Below, piece by piece: positions 1-41,359 of a DNA stretch of 41,359 bases. Under the pieces are notes generated by a model. It saw nothing but the letters and a program-made list of their open reading frames with translations, was not told where the DNA came from and ran no database searches. Origin of the DNA: a virus (Duplodnaviria > Caudoviricetes); the IMG/VR virus record IMGVR_UViG_3300048856_000094, positions 1 to 41,359 of that record; one strand, given 5' to 3'. How positions within the stretch are numbered: position 1 is the first letter of the stretch; each line of letters opens with the position of its first letter. The translations under genes and the position numbers were made by a program.

Positions 1-309
1 ATGGCCCGATCATCCCCCCTGCCCGTGCCGGCCAGCGAGCGCGATGCCCTGCTCGCCAGCCCCCTCAACACCCTGATCACGACTGCCCTGGTCGCGCACT
101 GCGGCGATCCCTGTTGCCCGCCGCCCAGACCAATCCCCGTGGCGGATGTGCTGCGGGCTCGTGGCAACCGCCCCTTGGCGCATGTGCTTGGCGGCCTCTT
201 CTGCACGGCCTGCGGTTCCCCCGCCCAGGTTGTCTCCCTCCGGGCTGACTGCCCGGGAGGCTGGATCATCCAGCCGGTCGTGGTCGCTGAGCAGCGCGCG
301 GTGCCGTGA
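1..309 (+). CDS. Small Cys-rich putative zinc-ribbon protein
   Basis: HCGDPCC...FCTACG cysteine pairs; GTGA overlap with the next gene. Confidence 0.7.
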   Translation: MARSSPLPVPASERDALLASPLNTLITTALVAHCGDPCCPPPRPIPVADVLRARGNRPLAHVLGGLFCTACGSPAQVVSLRADCPGGWIIQPVVVAEQRAVP

Positions 310-554
310 ATGCAGCGAACATGGGGCAGCCGCGCCCCAGCGACCCGCTCTGGTATCGTGAGGATTGGACGCTGGTTGTCCGGTGCAGCGCTGGTGGCTG
401 TGGCCACAGTGCGGAAAAGCCCGTCTCGGAGTGGGCAGCCCTCCACGGTCTCGATACCCGGATGAAAATCTGGGAGGTGCTGGAGCGGATGAAGTGCTCG
501 GCCTGTGGGGCCAAGGCACCTCAGGCGGACCTGAAGCCAACAAGAACGCCATAA
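306..554 (+). CDS. Small zinc-ribbon protein (start 306 or 321)
   Basis: RCSAGGCGH...MKCSACG (Cx4C/Cx2C); coupled to the upstream gene. Confidence 0.75.
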   Translation: MNAANMGQPRPSDPLWYREDWTLVVRCSAGGCGHSAEKPVSEWAALHGLDTRMKIWEVLERMKCSACGAKAPQADLKPTRTP

Positions 555-567
555 GTATCGCTGGGAA

Positions 568-609
568 GTAGGACATTTTAGCCTATACGATCAGGCTAAA
601 ATGTCCTAC
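568..609. promoter_or_regulatory. Perfect 17-bp inverted repeat (two operator-like arms) overlapping a probable + strand promoter
   Basis: GTAGGACATTTTAGCCT-ATACGATC-AGGCTAAAATGTCCTAC. Each arm is itself (T/C)AGG-N9-CCTA. Weak TATACG-17-TACAAC promoter overlaps it. Confidence 0.7.
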
Positions 610-660
610 AACACTCCTGCCGGTGGCTAGAGCCGGTAACCCGGAACGGAGGAAGTGAAG

Positions 661-735
661 ATGAGCTTCACCATCACGTTTCAGACCAAAAGGTGGGGGA
701 CGGTGACCATCACAATCACCGTCCACCTGATCTAG
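661..735 (+). CDS. 24-aa peptide MSFTITFQTKRWGTVTITITVHLI (not in ORF track)
   Basis: GGAGG at 648-652, 8 nt before ATG; alternating hydrophobic/Thr pattern typical of a beta-hairpin. Confidence 0.6.
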   Translation: MSFTITFQTKRWGTVTITITVHLI

Positions 736-745
736 CGGTCTGAAA

Positions 746-773
746 GGAGGGGGCCGGTGCAACGGCCTCCTCC
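746..773 (+). other. 11-bp RNA stem-loop downstream of the peptide ORF
   Basis: GGAGGGGGCCG-GTGCAA-CGGCCTCCTCC; no U-tract. Confidence 0.65.
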
Positions 774-814
774 ACCGGGTTCTACCCTAAGCATCGGGAC
801 AGGAGGTTTCAAGG

Positions 815-991
815 ATGGCTTACGCTGGAACGATCCAGCCGCCCCGGGCCCGCATTCCGCGTCTCGGTTTCCAGATCAAGGTGACGCGGGAGAAAGGTGG
901 CGGCGGTGAGCCTGACCCTGAGGATAAGCGCGGCCCACTGCGCCGGCTTTGGGACGCCCTGCGCAATCTGGTGAAGGTGCGGGTGCGATGA
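815..991 (+). CDS. 58-aa basic hypothetical protein MAYAGTIQ...LVKVRVR (not in ORF track)
   Basis: AGGAGG at 801-806; ATGA overlap with the next gene. Confidence 0.65.
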   Translation: MAYAGTIQPPRARIPRLGFQIKVTREKGGGGEPDPEDKRGPLRRLWDALRNLVKVRVR

Positions 992-1242
992 GGCCCACCG
1001 TTGAGCCGAAAGAAAAGGCAGAGAGCGGCGTCCGCTTCTCTGCCGCTCTGGAGGAACTGGGCCACACTCAGGCGTCGTTTGTCCGTTGGCTCATGGAGAA
1101 TGGCGACCCGCGTGGTCTTGCCACGCTGCAACGCTATGTGGGCCGGATGGTGCGGGGCGAAGCTGCCGCCAGCGGCGAGATGTGGGTGCTGCTGGAATTA
1201 CTGAAGCGGCAGAAGGCGGACGCAGCCGCTACGCCCGACTAG
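988..1242 (+). CDS. Small XRE/Cro-like HTH DNA-binding protein
   Basis: FSAALEELGHTQASFVRWL...YVGRMVRGE...MWVLLELL pattern; ATG at 988 coupled to the upstream stop. Confidence 0.7.
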   Translation: MRPTVEPKEKAESGVRFSAALEELGHTQASFVRWLMENGDPRGLATLQRYVGRMVRGEAAASGEMWVLLELLKRQKADAAATPD

Positions 1243-1297
1243 CGGCAGCAACACGAAGCCCGCATTGGCGCCCTCCAGACGTATAGCACAGCCGCCG

Positions 1298-1735
1298 TCA
1301 GCCCTGGCGCATCATCTCGGCCATGCGGGCGGCGCGGCCGGGCGTCTGCCGCGCCCAGAGGGACGCCAGCATGCCCTTGGCGGCCGCCTCGTAATCACCG
1401 CGCTGCACAGCCGCCAACGTGCCCTTGAAGCCCAGGAGGCCGGCGATGCCCATCTGGAAGGCCATGGCCTGCAGCACCACCTGGCGCGCCTCGCTGAGGC
1501 GGGTGGACCAGGGCAGGGCCTTGGCCACCTGGCTGCGCACCTCGGCCAGGTCGTTCTCCAGCAGCACGCGGGCCTCGGCCTCGGTGATGCCCTTGCGATC
1601 GAGGCAGCGGCCGATGCCGATGGTGGGGTGTCCCACCACCGTCATGCCCGGCAGCAGCGGCTTGCCGGTGGCGTCGTCATAGACGGCAAGGCGCAGCCCT
1701 TCCTCGCGCTCCAGGAGCGCGGCGAGCGCGCTCAC
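1298..1735 (-). CDS. Endolysin, T4-lysozyme-like (GH24)
   Basis: EGLRLAVYDD...TIGIGR...MAFQMG...SLWARQTPGRA, all T4L-type motifs. Confidence 0.93.
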   Translation of the reverse strand: MSALAALLEREEGLRLAVYDDATGKPLLPGMTVVGHPTIGIGRCLDRKGITEAEARVLLENDLAEVRSQVAKALPWSTRLSEARQVVLQAMAFQMGIAGLLGFKGTLAAVQRGDYEAAAKGMLASLWARQTPGRAARMAEMMRQG

Positions 1736-1905
1736 TGGCCGTGCTCGGGGAACAGGATCGCCGCGGCCGCCGCGAGAGCAACGCCCAGATCAACGGCGAC
1801 GTTCCACGCTTCGGGGGCGATGTTGACGCCGGCAATGGACAAGAGGGCGGCGATGCCAGCCCAGGTCGAGCGCTCGCGCAGGCGCGCGGCGATCTGCTTC
1901 ACCAT
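1732..1905 (-). CDS. Small 2-TM holin (57 aa)
   Basis: MVKQIAARLRERSTWAGIAALL...; GGAGG RBS; overlaps the endolysin start. Confidence 0.75.
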   Translation of the reverse strand: MVKQIAARLRERSTWAGIAALLSIAGVNIAPEAWNVAVDLGVALAAAAAILFPEHGQ

Positions 1906-1985
1906 GGTAGCCTCCAGGTTGTGTGGGTGCGCGGCGTGACCCGGCCGCGCGCGGGAAGAAGAGCGTTCGCGCGTGTGCGAACAGC

Positions 1986-2300
1986 TCAGGGCTTGGTGCG
2001 GCGGATCTGCGGCACCAGCGTCTCCAGCAGCGGCTCCAGCCGCTCGGGCCCGTAGCGGCCCAGCAGCGCGATCAGCACCACAGCACCGCCGCCTTGCAGG
2101 CTCATCCAGTCGGCCAGGCCCCAGCCCATCAGGCCGAGTGCTGCGGTGACCGGCACCTCCCAGACCAAGGTCCAAAGGATGGCGTGCAGCGTCAGGCCAC
2201 GGCGCGCGGCGCGCAGCATCAGGGTGAAGCGGCCGGCGGCCGCCGCGGCGATGGCCATCAGCAGGTCATCCAGTGCGGGAGGGGGATCGAACATCGGCAT
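1986..2300 (-). CDS. Holin-like membrane protein (LydA-like, 3 TM)
   Basis: Hydrophobic segments with WEVPV...G.MG.GL...LLG.YGP; GAGGA RBS; position before the lysis genes. Confidence 0.65.
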   Translation of the reverse strand: MPMFDPPPALDDLLMAIAAAAAGRFTLMLRAARRGLTLHAILWTLVWEVPVTAALGLMGWGLADWMSLQGGGAVVLIALLGRYGPERLEPLLETLVPQIRRTKP

Positions 2301-2463
2301 GCGTGGTCCTCGCCCGGCGCACCGGGTCGATACGGGCTGGGGAGAGGCCACTGGATGGTGCTGGCGCTGCCCGGCCGCGGCGGAATGCCGTGCCGCAGCC
2401 GGGGCCGTCCATACGAGTGAGCCGGAGTGCAGGAGGTCGATGCGCCGAGGGGCTATTCGCCCG

Positions 2464-5400
2464 TCAGGCGCGCATCAGCAGGTCCGCGAGCATGTAGCCT
2501 TCGCCCACATAACCAGCGGCATTGGGATGCACGAGATCGGCGCCGCCGGCGTACAGCCCCATCGCGAGGCCGGCGTCGTAGCTGCCGCCGAAAACGTCGC
2601 GAAGGTTGATCACGGGGCAGCCGTTCCTCAAGCCAGCATCGAGGATGATGCTGGTGAGCTGGTCCTGCGTCACCTGAGACCGCCGCGCCAAGGCGGAAGG
2701 GTTGGGGATTTGCAGGACCACATCACTGGTTTGCTTCAGGCTCGCGATGCCGGCCTGAAGGGCGGCGGCAGTGGTGCCGTTCGCGATTTCGGTGGCCGTG
2801 TCATTCAGGCCGGTTTCCAGGACCACCAGATCAGGGGCAATCGTTTTGATGGCGTTGAGCGGATACCCGACCTGAGTGTCTGTGATCCCGGCTTCGAGAA
2901 TCTCGGTGGTCTTGCCGCCGCCGTGCCCGAAATTGTGGATGCGGACGCTCTTGGCGTCTTTGTTGTACGCCTCCAGGCCATGGAAGCCGGCCGCGTTGCC
3001 GCTGATGTATTTCAGGCCGAGGGTGTGCGTGCCCAGCCCGCCGGGGCAGGCGATCTCCGTGCCCACGAACGCCACCGGAGAAGACTTGGTGTTGAGGCGC
3101 TGGACTTCGGCGCCATCCACGAAAATGGCGATTACCCGGTCGGACCCATACCAGACATTCCACCACTTGAAATGCGAGACAGGGACAGTCGGGGTCCACT
3201 CGAACATGCCGCCAGCAGTGGTTTGCTGCCAAGCATCGCCGCCTAGCGCGCCGCTGGATGCGGTCGCCCAGCCGGCGCCGATCACCACTTCCGGCCCCAG
3301 CACGGCTGCCGTCTGGCTCGGCGTAAAGCCGCTGTCACCCCAGATGTTTTGCAGCGTCGTGCTCAGGCCGAGAGCGTTGAGCCTTTCTGCCGCACGGGCT
3401 GGGGCGGAGCGGCGCCGCGCACGGTCGTATAGGTCATTGATGCCTGCGCCACAGCCAGCCACGGTGCTGTTGCCCATGAGGCCTACCACTGCATCCCCGA
3501 GACCGGCCATCACGCGGTTGCGTGCCGCGCGCCACCGCAAGAGGAAATTCGGGTTGTAGTTCAGGATGCCAGGGATGCTGTTGCGCGGGCTGGCCCAGCG
3601 GCTGCCGTTCCACTCGTAGCGCCCCGGCCCGGACTCGCCCCAGCCCGTCGCAGACCCCGACACGGCGCTGCTGTAGGCCGCCTGGCCAACCACCGGATCA
3701 GCCGGCTCTGTGGCGGCCGGGAGCATGATGGTGGACTTGGCCGCCACGCTCTTCCACGGCCACGCGACGGTGCCGAGATCCTGCCCGCCGTTGGTGTTGG
3801 GGCGGAAGGTTCCGTCACCCGTCACCCGCACGGAATAGTTCAGGCCCGTGGCGGAGATGGAATAGAGCGTGATGCCGCCCGGGTTGCTGCCATCCTGCAG
3901 CGCGCCGATGTTGATGCCGGCGCCATTGGACAGCGCCTGCCCGGATGCGCGCAGCGCCAGGTAGCGATCGGCGCCGCTGTTGCGCGCGGCGATGGTCGGG
4001 CGCACCGCGTCGTCCGGGCCACCCGGCGTGCCAAAGTCGAGCAGCGTGGTGAACAGCTGCAGCCGGCGATCGGCAGAGCCGATCTTGTAGTTGCCGCTGC
4101 TGCCGTTCGGCAGGAACTCGCCGGCATTGTTGAAGTGCCAGCTCCAGTTCGAGCCATCAGGGCCGGTGGTGTAGAGCGAGATGCCACCCGGATTGCTGCC
4201 GCCGGCGTCGCGGGCGTGGAAATTGGCGCCCGCGCCCTGCGCCAGAGACCCGCCAAGTCCTCGAATGCCGAGATACTTGTCGTCACCCTGATAGCGGGCC
4301 ACAACAGAACCGAACTCGCCGGGCCGCGCACCCTCGCGCTGGTCATAGATTTGCAGCGCGTTCTGGTAATAGTTGAGGGCCAGCAAGTAGCCCTCCAGCT
4401 GCTCGGAATACGCCGCCAGAGACCAGCCCGACCCATAGGGGAAGGTGTCCTTGATCGAGCCGCGCCCGGTCGCCCGCTGCGCGCCGTTGATGGCGGCGGT
4501 GCGGCCGCTCTCCAGCGGCTGCTCGCCCGCCTCGCCGCGCGCCGGGTGGAAGGCATACAAATGGCTCAGGCGGTGCGTGTTGTAGCCGAGGCTGTAGTCC
4601 GCGCGGCTGGCATCCCAGGCACCATCCGTCGCCGGGCGCCGGGTCTTGACCCAATACTGCGCATCCATCGGGCTGATGCCGGCAGCGGGCTTGCGATAGC
4701 AGGCCCAATTCGATCCGGCATAGCTGACAATGGAGCCGCCATCGGCCCAGAATTCCGTGTAGATACCAGCAACATCGCCGTCGATGATGGCGAGGCCTTC
4801 GGCTTCGAACCAGCCCGGGTTGCCGTAGTTGGGATGCCCCAGCAGCTGGTCCTTGGTGTAGAGCGCGCGGGCATCGTCCGTGCGCAGGCGGCGCAGCAGC
4901 GTGCCATCCATGGTCCAGATTTCGAGGATGTGCTGCCCGAAAGCCGGGAAGAACCCGCGCTGGAGGTAGATGTGCTCCCCATCCGTGGTGATGCCCTGGA
5001 TGAAGTTGGTCTGATCGTCACCCGGGGGGTTGTCGATCCACATCAGCAGCGGCCGCGCGTCCAGGGGATCGGCCAGGGCTTCCACGGCGGCGCGGTCATA
5101 GACAAAGACCGCCGTGGAAGGGTCGTCGCCGGGCGCCACGCCAAACGGCGCGTTCCGCTCCTGATAGGCCGTGCCCATCACGAGGTATTTGCCATCCGGC
5201 GACATGCCGATGGAGGCGCCGGCGAAGGCTTCAAAGGGGTGCCCGCTGCCGGTGTAGCCCCAGAGCCGGTAGTTCTTCACATCGGCCTGCGACGTGTCGC
5301 CGCCGCGCCACTTGACCTTGGCGAAGCCCTTCTCGGCCTGGCGCTCTTCAAAGCCGGGCTCGGTGGTGCAGGTCGTGTAGAGCCAGACCTGGCCGCTGGC

Positions 5401-6057
5401 ATCGAGCACCGCGCCGAGCCCGGCGCCGTGGCCGATCTTCATCTCCTGCGAGTAGGCGACCAGCACGGTGGTGCCGTCTTCCCGCCACTCGAATTCCATG
5501 ATGCGGCAGGTCTCATTGGCGAGGAACGTGCCGCCACTGACCACCTTGGTGAGGAACAGGCGGCGCTTCTTGCCGTCATTCAGGTAGGCGATGGATTGAG
5601 GGGCGCCGCCGGAATTCGGAAAGATCTGGGTATCGGTGGTGCGGCCCTTCATGCCGAGGTCGATGGCCGTGAGATGGCGCTGCACATAGCGGGGCCGCAG
5701 CGGCCGGAAGGGGGCGACTTCCGCCTGCACATCGCGGACCCGTGCCGCGTCTCCGGGCGCCACCGGCGCAGCCAGGCGCAGCGGGCCCGTCATCGGCTTG
5801 GAGCCATCGGCCAGGATGCCAACGGAATCCAGCACCCCCTTGGCCACCAGCTTGGTGGCGTCGAGGTTGGCGGCCTTCAGGTCGGCCCAGGTGGCGACAT
5901 AGGCGGTGCCATCCACCACCAGGGTCAGCAGCGCATCATCCTGCGGCGCCCGCTTGGCCAGCTTGTGCATGAAGCGGGCGCGCGCCACGGCGCCTTGCGG
6001 CAGATACAGGATCTCGCCCGCCGGCGTGGCCAGCGGCAGATCGGCAGTGTCAGACAT
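2464..6057 (-). CDS. Large tailspike/receptor-binding protein: N-terminal beta-propeller-like region, internal repeat, C-terminal SGNH/GDSL esterase
   Basis: SGNH blocks GNS, NFGHGG, TGLND and DLVHPN; QSIAY/GHG/QGI/EAEGL propeller-like motifs; follows the tail fibre genes. Confidence 0.75.
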   Translation of the reverse strand: MSDTADLPLATPAGEILYLPQGAVARARFMHKLAKRAPQDDALLTLVVDGTAYVATWADLKAANLDATKLVAKGVLDSVGILADGSKPMTGPLRLAAPVAPGDAARVRDVQAEVAPFRPLRPRYVQRHLTAIDLGMKGRTTDTQIFPNSGGAPQSIAYLNDGKKRRLFLTKVVSGGTFLANETCRIMEFEWREDGTTVLVAYSQEMKIGHGAGLGAVLDASGQVWLYTTCTTEPGFEERQAEKGFAKVKWRGGDTSQADVKNYRLWGYTGSGHPFEAFAGASIGMSPDGKYLVMGTAYQERNAPFGVAPGDDPSTAVFVYDRAAVEALADPLDARPLLMWIDNPPGDDQTNFIQGITTDGEHIYLQRGFFPAFGQHILEIWTMDGTLLRRLRTDDARALYTKDQLLGHPNYGNPGWFEAEGLAIIDGDVAGIYTEFWADGGSIVSYAGSNWACYRKPAAGISPMDAQYWVKTRRPATDGAWDASRADYSLGYNTHRLSHLYAFHPARGEAGEQPLESGRTAAINGAQRATGRGSIKDTFPYGSGWSLAAYSEQLEGYLLALNYYQNALQIYDQREGARPGEFGSVVARYQGDDKYLGIRGLGGSLAQGAGANFHARDAGGSNPGGISLYTTGPDGSNWSWHFNNAGEFLPNGSSGNYKIGSADRRLQLFTTLLDFGTPGGPDDAVRPTIAARNSGADRYLALRASGQALSNGAGINIGALQDGSNPGGITLYSISATGLNYSVRVTGDGTFRPNTNGGQDLGTVAWPWKSVAAKSTIMLPAATEPADPVVGQAAYSSAVSGSATGWGESGPGRYEWNGSRWASPRNSIPGILNYNPNFLLRWRAARNRVMAGLGDAVVGLMGNSTVAGCGAGINDLYDRARRRSAPARAAERLNALGLSTTLQNIWGDSGFTPSQTAAVLGPEVVIGAGWATASSGALGGDAWQQTTAGGMFEWTPTVPVSHFKWWNVWYGSDRVIAIFVDGAEVQRLNTKSSPVAFVGTEIACPGGLGTHTLGLKYISGNAAGFHGLEAYNKDAKSVRIHNFGHGGGKTTEILEAGITDTQVGYPLNAIKTIAPDLVVLETGLNDTATEIANGTTAAALQAGIASLKQTSDVVLQIPNPSALARRSQVTQDQLTSIILDAGLRNGCPVINLRDVFGGSYDAGLAMGLYAGGADLVHPNAAGYVGEGYMLADLLMRA

Positions 6058-6071
6058 ATCGGGTGGCTCCG

Positions 6072-6416
6072 TCAGGCGATCGCGTCGAAGAGCAGGCGGG
6101 TGGCGGCGCAGCGCGGGCTGAGGATCTCGGCCTGGATGGTCCAGGCGCCGGCCGTGTCCAGCAGGAGATCGAGCGCAAAGACGCCAGGCCGGATCTCCGG
6201 CGGCTCCGTTTGCGCGAAGGCGTCATCCGCTGCGCCGGGACGATCAATGGTGAGGGTGATGCCGCCGGCGCCGGTGATCGGCGCGCCGGTCTCCACATTG
6301 GTCAGCGTCAGGAGGACGCGGATGCCGTCGCCCTGCCAGAAGCGCGGGCGCGGGACATCCTCGCGGCCGGCGATGCTCAGCCGCGCCTGCACGGCGGGCG
6401 GATAGGTGCCGCTCAT
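6072..6416 (-). CDS. Hypothetical beta-rich tail-associated protein
   Basis: GGAGG RBS; in the tail operon; Ig-like alternating pattern. Confidence 0.65.
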   Translation of the reverse strand: MSGTYPPAVQARLSIAGREDVPRPRFWQGDGIRVLLTLTNVETGAPITGAGGITLTIDRPGAADDAFAQTEPPEIRPGVFALDLLLDTAGAWTIQAEILSPRCAATRLLFDAIA

Positions 6417-6508
6417 GCGGTGCCTCCAACGGGGATCGCCGCAGCGCCTCGCGGCCTGCGGTGATGATGTTCAGGGTGTGGAGCGGCCTGGCGCGGCCGG
6501 GGTCTCTG

Positions 6509-6976
6509 CTAGGGCAGCGGCGCCGTGGAGAGCAGCTGCTCGGCGCGCTGCGGCGTGATCAGCTTCAGGTCCACCAGCAGCGCCACGCCGGCGAGCAGAT
6601 CGGGGTGGTTCAGGTCCACGATGTTGCCCGCGGCGTTCAGGTCATCCACGAAGACCTGCAGCGTGGGGTCCTCGGCGTCCAGCGCCTTGCTCGCCGCCAG
6701 CGTGATGGCGCCGCGCTCCGCCCGCGTGAAGCGCTCGCGGAAGGTCCGGGCCGTGACCACCGTCACCGGGACCAGCTCGGGTGCGGCGACGATCGGCGCG
6801 CTGAAGTTGGTGCCGTTGAAAATCCAGCCAGGCTGCACCGCCTCGACATCGCTGCTCTGCAGCTCATGGCAGGTGGCGGCGATGGCAGGATGGAACATTT
6901 CCTCGATGGCGAGGCCTTCCGGCGGCACGATGATCTCCGCCACGCGACCGTCAACGATCCGTGCAAAACGGGACAT
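6509..6976 (-). CDS. Tail fibre assembly/accessory protein
   Basis: FARIVDGRVAEI...VQPGW and LITPQRAEQLL motifs; directly after the fibre gene. Confidence 0.7.
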   Translation of the reverse strand: MSRFARIVDGRVAEIIVPPEGLAIEEMFHPAIAATCHELQSSDVEAVQPGWIFNGTNFSAPIVAAPELVPVTVVTARTFRERFTRAERGAITLAASKALDAEDPTLQVFVDDLNAAGNIVDLNHPDLLAGVALLVDLKLITPQRAEQLLSTAPLP

Positions 6977-6978
6977 GC

Positions 6979-7806
6979 TCAATACTCCACGATAATGAGG
7001 CCGTCCGCGCCGCGGCCGCCGGCGCCGCCGATCGCGCCGCCACTACCACCACAGCCCGGCGATCCACCGGCATGTCCGGCCGCCACGCCGATGTTCGGGC
7101 CCGCTTTGGTGCCGCACCAGGCGGCACCACCGAAGCCGCCGCCCAAGACGCCGCTCGAATAGGTCTGACCAAGACCACCGCCGGAGCCATGCACCTGGAA
7201 CTGGCCGCCCACGGCCGTGCCACCTGGGCCGCCGGTGCTGGCCACGCCCCCATTGGCCCCGATACCCCCGACGCCGCCGCCGGCCGACAGCAGCGCGCCA
7301 AAGCCGCTCGCGCCGCCACTGCCACCGTTTCCAGCATTCGTATCGCCAGAAGCACCGCCGCTGCCCACGGTGGCATTGAAGCTCTGCCCCGGCGTCACGT
7401 CGAAGATGCCTTCCGCGTAGCCACCCGCACCGCCGCCGGATGCGGCGGAGTTGCCGCCATAGGTGCCGCCGCCGCCGCCGCCTGCGCCCCAGAGCCGCAC
7501 CCGGATCCGCGTTACGCCGGCGGGCACCGTATAGGTGCCGGAGGCCGCGAAGTATGTGGAGCGCGGCGCAAACATCGCGCGCAGCGCCGCCAGGACCTGG
7601 CTCCAGTCGTTGCGGTTGGGGGTCAGGCCCGCCGCCAGGATGATGCTGAGCAGCTCTTCCTGGATCGGGTTGAATTCATCGGCGCCAAAGATCGAGGATT
7701 CCTGGCCGGCGGCCGGGTCGCCATTGGTGCCGTAGCCTGGCGTGCCGATGGCAGCCGCCAGGGCCGGCTTCGCAGAGACCTGCGTGCCGTTCGCGATGCG
7801 TTGCAT
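6979..7806 (-). CDS. Gly-rich tail fibre protein
   Basis: Mu-type fibre N-terminus (FNPIQEELLSII.AAGL.P) plus glycine-rich domain (YTVPAGVTRIRVRLWGAGGGG). Confidence 0.85.
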   Translation of the reverse strand: MQRIANGTQVSAKPALAAAIGTPGYGTNGDPAAGQESSIFGADEFNPIQEELLSIILAAGLTPNRNDWSQVLAALRAMFAPRSTYFAASGTYTVPAGVTRIRVRLWGAGGGGGGTYGGNSAASGGGAGGYAEGIFDVTPGQSFNATVGSGGASGDTNAGNGGSGGASGFGALLSAGGGVGGIGANGGVASTGGPGGTAVGGQFQVHGSGGGLGQTYSSGVLGGGFGGAAWCGTKAGPNIGVAAGHAGGSPGCGGSGGAIGGAGGRGADGLIIVEY

Positions 7807-7815
7807 GGGGGGTCC

Positions 7816-8415
7816 TCAGACGTACTGGAACAGCAGGATGGTGTGGGCGGGTGCGATGGAGCGCAGCTCGCACTCCAGCACCGCATTGCCCCAGGATCGG
7901 AAGCGCTCACCGAGGCCGCTCTGGCCCATGCGGAAGGGCCGCACGGTGGTGGCTGGCGCGCGGATGGCCCAGACATGCGCCCAGGCCGCGTGGCGCATGC
8001 GGTCGCCCATCCGCATCGTGCCCATGCGAGAGGGCGCGTATTGGCGGATGCTGACCGTGTAGCCGAGTTGGGCGGCCCGCTCGATGAAGTAGGCGGGTGA
8101 CTGGCCGCCGCGCGCCGTCAGGCGGGCGACCACCTGGCCGCGCCGCTGCTGCAGCGAGGGAGCGGGGCCGGCGCAGGGGTCGGGCAGGCCCAGCGCCGCT
8201 TCCCATTCGGGCAGCAGCTCATAGGCGGTGGCCGGAAAGGCATCCACCAGCAGGGCATCGGCGCGGGCGCGCAGTCGCGCGGCGGTGACCGCGACGCCCT
8301 GCAGGATCTGGCCGAGCGCGCTGCCTTGCTCGCGCGGCCAGACTTCGCCGGTGGGCAGCAGCGCCTGCAGCGCCCCGTGCAGATCGGCCGCCGTGCGTTC
8401 AGGAGGGCTCGGCAT
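7816..8415 (-). CDS. Baseplate protein, Mu gp48/YmfQ (DUF2313)-like
   Basis: LQALLP.G.VWP, ELLPEWE..LGLPD.C, LEC.L...PAHT motifs. Confidence 0.9.
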   Translation of the reverse strand: MPSPPERTAADLHGALQALLPTGEVWPREQGSALGQILQGVAVTAARLRARADALLVDAFPATAYELLPEWEAALGLPDPCAGPAPSLQQRRGQVVARLTARGGQSPAYFIERAAQLGYTVSIRQYAPSRMGTMRMGDRMRHAAWAHVWAIRAPATTVRPFRMGQSGLGERFRSWGNAVLECELRSIAPAHTILLFQYV

Positions 8416-8418
8416 GTC

Positions 8419-9534
8419 TCAGCTCCAGGTGATGGCGCCGAGGGTGGCGAGCGAGCCGGTCGGCGCCACCACCGGGGCGATGGGCGAGACCAGCGTGTAG
8501 TGGCCGATGCCCGCCACACTGGCGAGCGCGCCGGTGATGTCGGAGGGATAGAGCGTGCCGCCCGGCTCCGCCGTGCGCCGCAGCATGCCGCGCACCGCCT
8601 CGGCAATGGCGGTGCGCAGCGTGGCGCTGTCGCCGGCCAGATCCGCGATGACGAGGGGCACCGGCAGGGGGTTGGGTGCGCAGCTAAAGACGATGGCGGT
8701 GACCGGCTGCAGCGGCAGGATGGCATTGGCCACCACCAGCTGATCGCCGGTCGCCGCAGCGGTGCGCGCCTCGCCGCTGGCGCCGCCATTGCTGCCCTGC
8801 GGGAAGCCGCCCTGGGCGGCGCGCACATCGTCCTGCATGGTGTAGATCACCACCGTGCCAGCGCCGGCGCCGTTCGGCGCCACCCAAGCGCGGGTGACGC
8901 CGGGCACCGTCTTGGCCCAGGCCACATAGTCGGTGGCCGAGCCACCCTGCGGCGGCGCGCGGTAGCGCTCCAGCATGCGGGTGCGGAAATCGCCTTCTGG
9001 CTCCTCATCGGCGCCGCCGGCGATCGGCGTCACCACCGTGCCGGTGGCATTCACCCCGGCCACGGCCGAGGCGATGACCATGCTGCCAGCCGCCGCCGTG
9101 CTGCCGGCGGCACCAGGCTCCACGGCCTGGACGGAGACCAGCACCTGGCCGGCGGCATCCACCGTGGCCAGCGCCGTGGTGACAAAGGCCGCGCCATCGG
9201 CCGCGCGAATCAGCCGGGTGCCGTCCGGCATGATCGAGCCGGGGGTGCCGCTGAACCGCACTGCCTCCTCGCCGGCGGCGGTGCTGGCGGCGATCGGGTA
9301 GATGCCCACCAGGGCCGCCCAGGCGCGCAGGAATTCGCCCGTCGCGGTGGCCGGGTTGGACTGCCGGGCGATCCAGTCGAGATAGCCATAGAGGCCATCG
9401 GCAAAGCCGGCGAAGACCTTGGCCAGGATGCGCAGCGGCGAGCTGCGCAGCAGCACGAAATTGCCCGTGCTCTGCGCCACGTCATTGGCGCCCTGCGCGA
9501 AGAGGGTCTTCAGGGTGGGGCGTTGAAAGGGCAT
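8419..9534 (-). CDS. Baseplate J-like protein (Mu gp47)
   Basis: MPFQRPTL start; GGADEE, PPQGG..DY..WA..VPGVTRAWV motifs. Confidence 0.92.
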   Translation of the reverse strand: MPFQRPTLKTLFAQGANDVAQSTGNFVLLRSSPLRILAKVFAGFADGLYGYLDWIARQSNPATATGEFLRAWAALVGIYPIAASTAAGEEAVRFSGTPGSIMPDGTRLIRAADGAAFVTTALATVDAAGQVLVSVQAVEPGAAGSTAAAGSMVIASAVAGVNATGTVVTPIAGGADEEPEGDFRTRMLERYRAPPQGGSATDYVAWAKTVPGVTRAWVAPNGAGAGTVVIYTMQDDVRAAQGGFPQGSNGGASGEARTAAATGDQLVVANAILPLQPVTAIVFSCAPNPLPVPLVIADLAGDSATLRTAIAEAVRGMLRRTAEPGGTLYPSDITGALASVAGIGHYTLVSPIAPVVAPTGSLATLGAITWS

Positions 9535-9538
9535 CGGC

Positions 9539-9988
9539 TCAGGCTCCCTGCCACGCCCAGGCGGCGGTGACGGTCTCGTGGGTGCCATCCTGGCGGTGGA
9601 TGACGATGGTGCCGGTGAGGCGCGAGGCGCCCTGCCAGGCGGCCGCCACATCGATGCGGGCGGCGATGCTGTCGGAGATCAGCCAGGCCAGGGCCTCGCG
9701 CATGTAATCCTGCGCCAGGCGCAGGGTCTCCGGCAGGCGCTTGGCGCGCCGCAGCAGCCAGAGGCGGGAGCCGATCGGCTGGTCATCCAGCAGGTCGCCC
9801 CACCAGCCGCGGCGGTCGGTCTCGCCCGGCGGCAGCTTGTCATCGCGGCCGGCGCGGCGGTCGGTGAAGAGGCTGACATAGACGGCGGTCACCAGCGGCG
9901 GCGCCTCCAGCAGCTCGCCCCCCGGCAGCAGCGTCCAGTCGGCGCTGTAGCCATCGGCGCTCCAGGTGATCGCGATATCGCCGCTCAT
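9539..9988 (-). CDS. Baseplate wedge protein, Mu gp46-like
   Basis: SLFTDRRA...RGWWGD...IGSRLWLL.RAK...EAL.WL. Confidence 0.92.
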   Translation of the reverse strand: MSGDIAITWSADGYSADWTLLPGGELLEAPPLVTAVYVSLFTDRRAGRDDKLPPGETDRRGWWGDLLDDQPIGSRLWLLRRAKRLPETLRLAQDYMREALAWLISDSIAARIDVAAAWQGASRLTGTIVIHRQDGTHETVTAAWAWQGA

Positions 9989-10494
9989 GCCACGGGCCCG
10001 CTGGTCTGGCTGTCGCCGCCGCGCACGCCACCATGGACATGCTTCTGCAGGCTGATCGCGCCGGCCACCACGTCGCCGGCGGCCTCGATGCGGCCGGTCG
10101 TCTTGATCAGCGGCGTGTCGATCTCCAGCCGGGTGCCGGCCTTGATGGAGATGACCCGGCCGCGCTTGAGGTGGACGTGGTCACCCTCGTCCGTGTGGAT
10201 GGCCACTTCGCCTTCCTGCAGCTCGATCTGGTAGCGGGCATCGTTGGTGGCGATGATCAGCCCCTTGGAGCGGTCGCCGAAGGGGAAGACCATTACCGCC
10301 TGGGCGCCCGGCAGTGGCCGCGAGGCGATGCCATAGTGGGCAACCATCGGCGTCTCGTCGCGGATCTCGGCGTCATCGATGCGCACCTGGGCGCGGCGGA
10401 GCGCCTTGCCGCCCAGCGCGGTGGTGGTCAGGATCCGCCCAAAGCCGCAGAGCGACAGCAGGCGGCCGCTCAGGCGCTCGATCGCGCTGCTCAT
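9985..10494 (-). CDS. Baseplate spike, Mu gp45/GpV-like
   Basis: YGIASRP.PG...GDRS; C-terminal SL..H.HGGV iron-binding tip. Confidence 0.9.
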   Translation of the reverse strand: MSSAIERLSGRLLSLCGFGRILTTTALGGKALRRAQVRIDDAEIRDETPMVAHYGIASRPLPGAQAVMVFPFGDRSKGLIIATNDARYQIELQEGEVAIHTDEGDHVHLKRGRVISIKAGTRLEIDTPLIKTTGRIEAAGDVVAGAISLQKHVHGGVRGGDSQTSGPVA

Positions 10495-11642
10495 GGCATT
10501 TCTCCGGCGCGGAGCTGCGAGGCGCTGCGCTGCATGTCGGCCAGCACCTGCGCGTCGAAGGGCTGCAGCACGACCGGCTCGGGCTCGAAGGCCTCGGCCG
10601 GCATCAGCACCAGCTCGGCGCGGGTGCCCTCGGCGCCACGCAGATAGGTCACATCGGAGATGACCCATTCCACATCGCTGATCTTGAGCTTTGGCAGGTC
10701 CAGCGGCACCCGCGCATTGGGCTCCCAGAGGCGGCCGGCGGCGTCGCGCCAGCTGTCCACCGTCGCCACCAGCATGCGGCCGCGGCCGTTGCGCCGGTTG
10801 CGCTCCCAGAGGGCGCGGCGTTCCGCGATGTCCTGGCCGAATTGCATCTGGTCGGAGACCAGCACCTTCGGCCGGAAGCGCCGGCCGGTGCCAGGCTTGT
10901 CGGCGCCCATGGTGATATCGGCCACCTGCACGCGCGTGTTGACCGTGTCGGCGCCGCCGGCGGCGTGGCTGATGTCCACCAGCAGATCGGTGGGCGACCA
11001 GATCACCTCATAGAGGCTGTAGCGCTGGTCGCAGCTGAAGGTGGCCTGCGCGCGCTCCACATTGCCCGGCAGGGCCAGGCCCGAGGCCATGCGGTCGGTG
11101 CCGGCGCGGGACAGCACCAGGTTCCCGTCAGCGCCCTCATAGGCCAGCATGGCCGAGTGGCGCGCGGCGCGCTCGATGATATCCCAGCAGGTCTCGGTCA
11201 GGATGACGTTGAACTGCGGCACCGCCAGCCCGTCGCCATCGCGCGCGGTGACGCCGATGTCGAAGAGGCCGCAGAGCTGCTCGATCAGCGCCCGGGTGCT
11301 GGTCTGCATGACCTGGTTGTGCGCGCCGCGCAGATAGGCGGAGCAATCCACCAGGTCCTGGCATTTGCCGCGCCCCATCGCGCGGATGACGTGGCTGCTG
11401 GGCGAGATCTCCGGGGCGTAGCGGTCGACATAGCCGGTCACCACCACGTCGCCGCCGATCAGCACCTGGCAGGGGCTGCCGGCGCGGATCTCGGCCGCCT
11501 CCGCCTCGCCGGGAAAGCGCTCGGTGAACTGGATATCGAAGTCGGAGGGGATGCGCTCGATGCCGCGGCTGACGCGGATGTCCTGCCAGCCGGACAGGCG
11601 CTGTCCTTCGGATACGAGCGTCAACTCGCCGTCATCAGGCAT
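10491..11642 (-). CDS. Baseplate hub, Mu gp44/GpP-like
   Basis: GW..IRV.RGIE, ITGYVD-like, GRGK..DLVDCS, LWEPN motifs; start taken as MPDDGEL. Confidence 0.9.
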   Translation of the reverse strand: MPDDGELTLVSEGQRLSGWQDIRVSRGIERIPSDFDIQFTERFPGEAEAAEIRAGSPCQVLIGGDVVVTGYVDRYAPEISPSSHVIRAMGRGKCQDLVDCSAYLRGAHNQVMQTSTRALIEQLCGLFDIGVTARDGDGLAVPQFNVILTETCWDIIERAARHSAMLAYEGADGNLVLSRAGTDRMASGLALPGNVERAQATFSCDQRYSLYEVIWSPTDLLVDISHAAGGADTVNTRVQVADITMGADKPGTGRRFRPKVLVSDQMQFGQDIAERRALWERNRRNGRGRMLVATVDSWRDAAGRLWEPNARVPLDLPKLKISDVEWVISDVTYLRGAEGTRAELVLMPAEAFEPEPVVLQPFDAQVLADMQRSASQLRAGEMP

Positions 11643-11732
11643 GACCAAACTCCACGGGAGGGTGTTTTGCAGTGGGGATCTTGCGGCGCGGCCGCCCCCT
11701 GTTTCGTTCGGCAGCAAGCGATGAGGCCGGTG

Positions 11733-11924
11733 ATGGCGACGTTGACGGAGTTGGCTGCCACCTTGACTGGACCGCTGGTGGTCGAACCAGGAACGGATGA
11801 AACGGAGGCGATCAGCCGCCACGTCTCCCGCTTCTTTGCTGTTCTCAAGGAACTTGAAGAGCAGACACGCCAGCGGAACCGCCCATCCATGCGCGACACC
11901 GACAGGCTCCCGAGGAGTCCCTGA
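11733..11924 (+). CDS. 63-aa hypothetical protein, antisense insertion in the tail operon
   Basis: Fills the gap between gp43 and gp44; GAGG before ATG 11733; amphipathic helix. Confidence 0.45.
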   Translation: MATLTELAATLTGPLVVEPGTDETEAISRHVSRFFAVLKELEEQTRQRNRPSMRDTDRLPRSP

Positions 11925-11929
11925 AGCCC

Positions 11930-12490
11930 TCAGCGGCTCAAGGCGCGGAAGGCCGGCGGCAGGAAAAGGGGATCTGGCGCATCGGCGTAGGCCGCCAGCT
12001 GATCGGCCCGCTCCAGGTCCTGGTAGCGGCGATAAGCCTGCACCAGGGCCGGCAGCGGCGCCGGGGTCTTCACCTCCACCAGCGCGGCCAGGTTGCCCGC
12101 CCGGGTGGTGAGGTCATTGGCCACGGCGGTCTTCAGCTTGCGCAGCGCCGTCACGGCCCCATCGTCAATGCCGCCGGCGGCGAGGATTTCCTCTTCAAGG
12201 AGGCCACAGAGCAGGTCCCGCAGGGCCACCGCATCGTCATAGGAGGCGGGGCTGCTGGCGGCGGCGGCGCGGGCCATCTCCACCAGGGCGGCGCGGCGGC
12301 AGAGCGCCGCCACGGCGGTCTGCATGGTCGCCATGGCCGTGCCGATCGTATCCGCCGCCGTGCTGTCATCCGGGCGGTAGCGGGCCAGCGGCGCCAGCAG
12401 GCGGATCCGCTCGGCCGGATCATCGGCCACGGCCGCCACGGCGGCCGCCAGGCGGCGCACGGCCGCCGCGAAGTCGCGGGCAGCACTCAT
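11930..12490 (-). CDS. C-terminal half of a Mu gp43/DNA-circulation-like protein, as a separate gene
   Basis: LPALV.AYR.Y.D..R...L......P.F.P C-terminal motif; ATGA overlap with the upstream half. Confidence 0.75.
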   Translation of the reverse strand: MSAARDFAAAVRRLAAAVAAVADDPAERIRLLAPLARYRPDDSTAADTIGTAMATMQTAVAALCRRAALVEMARAAAASSPASYDDAVALRDLLCGLLEEEILAAGGIDDGAVTALRKLKTAVANDLTTRAGNLAALVEVKTPAPLPALVQAYRRYQDLERADQLAAYADAPDPLFLPPAFRALSR

Positions 12491-13281
12491 AGCTTCGCTG
12501 CCAGTTTCTGCACGTCCTCGGATCCTTGTGAGACCGCTGCCTGCGCCCGGCTCAGCCGGCTCAGCCCGCCAGACACGGTGTTGTTGAGCTGGCTGATCTT
12601 CGCCAGCGGTGAGCGTGCCCCGGTCAGGTAGCGGCTCAGCTTGTTGCCGACACCCGGGATCACCGAGCCCACCGAGTTGATGGCATTGGTGGCGCTGCCC
12701 ACCAGGCGCGAGGCCGTGGAAGTCCAGCCGCGCACCGTCGCCTGCGCCTGCTTCACCGCCGCCATGCCGCTCTGCACGGTGTCCTTCACCGTGTCATAGC
12801 CGCTCTGCACCGCCTCCTTGACGCTGTCGAGGAAGCTGGTCTCGGAGGCCTCGTCGCAGGCATCGGCCGCCTCTGCGACCGCATCGGTGGTGGAGGCGGC
12901 GCTGGCGGGATAGAGGCGCTGCTCGCCTTCAATGAAGACGAAGCTCAGCTCCACCACCCGGCCCAATTCATGCCGGGCGGAGGTGCCGAATTCGACCAGG
13001 CTGACCTGGCGCAGGCCGAGCGTGGGATGCACCAGCTCGCCCGGGCCTTCCTGCTCGGCCGCCTCGATCATCTCATCCTGCTGCTGGACGACATCGTCAC
13101 CCACCAGGTAGCCCACCAGGTGCATGCGGCGTGGCCCGCGCCCCAGATCCTCGATCCAGACCGGATCGCGGAAAGGGTATTCATGCAGCGCGGTGCGCCG
13201 CCCGAAGCGGCTCTCGGTGGCCAGCACGTCGAATTCGACGCCGCGCCAGGAGGCCCGGCGCAGATCGTCTCTCCAGCTCAT
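12487..13281 (-). CDS. DNA circulation N-terminal domain protein (Mu gp43-like)
   Basis: WRD.LR.ASWRGV.F...GRR...HEYP.RD..W.EDLGR...G.LVHP.LG. Confidence 0.9.
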   Translation of the reverse strand: MSWRDDLRRASWRGVEFDVLATESRFGRRTALHEYPFRDPVWIEDLGRGPRRMHLVGYLVGDDVVQQQDEMIEAAEQEGPGELVHPTLGLRQVSLVEFGTSARHELGRVVELSFVFIEGEQRLYPASAASTTDAVAEAADACDEASETSFLDSVKEAVQSGYDTVKDTVQSGMAAVKQAQATVRGWTSTASRLVGSATNAINSVGSVIPGVGNKLSRYLTGARSPLAKISQLNNTVSGGLSRLSRAQAAVSQGSEDVQKLAAKL

Positions 13282-15335
13282 CAGAGCCCTCCTGCCATGG
13301 CGCGTTCCACCCGCACGCCGCCCTCAGACCGCGTGGTGGTGGTGGCGCGGGTGCCGGGCGGCAGCCCTTCCAGCCGCACCCTCACGTCCACCTGCTGCGC
13401 CGGCGCATTGGCCGGCGCGGCAGGAGGCGCTGCGGTGGCAGCCGGGGTCGGCGCTGTCGCAGGGGCCGGCGCCGCGGCGAACGGCGCTGGGGGGGCACCC
13501 GGAGGCGCTACCGCCGGCGCCGGGGCCGCCAGTTGCGGCAGCATGGCGGTCGCGGTGCGCGCCCGGGCCGCTGCCTCCCCCTCGGTATTCTTCGGCCGCT
13601 CATAGCGACGCGACACCACCGCGCCGGCCTCGGCCGCCGTGCGGGTGCCGCGCAGCGCCTCGCCGGCGGCGCGTTCGCTGCCCTCCGCCAGCTCGTGGTG
13701 GACGAAGCCCAGCTGCTCCTGGAAGGAGGCCTGCTGGATCGGCTTGCCCGCCCAGAGCCGGAAGGCGCGCTGCCGGTCCGGATGCCACTGCGCCAGGCCA
13801 AAGGCGCGACCGCCATCGCCGCGCGCCTGGTGGTCCAGGCCGGCGCCGCTCTCGTGCCGCAGATTGGCCACCACGCCGGCCGACTGTGCCGCCGTCCAGC
13901 CCTTCTCACGGAAGAAGCCGAAGGCCTCACGCTGCCGCTCGGTGGCTTCCTCGCGGGTGTAGGAGCGAGCCGGGCCGCCCGGGGTCAGGTTGCGCCGCAG
14001 GGCGGCCGTGAGGCCGCTCAGCACGCTGGGGGCATCAGCTCCCCCCGGATCAACCGCCGGGGCGCCGTAGAAGCCGCCCAGGGCGCCGCGCGTGCCGAAG
14101 TTGCGCCGCTGCTCGGCCTGCTTCTCCGGGCTGTTGTCGCGCTGCTCGCCCAGCTTGTTCATGGCCAGCACGCCGCCCACGGCGGCAGTGATGCCGGCGG
14201 CGCCGGTGACACCCAGCAGGCGGGCCACCCAGATCGGCAGCCGGAAGGCGCCCAAGGCCCCCAGCGCGCCCACGATGCCGGTCAGCGGTGACAGCAGCTG
14301 CAGCGCCAGCACAGCGCCAAGCGTCTTGGCCGCCGTTTCCCAGCCGCCCATCCAGGCGATGGCGCTTTCCACGCCCCGGCAGATGCCGAGGATCTGGTCG
14401 CCCAGCTTCTGCAGGCCGCCGCCGGAGACAAAGCGGTCCACGGCGCCGGCCAGCTTGGTGACGATTTCCTCGACCTTCTGGCCGATCATCTCGCGGTTGG
14501 CGGCGATCCAGTTGGCCAGGCGCTCCAGCAGCGGACTGATCACCGGCGCCAGGCGCTGGGCGATGGTGTTGACCAGGCCTTCGCCCGCCATCTGCAGGCG
14601 CGTCTGCGCCAGCTCGAATTTCTTGGCCGCCTCGGCGCCCTGTTCGGTCACCAGGCCAAAGCGGCGGGCATCCGCCTCCCACGCCCGCAGCCCGGCTGAG
14701 CCCTGCTTGAGGAAGGGCAGCAGCGAGGCCGGCAGGCGCAGCGCCGACATGACCCGCGCCTGCAGGCGCGGGTCGGAGATTCGCGCGATGCCGTCAGCCA
14801 CTTCGGGCAGCGCGGCGGAGGCCGAGCGCGCCTTGCCCTCGGCGTCGCGCATGGCAATCCCGAGCAGCTGGAAATATTGTAGGGCGGTGCCGTCGCGACC
14901 ACCCACGGCATCAGACAGGGCGTCGCCCAGGCCTTCCATGCCGGAGGTCATGTCCTCGGCCGAGGCACCGGCCAGGCGGGCGGCGCCCTGCATCGCCAGC
15001 AGGCCGGAGACGCTGGTCTGCACCCGGTAAGCCGTGGCGCTCAGCTGGGTGCCAAAGGCGGCCCAGCGGCTGGCCAGATGCACCACGCCGGCCACCGAGC
15101 CCGCCGCCGTCAGCGCGCTCAGCGGCGGGATGATCTGCGCCATGGAGCGGGCGACGCCGCGCGCGGCACCGCCCAGCGCCGTCAGGCCGCTCACCCGCGC
15201 GACATTGCTGCCGAGGCGGGAAAAGCTGCTCTGCACCCGCAGCGCCGAGGCATTGATGCGGGCCAGTGGCGCGGTGATGCCGTCCACAGCGCGCAGCGTG
15301 ACGCTGAGGGCGCCACCATTGACCGTGCTGGCCAT
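13281..15335 (-). CDS. Tape measure protein with C-terminal phage tail lysozyme domain
   Basis: AVDGITAPL N-terminus, Ala-rich helices; G...AQ.AG.VANL..ES...G.AQW...R...YERP lysozyme motif. Confidence 0.88.
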   Translation of the reverse strand: MASTVNGGALSVTLRAVDGITAPLARINASALRVQSSFSRLGSNVARVSGLTALGGAARGVARSMAQIIPPLSALTAAGSVAGVVHLASRWAAFGTQLSATAYRVQTSVSGLLAMQGAARLAGASAEDMTSGMEGLGDALSDAVGGRDGTALQYFQLLGIAMRDAEGKARSASAALPEVADGIARISDPRLQARVMSALRLPASLLPFLKQGSAGLRAWEADARRFGLVTEQGAEAAKKFELAQTRLQMAGEGLVNTIAQRLAPVISPLLERLANWIAANREMIGQKVEEIVTKLAGAVDRFVSGGGLQKLGDQILGICRGVESAIAWMGGWETAAKTLGAVLALQLLSPLTGIVGALGALGAFRLPIWVARLLGVTGAAGITAAVGGVLAMNKLGEQRDNSPEKQAEQRRNFGTRGALGGFYGAPAVDPGGADAPSVLSGLTAALRRNLTPGGPARSYTREEATERQREAFGFFREKGWTAAQSAGVVANLRHESGAGLDHQARGDGGRAFGLAQWHPDRQRAFRLWAGKPIQQASFQEQLGFVHHELAEGSERAAGEALRGTRTAAEAGAVVSRRYERPKNTEGEAAARARTATAMLPQLAAPAPAVAPPGAPPAPFAAAPAPATAPTPAATAAPPAAPANAPAQQVDVRVRLEGLPPGTRATTTTRSEGGVRVERAMAGGL

Positions 15336-15493
15336 CAGCCGCCTCCCTTGCCGGCAGAGCGCCGGCGCAGCTCGCCCACCCACCACAGCAGCTGCGTGAC
15401 GGGCAGGCGGTTGATCTCAGACGGGCCCCACCCGGTGCCGAAGGCGAGTTCGCTGATCAGCTGTCGCCAGTGGTGTCCGGGGAGGGCGGCGTA
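15335..15493 (-). CDS. -1 frameshift extension of the tail assembly chaperone (GT/E' type)
   Basis: The -1 frame after CCT-TTT reads YAALPGHHWRQLISELAFGTGWGPSEINRLPVTQLLWW..., stopping at a TGATG overlap with the TMP start. Confidence 0.8.
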   Translation of the reverse strand, partial: YAALPGHHWRQLISELAFGTGWGPSEINRLPVTQLLWWVGELRRRSAGKGGG

Positions 15494-15774
15494 AAAGGCG
15501 CGAAGTAGTCGGCCGCACGCTCCAGCACCCGCTGCGGCAGCTTGATCACCACCTGCATCGGCAGGCCGCAGACCCGCTGCAGCAGGGTGACGCCCTGGTC
15601 GATTGGGTCCGCCTTCTTCCGGGCCTCCAGCAGATCGGACACATCGGGCTCGCGCAGCACCAGGCTGTCGTAGCTCTTGGCGTTCCAGTCGATCGGCTTG
15701 AAGCGCAGCCGCAGCGGCGCGATCTCCTCGATGGTCTCTTCGGCCACCGTCAGGTCATGCTGCAGATCAGTCAT
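15457..15774 (-). CDS. Tail assembly chaperone (FluMu gp41-like)
   Basis: L.LREP...DL motif; lies between tube and TMP. Confidence 0.85.
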   Translation of the reverse strand: MTDLQHDLTVAEETIEEIAPLRLRFKPIDWNAKSYDSLVLREPDVSDLLEARKKADPIDQGVTLLQRVCGLPMQVVIKLPQRVLERAADYFAPFTPPSPDTTGDS

Positions 15775-16135
15775 CGCGCACATCCTCGCCTTCGAAGCGC
15801 ACCGAGAAGGTGGCCTCGGCCGCGTCCACTTCGGCGGAATCGACATGGCAGAGGTTGGAGCCGCTCACCCGCTTGCCATTGGCCAGCTGCAGGGTGATCG
15901 AGACCGATACCATGTCCTGGAAGCCCGAGAGCGAGGTGCCGGCCTCGTCGCGCAGCACCGCCTCGATAAAGCCCGGGATGATCTCTTCGCCAAAGCCATG
16001 GATGCGATCCATGCCCTTGAGCATGGTGCGCTTCACGCTGGCCACGCCATACTTCGGCTGGGAAACAAGGGGGTACTGGACACCATCGATCCAGATCCAG
16101 GCGCGCCCCGAAAGGCGCTGCATAGAACCCGACAT
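15767..16135 (-). CDS. Tail tube protein (Mu gpM-like)
   Basis: G.A.I.IDG, G.D..HG..E...PG.IE, L.LANGK motifs. Confidence 0.88.
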   Translation of the reverse strand: MSGSMQRLSGRAWIWIDGVQYPLVSQPKYGVASVKRTMLKGMDRIHGFGEEIIPGFIEAVLRDEAGTSLSGFQDMVSVSITLQLANGKRVSGSNLCHVDSAEVDAAEATFSVRFEGEDVRDD

Positions 16136-16141
16136 GTTGGA

Positions 16142-17614
16142 TTAACCCTCCGCGTTGCGGGGCTGAACCGCCACGGCGAGCTGCCGCAGCTGGTCGATGG
16201 GGATGATCGGCAGCAGCGCGTCCACGCGGCAGCGGTTGGCGCCATTGCGGCCCACCACCAGGCTGGCCTTGAACTGCTCGTAGCCCTGCACGAAGCCGTC
16301 CCGCTCCAGGGCGCGGTAGCGGCCCAGGATGGCGTCGCGGATGATCTCCGGCGTGACCACGTTGCTGCCGGCCGCGAAGTTCGTGCCGTCGCTGGCCAGC
16401 TTGAAGCGGCCAAAGGTGGTGGTGACGAAGGCGCGCAGGTCGCGGATCACATAGGCGATCGTGTAGAGCCGCTCGACATAGAGGAAGCTGTCGTCAGCCT
16501 GCCCCAGCGCGTTCTTCTGGTAGGTGGTGATGATGGTCTCGGTGGTGACCGTGCCATCATCGCCCACCCGGCAGGCGCTCAGCCCGTCCCAGAGCAGCAC
16601 ATTGCGCTCGGCCATGCTGAAGCGCTTCTCGATCGGCGGCGCCAGCACATCGAGCGCCAGGCCGTGCAGCGGCAGGCCGGGATCGGCGCGCAGGCTGACA
16701 GCGCAGGCGCCGCAGAAATTGGCCGCCATCAGCCAGGTCGGCGTCGGGCTGCCGTCGAGGGGCAGCACGCTGACATGGCTGTCATTGCGCGCCAGGCCGA
16801 AGGTGGTGGCGGTCGCCAGCGTGCCCCGGAAGGCCGCGAAGGCCCCGCCATAGAGCATGCGGTCCCAGCTCCAGCGCGCGGCCAGGAAGCTCTTCATGGC
16901 GTCCAGGCTGGCGGTGTCGATATAGGGCAGGGCGATGAAATCGAATTCCATGTCGCCCAGCGCCGCCAGCGCCGTGTCCAGCGCCGGATTGGCCGTGCCG
17001 CCGGCCATGGCCGTGATCGTCACCGCCAGGCCGGCCGGGGTGCTCTCGCCGCCGGCGGCGCCGAGATAGTTCAGCCGCAGGTCAATGTCGTTGCCCGCGA
17101 GGCCCTTGTTCTTGGCCGTCAGCGTCACCGTCGAGGTGGCGGCCGTGGCGGTGACCGGCAGGTCGCTGGCGGCATTGATCGCGGCAGCGATGGCGGTAGC
17201 CACCTGCGCCGTGGTCTGCGCGGCGGAGACCAGGACCTGCACCCGCATGCCGGCGATGTAGAGGTTGAGCGTGCCGGGGGCGGTGGGCGCGCTGGTCAGC
17301 GCCAGGGTGCCGGTGGCGGCCACGGCGGCGCCGGCATCGGCCAGCGGCAGCAGGTAGACCTCACCGAAGGTGTCGCGCTTGCGATACCACTCGGCCATCA
17401 GGGCCAGCATGGAGCCGGCGCCGGCGGCGGTCTTCACGCCGGAGACGCTGGAGAGGATGACCGGCTTGCCGGCCTCCAGCGTGCCACCGGCGAGCTGCTG
17501 GCCGATGATCAGCGTGCGCTGGTTCTGCTGGCCGGAGTTGGCACGGCTGTTGTCCAGCTCCGCGAAGAACAGCGGCAGGCGGAGGTTGGGCGGGATCTCG
17601 CGGAAGTTGACCAT
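16142..17614 (-). CDS. Tail sheath protein (Mu gpL-like)
   Basis: IP.NLR.PLFFAE.DNS.AN, LTAKNKG..GN.I, ITTYQ.N..G..D motifs. Confidence 0.95.
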   Translation of the reverse strand: MVNFREIPPNLRLPLFFAELDNSRANSGQQNQRTLIIGQQLAGGTLEAGKPVILSSVSGVKTAAGAGSMLALMAEWYRKRDTFGEVYLLPLADAGAAVAATGTLALTSAPTAPGTLNLYIAGMRVQVLVSAAQTTAQVATAIAAAINAASDLPVTATAATSTVTLTAKNKGLAGNDIDLRLNYLGAAGGESTPAGLAVTITAMAGGTANPALDTALAALGDMEFDFIALPYIDTASLDAMKSFLAARWSWDRMLYGGAFAAFRGTLATATTFGLARNDSHVSVLPLDGSPTPTWLMAANFCGACAVSLRADPGLPLHGLALDVLAPPIEKRFSMAERNVLLWDGLSACRVGDDGTVTTETIITTYQKNALGQADDSFLYVERLYTIAYVIRDLRAFVTTTFGRFKLASDGTNFAAGSNVVTPEIIRDAILGRYRALERDGFVQGYEQFKASLVVGRNGANRCRVDALLPIIPIDQLRQLAVAVQPRNAEG

Positions 17615-17790
17615 CAGGCCTGCGCCTCCGGATGCGGCGCGTCGGCCGGGGTGGTGACCTCGACCACGTCGCCATCAGCGAGGCGGCGCAGCCAGTAATC
17701 GGTGCGCGGCACCTCCCGCCCGTCATCGGGCAGGAAGTCGCGCAGCTCCGGGTCGCGCACGGCGACCCCGGGGCCGGGTTTCAGCTTCAT
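17614..17790 (-). CDS. Mu gp38/DUF2635-like small protein (not in ORF track)
   Basis: MKLKPGPGVAVRDPELRDFLPDDGREVPRTDYWLRRLADGDV; TGATG overlap with the sheath gene. Confidence 0.85.
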   Translation of the reverse strand: MKLKPGPGVAVRDPELRDFLPDDGREVPRTDYWLRRLADGDVVEVTTPADAPHPEAQA

Positions 17791-17800
17791 GGGGGGGCTC

Positions 17801-18328
17801 CTATGGGGCCGCGGCGGAGGGGTCCGGGGTGAACCGGAAGAACAGGGCCGGCTGCTCGCAGACCACCGGCGGCGGCCGCAGGTAGGTCTCGTGCCAGCGC
17901 ATATCGAAGGCGATCATGGCCTGCCCGAGCGCCCGCTCGCCGCTGCGGGCGTCGATGTTGAGCGTGGTCTTCACGCCGGCGATGCGCTCGATGCGGCCCG
18001 TCTGCGGGTCCAGCAGCTCGGGCGCGGTCAGGACCGCCAGACAGATGGCCTGGCAGCAGCGTTCCAGCTCTGCCTCGACCTCCTGGGTGCGGCGGGAGGC
18101 GGCATCGAGCTTGACCTGCACCGCCATGGTGCAGGCCACGCTGAAGGTCTCGCTCTGTAGGTCGTCGCCGGTCTTTTCTTCATCGTAGCCATAGACCAGC
18201 ACGGCGGTGGCTTCGCTCTCCTGCACCGGCCAGTCGCGGGCGCGGAAGACCCGGCCGCCCAGCTCGGGCATGCGCCGCTCCAGCACGGCCGCCACGATGT
18301 CGCGCACGCCGGCGCGGAAGTCGCTCAT
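17801..18328 (-). CDS. Tail terminator/completion-like protein
   Basis: RVF.AR.WP...LVY...E motif; position before the sheath. Confidence 0.7.
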   Translation of the reverse strand: MSDFRAGVRDIVAAVLERRMPELGGRVFRARDWPVQESEATAVLVYGYDEEKTGDDLQSETFSVACTMAVQVKLDAASRRTQEVEAELERCCQAICLAVLTAPELLDPQTGRIERIAGVKTTLNIDARSGERALGQAMIAFDMRWHETYLRPPPVVCEQPALFFRFTPDPSAAAP

Positions 18329-18663
18329 GGTCCTGCACTCGCGAGATAGCCGAGCGGCATCACCAGCCAGCCCATGCCGTCCGGCTGCACATCGGTGATG
18401 TCGAAGACGCGGCCGAGGATCTGCGCGCGATCGGTGGCGCGCAGAGCCAGGGCGGGCGGCAGGTCAGCCTGGCGGATGCCCAGCACCGTCTTCTTGATGG
18501 AGAAAGGCGCGCCATCCTCGCCCATCGCCTCGATCTGGAAGCGATCGAAGATGCCGTCGATCTCGATCAGCGGCTCGCCGCCGCGCTGGAACAGGACCCG
18601 GCCGGGGACGGCGAAAGCCTTGAGGATGGCGCCGCTGGTGAGTGCGTCGAAATCGACGGCCAT
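18325..18663 (-). CDS. Head-tail joining protein (lambda gpFII-like)
   Basis: GIFD...D...I.G..F.I.DVQPDG.G motif; follows the capsid gene. Confidence 0.8.
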   Translation of the reverse strand: MAVDFDALTSGAILKAFAVPGRVLFQRGGEPLIEIDGIFDRFQIEAMGEDGAPFSIKKTVLGIRQADLPPALALRATDRAQILGRVFDITDVQPDGMGWLVMPLGYLASAGP

Positions 18664-18672
18664 GGCGAGGGA

Positions 18673-19707
18673 TCAGGCGCCGGCGCGGCCGCTCAGCAGC
18701 ATCTCCGGCCGCGTGCAGATGTGCAGCGGGTAGGAGTAGACCTCCTGCTTCCACCAGGCATTGCGCTGCAGGTCGAAGATCGGTTGCACGTAGATCGGCT
18801 TGCCGGGGGTGTTCACCCACTCGAAGCTCTCGCCCGGCGCCAGCGCGCGCTGGAACACGCCCGGCGCGCCAACAGGGAAGAACTTTACCTCGTCATGGCC
18901 GATGGCGATCTCGCTGTTGTCGTTGGAGCCGCGATAGTTCATCCAGTCGATGTCACCGAAGGCCATCGACTTGAAGGCGCCGCCCTGGCGCAGCTCCTTG
19001 GCCGCTTCCCAGTTGAAGTAGGTCTTCAGCACATCCTGGTGGCGGGTGAACTTGTCCCAGAACCCATCGCCGCAGAGGGCCTGCACACGGGTGCTGGGCG
19101 TCCAGGCGCCCTGCGAGGCGCGCATCATCTTGCGCACGATCTCATTGCAGAGCATGCGAAGGTCGCCGTCTTCCGCAGCGGGATTGCTGAGGTTGAAGGC
19201 GATCTCCTCCGGCTCATCGATGCCGAATTCTTCGAACCAGTCGAACAGCACGGAATTGTCGGCATCGAGCAGCTTGCCTTGCACGGCGCCGAGGCGATGC
19301 CGCTCCCAGGTGTATTCCATGTTGCTGGTCAGGCCGGTGGGGCCGGCCAAGCGGCGTCCCACCTCGGCCTGCACCTGCATCAGCACGCTCTCCTGGCCGA
19401 ACTCGCGGATGTTCTGCAGCTCGGCGGCATAGAGGGTGTCGGAATGCGCGATGCGCGGCGTCTCGAAGTAGCGCATCTTGCGCTTCTCGGTGGTGCGCTC
19501 GGTGGGCGGCGTGCCACGGGCACTGGTCGGGATGATGACCAGCTTGCCGGAGCGCTCCTCGACGGCCAGCGCCGTGGTGCGGATCGGCTTGTCCTCGAAG
19601 ATGCCGAGGTCGCCCAGGCCGGTGGGCAGGTAGGGGACGCGTTCGACAGCGGCGGTCAGCTCAACCGTCGAAAAGGCGTCGTTGCGGAAGATGTTCAGGA
19701 TGGACAC
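18673..19707 (-). CDS. Major capsid protein, lambda gpE family
   Basis: F..DAFS..ELTAA...PY.P..LG.LG.F...SYPL.ICTRP..L; GTG start at 19707. Confidence 0.93.
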   Translation of the reverse strand: MSILNIFRNDAFSTVELTAAVERVPYLPTGLGDLGIFEDKPIRTTALAVEERSGKLVIIPTSARGTPPTERTTEKRKMRYFETPRIAHSDTLYAAELQNIREFGQESVLMQVQAEVGRRLAGPTGLTSNMEYTWERHRLGAVQGKLLDADNSVLFDWFEEFGIDEPEEIAFNLSNPAAEDGDLRMLCNEIVRKMMRASQGAWTPSTRVQALCGDGFWDKFTRHQDVLKTYFNWEAAKELRQGGAFKSMAFGDIDWMNYRGSNDNSEIAIGHDEVKFFPVGAPGVFQRALAPGESFEWVNTPGKPIYVQPIFDLQRNAWWKQEVYSYPLHICTRPEMLLSGRAGA

Positions 19708-19788
19708 GGGGCGGGAAGCTCCATCGGCTGGATCCGCGCCAAGCGGCGTGGCCCAGGCGTGCGGAAAGGGATGGCTGGCAGGCGGGCC

Positions 19789-19831
19789 CCGCGAACTTGC
19801 GGATTTGCGCAAGTCCGCGGCTCAGCCGCGG
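19789..19831. other. Intergenic hairpins upstream of the capsid gene
   Basis: CCGCGAACTTGCG-GATTTG-CGCAAGTCCGCGG, overlapping CCGCGGC-TCA-GCCGCGG. Confidence 0.5.
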
Positions 19832-19847
19832 GCGCTGCCCTGCGGGA

Positions 19848-20234
19848 TCAGCGGGCGACGATGCCCTTGGCCTTCAGGTCGGCCAGGCCGGCGGCCTTGC
19901 CGGCGGCATCCACCGCGGCATCCCAGCGCAGCTCGGAGGCGTTCACCTCGGCATCACGGCTGGTCACGGTGACCTTGGCCTGCCCGGCGGCCGGCACGAT
20001 CACCGGCGCATAGAGGACAGCCGAGGCGACCTCGCTGCCGTCAGTGCCGGCGTTGTCGTAGGGGACGAAGCTGGCGTCGGCCGTCAGGGTGCCGAGCACC
20101 AAGCCAGCATCCAGCACCAGGGCGGTGCTGCCAGCGTTCTTGATGATGCCGGCATCCCGCGACCGGAAGCCATTGGCTTCGCTGATCAGGTAGGCGGCGG
20201 TGTAGAAGCGTTCGGAAAGCACGGGGCTGACCAT
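19848..20234 (-). CDS. Head decoration protein (lambda gpD-like)
   Basis: YL.SEANG.RSR, G.VLG, DGSE.A.AVL, RDAEV, L...GI..R. Confidence 0.88.
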   Translation of the reverse strand: MVSPVLSERFYTAAYLISEANGFRSRDAGIIKNAGSTALVLDAGLVLGTLTADASFVPYDNAGTDGSEVASAVLYAPVIVPAAGQAKVTVTSRDAEVNASELRWDAAVDAAGKAAGLADLKAKGIVAR

Positions 20235-20252
20235 GTGGGCGGTCCTTCCTGA

Positions 20253-20936
20253 TTACCGCTTCGGCTGGATGCCGGCCTTGGCGAAGGCGCGATCCCAGCT
20301 GGCGGAGGCGGTCTGGCGGCTGTTCGGCGCCGGCGACGAGGAGGCGGAGGGGCGGTGGCTGCCGTAGGCGTCCATGCGGGCGCCCAGGCCGTTGCCAGCG
20401 GAGGCCTGCTCGCGCGGCAGCGTCTTCAGCACGCCGATGGCCTGCGCCGAGGTCATCTTGGTGTTGAAGGCGAGGTGCGCGGCGGAGGCGACCCGGCCCG
20501 TGGCATGCCGGGAACCGAAGATGGCGGCGCAGCGGGCGCGCTCGCGCTTGCGGGCGGCGCGGGCCTTCGGCTCGGCGTCATCCTCCTCGGCCTGGCGCTC
20601 CTCCTCGTCTTCGTCGTCATCCTCGGCGGCGGTGCGGCGGCCCTTGGGCTCGTCGTCATCATCGTCCGGGTTGTCGTCGTCGGCGCGACCACCCTTGGCC
20701 TTGCGGCCCTTGGGCTCGGCGTCGTCGTCATCGGGGTTGTCGTCGTCGGCGCGGCCGCCCTTGGCCTTGCGGCCCTTGGGCTCGGCGTCATCGTCGTCCG
20801 GGTTGTCGTCGTCAGCACGACCGCCCTGCGGCTTGTCGTTCTGATCGTCTTCCGGCTCGTCAGCGCGGGCGTTCTTGCCGGCATGGCCGAGCAGATGCGC
20901 AAAGCTCAGGGCTTGCCGCATGGAGAAACGGGGCAT
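20253..20936 (-). CDS. Acidic capsid scaffold-like protein with internal repeats
   Basis: Asp/Glu-rich; ERAR.AAI and A.HLAF.T.M...QAI..L C-terminus; between protease and decoration genes. Confidence 0.7.
   Translation of the reverse strand: MPRFSMRQALSFAHLLGHAGKNARADEPEDDQNDKPQGGRADDDNPDDDDAEPKGRKAKGGRADDDNPDDDDAEPKGRKAKGGRADDDNPDDDDDEPKGRRTAAEDDDEDEEERQAEEDDAEPKARAARKRERARCAAIFGSRHATGRVASAAHLAFNTKMTSAQAIGVLKTLPREQASAGNGLGARMDAYGSHRPSASSSPAPNSRQTASASWDRAFAKAGIQPKR
20637..20826 (-). repeat. ~3 x 66-bp coding tandem repeat (GGRADDDNPDDDDAEPKGRKAK)
   Basis: CCCTTGGGCTC recurs at 20641, 20707 and 20773. Confidence 0.92.
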
Positions 20937-20977
20937 CGGTAACCTCGTATTGTCGGGGGCGCCGGCGGGCGGCGCGG

Positions 20978-21859
20978 TCAGAGGGAGCGGAGCAGATCCG
21001 CCATGGCGGCGTCGGGCGCGCGAACCGTGTCCGCGAAGCCGATGGAGACGCCGGCGGCGCCGAGGAAGGTGCCGGCCTTGGTGCCGCGCACCACGGAAGC
21101 CTTCAGGCCCCGGTTGCGGGCCACCGTATCGATGAACAACTCGCCCATCGTGTCGATATCGGCCTGCATGCGGCCGAGCGCGCCCTTGCTGAGCGGCTCG
21201 TATTCATTGCCCTCGGCCTTGAATTCGCCGTAGCGGATCACCGTGACAGTGAGCCCGGCCTTGCCAAGCGCCTGCGACATGTCGCAGTGCATGCCGATGA
21301 CGCCGACGCTGCCGGTGCCGCCGGTGCGGGGCACGGTGATGTGGTCGCAGGCGCTGGCGATCGCGTAGGCGGCCGAATAGGCGCTCTCATCCAGGATGGC
21401 CCAGAGCGGCTTCTCGCCGCGCATGCGGAAGACCATGTCGGCCAGGTCAAAGCAGCCAGCGACCTCGCCGCCCGGGCTGTCGATTAGCAGCGCGATGGCT
21501 TCCACCTCGGGGTCATTCAGTGCCGCCAGCAGGTTCAGCCGGATGCCGTCATAGCCCGTCATGCCGCTATAGGGGCGGAGCGTGCCGAGCTTCTGGACCA
21601 GGGTGCCGCTGACCGGCACCAGGGCCACGCCGTTGATCACCTCGTAGGGGCGTTCCTCGGCGCGGCGGCTGAAGGACTTGCCGCCCTCGTCGTCCTGGTC
21701 GAAGGCGCCGGGCTTCAGCCCCAGCATCTCGCCACCCCGGAACAGGTGGGCGATGCCGAGCCGATCGGCCAGGGCCGCCATTACCACCTCGGCCTTGGCC
21801 GGGTGGATGGCGATCGGCTGGTTAAAGAGCCGCTGCGCCAGGTGCGGGAAGTGGTTCAC
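20978..21859 (-). CDS. Prohead protease, S49 family (lambda gpC-like)
   Basis: IDSPGG, AYSAAYAIASA, GSVGV motifs; GTG start overlapping the upstream stop. Confidence 0.93.
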   Translation of the reverse strand: MNHFPHLAQRLFNQPIAIHPAKAEVVMAALADRLGIAHLFRGGEMLGLKPGAFDQDDEGGKSFSRRAEERPYEVINGVALVPVSGTLVQKLGTLRPYSGMTGYDGIRLNLLAALNDPEVEAIALLIDSPGGEVAGCFDLADMVFRMRGEKPLWAILDESAYSAAYAIASACDHITVPRTGGTGSVGVIGMHCDMSQALGKAGLTVTVIRYGEFKAEGNEYEPLSKGALGRMQADIDTMGELFIDTVARNRGLKASVVRGTKAGTFLGAAGVSIGFADTVRAPDAAMADLLRSL

Positions 21860-22065
21860 GCTTGCCGCCCTCGCTTCAGTGCCTCGACCACCAGAACGGT
21901 GCCGAAGACCACGATGACGACCACCACCAGCAGGCTCAGGGTGATGGCGGCGATGGCACCGCCCAGAGCGCCGAGCAGCAGCGTGATCAGGATGACAACG
22001 GCGGCGGTCAGCGCCCGCAGCAGGGTGACAAAAGCCCGCACCAGCGGGCGAAGCAGGGCGGTCAT
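21856..22065 (-). CDS. 69-aa highly hydrophobic membrane protein
   Basis: About 45 uninterrupted hydrophobic residues; 4-nt overlaps on both sides. Confidence 0.7.
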   Translation of the reverse strand: MTALLRPLVRAFVTLLRALTAAVVILITLLLGALGGAIAAITLSLLVVVVIVVFGTVLVVEALKRGRQA

Positions 22066-22352
22066 CGCACGTTCTCCAGGGTATCCCAGCCGGGCGGCGC
22101 CAGCTCAGGGCTGGCCGGCGCGAAGGCCTCACCGGGCCAGAGCGTGGGCATGTGGCCGGGCTGGTTCATGGCGGCCCGCAGTTCCGCCATCGCCTCCGGG
22201 CTGAGCGGCGGGATGTGGATGGCATGCATCTCGGCCAGCAGCGCTTCACCGCGGCGAAGACGGCCCGGGCCGGGCACGACATTGGGCGCCGCCGCGGCGA
22301 GCGGCAGCGCCGCCAGCAGGCCCAAGAGCCCGCGACGTTGGGTGGTCTTCAT
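22062..22352 (-). CDS. 96-aa protein with twin-arginine-like N-terminal signal
   Basis: MKTTQRRGLLGLLAALPLAAAA; co-oriented and coupled in the late operon. Confidence 0.65.
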   Translation of the reverse strand: MKTTQRRGLLGLLAALPLAAAAPNVVPGPGRLRRGEALLAEMHAIHIPPLSPEAMAELRAAMNQPGHMPTLWPGEAFAPASPELAPPGWDTLENVR

Positions 22353-22362
22353 GCGATGCCTT

Positions 22363-24045
22363 TCAGGTGCCGTCGCGGTCGGGCTGCGGGTCGGGTCGCT
22401 GCTGGTTCTGGTAGAGCGGCGAGCCCATGGCCCAGGTCGGCAGCGCCAGGCCGCGCTGCTTCATCATCGCGACCTCCAACTGGCGCTGGTCCAGGACCTC
22501 CTCGTAATCACGGCCCTGCTCGGCGCATTCGTCTTCCAGCGTGCCAAAGCCAGCCTCCATGCCCAGCACCGCGCCCTGGCGCTCGGCCACCGGATCCACC
22601 CAGCCACGCGCCGGACCAATCCAGCGGCAGGCCATGTAGGCCGTTCGCATCTCCGCGAACGCGGGCGCGTTGCGCGGCAGCGGCACCCGGCCCAGCTCGA
22701 TCGCCTCTTCCAGCCAGGCGCCATAGATCGGATTGGCGAAGCCGATGGCGAAATTGTCACGCCGGCGCTTCAGCGTCTTCCAGGCCTCCAGCATCGCCGC
22801 CCGGGCGCTGCTGTAGTTGGTCTTGGAGTAATCCCAGCTCAGCTGCTCGGCCGATTGGCCGGTGGCCGCGGCAAAGCGCCGCAGCACCGCGCCCTGGAAG
22901 GCCTCGAAACCGCTGTTCGGTCGCGTGGCTGCGACCGACTTCACCTCTTCACCTGGCGCCAGTGTCGGCATCCGCACACCGTTCAGGCTGAGCGGATTGG
23001 CCTCATGATGCTCGCTGCGGAGCTTCTGGTATTCACTGAGCGCGCCATCCTCGTTGAGGATGTTCTGCATGTCCGCAGGATCCAGCGGGCTCTGGATGAA
23101 GGTGGCGAAGATCGTCTGCAGCAGCGCCTGCTGCAGCTCGGCCTGGTCATAGCGCGACAGCATGCGCATGGCGCCCAGCACCGGCGTCATGACGCTGGTG
23201 CCACGATGCTGGGTCCGCCGCTCCGGCTCGAAATCATGCACCACCACCGGGCGGCCCCAGGGCGTCTCGCGTTCGAAGTAATCCCAGCGCTGGCTCTCCA
23301 GCGCCAGATAGGTATCACCCTCATGCGCCTGGCGAATGTGGTAGCCCACCGTGACGCCCAGGCCGTCGAGCTGGCAGCCGCCGCGCAGCCTCTCAGTATC
23401 CATCTGCCGCTGCGGGTTCGACAGCCGGTCCGGATCGACCATCTGCACTGCGGTGGCGTAGCGGGCGCCGCCGGCATAAACCCGCTCCGGCAGCCAGAGC
23501 AGCGGCGCGATGGCGTCGCCGTCCACCAGCTTGTGCCGCAGCGCCAGCCAGAACATCTGCGTCATGGTGAGCTGCCGGGCGGCATCACAGTGCTTGCCCG
23601 CGTCATTGGCCCACATGCGCCATTCGGCCTCGGCCGCCCGGCCGAATTCGTCGGCCCAGGTGGGATCGAAGCTGCTGCCGCCCATCAGCGACAGGGCGCG
23701 GTAGTCGGGCTTGGCGACCAGGCGGAACTGCGAGCCCACCGCGCTATCCACGATGCGGGTGACGCCACCGGCGGCCCAGCCATCGTTGCGCACCACATCG
23801 CGCGAGCGCGCGACCATGCGGTCACGGTCGGCATTGATCTCGCCATCGGCCGAGCGGAGCCAGGGATTCCAGTCCCCCATCTCCTGGCCGAAGAGGTTGG
23901 CGGCGTCATAGGCGAAACCGCCTGCCATGCCGCCCATCCCAGGGCCGCCATTGTGGCCCATGCGCGGCCGCGCAGGCACTGAAGCCTGCGGTGCCGGCGC
24001 GGTCGCCGCCTGCTGCCGCGCGGTGCGGCGGGTGCGGCGGCTCAC
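22363..24045 (-). CDS. Portal protein, lambda gpB family
   Basis: ARSRD..RND.WA, PD.LSNP, NYSSARA..LE.W, WVDP..E motifs. Confidence 0.95.
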   Translation of the reverse strand: MSRRTRRTARQQAATAPAPQASVPARPRMGHNGGPGMGGMAGGFAYDAANLFGQEMGDWNPWLRSADGEINADRDRMVARSRDVVRNDGWAAGGVTRIVDSAVGSQFRLVAKPDYRALSLMGGSSFDPTWADEFGRAAEAEWRMWANDAGKHCDAARQLTMTQMFWLALRHKLVDGDAIAPLLWLPERVYAGGARYATAVQMVDPDRLSNPQRQMDTERLRGGCQLDGLGVTVGYHIRQAHEGDTYLALESQRWDYFERETPWGRPVVVHDFEPERRTQHRGTSVMTPVLGAMRMLSRYDQAELQQALLQTIFATFIQSPLDPADMQNILNEDGALSEYQKLRSEHHEANPLSLNGVRMPTLAPGEEVKSVAATRPNSGFEAFQGAVLRRFAAATGQSAEQLSWDYSKTNYSSARAAMLEAWKTLKRRRDNFAIGFANPIYGAWLEEAIELGRVPLPRNAPAFAEMRTAYMACRWIGPARGWVDPVAERQGAVLGMEAGFGTLEDECAEQGRDYEEVLDQRQLEVAMMKQRGLALPTWAMGSPLYQNQQRPDPQPDRDGT

Positions 24046-24299
24046 CGGAACCTCACGGGGATGGCGCCTTGTGCGACCCCCAGAGCCAGGTTGATCTGGC
24101 GGATCAGGAGCCGGATCTTGGTGTCATCCGCCGGCGTATAGGTGACGGAGCGCGATCCGGTGCCTTGGGCATAAGCCACCGTGACCGCCTTCTCTCCGGC
24201 CGCCAGCGATAGCAGCGCCTCCTGCAGCGCCGTGCGCCGCGCGGTGAGCAGGTCGCGCGACATGCCGGCAAAGGTGCCACTCTGAATAGTTCCCGACAT
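24042..24299 (-). CDS. Head completion protein, lambda gpW-like
   Basis: L..G.K..TV.Y..G...RSVTY...D...I..LI..I...LG; between terL and portal. Confidence 0.85.
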   Translation of the reverse strand: MSGTIQSGTFAGMSRDLLTARRTALQEALLSLAAGEKAVTVAYAQGTGSRSVTYTPADDTKIRLLIRQINLALGVAQGAIPVRFR

Positions 24300-24309
24300 G
24301 CGGTCCTCA

Positions 24310-26427
24310 TCAGGCCCAGCGCGACTTGCGCGCAGCGACCTTTGGTGGAGGCGGCGCGGCCGGGGCCGGCTCGCCTGCCGTGGCAGGGATGGCGCGACGC
24401 TGGAGATCCTCCGGCGTCGCCTGGTAGGGCTGGGCGGCTTCCTCGGCGCGCTTGTTCAGGCCGAGACCGAAGTGCAGCAGGCCGCAGAGCGCGGCATAGG
24501 CGTAGACCCGGCAATCCAGCGCCTCGTTGCGCCGGCCGGGCAGCTGCACCCAGACCCGATATTTGCGGCCGCCGGCCTCGCGCACGTCCAGGCGCTCGGC
24601 CAGCAGGTGGGCATACCAGTTGATGTCGCGGTCCTGCGGCACATGCATGTAGCCCGCGCCCGCTGCCTCGATCGCCAGCCGGGCCCGGATCACGTCCTTG
24701 GCGGCATTCACGCCAAGCATGATCGGGCGGTAGCTGGCCTTGGTGCGCGACATCGGCCGCTTGGTGGGCCAGACCGGATTGCGCACGCCGTTCTGCGCGC
24801 TCTCGCCCTTGATGCCCCAGATCTTGCGGCCGAGGCGCGCCTTGCAGAACTCGTAGACCTTCTGCGTATTCTGGCCGCCGGTATCGATGCAGGTGGCCGA
24901 GATGACGAAAGGCTTGCCGTCATCGCGCAGGAAGGTCTGCTTCAGGTAAGCGTCGACCTTGTCCCAGACCACATCGGTATTGGCATCGCCCTCGATGACC
25001 TCATAGGCGATCGACCAGGATTCCTCGTTGCGGCCCCAGCCCACCACCTCCAACTCGACGCGATCGGGCTGCACGTCCACGCCGCAGGTCAGGATGGCGA
25101 CGCCATGCGGCACCGCGCCGGCCCATTGCTCGCCGCGCTCGGCCAGCTTCTCCAGCACCAGCGCCTTGCCGCCGTGCGGGCGGTAGGGCAGCCCGGCCTG
25201 GGTGTTCCACCAGCTCTGCAGCAGGTCCTCGTTGCCCTGCGCCTTCAGCCACTTGTCAGCGATGTCGCTGGGCTTGTCCTTCTGCCAGGGGCTGAACAGC
25301 TTGCCGGCCTGGAAGCCCGCGTGCTTGTTCGGCACCGCCCAGCTGCTGCAATGCCGGCACTTGGCCCGGTAGACTGCCCAGCGCGGGCCGCTCCACCAGT
25401 CCCAGGCCTGCAGCACTGGATCCAGCACCGGGCTGCCCTCGCGGGCGGCGCGCCAGGCGCGATCGTATTCCTCCAGCGGAAACTGCAGCTCGCCGCAGCA
25501 TTTGAAGGGCCGCGTCTGGTGGTGCCGCGTCGTCGCCAGCGCCTTCAGGCGGTCGCCCTCCGACCAGCCGCAGCCACAGGCCTCACACCAGATCTGCGCC
25601 GTCTCCGGCTTGTGCGCGCCGTCCACCTTGTCCCAGTGGACGTGCTTGAAGAAGTCCAAGAACTGGCGGTGCCCGCAGTGCGGGCATTCCACCGAGGCGC
25701 GGCGCTGGTCGCTATCGGCATAGCTGCCGGCGATGCGGCTTTCGTCCTCGACCGTGGGCGAGCACACCCGCAGGCTGAGCCAGTTGACCCCGAAGGTGGC
25801 GGTGCGTTCTTCCGCCAGAGCGATGGGATCGCCCTCGCGGGTGACCGGGTATTTGTCCACCTCGTCGCAGAGCAGCACCCGGATCGGCCGGCGCGCCAGG
25901 TTGTCCGGGCTACCGGCGCCGGCCAGCGCCAGGAAGCCGCCGGGGAAGCTCTTGAAGAGCAGTGTCTCGTCGGCCTTGCGCGTCTTGGCGGTGCCGATCA
26001 GTGGCTTCAGCGCGGGCGTGGCCCGCACCATCGGCGTGATGCGCTCTTTCGAGAACTGCTCGGCCGCCGCTTCCTTCGGCTGCAGCAGCAGCATCGGGCA
26101 GGGATCGAGATGGGCGAAGAAGCCGAAGACATTCTCCAGCAGCGCGGTCTTGAGCAACTGCGTCGAGACCATCGCCGTGACGATGTGGACGCCGGGCTCG
26201 GTCACCGCCAGCATTGGCCCCCGGGCCACCTCGACAGTGCTGGTGCGCCAGTCGCCGGAGGTGGAGCCAGCCTCCTTGGCCAGCTTGCGAAAGCGGTCGG
26301 CCCAATCCGGGACGCTGATGCGGGGCGGCGGGGTCCAGCCCTTGCGGGAGGAAAGCCGGAGCCGGTCAGCCTTCGATAAGATCGCTGGCTTGGGGTTCTC
26401 CAAGCTCCTCAAGTTGCTGGTGGACAT
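24310..26427 (-). CDS. Terminase large subunit, lambda GpA family
   Basis: PPP..S...WAD, Walker A-like STQLLKT, LCDEVDKY, SPT, CPHCG, GVDVQ, NEALDC.VYAYAA. Confidence 0.96.
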   Translation of the reverse strand: MSTSNLRSLENPKPAILSKADRLRLSSRKGWTPPPRISVPDWADRFRKLAKEAGSTSGDWRTSTVEVARGPMLAVTEPGVHIVTAMVSTQLLKTALLENVFGFFAHLDPCPMLLLQPKEAAAEQFSKERITPMVRATPALKPLIGTAKTRKADETLLFKSFPGGFLALAGAGSPDNLARRPIRVLLCDEVDKYPVTREGDPIALAEERTATFGVNWLSLRVCSPTVEDESRIAGSYADSDQRRASVECPHCGHRQFLDFFKHVHWDKVDGAHKPETAQIWCEACGCGWSEGDRLKALATTRHHQTRPFKCCGELQFPLEEYDRAWRAAREGSPVLDPVLQAWDWWSGPRWAVYRAKCRHCSSWAVPNKHAGFQAGKLFSPWQKDKPSDIADKWLKAQGNEDLLQSWWNTQAGLPYRPHGGKALVLEKLAERGEQWAGAVPHGVAILTCGVDVQPDRVELEVVGWGRNEESWSIAYEVIEGDANTDVVWDKVDAYLKQTFLRDDGKPFVISATCIDTGGQNTQKVYEFCKARLGRKIWGIKGESAQNGVRNPVWPTKRPMSRTKASYRPIMLGVNAAKDVIRARLAIEAAGAGYMHVPQDRDINWYAHLLAERLDVREAGGRKYRVWVQLPGRRNEALDCRVYAYAALCGLLHFGLGLNKRAEEAAQPYQATPEDLQRRAIPATAGEPAPAAPPPPKVAARKSRWA

Positions 26428-27088
26428 ACGGGTTCAGCGCCTCGACGACTTTGGCCGCCTCCAGGCCCAGGTCGGCCGCAAGCCGCGGCCCGATCTTGGA
26501 TGGCCAGTTGATCCAGGCGTCACGCCACTGGCGGGCGCTTTCGAAGAGCACGCCCTCGGCCAGGGCCAGCTCGATCAGCGCGCCGGCGCGCTTCTGGGCA
26601 TCAAGCGCCTGCTTCAGGGCCAGGGCGGCCGCCTTCACCCGCTCCGAGGTGGCGAGTGCGGGAAAGTCGCCGCTCAGCACCCGGCGGGCGAACTCATCGA
26701 AATCGATGTTCTCGGCGTCCTCAGCCTCGCCCTCAGCGGCGCGGCGGCGCTTCAGGGCGCCACCATGCGGCTGGCCTTCCAGGGCCTCCTGCGGCGCGCC
26801 TGGTGCGGACAGTGGCGGGGTGCAGGTGCGGACATCGGGTACGGACATGTCCGCACTGTCCGCGCCCATGTCCGCAGCGGTGTCCGCACCCTTGTCCGCA
26901 TGCCGGTTGGCCTTGCGCCAGCCGGTGCCGACCAGCGCGGCCGACAGCATGCCGTTGGGCAAAGGCGTGAGATATCCGCCGTTTACGGCGCGGCGGATGA
27001 CCTTGTCGTTGACACCCTCGCGGCGGGCAAACTCGCGGATGGAGATGGCGTCCGCAGCCGGTGCGGACACTGCGGACACTGCGGACAC
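26366..27088 (-). CDS. Terminase small subunit (Nu1-like); start uncertain
   Basis: N-terminal wHTH SIREFARREGV.DK.IRRAV..G; C-terminal RDAW..WP..I.P.LAA; overlaps terL. Confidence 0.82.
   Translation of the reverse strand: MSAVSAVSAPAADAISIREFARREGVNDKVIRRAVNGGYLTPLPNGMLSAALVGTGWRKANRHADKGADTAADMGADSADMSVPDVRTCTPPLSAPGAPQEALEGQPHGGALKRRRAAEGEAEDAENIDFDEFARRVLSGDFPALATSERVKAAALALKQALDAQKRAGALIELALAEGVLFESARQWRDAWINWPSKIGPRLAADLGLEAAKVVEALNPYVHQQLEELGEPQASDLIEG
26804..27088. repeat. Cluster of ~12 TGCGGACA/TGTCCGCA motifs in terS
   Basis: Copies at 26804, 26827, 26840, 26848, 26857, 26869, 26881, 26893, 27049, 27062, 27071 and 27080, in both orientations, a few with one mismatch. Confidence 0.85.
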
Positions 27089-27114
27089 GATTTCAGATCC
27101 TTCAGCTGGGAATG

Positions 27115-27163
27115 ACCCGGGGGGCGAATTGTCCCGCAGGACCAACCCCCCAGGGAAGGACCC
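27115..27163 (-). other. Putative cos site (cosQ + cosN-like)
   Basis: Minus strand GGGTCCT (identical to lambda cosQ) at 27163-27157, then ~22 nt later ...CTGCG GGACAATTCGCC CCCCGGG, just upstream of terS. Confidence 0.65.
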
Positions 27164-27192
27164 AAGAAGGGGGGTGTTAGTGGACGATCAGC

Positions 27193-28212
27193 TCATCTCA
27201 GGCTTGCGGCCGAGCGATCAATGGAGAATTCGGAAGCACCGCAACTCTTCAGGAACAAGCCTAATTGTATGGGGTCCATTTTACACATGGGACCAAGCAT
27301 TACCTTTTCGATCATTGCTTGGATATTCATCGCCTTCGGAAACATGAAGTGTGGGACGATATCGTCGTCACGGAATCGGAATCTTAATTCAGCCGCCTCA
27401 TCCGCGTCGGAAAGCGAGATCTGCGACTCCTTGACGCTCCATGCTTTAGACAGATGCGAAATAGGGAAGTATATCAACCGCCATTCAGCTTCCTCGCGGA
27501 ATGCTGGATTTTTAAATAGCGGCTCGATGTAGTGTATCATTATATTTACAGTGGCAGATATCGGGATGAATGGATGAAGATTTGGCTCATAGAAAGAAGA
27601 GTCCACTTCATCTACGATTGACTTAATGAAAAGTGAAATTTTAGAAATCAAACGTTCTTGTAAATCTTCTTCATACAGAACTTTTGCAAGAACTGTTTGT
27701 CCGCCCATCTGTGATTTCTTGATGTTAAGCATAGGTACGCCGAGCTTAGAAGAAGCGAAACCTAATGCTATACCTTTACCGCCAGAAGCGTATGCTCTCC
27801 ATTGGCTCAACAAGTCGGGCTGAGCCGATAAGGACATTACATATGGATCGAGAAGAAAATCTATTTGGGTGGCTTCTAGATAAGTTAGGAACTCTTTTGA
27901 TATATCCTTCAATTTTATGTTTAGAAGCTCCCTGATCCAGCGACCTTCCTTGTAATCATTCATAGTTCTTATCGAACTCATGAATGCTTTCCCAGATCTA
28001 CAAATTCCTTCCATGGAAGATAATGGGCAGTAGTGCCACAAAATATCTGGAGGAGGCGTATTCATCGCTGCGTTGATGGTGCTGTGAACTTCTTTTGACC
28101 AAGTACCATCTTCAGCAAGGTGGCGGTTATAAAGTGATCGCCAACGATCAACTGATTGGGCAGGGTGGTCAGAGGCGTGTGTAGCTTTCGCGGCGTTATT
28201 TTTAATGTTCAA
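27193..28212 (-). CDS. DUF2971-like protein, low-GC moron
   Basis: HYC...GI, MND..EG, SLS...DLLSQWRAYA..G.GIALGF, K...F.EE.EWRL, V.LGP; markedly AT-rich. Confidence 0.8.
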   Translation of the reverse strand: MNIKNNAAKATHASDHPAQSVDRWRSLYNRHLAEDGTWSKEVHSTINAAMNTPPPDILWHYCPLSSMEGICRSGKAFMSSIRTMNDYKEGRWIRELLNIKLKDISKEFLTYLEATQIDFLLDPYVMSLSAQPDLLSQWRAYASGGKGIALGFASSKLGVPMLNIKKSQMGGQTVLAKVLYEEDLQERLISKISLFIKSIVDEVDSSFYEPNLHPFIPISATVNIMIHYIEPLFKNPAFREEAEWRLIYFPISHLSKAWSVKESQISLSDADEAAELRFRFRDDDIVPHFMFPKAMNIQAMIEKVMLGPMCKMDPIQLGLFLKSCGASEFSIDRSAASLR

Positions 28213-28298
28213 AGTGAGGAACTCCTTAACGGGAGCACAATTCCTAAGACGGAGCGTTCCCGCAAGCTCTAGCCAACGTCAGCAGTGACGCATCTTGA

Positions 28299-28934
28299 TC
28301 ATTGCAGAGGTTTTGCCGAAGTCAGCGCCTTTGCCAGCGACTGCCGGAAGGCGCTCGGCCAAGCGGCTTGGGTCACCTTGAGGGTGCGGGCCTTAAAGCC
28401 GAAGCGCGGCTTGTAGGACGCCTTGGAGGCGTAGAAGGCCAGCAGCTTGGTGGCGCCGCCCTTCAGGCGCTGCCAGAGACCTGGCACGCCGTCGATCTTG
28501 CCGCTGAAGGTAGCGGGCTTGGCGCGCGCCGCAGCCACCGCGCCCTTCGGCATGTTGCCATACTGGTTCCGCCGGATCTGGCGCGGCAGCAGGATGGCCC
28601 GCTTCTTCGGCTGCCTGGTGCCGCCGGTCTCCTGCAGCTCCAGGTACTCGGCCTGCTTGTCCTTCACGAAAATCCGCGCTTCCAGCGTCGCCTTGGTGGC
28701 GCGCTGCACGCCGATGCTGTTCATCGTGAAGGGTGTCGGCCGGTCGAAGATCGAGGGCATCTGCCGCCGCACCGCGACCTGCGCGGCCGCAGCGGTGTCG
28801 TTCAGGGCGCGGGCGGCAGCGAAAGGCACCTGCTTCCGCGCCAGGTCATCCAGCGCCCGGGTCATGGGTCGGAAGTCGGCGTGGAAGTCAGGCTTCACGG
28901 AAGGTGCCGCAAGCAGGATTCGACTCACGATCAC
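28299..28934 (-). CDS. Conserved phage late protein (tail completion/minor-tail-like); start uncertain
   Basis: KQVPFA.ARALN.TA...FDRPT.FT...YL..QE.GG.R, Y.PRF.F motifs. Confidence 0.75.
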   Translation of the reverse strand: MIVSRILLAAPSVKPDFHADFRPMTRALDDLARKQVPFAAARALNDTAAAAQVAVRRQMPSIFDRPTPFTMNSIGVQRATKATLEARIFVKDKQAEYLELQETGGTRQPKKRAILLPRQIRRNQYGNMPKGAVAAARAKPATFSGKIDGVPGLWQRLKGGATKLLAFYASKASYKPRFGFKARTLKVTQAAWPSAFRQSLAKALTSAKPLQ

Positions 28935-29003
28935 GCAACCTGCGAGAGCCTTTCGTGTTGCTCATCAACCAGAGATTGCGGTCTCTCAAAAGGGCAAGGC
29001 ATC

Positions 29004-29147
29004 ATGTTGGCTACCATCGCGACTATCGCTGCTACCGCTCTCGCGGCGCCATTGATCGCAGGCGCCCTGGTAGTGCTGGCCGTGGTAGGCGTTGCAGTGG
29101 CTGGGCACCTCACGAGCCTTGTTCCAAAGCCGCCTTTCCAGGCGTAG
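29004..29147 (+). CDS. 47-aa hydrophobic peptide, antisense orientation
   Basis: MLATIATIAATALAAPLIAGALVVLAVVGVAVAGHL..., filling the gap between minus-strand genes. Confidence 0.4.
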   Translation: MLATIATIAATALAAPLIAGALVVLAVVGVAVAGHLTSLVPKPPFQA

Positions 29148-29436
29148 CCCGCGGAAGCGGCACCTGCACCAGCGCACCGCTGGCTAGCTTCTCGTTGATG
29201 GCCCGCTGGTCATCGCGCAGTAGCCAATTGGACAGCAGGTAGATCGGCGTTCCATGCGGGCGGCCGAGGAAGCCGGTGGAGCGATCGGCCACCGCATGCA
29301 CCTCCTGCCCTTCCGGCGTCCGGTACTGGCCCTGCCCCGTTGGTTCCCAGCCGAACTCGGCGGTCACCAGCTGGTGGGCCTTGGCCATGCTGCGGGAGAC
29401 CAGCAGCGCCACAGGGCGCGCGAGGACCTCCGACAT
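29110..29436 (-). CDS. Hypothetical protein
   Basis: TGATG coupling to the upstream gene. Confidence 0.65.
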   Translation of the reverse strand: MSEVLARPVALLVSRSMAKAHQLVTAEFGWEPTGQGQYRTPEGQEVHAVADRSTGFLGRPHGTPIYLLSNWLLRDDQRAINEKLASGALVQVPLPRATPGKAALEQGS

Positions 29437-29675
29437 CAGTGGCCGCGCGCCAGGCGCTTGGCGGCCTTCCGTGCGCGCTTAGCTAGCGCCGCGTCGAGGG
29501 TGAGGAAGTCGCTGGCGCTCATGCGCACCGCAGCGCGCCGCGGCCCTTCCTTGGGGCTGCGGCGCACCATGGCGTCGGCCACCACAATGCGGCGGCTCGT
29601 CTCGGAGCTGCTGGGCAGCAGGATCATGCCGGCTGCCGCGAGGGCGGCGCCAAGAAGGCGCATCGATCGCAGCAT
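29436..29675 (-). CDS. Hypothetical protein, hydrophobic N-terminus and basic C-terminus
   Basis: TGATG coupling on both sides. Confidence 0.6.
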   Translation of the reverse strand: MLRSMRLLGAALAAAGMILLPSSSETSRRIVVADAMVRRSPKEGPRRAAVRMSASDFLTLDAALAKRARKAAKRLARGH

Positions 29676-30034
29676 CAGCGGACCTCCAGCATGGTGTAGC
29701 CCTTGCGACCTTCCTTGCCGGGCATGTGCTTCCCGACCATGGAGCGCGTGATCTTCGGCCCCACCGTCTCCGGCAGCTCGGCCACCTCGGTGCGCGTCAG
29801 AACATGCGTGCCGGCGTAGGCAACAGACGCATCACCCATCGCCTGCAGCAGCACCGGCTTCAGCTCCTTCAGCCGCTTTTCCAGCCGGTTCTTCTCCGGC
29901 GCGGCTTTGGCGTATTCGGCGGCCAGCTTCAGCAGCGCCGGGTCCGTGATGACCGGATAGTTGGTGCCAGCAGGCGCCGCCGGCGTCGGATCGGCCGCAG
30001 CCTTCTTGGCGCGCGGCTTCGGGGGGGTGGCCAT
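29675..30034 (-). CDS. Hypothetical protein with coiled-coil segment
   Basis: ATG 30034 overlaps the recombinase stop; KNRLEKRLKELK helix. Confidence 0.7.
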   Translation of the reverse strand: MATPPKPRAKKAAADPTPAAPAGTNYPVITDPALLKLAAEYAKAAPEKNRLEKRLKELKPVLLQAMGDASVAYAGTHVLTRTEVAELPETVGPKITRSMVGKHMPGKEGRKGYTMLEVR

Positions 30035-30750
30035 CAGGCGGAAGTCCTCTTCAGGATGCGGGCCACCTGCACGGGGTGCCAAACGTCACCGCCTGCAGGC
30101 GTGCGGATGCCGCGCGCGGTGAGCGCCTCGGCAATCTGCGAATGGTTGGCGCAGCCGGCCTTCTGCGCCGCCAGGATGGCGGGCAGCACATCGCGGGCGT
30201 GCTGCCCGGCCTTGGCGATGCGGATCTGGGTGGCCTGGCTGACCGAGGCGCCGTCTCCGGCGCGGAGCTGCGGGTTGCCGAGCTTCACGCCGCGCGCCTT
30301 GGCCGCCTGCAAGGCGGCCTTGGTGCGCGCCGAGATCATCTCGCGCTCATGCTCGGCCACGGCGGCCAGGATGTGGATGGTCAGGCGGCTGGCATGTGGG
30401 TTGTCGCAAGCGACGAACTCGATGCCGGCTTCCATCAGGTTGGAGACGAAGGCGACGTTACGGGCCAGCCGGTCCAGCTTGGCGATCACCAGCGTGGCGC
30501 GGCGCGACCGGCAGGCGGCGATGGCCGCGAGGATCTGGGGGCGGTCATTCTTCTTGCCGCTCTCCACCTCCCGGAACACGTCCAGGATGCGGCCGCCGGC
30601 GGCGCGCACATGGCGCTCAACCGCGTCTTGCTGGGCCTCTAATCCGAGGCCACTGGCGCCCTGCTTGTCGGTGGATACGCGGTAGTAGGCGACGAACCCC
30701 GGAACGCCGTCCCCGCCCCCCAGCCTCTTCAGCGGGGTTTTGCGGGCCAT
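30034..30750 (-). CDS. Small serine recombinase (resolvase family with short recombinase-type C-terminus)
   Basis: YYRVSTDKQ, ESG...DRP.L-like, KLDRLARN, EREMIS.RTK, IA..L..RGI.T..GG..W. Confidence 0.93.
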   Translation of the reverse strand: MARKTPLKRLGGGDGVPGFVAYYRVSTDKQGASGLGLEAQQDAVERHVRAAGGRILDVFREVESGKKNDRPQILAAIAACRSRRATLVIAKLDRLARNVAFVSNLMEAGIEFVACDNPHASRLTIHILAAVAEHEREMISARTKAALQAAKARGVKLGNPQLRAGDGASVSQATQIRIAKAGQHARDVLPAILAAQKAGCANHSQIAEALTARGIRTPAGGDVWHPVQVARILKRTSA

Positions 30751-30782
30751 TCTGGATCCCGATTATGGGTCGGAGGGGGTGA

Positions 30783-30813
30783 ACACTACGAAACGTCCGT
30801 TTGACGAAATGTG
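30783..30813. promoter_or_regulatory. Dyad upstream of the recombinase (possible res/crossover or autoregulatory site)
   Basis: AAACG-TC-CGTTT at 30791-30802 with a 2-bp centre, ~40 bp upstream of ATG. Confidence 0.45.
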
Positions 30814-30992
30814 CAGGCCGTTGGGGGCCTTCTTCCAGAAAGGAAGAGGGCATTCAGCCGAATGATCAGCACCCCTGAACGCATCAGGCATGCAGTCATT
30901 GCGGCCTGCACTTAGCTAAAATCAGGGCGTCGACACCTCATATGCGCCGCCGCCGGTCGAAATTGTTTCGGTCGTGTTTGCACTGGCCTTGG

Positions 30993-31247
30993 ATGGAACA
31001 CGAAGCTCTGCGGAAGCTACCCCATCATCAGACGCATGCCGGCGAAGGCGCTGCTGTGTGGGAAAAGATGTATGCAGCATGGCAGGTGGCGCGCAGCGCT
31101 ATTGAACAAGCGGCTGTTGCCAATCCGCAGGGCTTTGATCCCGAGCACATGGCGCAGCTACGCATGCAAGAACTACGAGCCTGGAAAAATCTCCAGAACG
31201 CTGCTGTCTTGGCTACTCTGGGTAAACTCGATCCGGAGCAGCTTTAG
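30993..31247 (+). CDS. Hypothetical protein (lower-GC, opposite orientation)
   Basis: Helical 84-aa ORF in an otherwise empty gap; start uncertain. Confidence 0.5.
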   Translation: MEHEALRKLPHHQTHAGEGAAVWEKMYAAWQVARSAIEQAAVANPQGFDPEHMAQLRMQELRAWKNLQNAAVLATLGKLDPEQL

Positions 31248-31256
31248 CCGCCTGTA

Positions 31257-31463
31257 TCACCCGCCAACGGTCGTTGTGGCCGGTGGTACAGCGGCCGGCT
31301 CCTGATCGGGGCCGAGGATCAGCGCCGGCGGCGACGCAGTCGGCGTAACAACGAGATCGAGTGCGGCAGTGCTGAGCCCCTTCAGGGCCTCGCAGTCCGG
31401 ATGCGACACGCCGCAGATGCGGCCCGAAAGGCCGCGCGCGGCGGGGCAGGTGCATTCATACAT
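31257..31463 (-). CDS. Small Cys-containing hypothetical protein
   Basis: MYECTCP...IC...HPDC; TGATG coupling. Confidence 0.5.
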   Translation of the reverse strand: MYECTCPAARGLSGRICGVSHPDCEALKGLSTAALDLVVTPTASPPALILGPDQEPAAVPPATTTVGG

Positions 31464-31840
31464 CAGGCCAGCTCCGGCGTCCGGGTGGTGACAATGCCCT
31501 TGATCTGCAGCGGCCAGGTCAACCGATCCATGGCTTCCTGCCACAGGTGATGGTCGCCGGGATGGCGCACCGGGTCCGGTACTTCCTGGCGGTCGCCCCA
31601 GCGGCGCATGACCACCGCATGCTCCAGATAGATGCGGCGCTGGCGGTAGAGCCGGTCGATGCACTTCAGCACATCGTCCGGCTCACATGGGCGCGCGACC
31701 CAGCCCAGCGCGACAATGGGCCCGGCACCGTCCCGGCGCGCGGTCAGCGCGGCCGAGGTCCAGAGCCAAGCATCGTCTGCGGAGGCGAAGGGTCGCGCGC
31801 CCTCCAGCACGCCCAGGGGCGTGTCTGAGGAAGGGGGCAT
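31463..31840 (-). CDS. Conserved alphaproteobacterial hypothetical protein
   Basis: PF.SA..AW.W...AR.DGA...RPCEPDDV...DRLYRQRRI...W.EA..RL..PL..KGIV. Confidence 0.75.
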   Translation of the reverse strand: MPPSSDTPLGVLEGARPFASADDAWLWTSAALTARRDGAGPIVALGWVARPCEPDDVLKCIDRLYRQRRIYLEHAVVMRRWGDRQEVPDPVRHPGDHHLWQEAMDRLTWPLQIKGIVTTRTPELA

Positions 31841-31880
31841 TTCAGGGATTTCCAGGTGGTGCCGGCGTTCAGGAGCCCTG

Positions 31881-31917
31881 AAACGCAAAGCGCCCGGGGC
31901 CGTGAGGCACCGGGCGC
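31881..31917 (-). terminator. Intrinsic terminator (tR'-like)
   Basis: GCGCCCGG...CCGGGCGC stem followed by TTTGCGTTT on the minus strand. Confidence 0.6.
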
Positions 31918-31934
31918 AATTATGGCGGTGGGAA

Positions 31935-31964
31935 TTTCTACCGTTTTCGACGCCGCCGCGTCAA
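31935..31964 (-). promoter_or_regulatory. Putative late promoter (pR'-like)
   Basis: TTGACG-18-TAGAAA overlapping the stop of the Q-position gene; a CATAAT -10-like element and a terminator follow. Confidence 0.5.
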
Positions 31965-32698
31965 GCCATGTCGATGCCCCAGCGCTGCGCCAAGTGGCGC
32001 AGGCTGTTCGCCAGCGCATCAGCGCGGGCCGCCTGCCCCCGCACCGTCAGCTCTTCCAGGCAGAGGCCGGTCAGCAGCTCGTCGCCCGGGTAGCCAATCT
32101 CTTCCATCAGCCGGTTCCAGGCGCGGCGGGCCTGCGCCATGCCATCGCTCATTTCCGCGACGCCGGTGCCGTTGCGGCCGATCTGCGCCACCTTGGAGGA
32201 GAACAGCCCAGCATCGTTGAACAGCGCCAGCAGCCGGTTGGCCACCGCATACTGCCAGTCGTTCAGCTGGCCATTGTCCCACATCCGATCGATCAGGTGG
32301 CTGTCGGCAAACTGGCGGGTCAGCGCCGCAGCCAGGGTGTCATCGGACAGGAAGGCGATGGGCACCAGGCGCTGCGGCCGGGCCAGCATCGCGGTCATGT
32401 CCTCGTCGTCTTCGCCATCTTGGCGCTTGCGCAGGATCTCGCTGGCCAGGGCGCGGGACTGGCGCTCGCGCTCCAGTGCCTCGGCGCGCTGCTGCCGGGC
32501 TGCGTCCGCGACCTCGTCGGAACAGACCCATGGCTTCGGCAGGTCCTGGCGGGCCTCGTCAAAGACCACCACCTCCGCCGTCTGCTGCTCCTGCCGCGGC
32601 ATGGCGCCGGCCGGCAGGCTCAGGATGATACGCTGCGCCGGGGCTGCCTCGACGGCGGCCCCAAGCATCGAAATCTCAGCTGCGGCCGTGGCCGTCAT
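31961..32698 (-). CDS. Putative late-gene regulator in the Q position (DUF6456-like); may start at 32845
   Basis: IDRM...GQL...QY..A.RL and L...L..LA..WG C-terminus; after the replication gene and before a promoter/terminator. Confidence 0.65.
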   Translation of the reverse strand: MTATAAAEISMLGAAVEAAPAQRIILSLPAGAMPRQEQQTAEVVVFDEARQDLPKPWVCSDEVADAARQQRAEALERERQSRALASEILRKRQDGEDDEDMTAMLARPQRLVPIAFLSDDTLAAALTRQFADSHLIDRMWDNGQLNDWQYAVANRLLALFNDAGLFSSKVAQIGRNGTGVAEMSDGMAQARRAWNRLMEEIGYPGDELLTGLCLEELTVRGQAARADALANSLRHLAQRWGIDMA

Positions 32699-32844
32699 GT
32701 CCGCCCCCGCGCCGGAGCCCCCTTCGGCGCGGCGGGAGAATAGATGATGCTCACAGGTCCGTGAAGAAAAATTCGCGCTCAGGTTGGGTAGGCCGGAATA
32801 TTTCCCGCTGAGAAGCCCGGCACCTGAGAGGTTGCCGGCTTCCA

Positions 32845-33933
32845 TCAGGCGCACTGCCGCGCCGGCTCGGCCACCTGCAGCACGATGCCTCGGCAATCCG
32901 GCAGCAGCGCCCGGCAAGCGGCCTCGATCTGCACGCCAAAGCGGCCCGCCACATGGTCGCGATGGAAGCGGCCGGGGGCGGCGATCAGGGCATAGCCTTC
33001 CTCGACGCCCAGCAGCACCAGGCGGCCCAGCCAGGCGCGGTACTCCGCCGCCCCGGCCTGATGGCGCAGCGTCTCATGCACCCTTCGCCATTCCGCCATG
33101 AGGCCGGCGGCCTGGCAGGCCGGAGCCAGAGCGGCGGCAGGTTCGGCCACCGCTGGCGCGGCGCAGGACGCCAGGGCGGGCAGGTTGGCAGGCGCCCCCT
33201 TCCCGGCCCGCTCGGCATCCTCGTCGCACCACAGCTGCCAGCGAGCGGACACGTCCGCGACCGGCCTGCCGCAGGCCAGGTGGTGCTTGCGGAAGCGATC
33301 GGCCACCACCGCCGGATCCAGCCCGAGGCGCTCGGCATAGGCCGCATCCTCCCCCGATGGCTGCCAATCCGCTGCCAGAGGGTGGGCGGTCACGCGCGCC
33401 TGCGCGCCCCTCCCCCTGGTGGTTCTTTGATGGTTCTCTGGTGGTTCGGGTGCAGCAGCTGCACCCTCAGACGACGAAATCTGCACCCTAGAAATGACGT
33501 TTCCTGCACCCTTGAATGCCGCCGGATTCGTGGGTGCAGATTCTGCACCCTTGACCTTTTCGGCGGCGATGCCTTCCGAACTCTCCTGCTTCAAGCGAGG
33601 AGTTTTACAAATCTTGGTTTTGCGGACCTTCCTGGGTGCAGCATCTGCACCCTCAAGCGGCTTCGTCAGGTCCAACGCCCGGTTCAAGCGGTACCGCGAT
33701 GAGGTCTGGCGGCGCTTGAAGGTGAAGACGGCACCCATGCGCTCCAGGACGCGCAGCGCGCTCTGGACAGCCCGCTCGGACAGGCTGGTCCGGTTGCTCA
33801 GCGTTTCGACCGAAGGCCAGCATTCGTCGTTCTCGTCAGCGAAATCAGCCATCTCCTTCAGGACATGCCTGGGGTTGGGCTTGATGCGGGACTTGTGCAT
33901 CCCGTTGACCCAATTCATCGCGCCGATGCTCAT
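32845..33933 (-). CDS. Phage replication initiator (HTH_36 N-terminus, DnaT-like middle, DnaA-N-like C-terminus)
   Basis: VL..MADFADE...CWPSV.TL..RT.LSERAVQ..L..LE; L..DWQP; YRAWL..L...AP..F.RD.V..RF; contains iterons. Confidence 0.85.
   Translation of the reverse strand: MSIGAMNWVNGMHKSRIKPNPRHVLKEMADFADENDECWPSVETLSNRTSLSERAVQSALRVLERMGAVFTFKRRQTSSRYRLNRALDLTKPLEGADAAPRKVRKTKICKTPRLKQESSEGIAAEKVKGAESAPTNPAAFKGAGNVISRVQISSSEGAAAAPEPPENHQRTTRGRGAQARVTAHPLAADWQPSGEDAAYAERLGLDPAVVADRFRKHHLACGRPVADVSARWQLWCDEDAERAGKGAPANLPALASCAAPAVAEPAAALAPACQAAGLMAEWRRVHETLRHQAGAAEYRAWLGRLVLLGVEEGYALIAAPGRFHRDHVAGRFGVQIEAACRALLPDCRGIVLQVAEPARQCA
33422..33652. repeat. Phage origin: palindromic iterons inside the initiator gene
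   Basis: GGGTGCAG-N3-CTGCACCC at 33448, 33532 and 33634; half-sites CTGCACCC at 33481 and 33504; adjacent 11-bp-periodic GTTC repeats at 33422-33447. Confidence 0.82.
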
Positions 33934-34109
33934 AGCCGGTATCCAGCAAGCCGCCTGCGGTCGCACGCATGCGACCGCAGGGAAGAGGGAAGGAAGGAAA
34001 TCAGGCGCCCGCCGCCACCCTGGGGAGGTTCAGGGGATGTCGCGGCGGCGGGTCGCCACTCGCCCACACGAAGGGGGTTCGGGGGCGAGATCTCGGGAAA
34101 AGGGGTCAT
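33930..34109 (-). CDS. 59-aa hypothetical protein
   Basis: ATGA overlaps at both ends link it to its neighbours. Confidence 0.4.
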   Translation of the reverse strand: MTPFPEISPPNPLRVGEWRPAAATSPEPPQGGGGRLISFLPSSLRSHACDRRRLAGYRL

Positions 34110-34627
34110 GGCGCGAAGGTGGCCGCTGGCGCGGCGCTCGCGAGCTGCGCCGCCAAGGCCGCCAGCACGTCCTCGGACTGTGCATGCAGCTCCAGCGTCT
34201 CGCGTTGGATCCGCACCAGGTCCTTGGTGCAGAGGCGGCCATCGGACAGACCGGCGGCAAATTCGCGGGCCACATCGGCACTCTCGGCCGCCAGCGCCGC
34301 CAACTCCCGCACGACACACTGGCCGGCGCCAGGGTCCGGCTTCACCAGCGCCAGGCCGTGGATGCGCGCCAACTCCGCGGTGACCAGAGGGGCACCGGCG
34401 GCGTGCTCCAGCCGGGCGATCAGGTCCAGCGGTAGGCACTGCTGGCTGTGCTGGTTCTGGTAGTTGGAGAGCTGGGAGCGCCGCACCCGGCGGCCGCCAT
34501 CCGTTCGCAACACTGCGACCGTCGCATCCAGGCCGCCGAGGCGCTCGATCAGCTGGCGGGTGGCGGTCTTCAGGGCCTGGGCTTCGGCCTCGGCGCGCTG
34601 CGCCAAGGCTTGTGAATTGCATGTCAT
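34106..34627 (-). CDS. CII-like phage regulatory protein
   Basis: LK.ATR.LI...GG.., SQLS.Y, PLD.I..LE...G.P.VT..LA, E.ADV.......LSDG motifs. Confidence 0.72.
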   Translation of the reverse strand: MTCNSQALAQRAEAEAQALKTATRQLIERLGGLDATVAVLRTDGGRRVRRSQLSNYQNQHSQQCLPLDLIARLEHAAGAPLVTAELARIHGLALVKPDPGAGQCVVRELAALAAESADVAREFAAGLSDGRLCTKDLVRIQRETLELHAQSEDVLAALAAQLASAAPAATFAP

Positions 34628-34893
34628 ATGGACAAGCTCCAGTTTCCCTGGGCGCAGCGGCTGGGCAGGCTCAGCGCATCATGAGGACCATCGATCGGGG
34701 ACGCGGGCGCGGGGTGTGCCAGCGTCTCCACCTCCATCAGCGGCAGCGCTTCCTGTCCGTGCTGGACAACAGCACGGTGCGCAAGGCGCTGTGTGCCGTG
34801 CGCCAGAGCGCGCCGGATCGTCTCCGCACAGGGCGCAGGGGGCGCCAGGTGCCGTCGGGCAAGCCGATGGAGGGGAATTGCGGCGGCGGGCAT
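34624..34893 (-). CDS. Hypothetical protein
   Basis: GGAG RBS; ATGA overlap with the CII-like gene. Confidence 0.5.
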   Translation of the reverse strand: MPAAAIPLHRLARRHLAPPAPCAETIRRALAHGTQRLAHRAVVQHGQEALPLMEVETLAHPAPASPIDGPHDALSLPSRCAQGNWSLSI

Positions 34894-35067
34894 AGCAAAG
34901 GCTCCAGATACCGGCGGGCAGCCGGCGGCCGTCAGGACAAGGGCGCAGCGCTCCAGCGTCCGCGCTTCGGCAGGCGAAGCGGCAGAGAGGCCGAAAGGCA
35001 GAGCAAAAGGGTTCAGCGTTCCGCGCGCGGAGCCGCCAGCAGGCCCATCAGGGCGGAGGCAGGATGC

Positions 35068-35166
35068 TCAGGGCGCAACCTTCTTCCTCCTGCGGAAATG
35101 CGCGTTGCGCTGGGCGTAAATCCCTGGGCGCAGGTCCTGCAGGAGGAAAAGGAAGCCGGACTGCAT
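35068..35166 (-). CDS. 32-aa basic peptide MQSGFLFLLQDLRPGIYAQRNAHFRRRKKVAP
   Basis: Short ORF downstream of cro; weak RBS. Confidence 0.25.
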   Translation of the reverse strand: MQSGFLFLLQDLRPGIYAQRNAHFRRRKKVAP

Positions 35167-35223
35167 GGTTTCAGCCTGCGGTCGGGCGACTGGGGTGGCG
35201 TGCAGTTTCCAGGAGCGGCTGCA

Positions 35224-35475
35224 TCAAGCTGGCTCCGGAGTGACCGCCATCAGCGCGGACATGCCTTGTTGGGCTAAGCGCCGAGCACGATCCAATGCCA
35301 AATCCTGTACGGCCACAGCGCCTTTGGAAGCAGCTGCGACCTCAGTCCACCGAACATCAGGAACACCATGCTTCCTCCACGAAGCGAGCGTGCGCACGGA
35401 AATCCCCACTTCCTCGCGGAAGGGAGCCGGGCCGCCGGCCGCGGCGATGGCCGCTTCGAGAGGTGTTCCGATCAT
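35224..35475 (-). CDS. cro: Cro-like repressor
   Basis: LEAAI.AAGG...F...VGIS.RTL.SWRK.GVP..R...V..AS.G.V...DL; divergent from cI. Confidence 0.85.
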   Translation of the reverse strand: MIGTPLEAAIAAAGGPAPFREEVGISVRTLASWRKHGVPDVRWTEVAAASKGAVAVQDLALDRARRLAQQGMSALMAVTPEPA

Positions 35476-35481
35476 GCGCCC

Positions 35482-35560
35482 ATGATGCAGGATTTCTGCA
35501 TCCCGTCAATCCAATACTCTGCAACGCATTGAAGCTCAGGGCGGTGCAGAATTTCTGCCA
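35482..35560. promoter_or_regulatory. oR operators and pR
   Basis: ATGCAGGATTTCTGCAT 35485-35501, degenerate site 35508-35524, GTGCAGAATTTCTGCCA 35544-35560; minus-strand TTGACG (35509-35504)-16-CATCAT with cro ATG 7 nt later. Confidence 0.85.
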
Positions 35561-35835
35561 TGAACAGTAGTGACCACAAGCGCCAGGTCGGACGTAACCT
35601 TTCCCTGCTGTGCCAAGCGATCGGCAGTACGGATGCTGAGATCGCCAGGTCGGTCGGCGTTAGCAACAGCAAGCTGGGAAACTGGAAGCGGGGCGATAAC
35701 TACATTGACCCGTACGTCGCGACGCAACTGTGTGATCGTTATGGCGTCACTATGGATTGGATCTTCCGTGGAAGATTGTATGGCCTTCCGAAAGAGCTGG
35801 CAGACAAGCTCTCAAGCTTGATGGCATTATCCTGA
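35560..35835 (+). CDS. cI: CI-like XRE repressor, HTH only (no S24 peptidase domain)
   Basis: VG..L..L....G.T..EIA..VGVS.S.L.NW.RG...  YGVT.DWI.RG; flanked by matching operators. Confidence 0.88.
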   Translation: MNSSDHKRQVGRNLSLLCQAIGSTDAEIARSVGVSNSKLGNWKRGDNYIDPYVATQLCDRYGVTMDWIFRGRLYGLPKELADKLSSLMALS

Positions 35836-35881
35836 TCTTGGATCCTGCCTTCTGAGCCGTCTCGGCTGGCCGCGCGTGCAT
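35750..35881 (-). CDS. 43-aa ORF antisense to the cI 3' end, behind a LexA-box promoter
   Basis: AAGGAG 10 nt before ATG 35881; MHARPAETAQKAGSKIRIMPSSLRACLPALSEGHTIFHGRSNP. Confidence 0.4.
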   Translation of the reverse strand: MHARPAETAQKAGSKIRIMPSSLRACLPALSEGHTIFHGRSNP

Positions 35882-35917
35882 GGTCGCGAATCTCCTTTTG
35901 AAGCCCTTTGCCAGGGA

Positions 35918-35947
35918 AGCATATAAGAACAATAGGTGAACAGTCTA
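35918..35947 (-). promoter_or_regulatory. SOS (LexA) box within a minus-strand promoter convergent on cI
   Basis: TAGACT-[GTTC ACCTATT GTTC]-TTA-TATGCT; GTTC-N7-GTTC is the alphaproteobacterial LexA consensus. Confidence 0.75.
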
Positions 35948-35970
35948 AAACTGCTAGGACTCCTTGCGCA

Positions 35971-36022
35971 ATGCAGAATTTCTGCATTTTCCCTTTGACG
36001 AGATGCAGAAATACTGCACTAT
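35971..36022 (+). promoter_or_regulatory. oL operators and pL
   Basis: ATGCAGAATTTCTGCAT 35971-35987 and ATGCAGAAATACTGCAC 36003-36019; TTGACG(35995)-16-CACTAT. Confidence 0.85.
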
Positions 36023-36053
36023 GCCGCCACACCCCGTGTGAGGAGGCCTCTCA

Positions 36054-36461
36054 GTGGCAGTCTCGATCAGCGTTTCTCCGGTCGCCCCCTGCGCGACCGT
36101 CACCCGCCCCACTCTGCTGTCCTTTCTAGCCGTCGCCGCTGCCGGCATGACGCAGCGCTGGCGCCAGCAGACCCGCTCCACCATCCGGCTCGTGCGTTCG
36201 GCACGCGCCAAGGCGCAGGCGGAGGGCGCCCGCCGTGAGGCTGCCCTGCGCCGCCAGCAGCGCGACAAGCTGCCGCCCGCCAGCCTCGCCCGCAGCGCCG
36301 CATACCTGCAGGCCCTGGCGCTGGAAAATCAGGCGCTCGCCTTCGACGCCATGGCCGATGGCCATCCCGACCTGGCGGCCGAGCATCAGGCGGAAGCCGA
36401 CTGGTTCGCGGCAGAGGCGCGCAAGCGCGCCGCCTTCACCGCCATCTTTCCGGAGGTCTGA
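36054..36461 (+). CDS. Hypothetical protein, first gene of the pL operon
   Basis: GAGGAGG RBS before GTG; helical. Confidence 0.7.
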   Translation: MAVSISVSPVAPCATVTRPTLLSFLAVAAAGMTQRWRQQTRSTIRLVRSARAKAQAEGARREAALRRQQRDKLPPASLARSAAYLQALALENQALAFDAMADGHPDLAAEHQAEADWFAAEARKRAAFTAIFPEV

Positions 36462-36464
36462 GGC

Positions 36465-36830
36465 ATGAGTGCCCATGGTCTCCCCCGCCGCGTGATGCCG
36501 CCGGATGGCGTAAGCCCCCTGCTCTCCGGCCACCACACAGTCGAACGCGACCACTATCGTGCCGCCTTGCGCTGGACCTTGAGTGAGGACCGCTGCGCTT
36601 CGGGCGAGGTCCTGCTGCGGGCTGCCCTGGGTGAGTTGGGGCCCGGCATGCATCGCGAGCCGCCGACCATGGAGGATCTCAGCCGGCTGGTGCGCCTGCT
36701 GCGCGCGATGCCCTGGGCGCGGGAAGGCTTCATGGCGCTCGGCCGTGACAGCGAGGCCTGGAAAGTTGCGGGGAGCGTCCTCTGTGAGGCCGCCTGCCTG
36801 CCGGATCCCTGGCAGCGGGGGCGCTCATGA
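36465..36830 (+). CDS. Hypothetical phage protein
   Basis: GGAGG RBS; P...DL.R.VRLL.AMPW...W motif. Confidence 0.7.
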   Translation: MSAHGLPRRVMPPDGVSPLLSGHHTVERDHYRAALRWTLSEDRCASGEVLLRAALGELGPGMHREPPTMEDLSRLVRLLRAMPWAREGFMALGRDSEAWKVAGSVLCEAACLPDPWQRGRS

Positions 36831-36913
36831 GCCTCGATCTCTTCGGGGAGGTCGCGCCCCCGCGCCCGGCGCGCCGTGCCCCGGCCCAGGCGCGGGGAGA
36901 GAAGCATGCCTGA
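36827..36913 (+). CDS. 28-aa peptide MSLDLFGEVAPPRPARRAPAQARGEKHA
   Basis: ATGA overlap upstream; stop overlaps the next start. Confidence 0.4.
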   Translation: MSLDLFGEVAPPRPARRAPAQARGEKHA

Positions 36914-37556
36914 TGGGATCCTGCGCACCACCCTCCGCATCACCACAGTCCGCGAGCTGGCGCTGCGCCTGCTGGCGGGCCAGCAGCTGACGCATTGCCA
37001 TGGGGCGGGCTGGTCTGTCGGCCCGGATCTGGTGCCGGTGGATGCGGCCGTGCTGCGGCAGTTGCAGACCGGCTTCCGCCTGGTGCCGGGCGGCGACGCC
37101 CTGCCAGGCTTCGCGGCCTCGATGTCGCAGACGCTGGTGCTGGAGCCGCTGCTCAGCGACCACGATGTGCTGGGCCTGCTACGCCCGGCCGTGCGCGATG
37201 CGGGCGGCCCCACCGCCTATGCCCGCAAGCACGGCTTGGCCAAGTCGACCGTGGCGATGGTGGAGGGCGCTGGCCGCGACATGACAGCGACTGTCGCGGC
37301 AACAGTCGGCATGGTGCCCTACACCGCCTGGAAGCCTGCAGGGCCAGAAGCCAAGCCTGCCCCACGGCCGCGCCCAGCCCGCTCCTTCGAGGACTGGATG
37401 CTGCGCTTGAAGCGGCTGCTGCGCCAAGCGCCGTCTGATCGCGTTCGCGAAACTGCGGCCATGCAGCCCCAGCGGTGGGAAGAGTGCTGGGCAGAGGGGC
37501 TGACGCCGCAGCAGGCCTACGACCGGCACTGCAAGCCCTGGGAGGATCCTGCGTGA
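36906..37556 (+). CDS. Hypothetical protein with possible central HTH
   Basis: GGAGAG RBS; GG.TAYARKHGLAKSTV. Confidence 0.6.
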   Translation: MPDGILRTTLRITTVRELALRLLAGQQLTHCHGAGWSVGPDLVPVDAAVLRQLQTGFRLVPGGDALPGFAASMSQTLVLEPLLSDHDVLGLLRPAVRDAGGPTAYARKHGLAKSTVAMVEGAGRDMTATVAATVGMVPYTAWKPAGPEAKPAPRPRPARSFEDWMLRLKRLLRQAPSDRVRETAAMQPQRWEECWAEGLTPQQAYDRHCKPWEDPA

Positions 37557-37599
37557 TTGCCATGCGCGGCAAGCTGTTGCGTTGCGAAGGGGGCGCGCA

Positions 37600-37776
37600 A
37601 TGACTGGGGCCCCTGCCCCTACCCCTGCCGAGTTGCTCGCGGCCGCAGCCGAGCTGGAGGAGCGCGCCGACTATGGCGTCTTCCGGGACCGCCTGCAGAG
37701 CGCCAGCGGCAAATGGAATGGCTTCCGCGCGGTGGCGCAGTGGCTGCGGCAACAGGCCGGCGCGGCTGAGCGCTGA
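37600..37776 (+). CDS. Small hypothetical protein
   Basis: Helical 58-aa ORF co-oriented in the pL operon. Confidence 0.55.
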   Translation: MTGAPAPTPAELLAAAAELEERADYGVFRDRLQSASGKWNGFRAVAQWLRQQAGAAER

Positions 37777-37806
37777 CCGTCATCCAACCCTCTGAGAGAG
37801 AGCCGA

Positions 37807-38106
37807 ATGGGCAAGACCTTCTACGCGCAGGACCGACTGCCGGAGCCCACCATGACGGTGGGCGCCCTCATTGAGCAGCTGCACGCCTTCGATCCTGCTG
37901 CACCCGTGGTGTTCCGGTCTCCCCAGCATGGCCAGTTCGGCCCAGGGACCGAATACACGATCGAGAGGACGCGCAAGGTGACGCTAATCGCCTATGAGGA
38001 GCACGTCCCTGCTTGCACCTACGAGGATGACGAGACCGGTGAGACGATCACCAATGCCGCTCACATCGTGATGCGCCCGGCATGGTCCGGCGTCGTCATC
38101 ACTTAA
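37807..38106 (+). CDS. Hypothetical phage protein
   Basis: MTVG.LIE.L..FDP.APV motif common in small phage proteins. Confidence 0.7.
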   Translation: MGKTFYAQDRLPEPTMTVGALIEQLHAFDPAAPVVFRSPQHGQFGPGTEYTIERTRKVTLIAYEEHVPACTYEDDETGETITNAAHIVMRPAWSGVVIT

Positions 38107-38144
38107 ACCCCCATTAAGGGTGCGACGTCCGCCGTAAGCTAAGC

Positions 38145-38408
38145 TTAGGAGGCAGAACCATGACAGAGAGAGCCAGGAATCTCCTCGAACGTCAGCGACA
38201 AGGTGGCTCTGAGTACGGGCTGATCGCCCTCTCTCCTGACCGTAGCTGCAACGCGGCTCAGATCACCTTTGTGAAGCTTGCTCCTGGCAAGCTCAACAAG
38301 AAGGCTGGCTGCTTCGCTTTGTACCGCATCCGGCGCGGGCAAGTCAGAGCCGATATCGTCCTTGACCAATTCCCGGTCGATTTCCACGTCGAAGTAATAA
38401 CGTTCCAT
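38145..38408 (-). CDS. DUF6894-like small alphaproteobacterial protein
   Basis: M.RYYFD.......D..G.DL......EA...L..LA......V.VR.E...V; GAGG RBS. Confidence 0.75.
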   Translation of the reverse strand: MERYYFDVEIDRELVKDDIGSDLPAPDAVQSEAASLLVELARSKLHKGDLSRVAATVRREGDQPVLRATLSLTFEEIPGSLCHGSAS

Positions 38409-38619
38409 CGGGCATCCTCTCCGTTACCCTTGATGAGAAGGCTCCAGCAGATACGCTTGGGACCGTTCTGCGTCGGTATTATACCGGACACGCGTCACTA
38501 CACAGAAATGGGAGCGACGTGGCCGCAGGGGCACGCACCGGCAGGTTGGGGTGCCCCTCAGAGCTTTTGCGCCAAAACCTCTGACACCTTGCAACAACTC
38601 CATCGTGGCAGATGAGGCC

Positions 38620-39210
38620 ATGAAGATCGGATACATGCGGGAGAGCACGGCAGGCCCATCGCTGGCAGAGCAGCAGGCCCTGCTGCGCCTGGCCGGCATC
38701 GAGGGCTTTAGCCGGCATGCCCCGGTCTACACCGACCGCCGCCGCAAGGGTCCTACCGCCACGACGCCAGAGCGCGACAACATGGTGCGCATCCTGCGGC
38801 CGGGCGATGTGGTGATCACCGCCAAGGCCACCCGCCTCGGCACCAGCCGGGCAGATGTGCTGCAGGCCATGGCCGCCATCACGGCGCGTGGCGCGGCGAT
38901 CCATGACGCCGAGGCCGGGCAGGATGTGCAGCTCCACCCCGACGCGGTGCGCGCCATGGCCTTTGCCGATCGGGCGGAGAGCGGCGCCAAGCGGGAGCAG
39001 ACCGCCAGGATGCGGGCCCGGAAGGTGGCGCTGGGCGTGGCCGGCGGCCGGCTGGAGCGGCTGCAGGGCAACACAAAGGCGGCCGCCGCGGCTGCCTGGG
39101 CAGATCTCACCAAGACCGTCCAGCAGGTGGCGGTCGAGTTCAACGTTGGGGCGCGGCCCTCTATCGAGCCGAAGGGCACGCCCCGCTTTGGCAAGAAGGC
39201 TCAACCATGA
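38620..39210 (+). CDS. Divergent resolvase (serine recombinase) with damaged C-terminal HTH
   Basis: KIGYMREST, LRPGDVV, TRLG in place of DRL.R, RG..I, GGR; the LYR helix is out of frame. Confidence 0.75.
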   Translation: MKIGYMRESTAGPSLAEQQALLRLAGIEGFSRHAPVYTDRRRKGPTATTPERDNMVRILRPGDVVITAKATRLGTSRADVLQAMAAITARGAAIHDAEAGQDVQLHPDAVRAMAFADRAESGAKREQTARMRARKVALGVAGGRLERLQGNTKAAAAAAWADLTKTVQQVAVEFNVGARPSIEPKGTPRFGKKAQP

Positions 39211-39344
39211 GCGAACAACAGAAGGCCGCCGCCTCCAAGCGTCGCGTCTCGCGGCGCTTCGTTCATGGCTTCTTCACAGGAGCCTTGCTGGGAAACGCCC
39301 TGGCTCTGCTGGTGCACATAGCATGGTGGTTGCTTCATGACTGA
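39207..39344 (+). CDS. 45-aa basic single-TM peptide (not in ORF track)
   Basis: MSEQQKAAASKRRVSRRFVHGFFTGALLGNALALLVHIAWWLLHD; ATGA overlap with the resolvase. Confidence 0.55.
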   Translation: MSEQQKAAASKRRVSRRFVHGFFTGALLGNALALLVHIAWWLLHD

Positions 39345-39361
39345 CCCGCAAATGACCAGTC

Positions 39362-39448
39362 AGCCGAGATATCGGCACAGCGGTAACTCGGATATCCGAC
39401 ATATCGGCGAGCCGACATGTCGGACTATCGGGATACCGATTAGCCGAC
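39362..39448. repeat. parS-like array 1 (8-bp period)
   Basis: CG core of YCGR recurs every 8 bp from 39365 to 39445 (11 units). Confidence 0.8.
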
Positions 39449-39748
39449 CTTTCGGGGCACCTTCCGCAGATCCACGAAGTCGGCTGGCACCACAGGGTAT
39501 CCAGCGTCACGCAGGATCTCCAGCAGCAGGGTTGTGGCAGAGATGTTCCGCCTAGCCGCCCTAGTCTTAATCTCCAGGGCAACTGCCTCAGGCAGTGCGA
39601 ACTCCATGCCCTGCCGCTTAGGCTTCGTGGCCTTAGCCGGAGACGCGGTCGGCGCAACAGGCAGGACGCGATCAGCGAGAGGCTGGAGGCGCTGCCGCAG
39701 TTCGTCGTCATTCAGGTCTGGCAGGGGCGTCGGAGGGCGCTTAGCCAT
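39440..39748 (-). CDS. Ribbon-helix-helix partition partner (type Ib centromere-binding)
   Basis: MEFALPEAVALEIKTRAARRNISATTLLLEILRDAGY..; overlaps the parA stop. Confidence 0.78.
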   Translation of the reverse strand: MAKRPPTPLPDLNDDELRQRLQPLADRVLPVAPTASPAKATKPKRQGMEFALPEAVALEIKTRAARRNISATTLLLEILRDAGYPVVPADFVDLRKVPRKVG

Positions 39749-40439
39749 TGTTCGTCCACCCGAGCAGCGCCGCCACTTCATCACCTATTGCTGTCACGTT
39801 GCCGGCCGCGCCGCCCTCCGGATCATCTTCCCAGGGAGGGGTTCCGGTGTAGGTCATCAGCCGGAAGGCGGTCCGCTCCATCAGCTCGGTGGACAGCATG
39901 GGCAGTCCCCGCTCAGCAAACTGCTTCCTGCTATGCTCCACCACCCTCTGCCGAAGCACCGGGGTACGCGAGAGAACGACGCGGGAGGTAATCTCTCGCC
40001 GGGTTAGGTCAGCAGCCTGCTCCACCACGGCATGGGTCTTCATCGCTTCAACCACATCGAAGAGCGACGGCTGAGCAGGAATGAGAACTAGGTTCGCCTT
40101 GCCGCAGGCGTAGAGCATGGCCTGGTTGGCGGTGCCCTCCAGATCGATCACGATCAGCCCAGCCCTCTTGCTCGCCTCGGCGACGGCCGTCAGCAGAGTC
40201 TCGCCATTGGCCACCTCAGCCCGGACGCCCTTCGCCTTGCCCCGGCGAATCGCCTGATACAGGGTTTGGTTCGGATCAGCATCAATACACTCGACCATCC
40301 GGTTATCCGGCATGTCGGGACTCCGGTCAGCCGACATATCGGATAACCGGCGCGCCAGTTCCGTCGCGAGGCAAAAAGCGAGCGTGGTCTTGCCGACGCC
40401 GCCCTTTGTGCTGGCCAAAGCCAGAATTTGAGGTGCCAT
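39741..40439 (-). CDS. parA: ParA partition ATPase (short, type Ib)
   Basis: KGGVGKTT deviant Walker A, IDADPN, IVIDLEG, LVLIP.QPS..D; start 40439 or 40457. Confidence 0.93.
   Translation of the reverse strand: MAPQILALASTKGGVGKTTLAFCLATELARRLSDMSADRSPDMPDNRMVECIDADPNQTLYQAIRRGKAKGVRAEVANGETLLTAVAEASKRAGLIVIDLEGTANQAMLYACGKANLVLIPAQPSLFDVVEAMKTHAVVEQAADLTRREITSRVVLSRTPVLRQRVVEHSRKQFAERGLPMLSTELMERTAFRLMTYTGTPPWEDDPEGGAAGNVTAIGDEVAALLGWTNNG
40290..40350. repeat. parS-like array 2, inside the parA coding sequence
   Basis: CG every 8 bp from 40292 to 40348 (8 units). Confidence 0.75.
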
Positions 40440-40441
40440 GG

Positions 40442-40519
40442 GCCGAAACTCCGACATTCCGGCTTGCCGGTCAACCGATATGTCGGTTAACCGGAATGCC
40501 GACTATCCGGACAGTCGGA
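40442..40519. repeat. parS-like array 3 over the parA promoter/start
   Basis: CG every 8 bp from 40444 to 40516 (10 units). Confidence 0.8.
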
Positions 40520-40807
40520 AGTATTGAACTTCAATGGCTTACGTGCGCCGGCTGTTGCAGGAGATGTTGATCTTCCCTGCTGCTAAAGCCATGCTGAAAC
40601 ACGGCCTCGAATCCCCGAGGCCAGAAATGAGAAAGGGGCCGCCCCAGCAGAACCGCCAGAACAACCCCTTCCCGTAATCACTGCCTATCCCGCCTGCCAG
40701 GGCGGAACGAGCAAACAGTTCAATTTGCCTGCTCAAGATAGGCACTCGCGCTTTAAGCCGCAAGATTCGCGGAACGGGAAACTGCGTCCTGTTGGCGGCC
40801 CAGGAGC

Positions 40808-41359
40808 ATGGGCATGCCTGCCTCATCACGCCCGGCCCGCGCCGGGTCTGTGCGCGTTGCCGCCTGGCAGCGCCAGCACCTCGGCGACGCTGACCGGCGC
40901 CGCATCATGGAAGCCGCGCGCCGTCTGGAGCGGCGCAGCCACCAGGCAAGGATGCACGGCGGCGCCCTGCGCCGCACCGGCATCCTGGTGCTGTGGACGC
41001 TGCTCTATCGTGGCCCATCGCGGCACGGCGTCTGTGACCCCAGCATCGGCCAGTTGGCTGAGTGGTCCGGCTGCGCCCGCTCCACCGTGCAGCTCGCCCT
41101 TGCCCGCATCGAGGCCGCCGGCATCATGGGCCATGTCCGGCGCGGGCTGACGGTGGCAGGCCGCTGGTGCCAGTGGACCTCGGCCTACCTCTTCGCCAGC
41201 CCAACGCAGTGGGCGCTAAGCGATACCGAAACCCGGTCAGCCGAAGTCTCTATGGATAGAAAGAAGGCTATGGAGAAGGAGAGGGGAGGGGTGGACCGCA
41301 CCCTACCGGCGCCTGAGCGCCAGGTACTGGCGGCAAAATGGGGGCTGACGATGGCTTAG
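40808..41359 (+). CDS. Plasmid-type replication protein (winged HTH, HTH_36-like)
   Basis: GG.L..TG..VL..LL.......G.CDPS...LA...GC.RSTV..AL.R.E.AG......R......Q.TSAY.F; divergent from parA. Confidence 0.65.
   Translation: MGMPASSRPARAGSVRVAAWQRQHLGDADRRRIMEAARRLERRSHQARMHGGALRRTGILVLWTLLYRGPSRHGVCDPSIGQLAEWSGCARSTVQLALARIEAAGIMGHVRRGLTVAGRWCQWTSAYLFASPTQWALSDTETRSAEVSMDRKKAMEKERGGVDRTLPAPERQVLAAKWGLTMA

What the first reader, a model, noticed from the sequence alone, without database searches (positions are those of the whole stretch)
568..1242. Unannotated operator / 24-aa beta-hairpin peptide / switchable RNA / 58-aa / HTH module
Seen in sequence: a twin operator, then a strong-RBS 24-aa ORF (SFTITFQT-KRWG-TVTITITV), an 11-bp hairpin, and a second strong-RBS 58-aa ORF coupled to an XRE-like HTH. 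The 3' segment 768-786 (TCCTCC-A-CCGGGT-TC-TACC) is complementary to the 5' leader 635-653 (GGTA-ACCCGG-AAC-GGAGGA), including the Shine-Dalgarno. This pairing is mutually exclusive with the 746-773 hairpin. Established: 5'-3' fold-back that hides the RBS is typical of type I toxin mRNAs such as hok, but those toxins are helical TM peptides. Inference: an autoregulated addiction, defence or signalling cassette with a beta-hairpin effector, placed at the junction of the plasmid backbone and the lysis genes.
Basis: partly seen in the sequence, partly recalled or inferred. Interest (0 to 1): 0.75.

Follow-up and report, generated by a model that had tools for sequence, protein, structure and literature searches.

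The report
Antisense-guarded beta-hairpin peptide with own repressor
A prophage carries a conserved cassette in which a 24-residue peptide gene, predicted to fold as a two-stranded hairpin, lies in a tightly folded RNA sequence, faced by a predicted opposite-strand promoter and followed by a likely self-repressing DNA-binding gene; it is most likely an undescribed toxin-antitoxin family of alphaproteobacteria, though toxicity is untested.

Summary
The module is real and conserved. Twin operator, 24-aa ORF, hairpin, 58-aa ORF and HTH recur in related prophages. Only 639-644/775-780 pairs; it covaries, coexists with the hairpin and is predicted to open, not hide, the ribosome site.

New here: a sigma70-type promoter on the opposite strand (-35 at 812-807, -10 at 789-784) points back over the peptide gene (11 of 13 HTH-linked loci, 1.3 expected). 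The peptide-plus-folded-RNA unit is a wider family. It also stands alone on chromosomes, in up to five model matches per genome, tandem or decayed, and sometimes carries helical hydrophobic peptides instead. The 58-aa ORF is an optional insert. No Pfam, NCBIfam or Rfam match; ten literature searches found no description.

Best reading (55%): a type I toxin-antitoxin-like module with a cationic beta-hairpin peptide, an antisense RNA and an added Aca-like autorepressor. Toxicity, translation and the antisense RNA are inferred, not shown; no RNA data were available.

The parts
569..585 (.). operator 1 (17-mer, TAGG-N9-CCTA), predicted HTH site
   Evidence: like 17-mers lie upstream in all 13 HTH-linked loci (4-7 of 7 outer positions self-complementary); binding not tested
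592..608 (.). operator 2, inverted copy of operator 1, between -35 and -10
   Evidence: at -60 to -81 from the start codon in 12 of 13 loci
584..612 (+). predicted sense promoter (-35 584-589, -10 TACAAC 607-612; start near 618-619)
   Evidence: inferred from alignment with L003 and L014; weak match, not found by the consensus scan
619..637 (+). H1, leader hairpin; loop often CAAUGG-type in distant relatives, not here
   Evidence: nearly invariant in the 5 closest loci
639..644 (+). 5' strand of the closing helix (pairs with 775-780); in shorter transcripts part of it pairs into the SD hairpin instead
   Evidence: P 0.90-0.997; two compensatory changes in L014, 1 of 4 relatives
648..653 (+). 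Shine-Dalgarno of the peptide, partly paired with early codons (H2)
   Evidence: helix 1: 84% of cells paired over 19 sequences
661..735 (+). 24-aa peptide MSFTITFQTKRWGTVTITITVHLI, predicted amphipathic beta-hairpin; its coding sequence also forms hairpin H3
   Evidence: alternation p=0.003, folding z -2.8 against synonymous recoding; pN 0.055, pS 0.29 against L034; no family match; fold not modelled
746..773 (+). H4, post-stop hairpin with an A-rich or GNRA loop; not terminator-like
   Evidence: 9 of 10 pairs with double-sided changes; U-tract in 1 of 31 loci
775..780 (+). 3' strand of the closing helix
784..812 (-). predicted antisense promoter: -35 TTGAAA (812-807), 17 nt, -10 TAGGGT (789-784); RNA would start near 776-777 and run back over H4, the peptide gene and its SD
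   Evidence: transcript not observed; 3' end unknown
815..991 (+). ORF2, 58 aa, optional insert: beta-like stretch, Gly/Pro linker, amphipathic helix; SD 801-806 lies inside the antisense promoter spacer
   Evidence: uncorrected pN/pS 0.18-0.71 in 5 comparisons; 5 other protein clusters; model pLDDT 57, helix 39-57
988..1242 (+). 84-aa four-helix HTH-like protein, likely autorepressor
   Evidence: 96 representatives at E<=0.001; pLDDT 95; weak XRE/cI-type fold matches, best E 0.4; atlas neighbours HTH_3 and Aca2/YdiL at 0.89-0.90

Best explanation
This is most likely a type I toxin-antitoxin-like cassette: a conserved gene for a small cationic peptide, predicted to form an amphipathic beta-hairpin and presumed toxic to the host, lies in a strongly folding RNA sequence and would be silenced by an antisense RNA from a predicted promoter just downstream on the other strand, while the HTH protein at the end likely represses the cassette's own promoter. 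Shown by comparison: coding-type conservation of peptide, ORF2 and HTH; selection on RNA fold inside the coding sequence; fixed position of the antisense promoter motif; operator present with this HTH family. Inferred: translation, toxicity (probably at the membrane, from charge, tryptophan and alternating hydrophobic residues), existence and length of the antisense RNA, HTH binding, and a role in keeping the prophage (loss of the element would let the stable message outlast the antisense RNA). The closing helix may act as a modest activator once the 3' part is transcribed, and the 5' end of the antisense RNA would cover its 3' strand first. ORF2 is passenger cargo of a subfamily.
For: Antisense promoter motif 39-50 nt after the stop in 11 of 13 HTH-linked loci, 1.3 expected, and in 18 of 20 later loci, 0.87 expected. 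Beta-alternation p<0.05 in 17 of 20 peptides; folding z -2.3 to -5.5 against synonymous recoding in 20 of 20; sense strand more stable than antisense in 19 of 20. 87% of cells paired against 75% in shuffles and 38-55% in slid controls. The unit also stands alone, with up to 5 model matches in a genome, tandem copies and broken copies, a pattern reported for type I loci (PMC5416894, PMC4147584). The same RNA layout carries helical hydrophobic peptides in L144 and L150. HTH-linked copies lie mostly in mobile DNA.
Against: No experiment. The promoter pattern was set after I had seen most of the 13 loci by eye; about 12 of the 20 later loci are one orthologous group, 3 are mis-called ORFs, and model R2 overlaps the -10 position. 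The strict pattern is met in only 1 of 7 stand-alone family loci; a looser pattern puts a -10 at 43-57 nt in all 7. The RBS is not unusually hidden: 10-14 kcal/mol against a median 16.1 for 21 window genes. No conserved terminator for an antisense RNA (4 of 31). In some loci (L014, L049, L064, L085) the upstream gene is divergent and could use that promoter. Known membrane type I toxins are helical (PMC8309996). The 3'-segment effect on the RBS has the same sign in 9 of 13 loci only.
Confidence: 0.55

Rival explanations
1. Aca-like anti-defence operon: the HTH autoregulates a short operon through the operator and perhaps hairpin H1, and peptide and ORF2 are small inhibitors of host defence; antisense transcription only tunes output.
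For: Layout matches acr-aca operons as described in PMC13551039 (repeat over the promoter, hairpin of about 20 nt right after the start site, ending about 20 nt before the first gene; here H1 ends 23 nt before the ATG). The HTH family also ends other small-gene operons that have the operator and no peptide (L004, L046, L050). Atlas neighbour Aca2/YdiL-like.
Against: No acr neighbour or PADLOC match. The peptide unit is common on chromosomes without any HTH, next to housekeeping genes. The conserved antisense promoter is not part of the acr-aca layout in the passages read. No PDB sequence match to an Aca.
Confidence: 0.17
2. The peptide is a non-toxic regulator (for example an AimX-like antirepressor, or a strand that adds to a host protein's beta-sheet), controlled by antisense transcription.
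For: Small phage antirepressors of about 29 aa exist (bioRxiv 10.1101/2025.11.23.689978, passages). The window peptide has net charge only +2 and is Thr-rich.
Against: Sequence identity across the family is low (4-42% outside the closest group) while charge and alternation persist, which fits a membrane or generic target better than one protein surface; it occurs without the HTH.
Confidence: 0.15
3. The functional product is a structured non-coding RNA (sense or antisense), and the ORF is a leader or a by-product of hairpin sequence.
For: Very strong folding (z -6.6 and -5.4); several copies keep the fold with a broken ORF (L067, L079, L119, L120); in the closest group sense and antisense energies nearly tie.
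Against: SD, start, open frame of 23-36 codons and alternation persist across very different DNA; changes are mostly synonymous against L034; no Rfam match.
Confidence: 0.08
4. The first reader's riboswitch-like toggle between hairpin 746-773 and SD pairing governs the module.
For: The duplex can be drawn here and in L014 (-12.1, -10.9 kcal/mol).
Against: +4.5 kcal/mol, P<0.001; absent in L003 and L007; H4 itself covaries.
Confidence: 0.05

Closest known systems
Ibs/Sib type I toxin-antitoxin loci of E. coli (PMC4147584, passages)
   Same: Very short peptide gene, repeated copies per genome, cis antisense RNA that overlaps the whole coding region and ribosome site (the geometry predicted here).
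   Different: IbsC is a 19-aa transmembrane helix (PMC12648545, passage); no sequence or Rfam match; no co-encoded repressor in the passages read.
AapA/IsoA of Helicobacter and Campylobacter (PMC5416894, PMC8309996, passages)
   Same: Small cationic peptide, strongly folded mRNA with 5'-3' pairing, multiple and decayed copies, some on mobile DNA. A likeness in residue pattern is recalled, from no call.
   Different: The IsoA promoter can be silenced by synonymous changes in the ORF and IsoA is complementary to the 5' UTR; here the promoter lies about 50 nt after the stop. AapA1 is helical by NMR. No PDB hit with the peptide profile.
acr-aca1 and acr-aca2 operons (PMC13551039, abstract, passages, first third of Results)
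   Same: Small HTH last in the operon, one or two inverted repeats over the promoter, hairpin directly after the start site.
   Different: No acr gene recognised; HTH family unrelated by sequence to solved Aca proteins; adds a folded peptide mRNA and an antisense promoter.
hok/sok of plasmid R1 (named in PMC12648545 section 13; mechanism recalled)
   Same: Addiction logic on a mobile element; long-range pairing in the toxin message.
   Different: No mok-like overlapping leader looked for or seen; the fold-back here is predicted to open the RBS; Hok-type toxins are about 50 aa and helical.

Membership tests
Type I toxin-antitoxin system | Small protein gene under coding selection | tested here: met
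Type I toxin-antitoxin system | Protein is toxic to its host when derepressed | not testable with these tools
   needs expression assay
Type I toxin-antitoxin system | Antisense RNA complementary to the toxin message | tested here: inconclusive
   promoter motif conserved; no transcript data; no terminator
Type I toxin-antitoxin system | Ribosome site sequestered by mRNA folding | tested here: inconclusive
   SD-flanking helix conserved but opening energy not above background
Known membrane type I toxins (Hok, Ibs, TisB, Fst, AapA and others) | Alpha-helical transmembrane segment | tested here: not met
   alternating polar/apolar pattern in 17 of 20; no family match; pattern-based only, real fold untested
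AapA/IsoA | Antisense promoter inside the ORF, RNA over the 5' UTR | tested here: not met
   motif lies 39-57 nt after the stop; I did not scan the ORF itself for a second promoter beyond (none found)
Aca regulators | HTH co-encoded with a known acr gene | tested here: not met
   no match for neighbours in Pfam, PHROGs, NCBIfam, PADLOC; no Acr library was available
Aca regulators | Inverted repeat over own promoter plus 5' hairpin | tested here: met
   binding not testable
XRE/cI-type HTH | Profile or fold match | tested here: inconclusive
   no Pfam hit; TM about 0.5-0.6 to XRE-type domains, E>=0.4

The most novel reading that the evidence does not exclude
A new class of type I toxin: cysteine-free cationic beta-hairpin peptides, like beta-hairpin antimicrobial peptides, spread through at least two alphaproteobacterial families on one reusable four-hairpin RNA chassis that can also carry helical toxins, and on prophages placed under three layers of control (HTH repressor on DNA, mRNA fold, antisense RNA).
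Probability: 0.4. Interest if true: 0.78.

Novelty: new variant of a known kind. Interest (0 to 1): 0.62.

Why it matters
The reviews read describe membrane type I toxins as helical and note a gap in phylogenetic coverage (PMC8309996, PMC12648545). A beta-hairpin family in alphaproteobacteria would add a new toxin fold and host group, show type I modules with a built-in protein repressor, and give dozens of natural short cationic peptides whose toxicity can be tested with one cloning step. If the Aca-like rival holds, it points instead to new phage anti-defence peptides.

Tried and rejected
Rfam: nothing meaningful for the window (miRNA/snoRNA hits far below cut-off) or 17 related loci. Pfam, PHROGs, NCBIfam, PADLOC, PDB sequences: no match for peptide, ORF2 or HTH. 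Consensus promoter scan found none because its threshold is 9 of 12. Expression: no RNA holder listed; DNA contigs only showed this allele and an L014-like allele. ORF2-HTH complex: no verdict. ORF2 atlas hits under 0.9. The 17-8-17 repeat as a lox-like or telomere site: rejected because each arm is its own palindrome, the motif follows the HTH family, and the two arms are imperfect or single in relatives. H4 as terminator: rejected (1 of 31 sense). Plasmid and annotated-phage collections gave no module (one HTH-only hit). Pattern scans gave chance hits: 5 of 6 and 8 of 10 (part of that printout was cut). Six of eight metagenome ORF2 hits are weak partial matches; four were inspected and are unrelated. 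Class and phylum scans: HTH in 2 of 401, RNA model in 11 of 151 and 4 of 151 genomes, with only G001 and G456 judged real; limited sensitivity, not absence. The operator consensus alone is not specific: 5 window sites at 9 of 10, 54 at 8 of 10. Earlier-findings look-ups found no report of this module.

Full report
Setting. The window is a virus record classed as provirus, 91% complete. Pfam shows lysis genes, a Mu-like tail, a lambda-like head, two resolvases, ParA (39744-40457) and a Rep-like HTH (40808-41359). Nearest named relatives of the module are in Roseomonas, so the host is probably an acetic-acid-family alphaproteobacterium (inference). In L003 the module follows a similar Rep gene, so it may neighbour the replicon here too if the ends join; that is not shown.

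Observation. All listed parts are present. The repeat is unique in the window and 619-800 folds with z -6.6. The proposed switch is not favoured: +4.5 kcal/mol, pair probability below 0.001, hairpin probability about 1. The anti-SD arm is missing in L003 and L007. The helix 639-644/775-780 does form, and L014 changes both strands at two positions. The RBS is not more hidden than those of 21 other window genes (median 16.1; their starts were not checked).

Relatives with the HTH. The HTH has 96 representatives at 50% clustering. A profile found 17 places in 16 of 401 genomes of the family around G001: 7 have an intact peptide module, 1 a decayed one (L037), 9 none detected. Of 8 viral loci, 2 are cut at the contig end and 6 have the module, one decayed (L059), two identical (L057, L058) and two already known (L053, L056). 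Five of 13 distinct intact loci carry ORF2 (window, L003, L007, L014, L034); L055 has a second, decayed module with ORF2. In the other eight the HTH follows the hairpin directly. A 17-bp palindrome of type TASGNC-N5-GNCSTA lies upstream in all 13 and, by eye, before HTH genes without peptide (L004, L046, L050), which ties the operator to the HTH, not to the peptide. The HTH model has four helices, pLDDT 95; fold matches to XRE/cI domains are weak.

The peptide is a gene and its RNA is folded. Over 20 intact loci (13 HTH-linked, 7 stand-alone; L067 and L079 left out as broken) the ORFs are 23-36 codons with an SD, net charge +1 to +10 and 1-3 Trp; alternation is significant in 17; folding of SD plus CDS beats synonymous recodings in all 20 (median z -3.4). 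Most fold into a row of four hairpins: leader, SD with first codons, rest of the CDS, post-stop hairpin (13 loci). On 19 aligned sequences 87% of cells pair, with 16 of 24 pairs changed on both sides, 9 of 10 in H4; relatedness inflates the shuffle control, the slid control (38-55%) does not share that fault. The beta-hairpin itself is a pattern-based prediction; the peptide was too short to model.

Antisense promoter. On the minus strand TTGAAA-17-TAGGGT lies at 812-784. The hexamers are kept while the spacer varies: TTGAAT/TATTGT, TTGATA/TACCCT, TTGAAA/TAGATT and others; 11 of 13 loci, 1.3 expected, 4 of 826 background windows. I set the pattern after seeing most of these loci. In loci found later it is met in 18 of 20, 0.87 expected (5 further loci had no SD plus ORF and were not counted), but about 12 are orthologues and R2 covers the -10. 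In the 7 stand-alone family loci the strict pattern is met once, a loose one at 43-57 nt in all. In the window, L003, L055, L057 and L080 the upstream gene is on the sense strand, so the product can only be antisense; in L014, L049, L064 and L085 a divergent gene could use it. No terminator marks its end.

Wider family. Covariance models found the unit without HTH: 18 of 151 (R1) and 17 of 151 (R2) family genomes, including false hits seen on inspection; up to five matches in one genome, a tandem pair (L106, L116), frameshifted or stopped copies, typically facing the 3' end of an ornithine carbamoyltransferase or ABC ATPase gene. A second family has hits in 22 of 101 genomes, with peptides such as MKKMPFFLVLQWRRWRIEIRLIRR, and two loci where the same layout holds a helical Leu-rich peptide (L144, L150). 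Taxon names of G-handle genomes are not given.

Mechanism. Steps shown by comparison: coding and structural selection, promoter motif position, operator-HTH association. Steps inferred: the HTH represses the sense promoter; the message is folded and modestly opened by the closing helix; an antisense RNA starting near 776 covers that helix, H4, the ORF and SD and would send the message to RNase III (by analogy with PMC5416894); loss of the element or a block of transcription would release a membrane-active peptide. The HTH can be Aca-like in any case.

Literature. Ten searches found no description of this family; the library lacks most subscription papers. Seen: PMC13551039 (abstract, passages, Results part 1 of 3), PMC12648545 (passages, section 13; 112, 119), passages only of bioRxiv 10.1101/2025.11.23.689978 (91), PMC11796252, PMC11109978, PMC5416894, PMC8309996, PMC5082802, PMC4147584. 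No supplement was read; that of PMC11109978 could not be opened (140), and motif or small-ORF lists there, in PMC13551039 or in sORFdb could already hold members. The label phnK/phnL for the ABC genes, the tendency of alphaproteobacterial promoters to lack the last -10 T, the hok mechanism and the AapA likeness are recalled.

Verdict. Real, conserved, unannotated; works most likely like a type I toxin-antitoxin locus, is not a member of any named family tested; new variant of a known kind; interest 0.62.

Noticed in passing
window 1-309 and 306-554: Two coupled small ORFs with CxxC pairs just upstream; the second has weak zinc-ribbon hits. A similar Cys-rich ORF precedes the module in L055.
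   Followed up: no
L055 1165-2200: Two modules in tandem; the second has lost the peptide but keeps the hairpin, antisense promoter motif, ORF2 and a second HTH.
   Followed up: partly
L044 and L051, before the HTH: A second CAAUGGGG-loop hairpin with its own SD sits between the antisense promoter and the HTH, suggesting that this hairpin is a binding site used twice.
   Followed up: no
L144, L150, L141, L148: Same RNA layout and antisense promoter motif with helical Leu-rich or mixed peptides: candidate further type I toxins.
   Followed up: partly
L048, L049: AT-rich versions inserted among terminase genes; peptides have a hydrophobic N-terminal extension before the beta-hairpin pattern.
   Followed up: partly
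L004 2150-2180, L046, L050: Same HTH family and operator on small-gene operons without peptide: possible Aca-like anti-defence operons.
   Followed up: no
window 2464-6057: 1197-aa tail-region protein with a C-terminal GDSL esterase domain, possibly a capsule deacetylase.
   Followed up: no
window 39360-39440 and 40320-40520: Repeated CCGA(C/T)AT-type motifs flank parA, likely partition sites or iterons (seen).
   Followed up: no
runs X1 and X3: Two alleles of the module (window-like and L014-like) occur in the same samples, at different depth.
   Followed up: no
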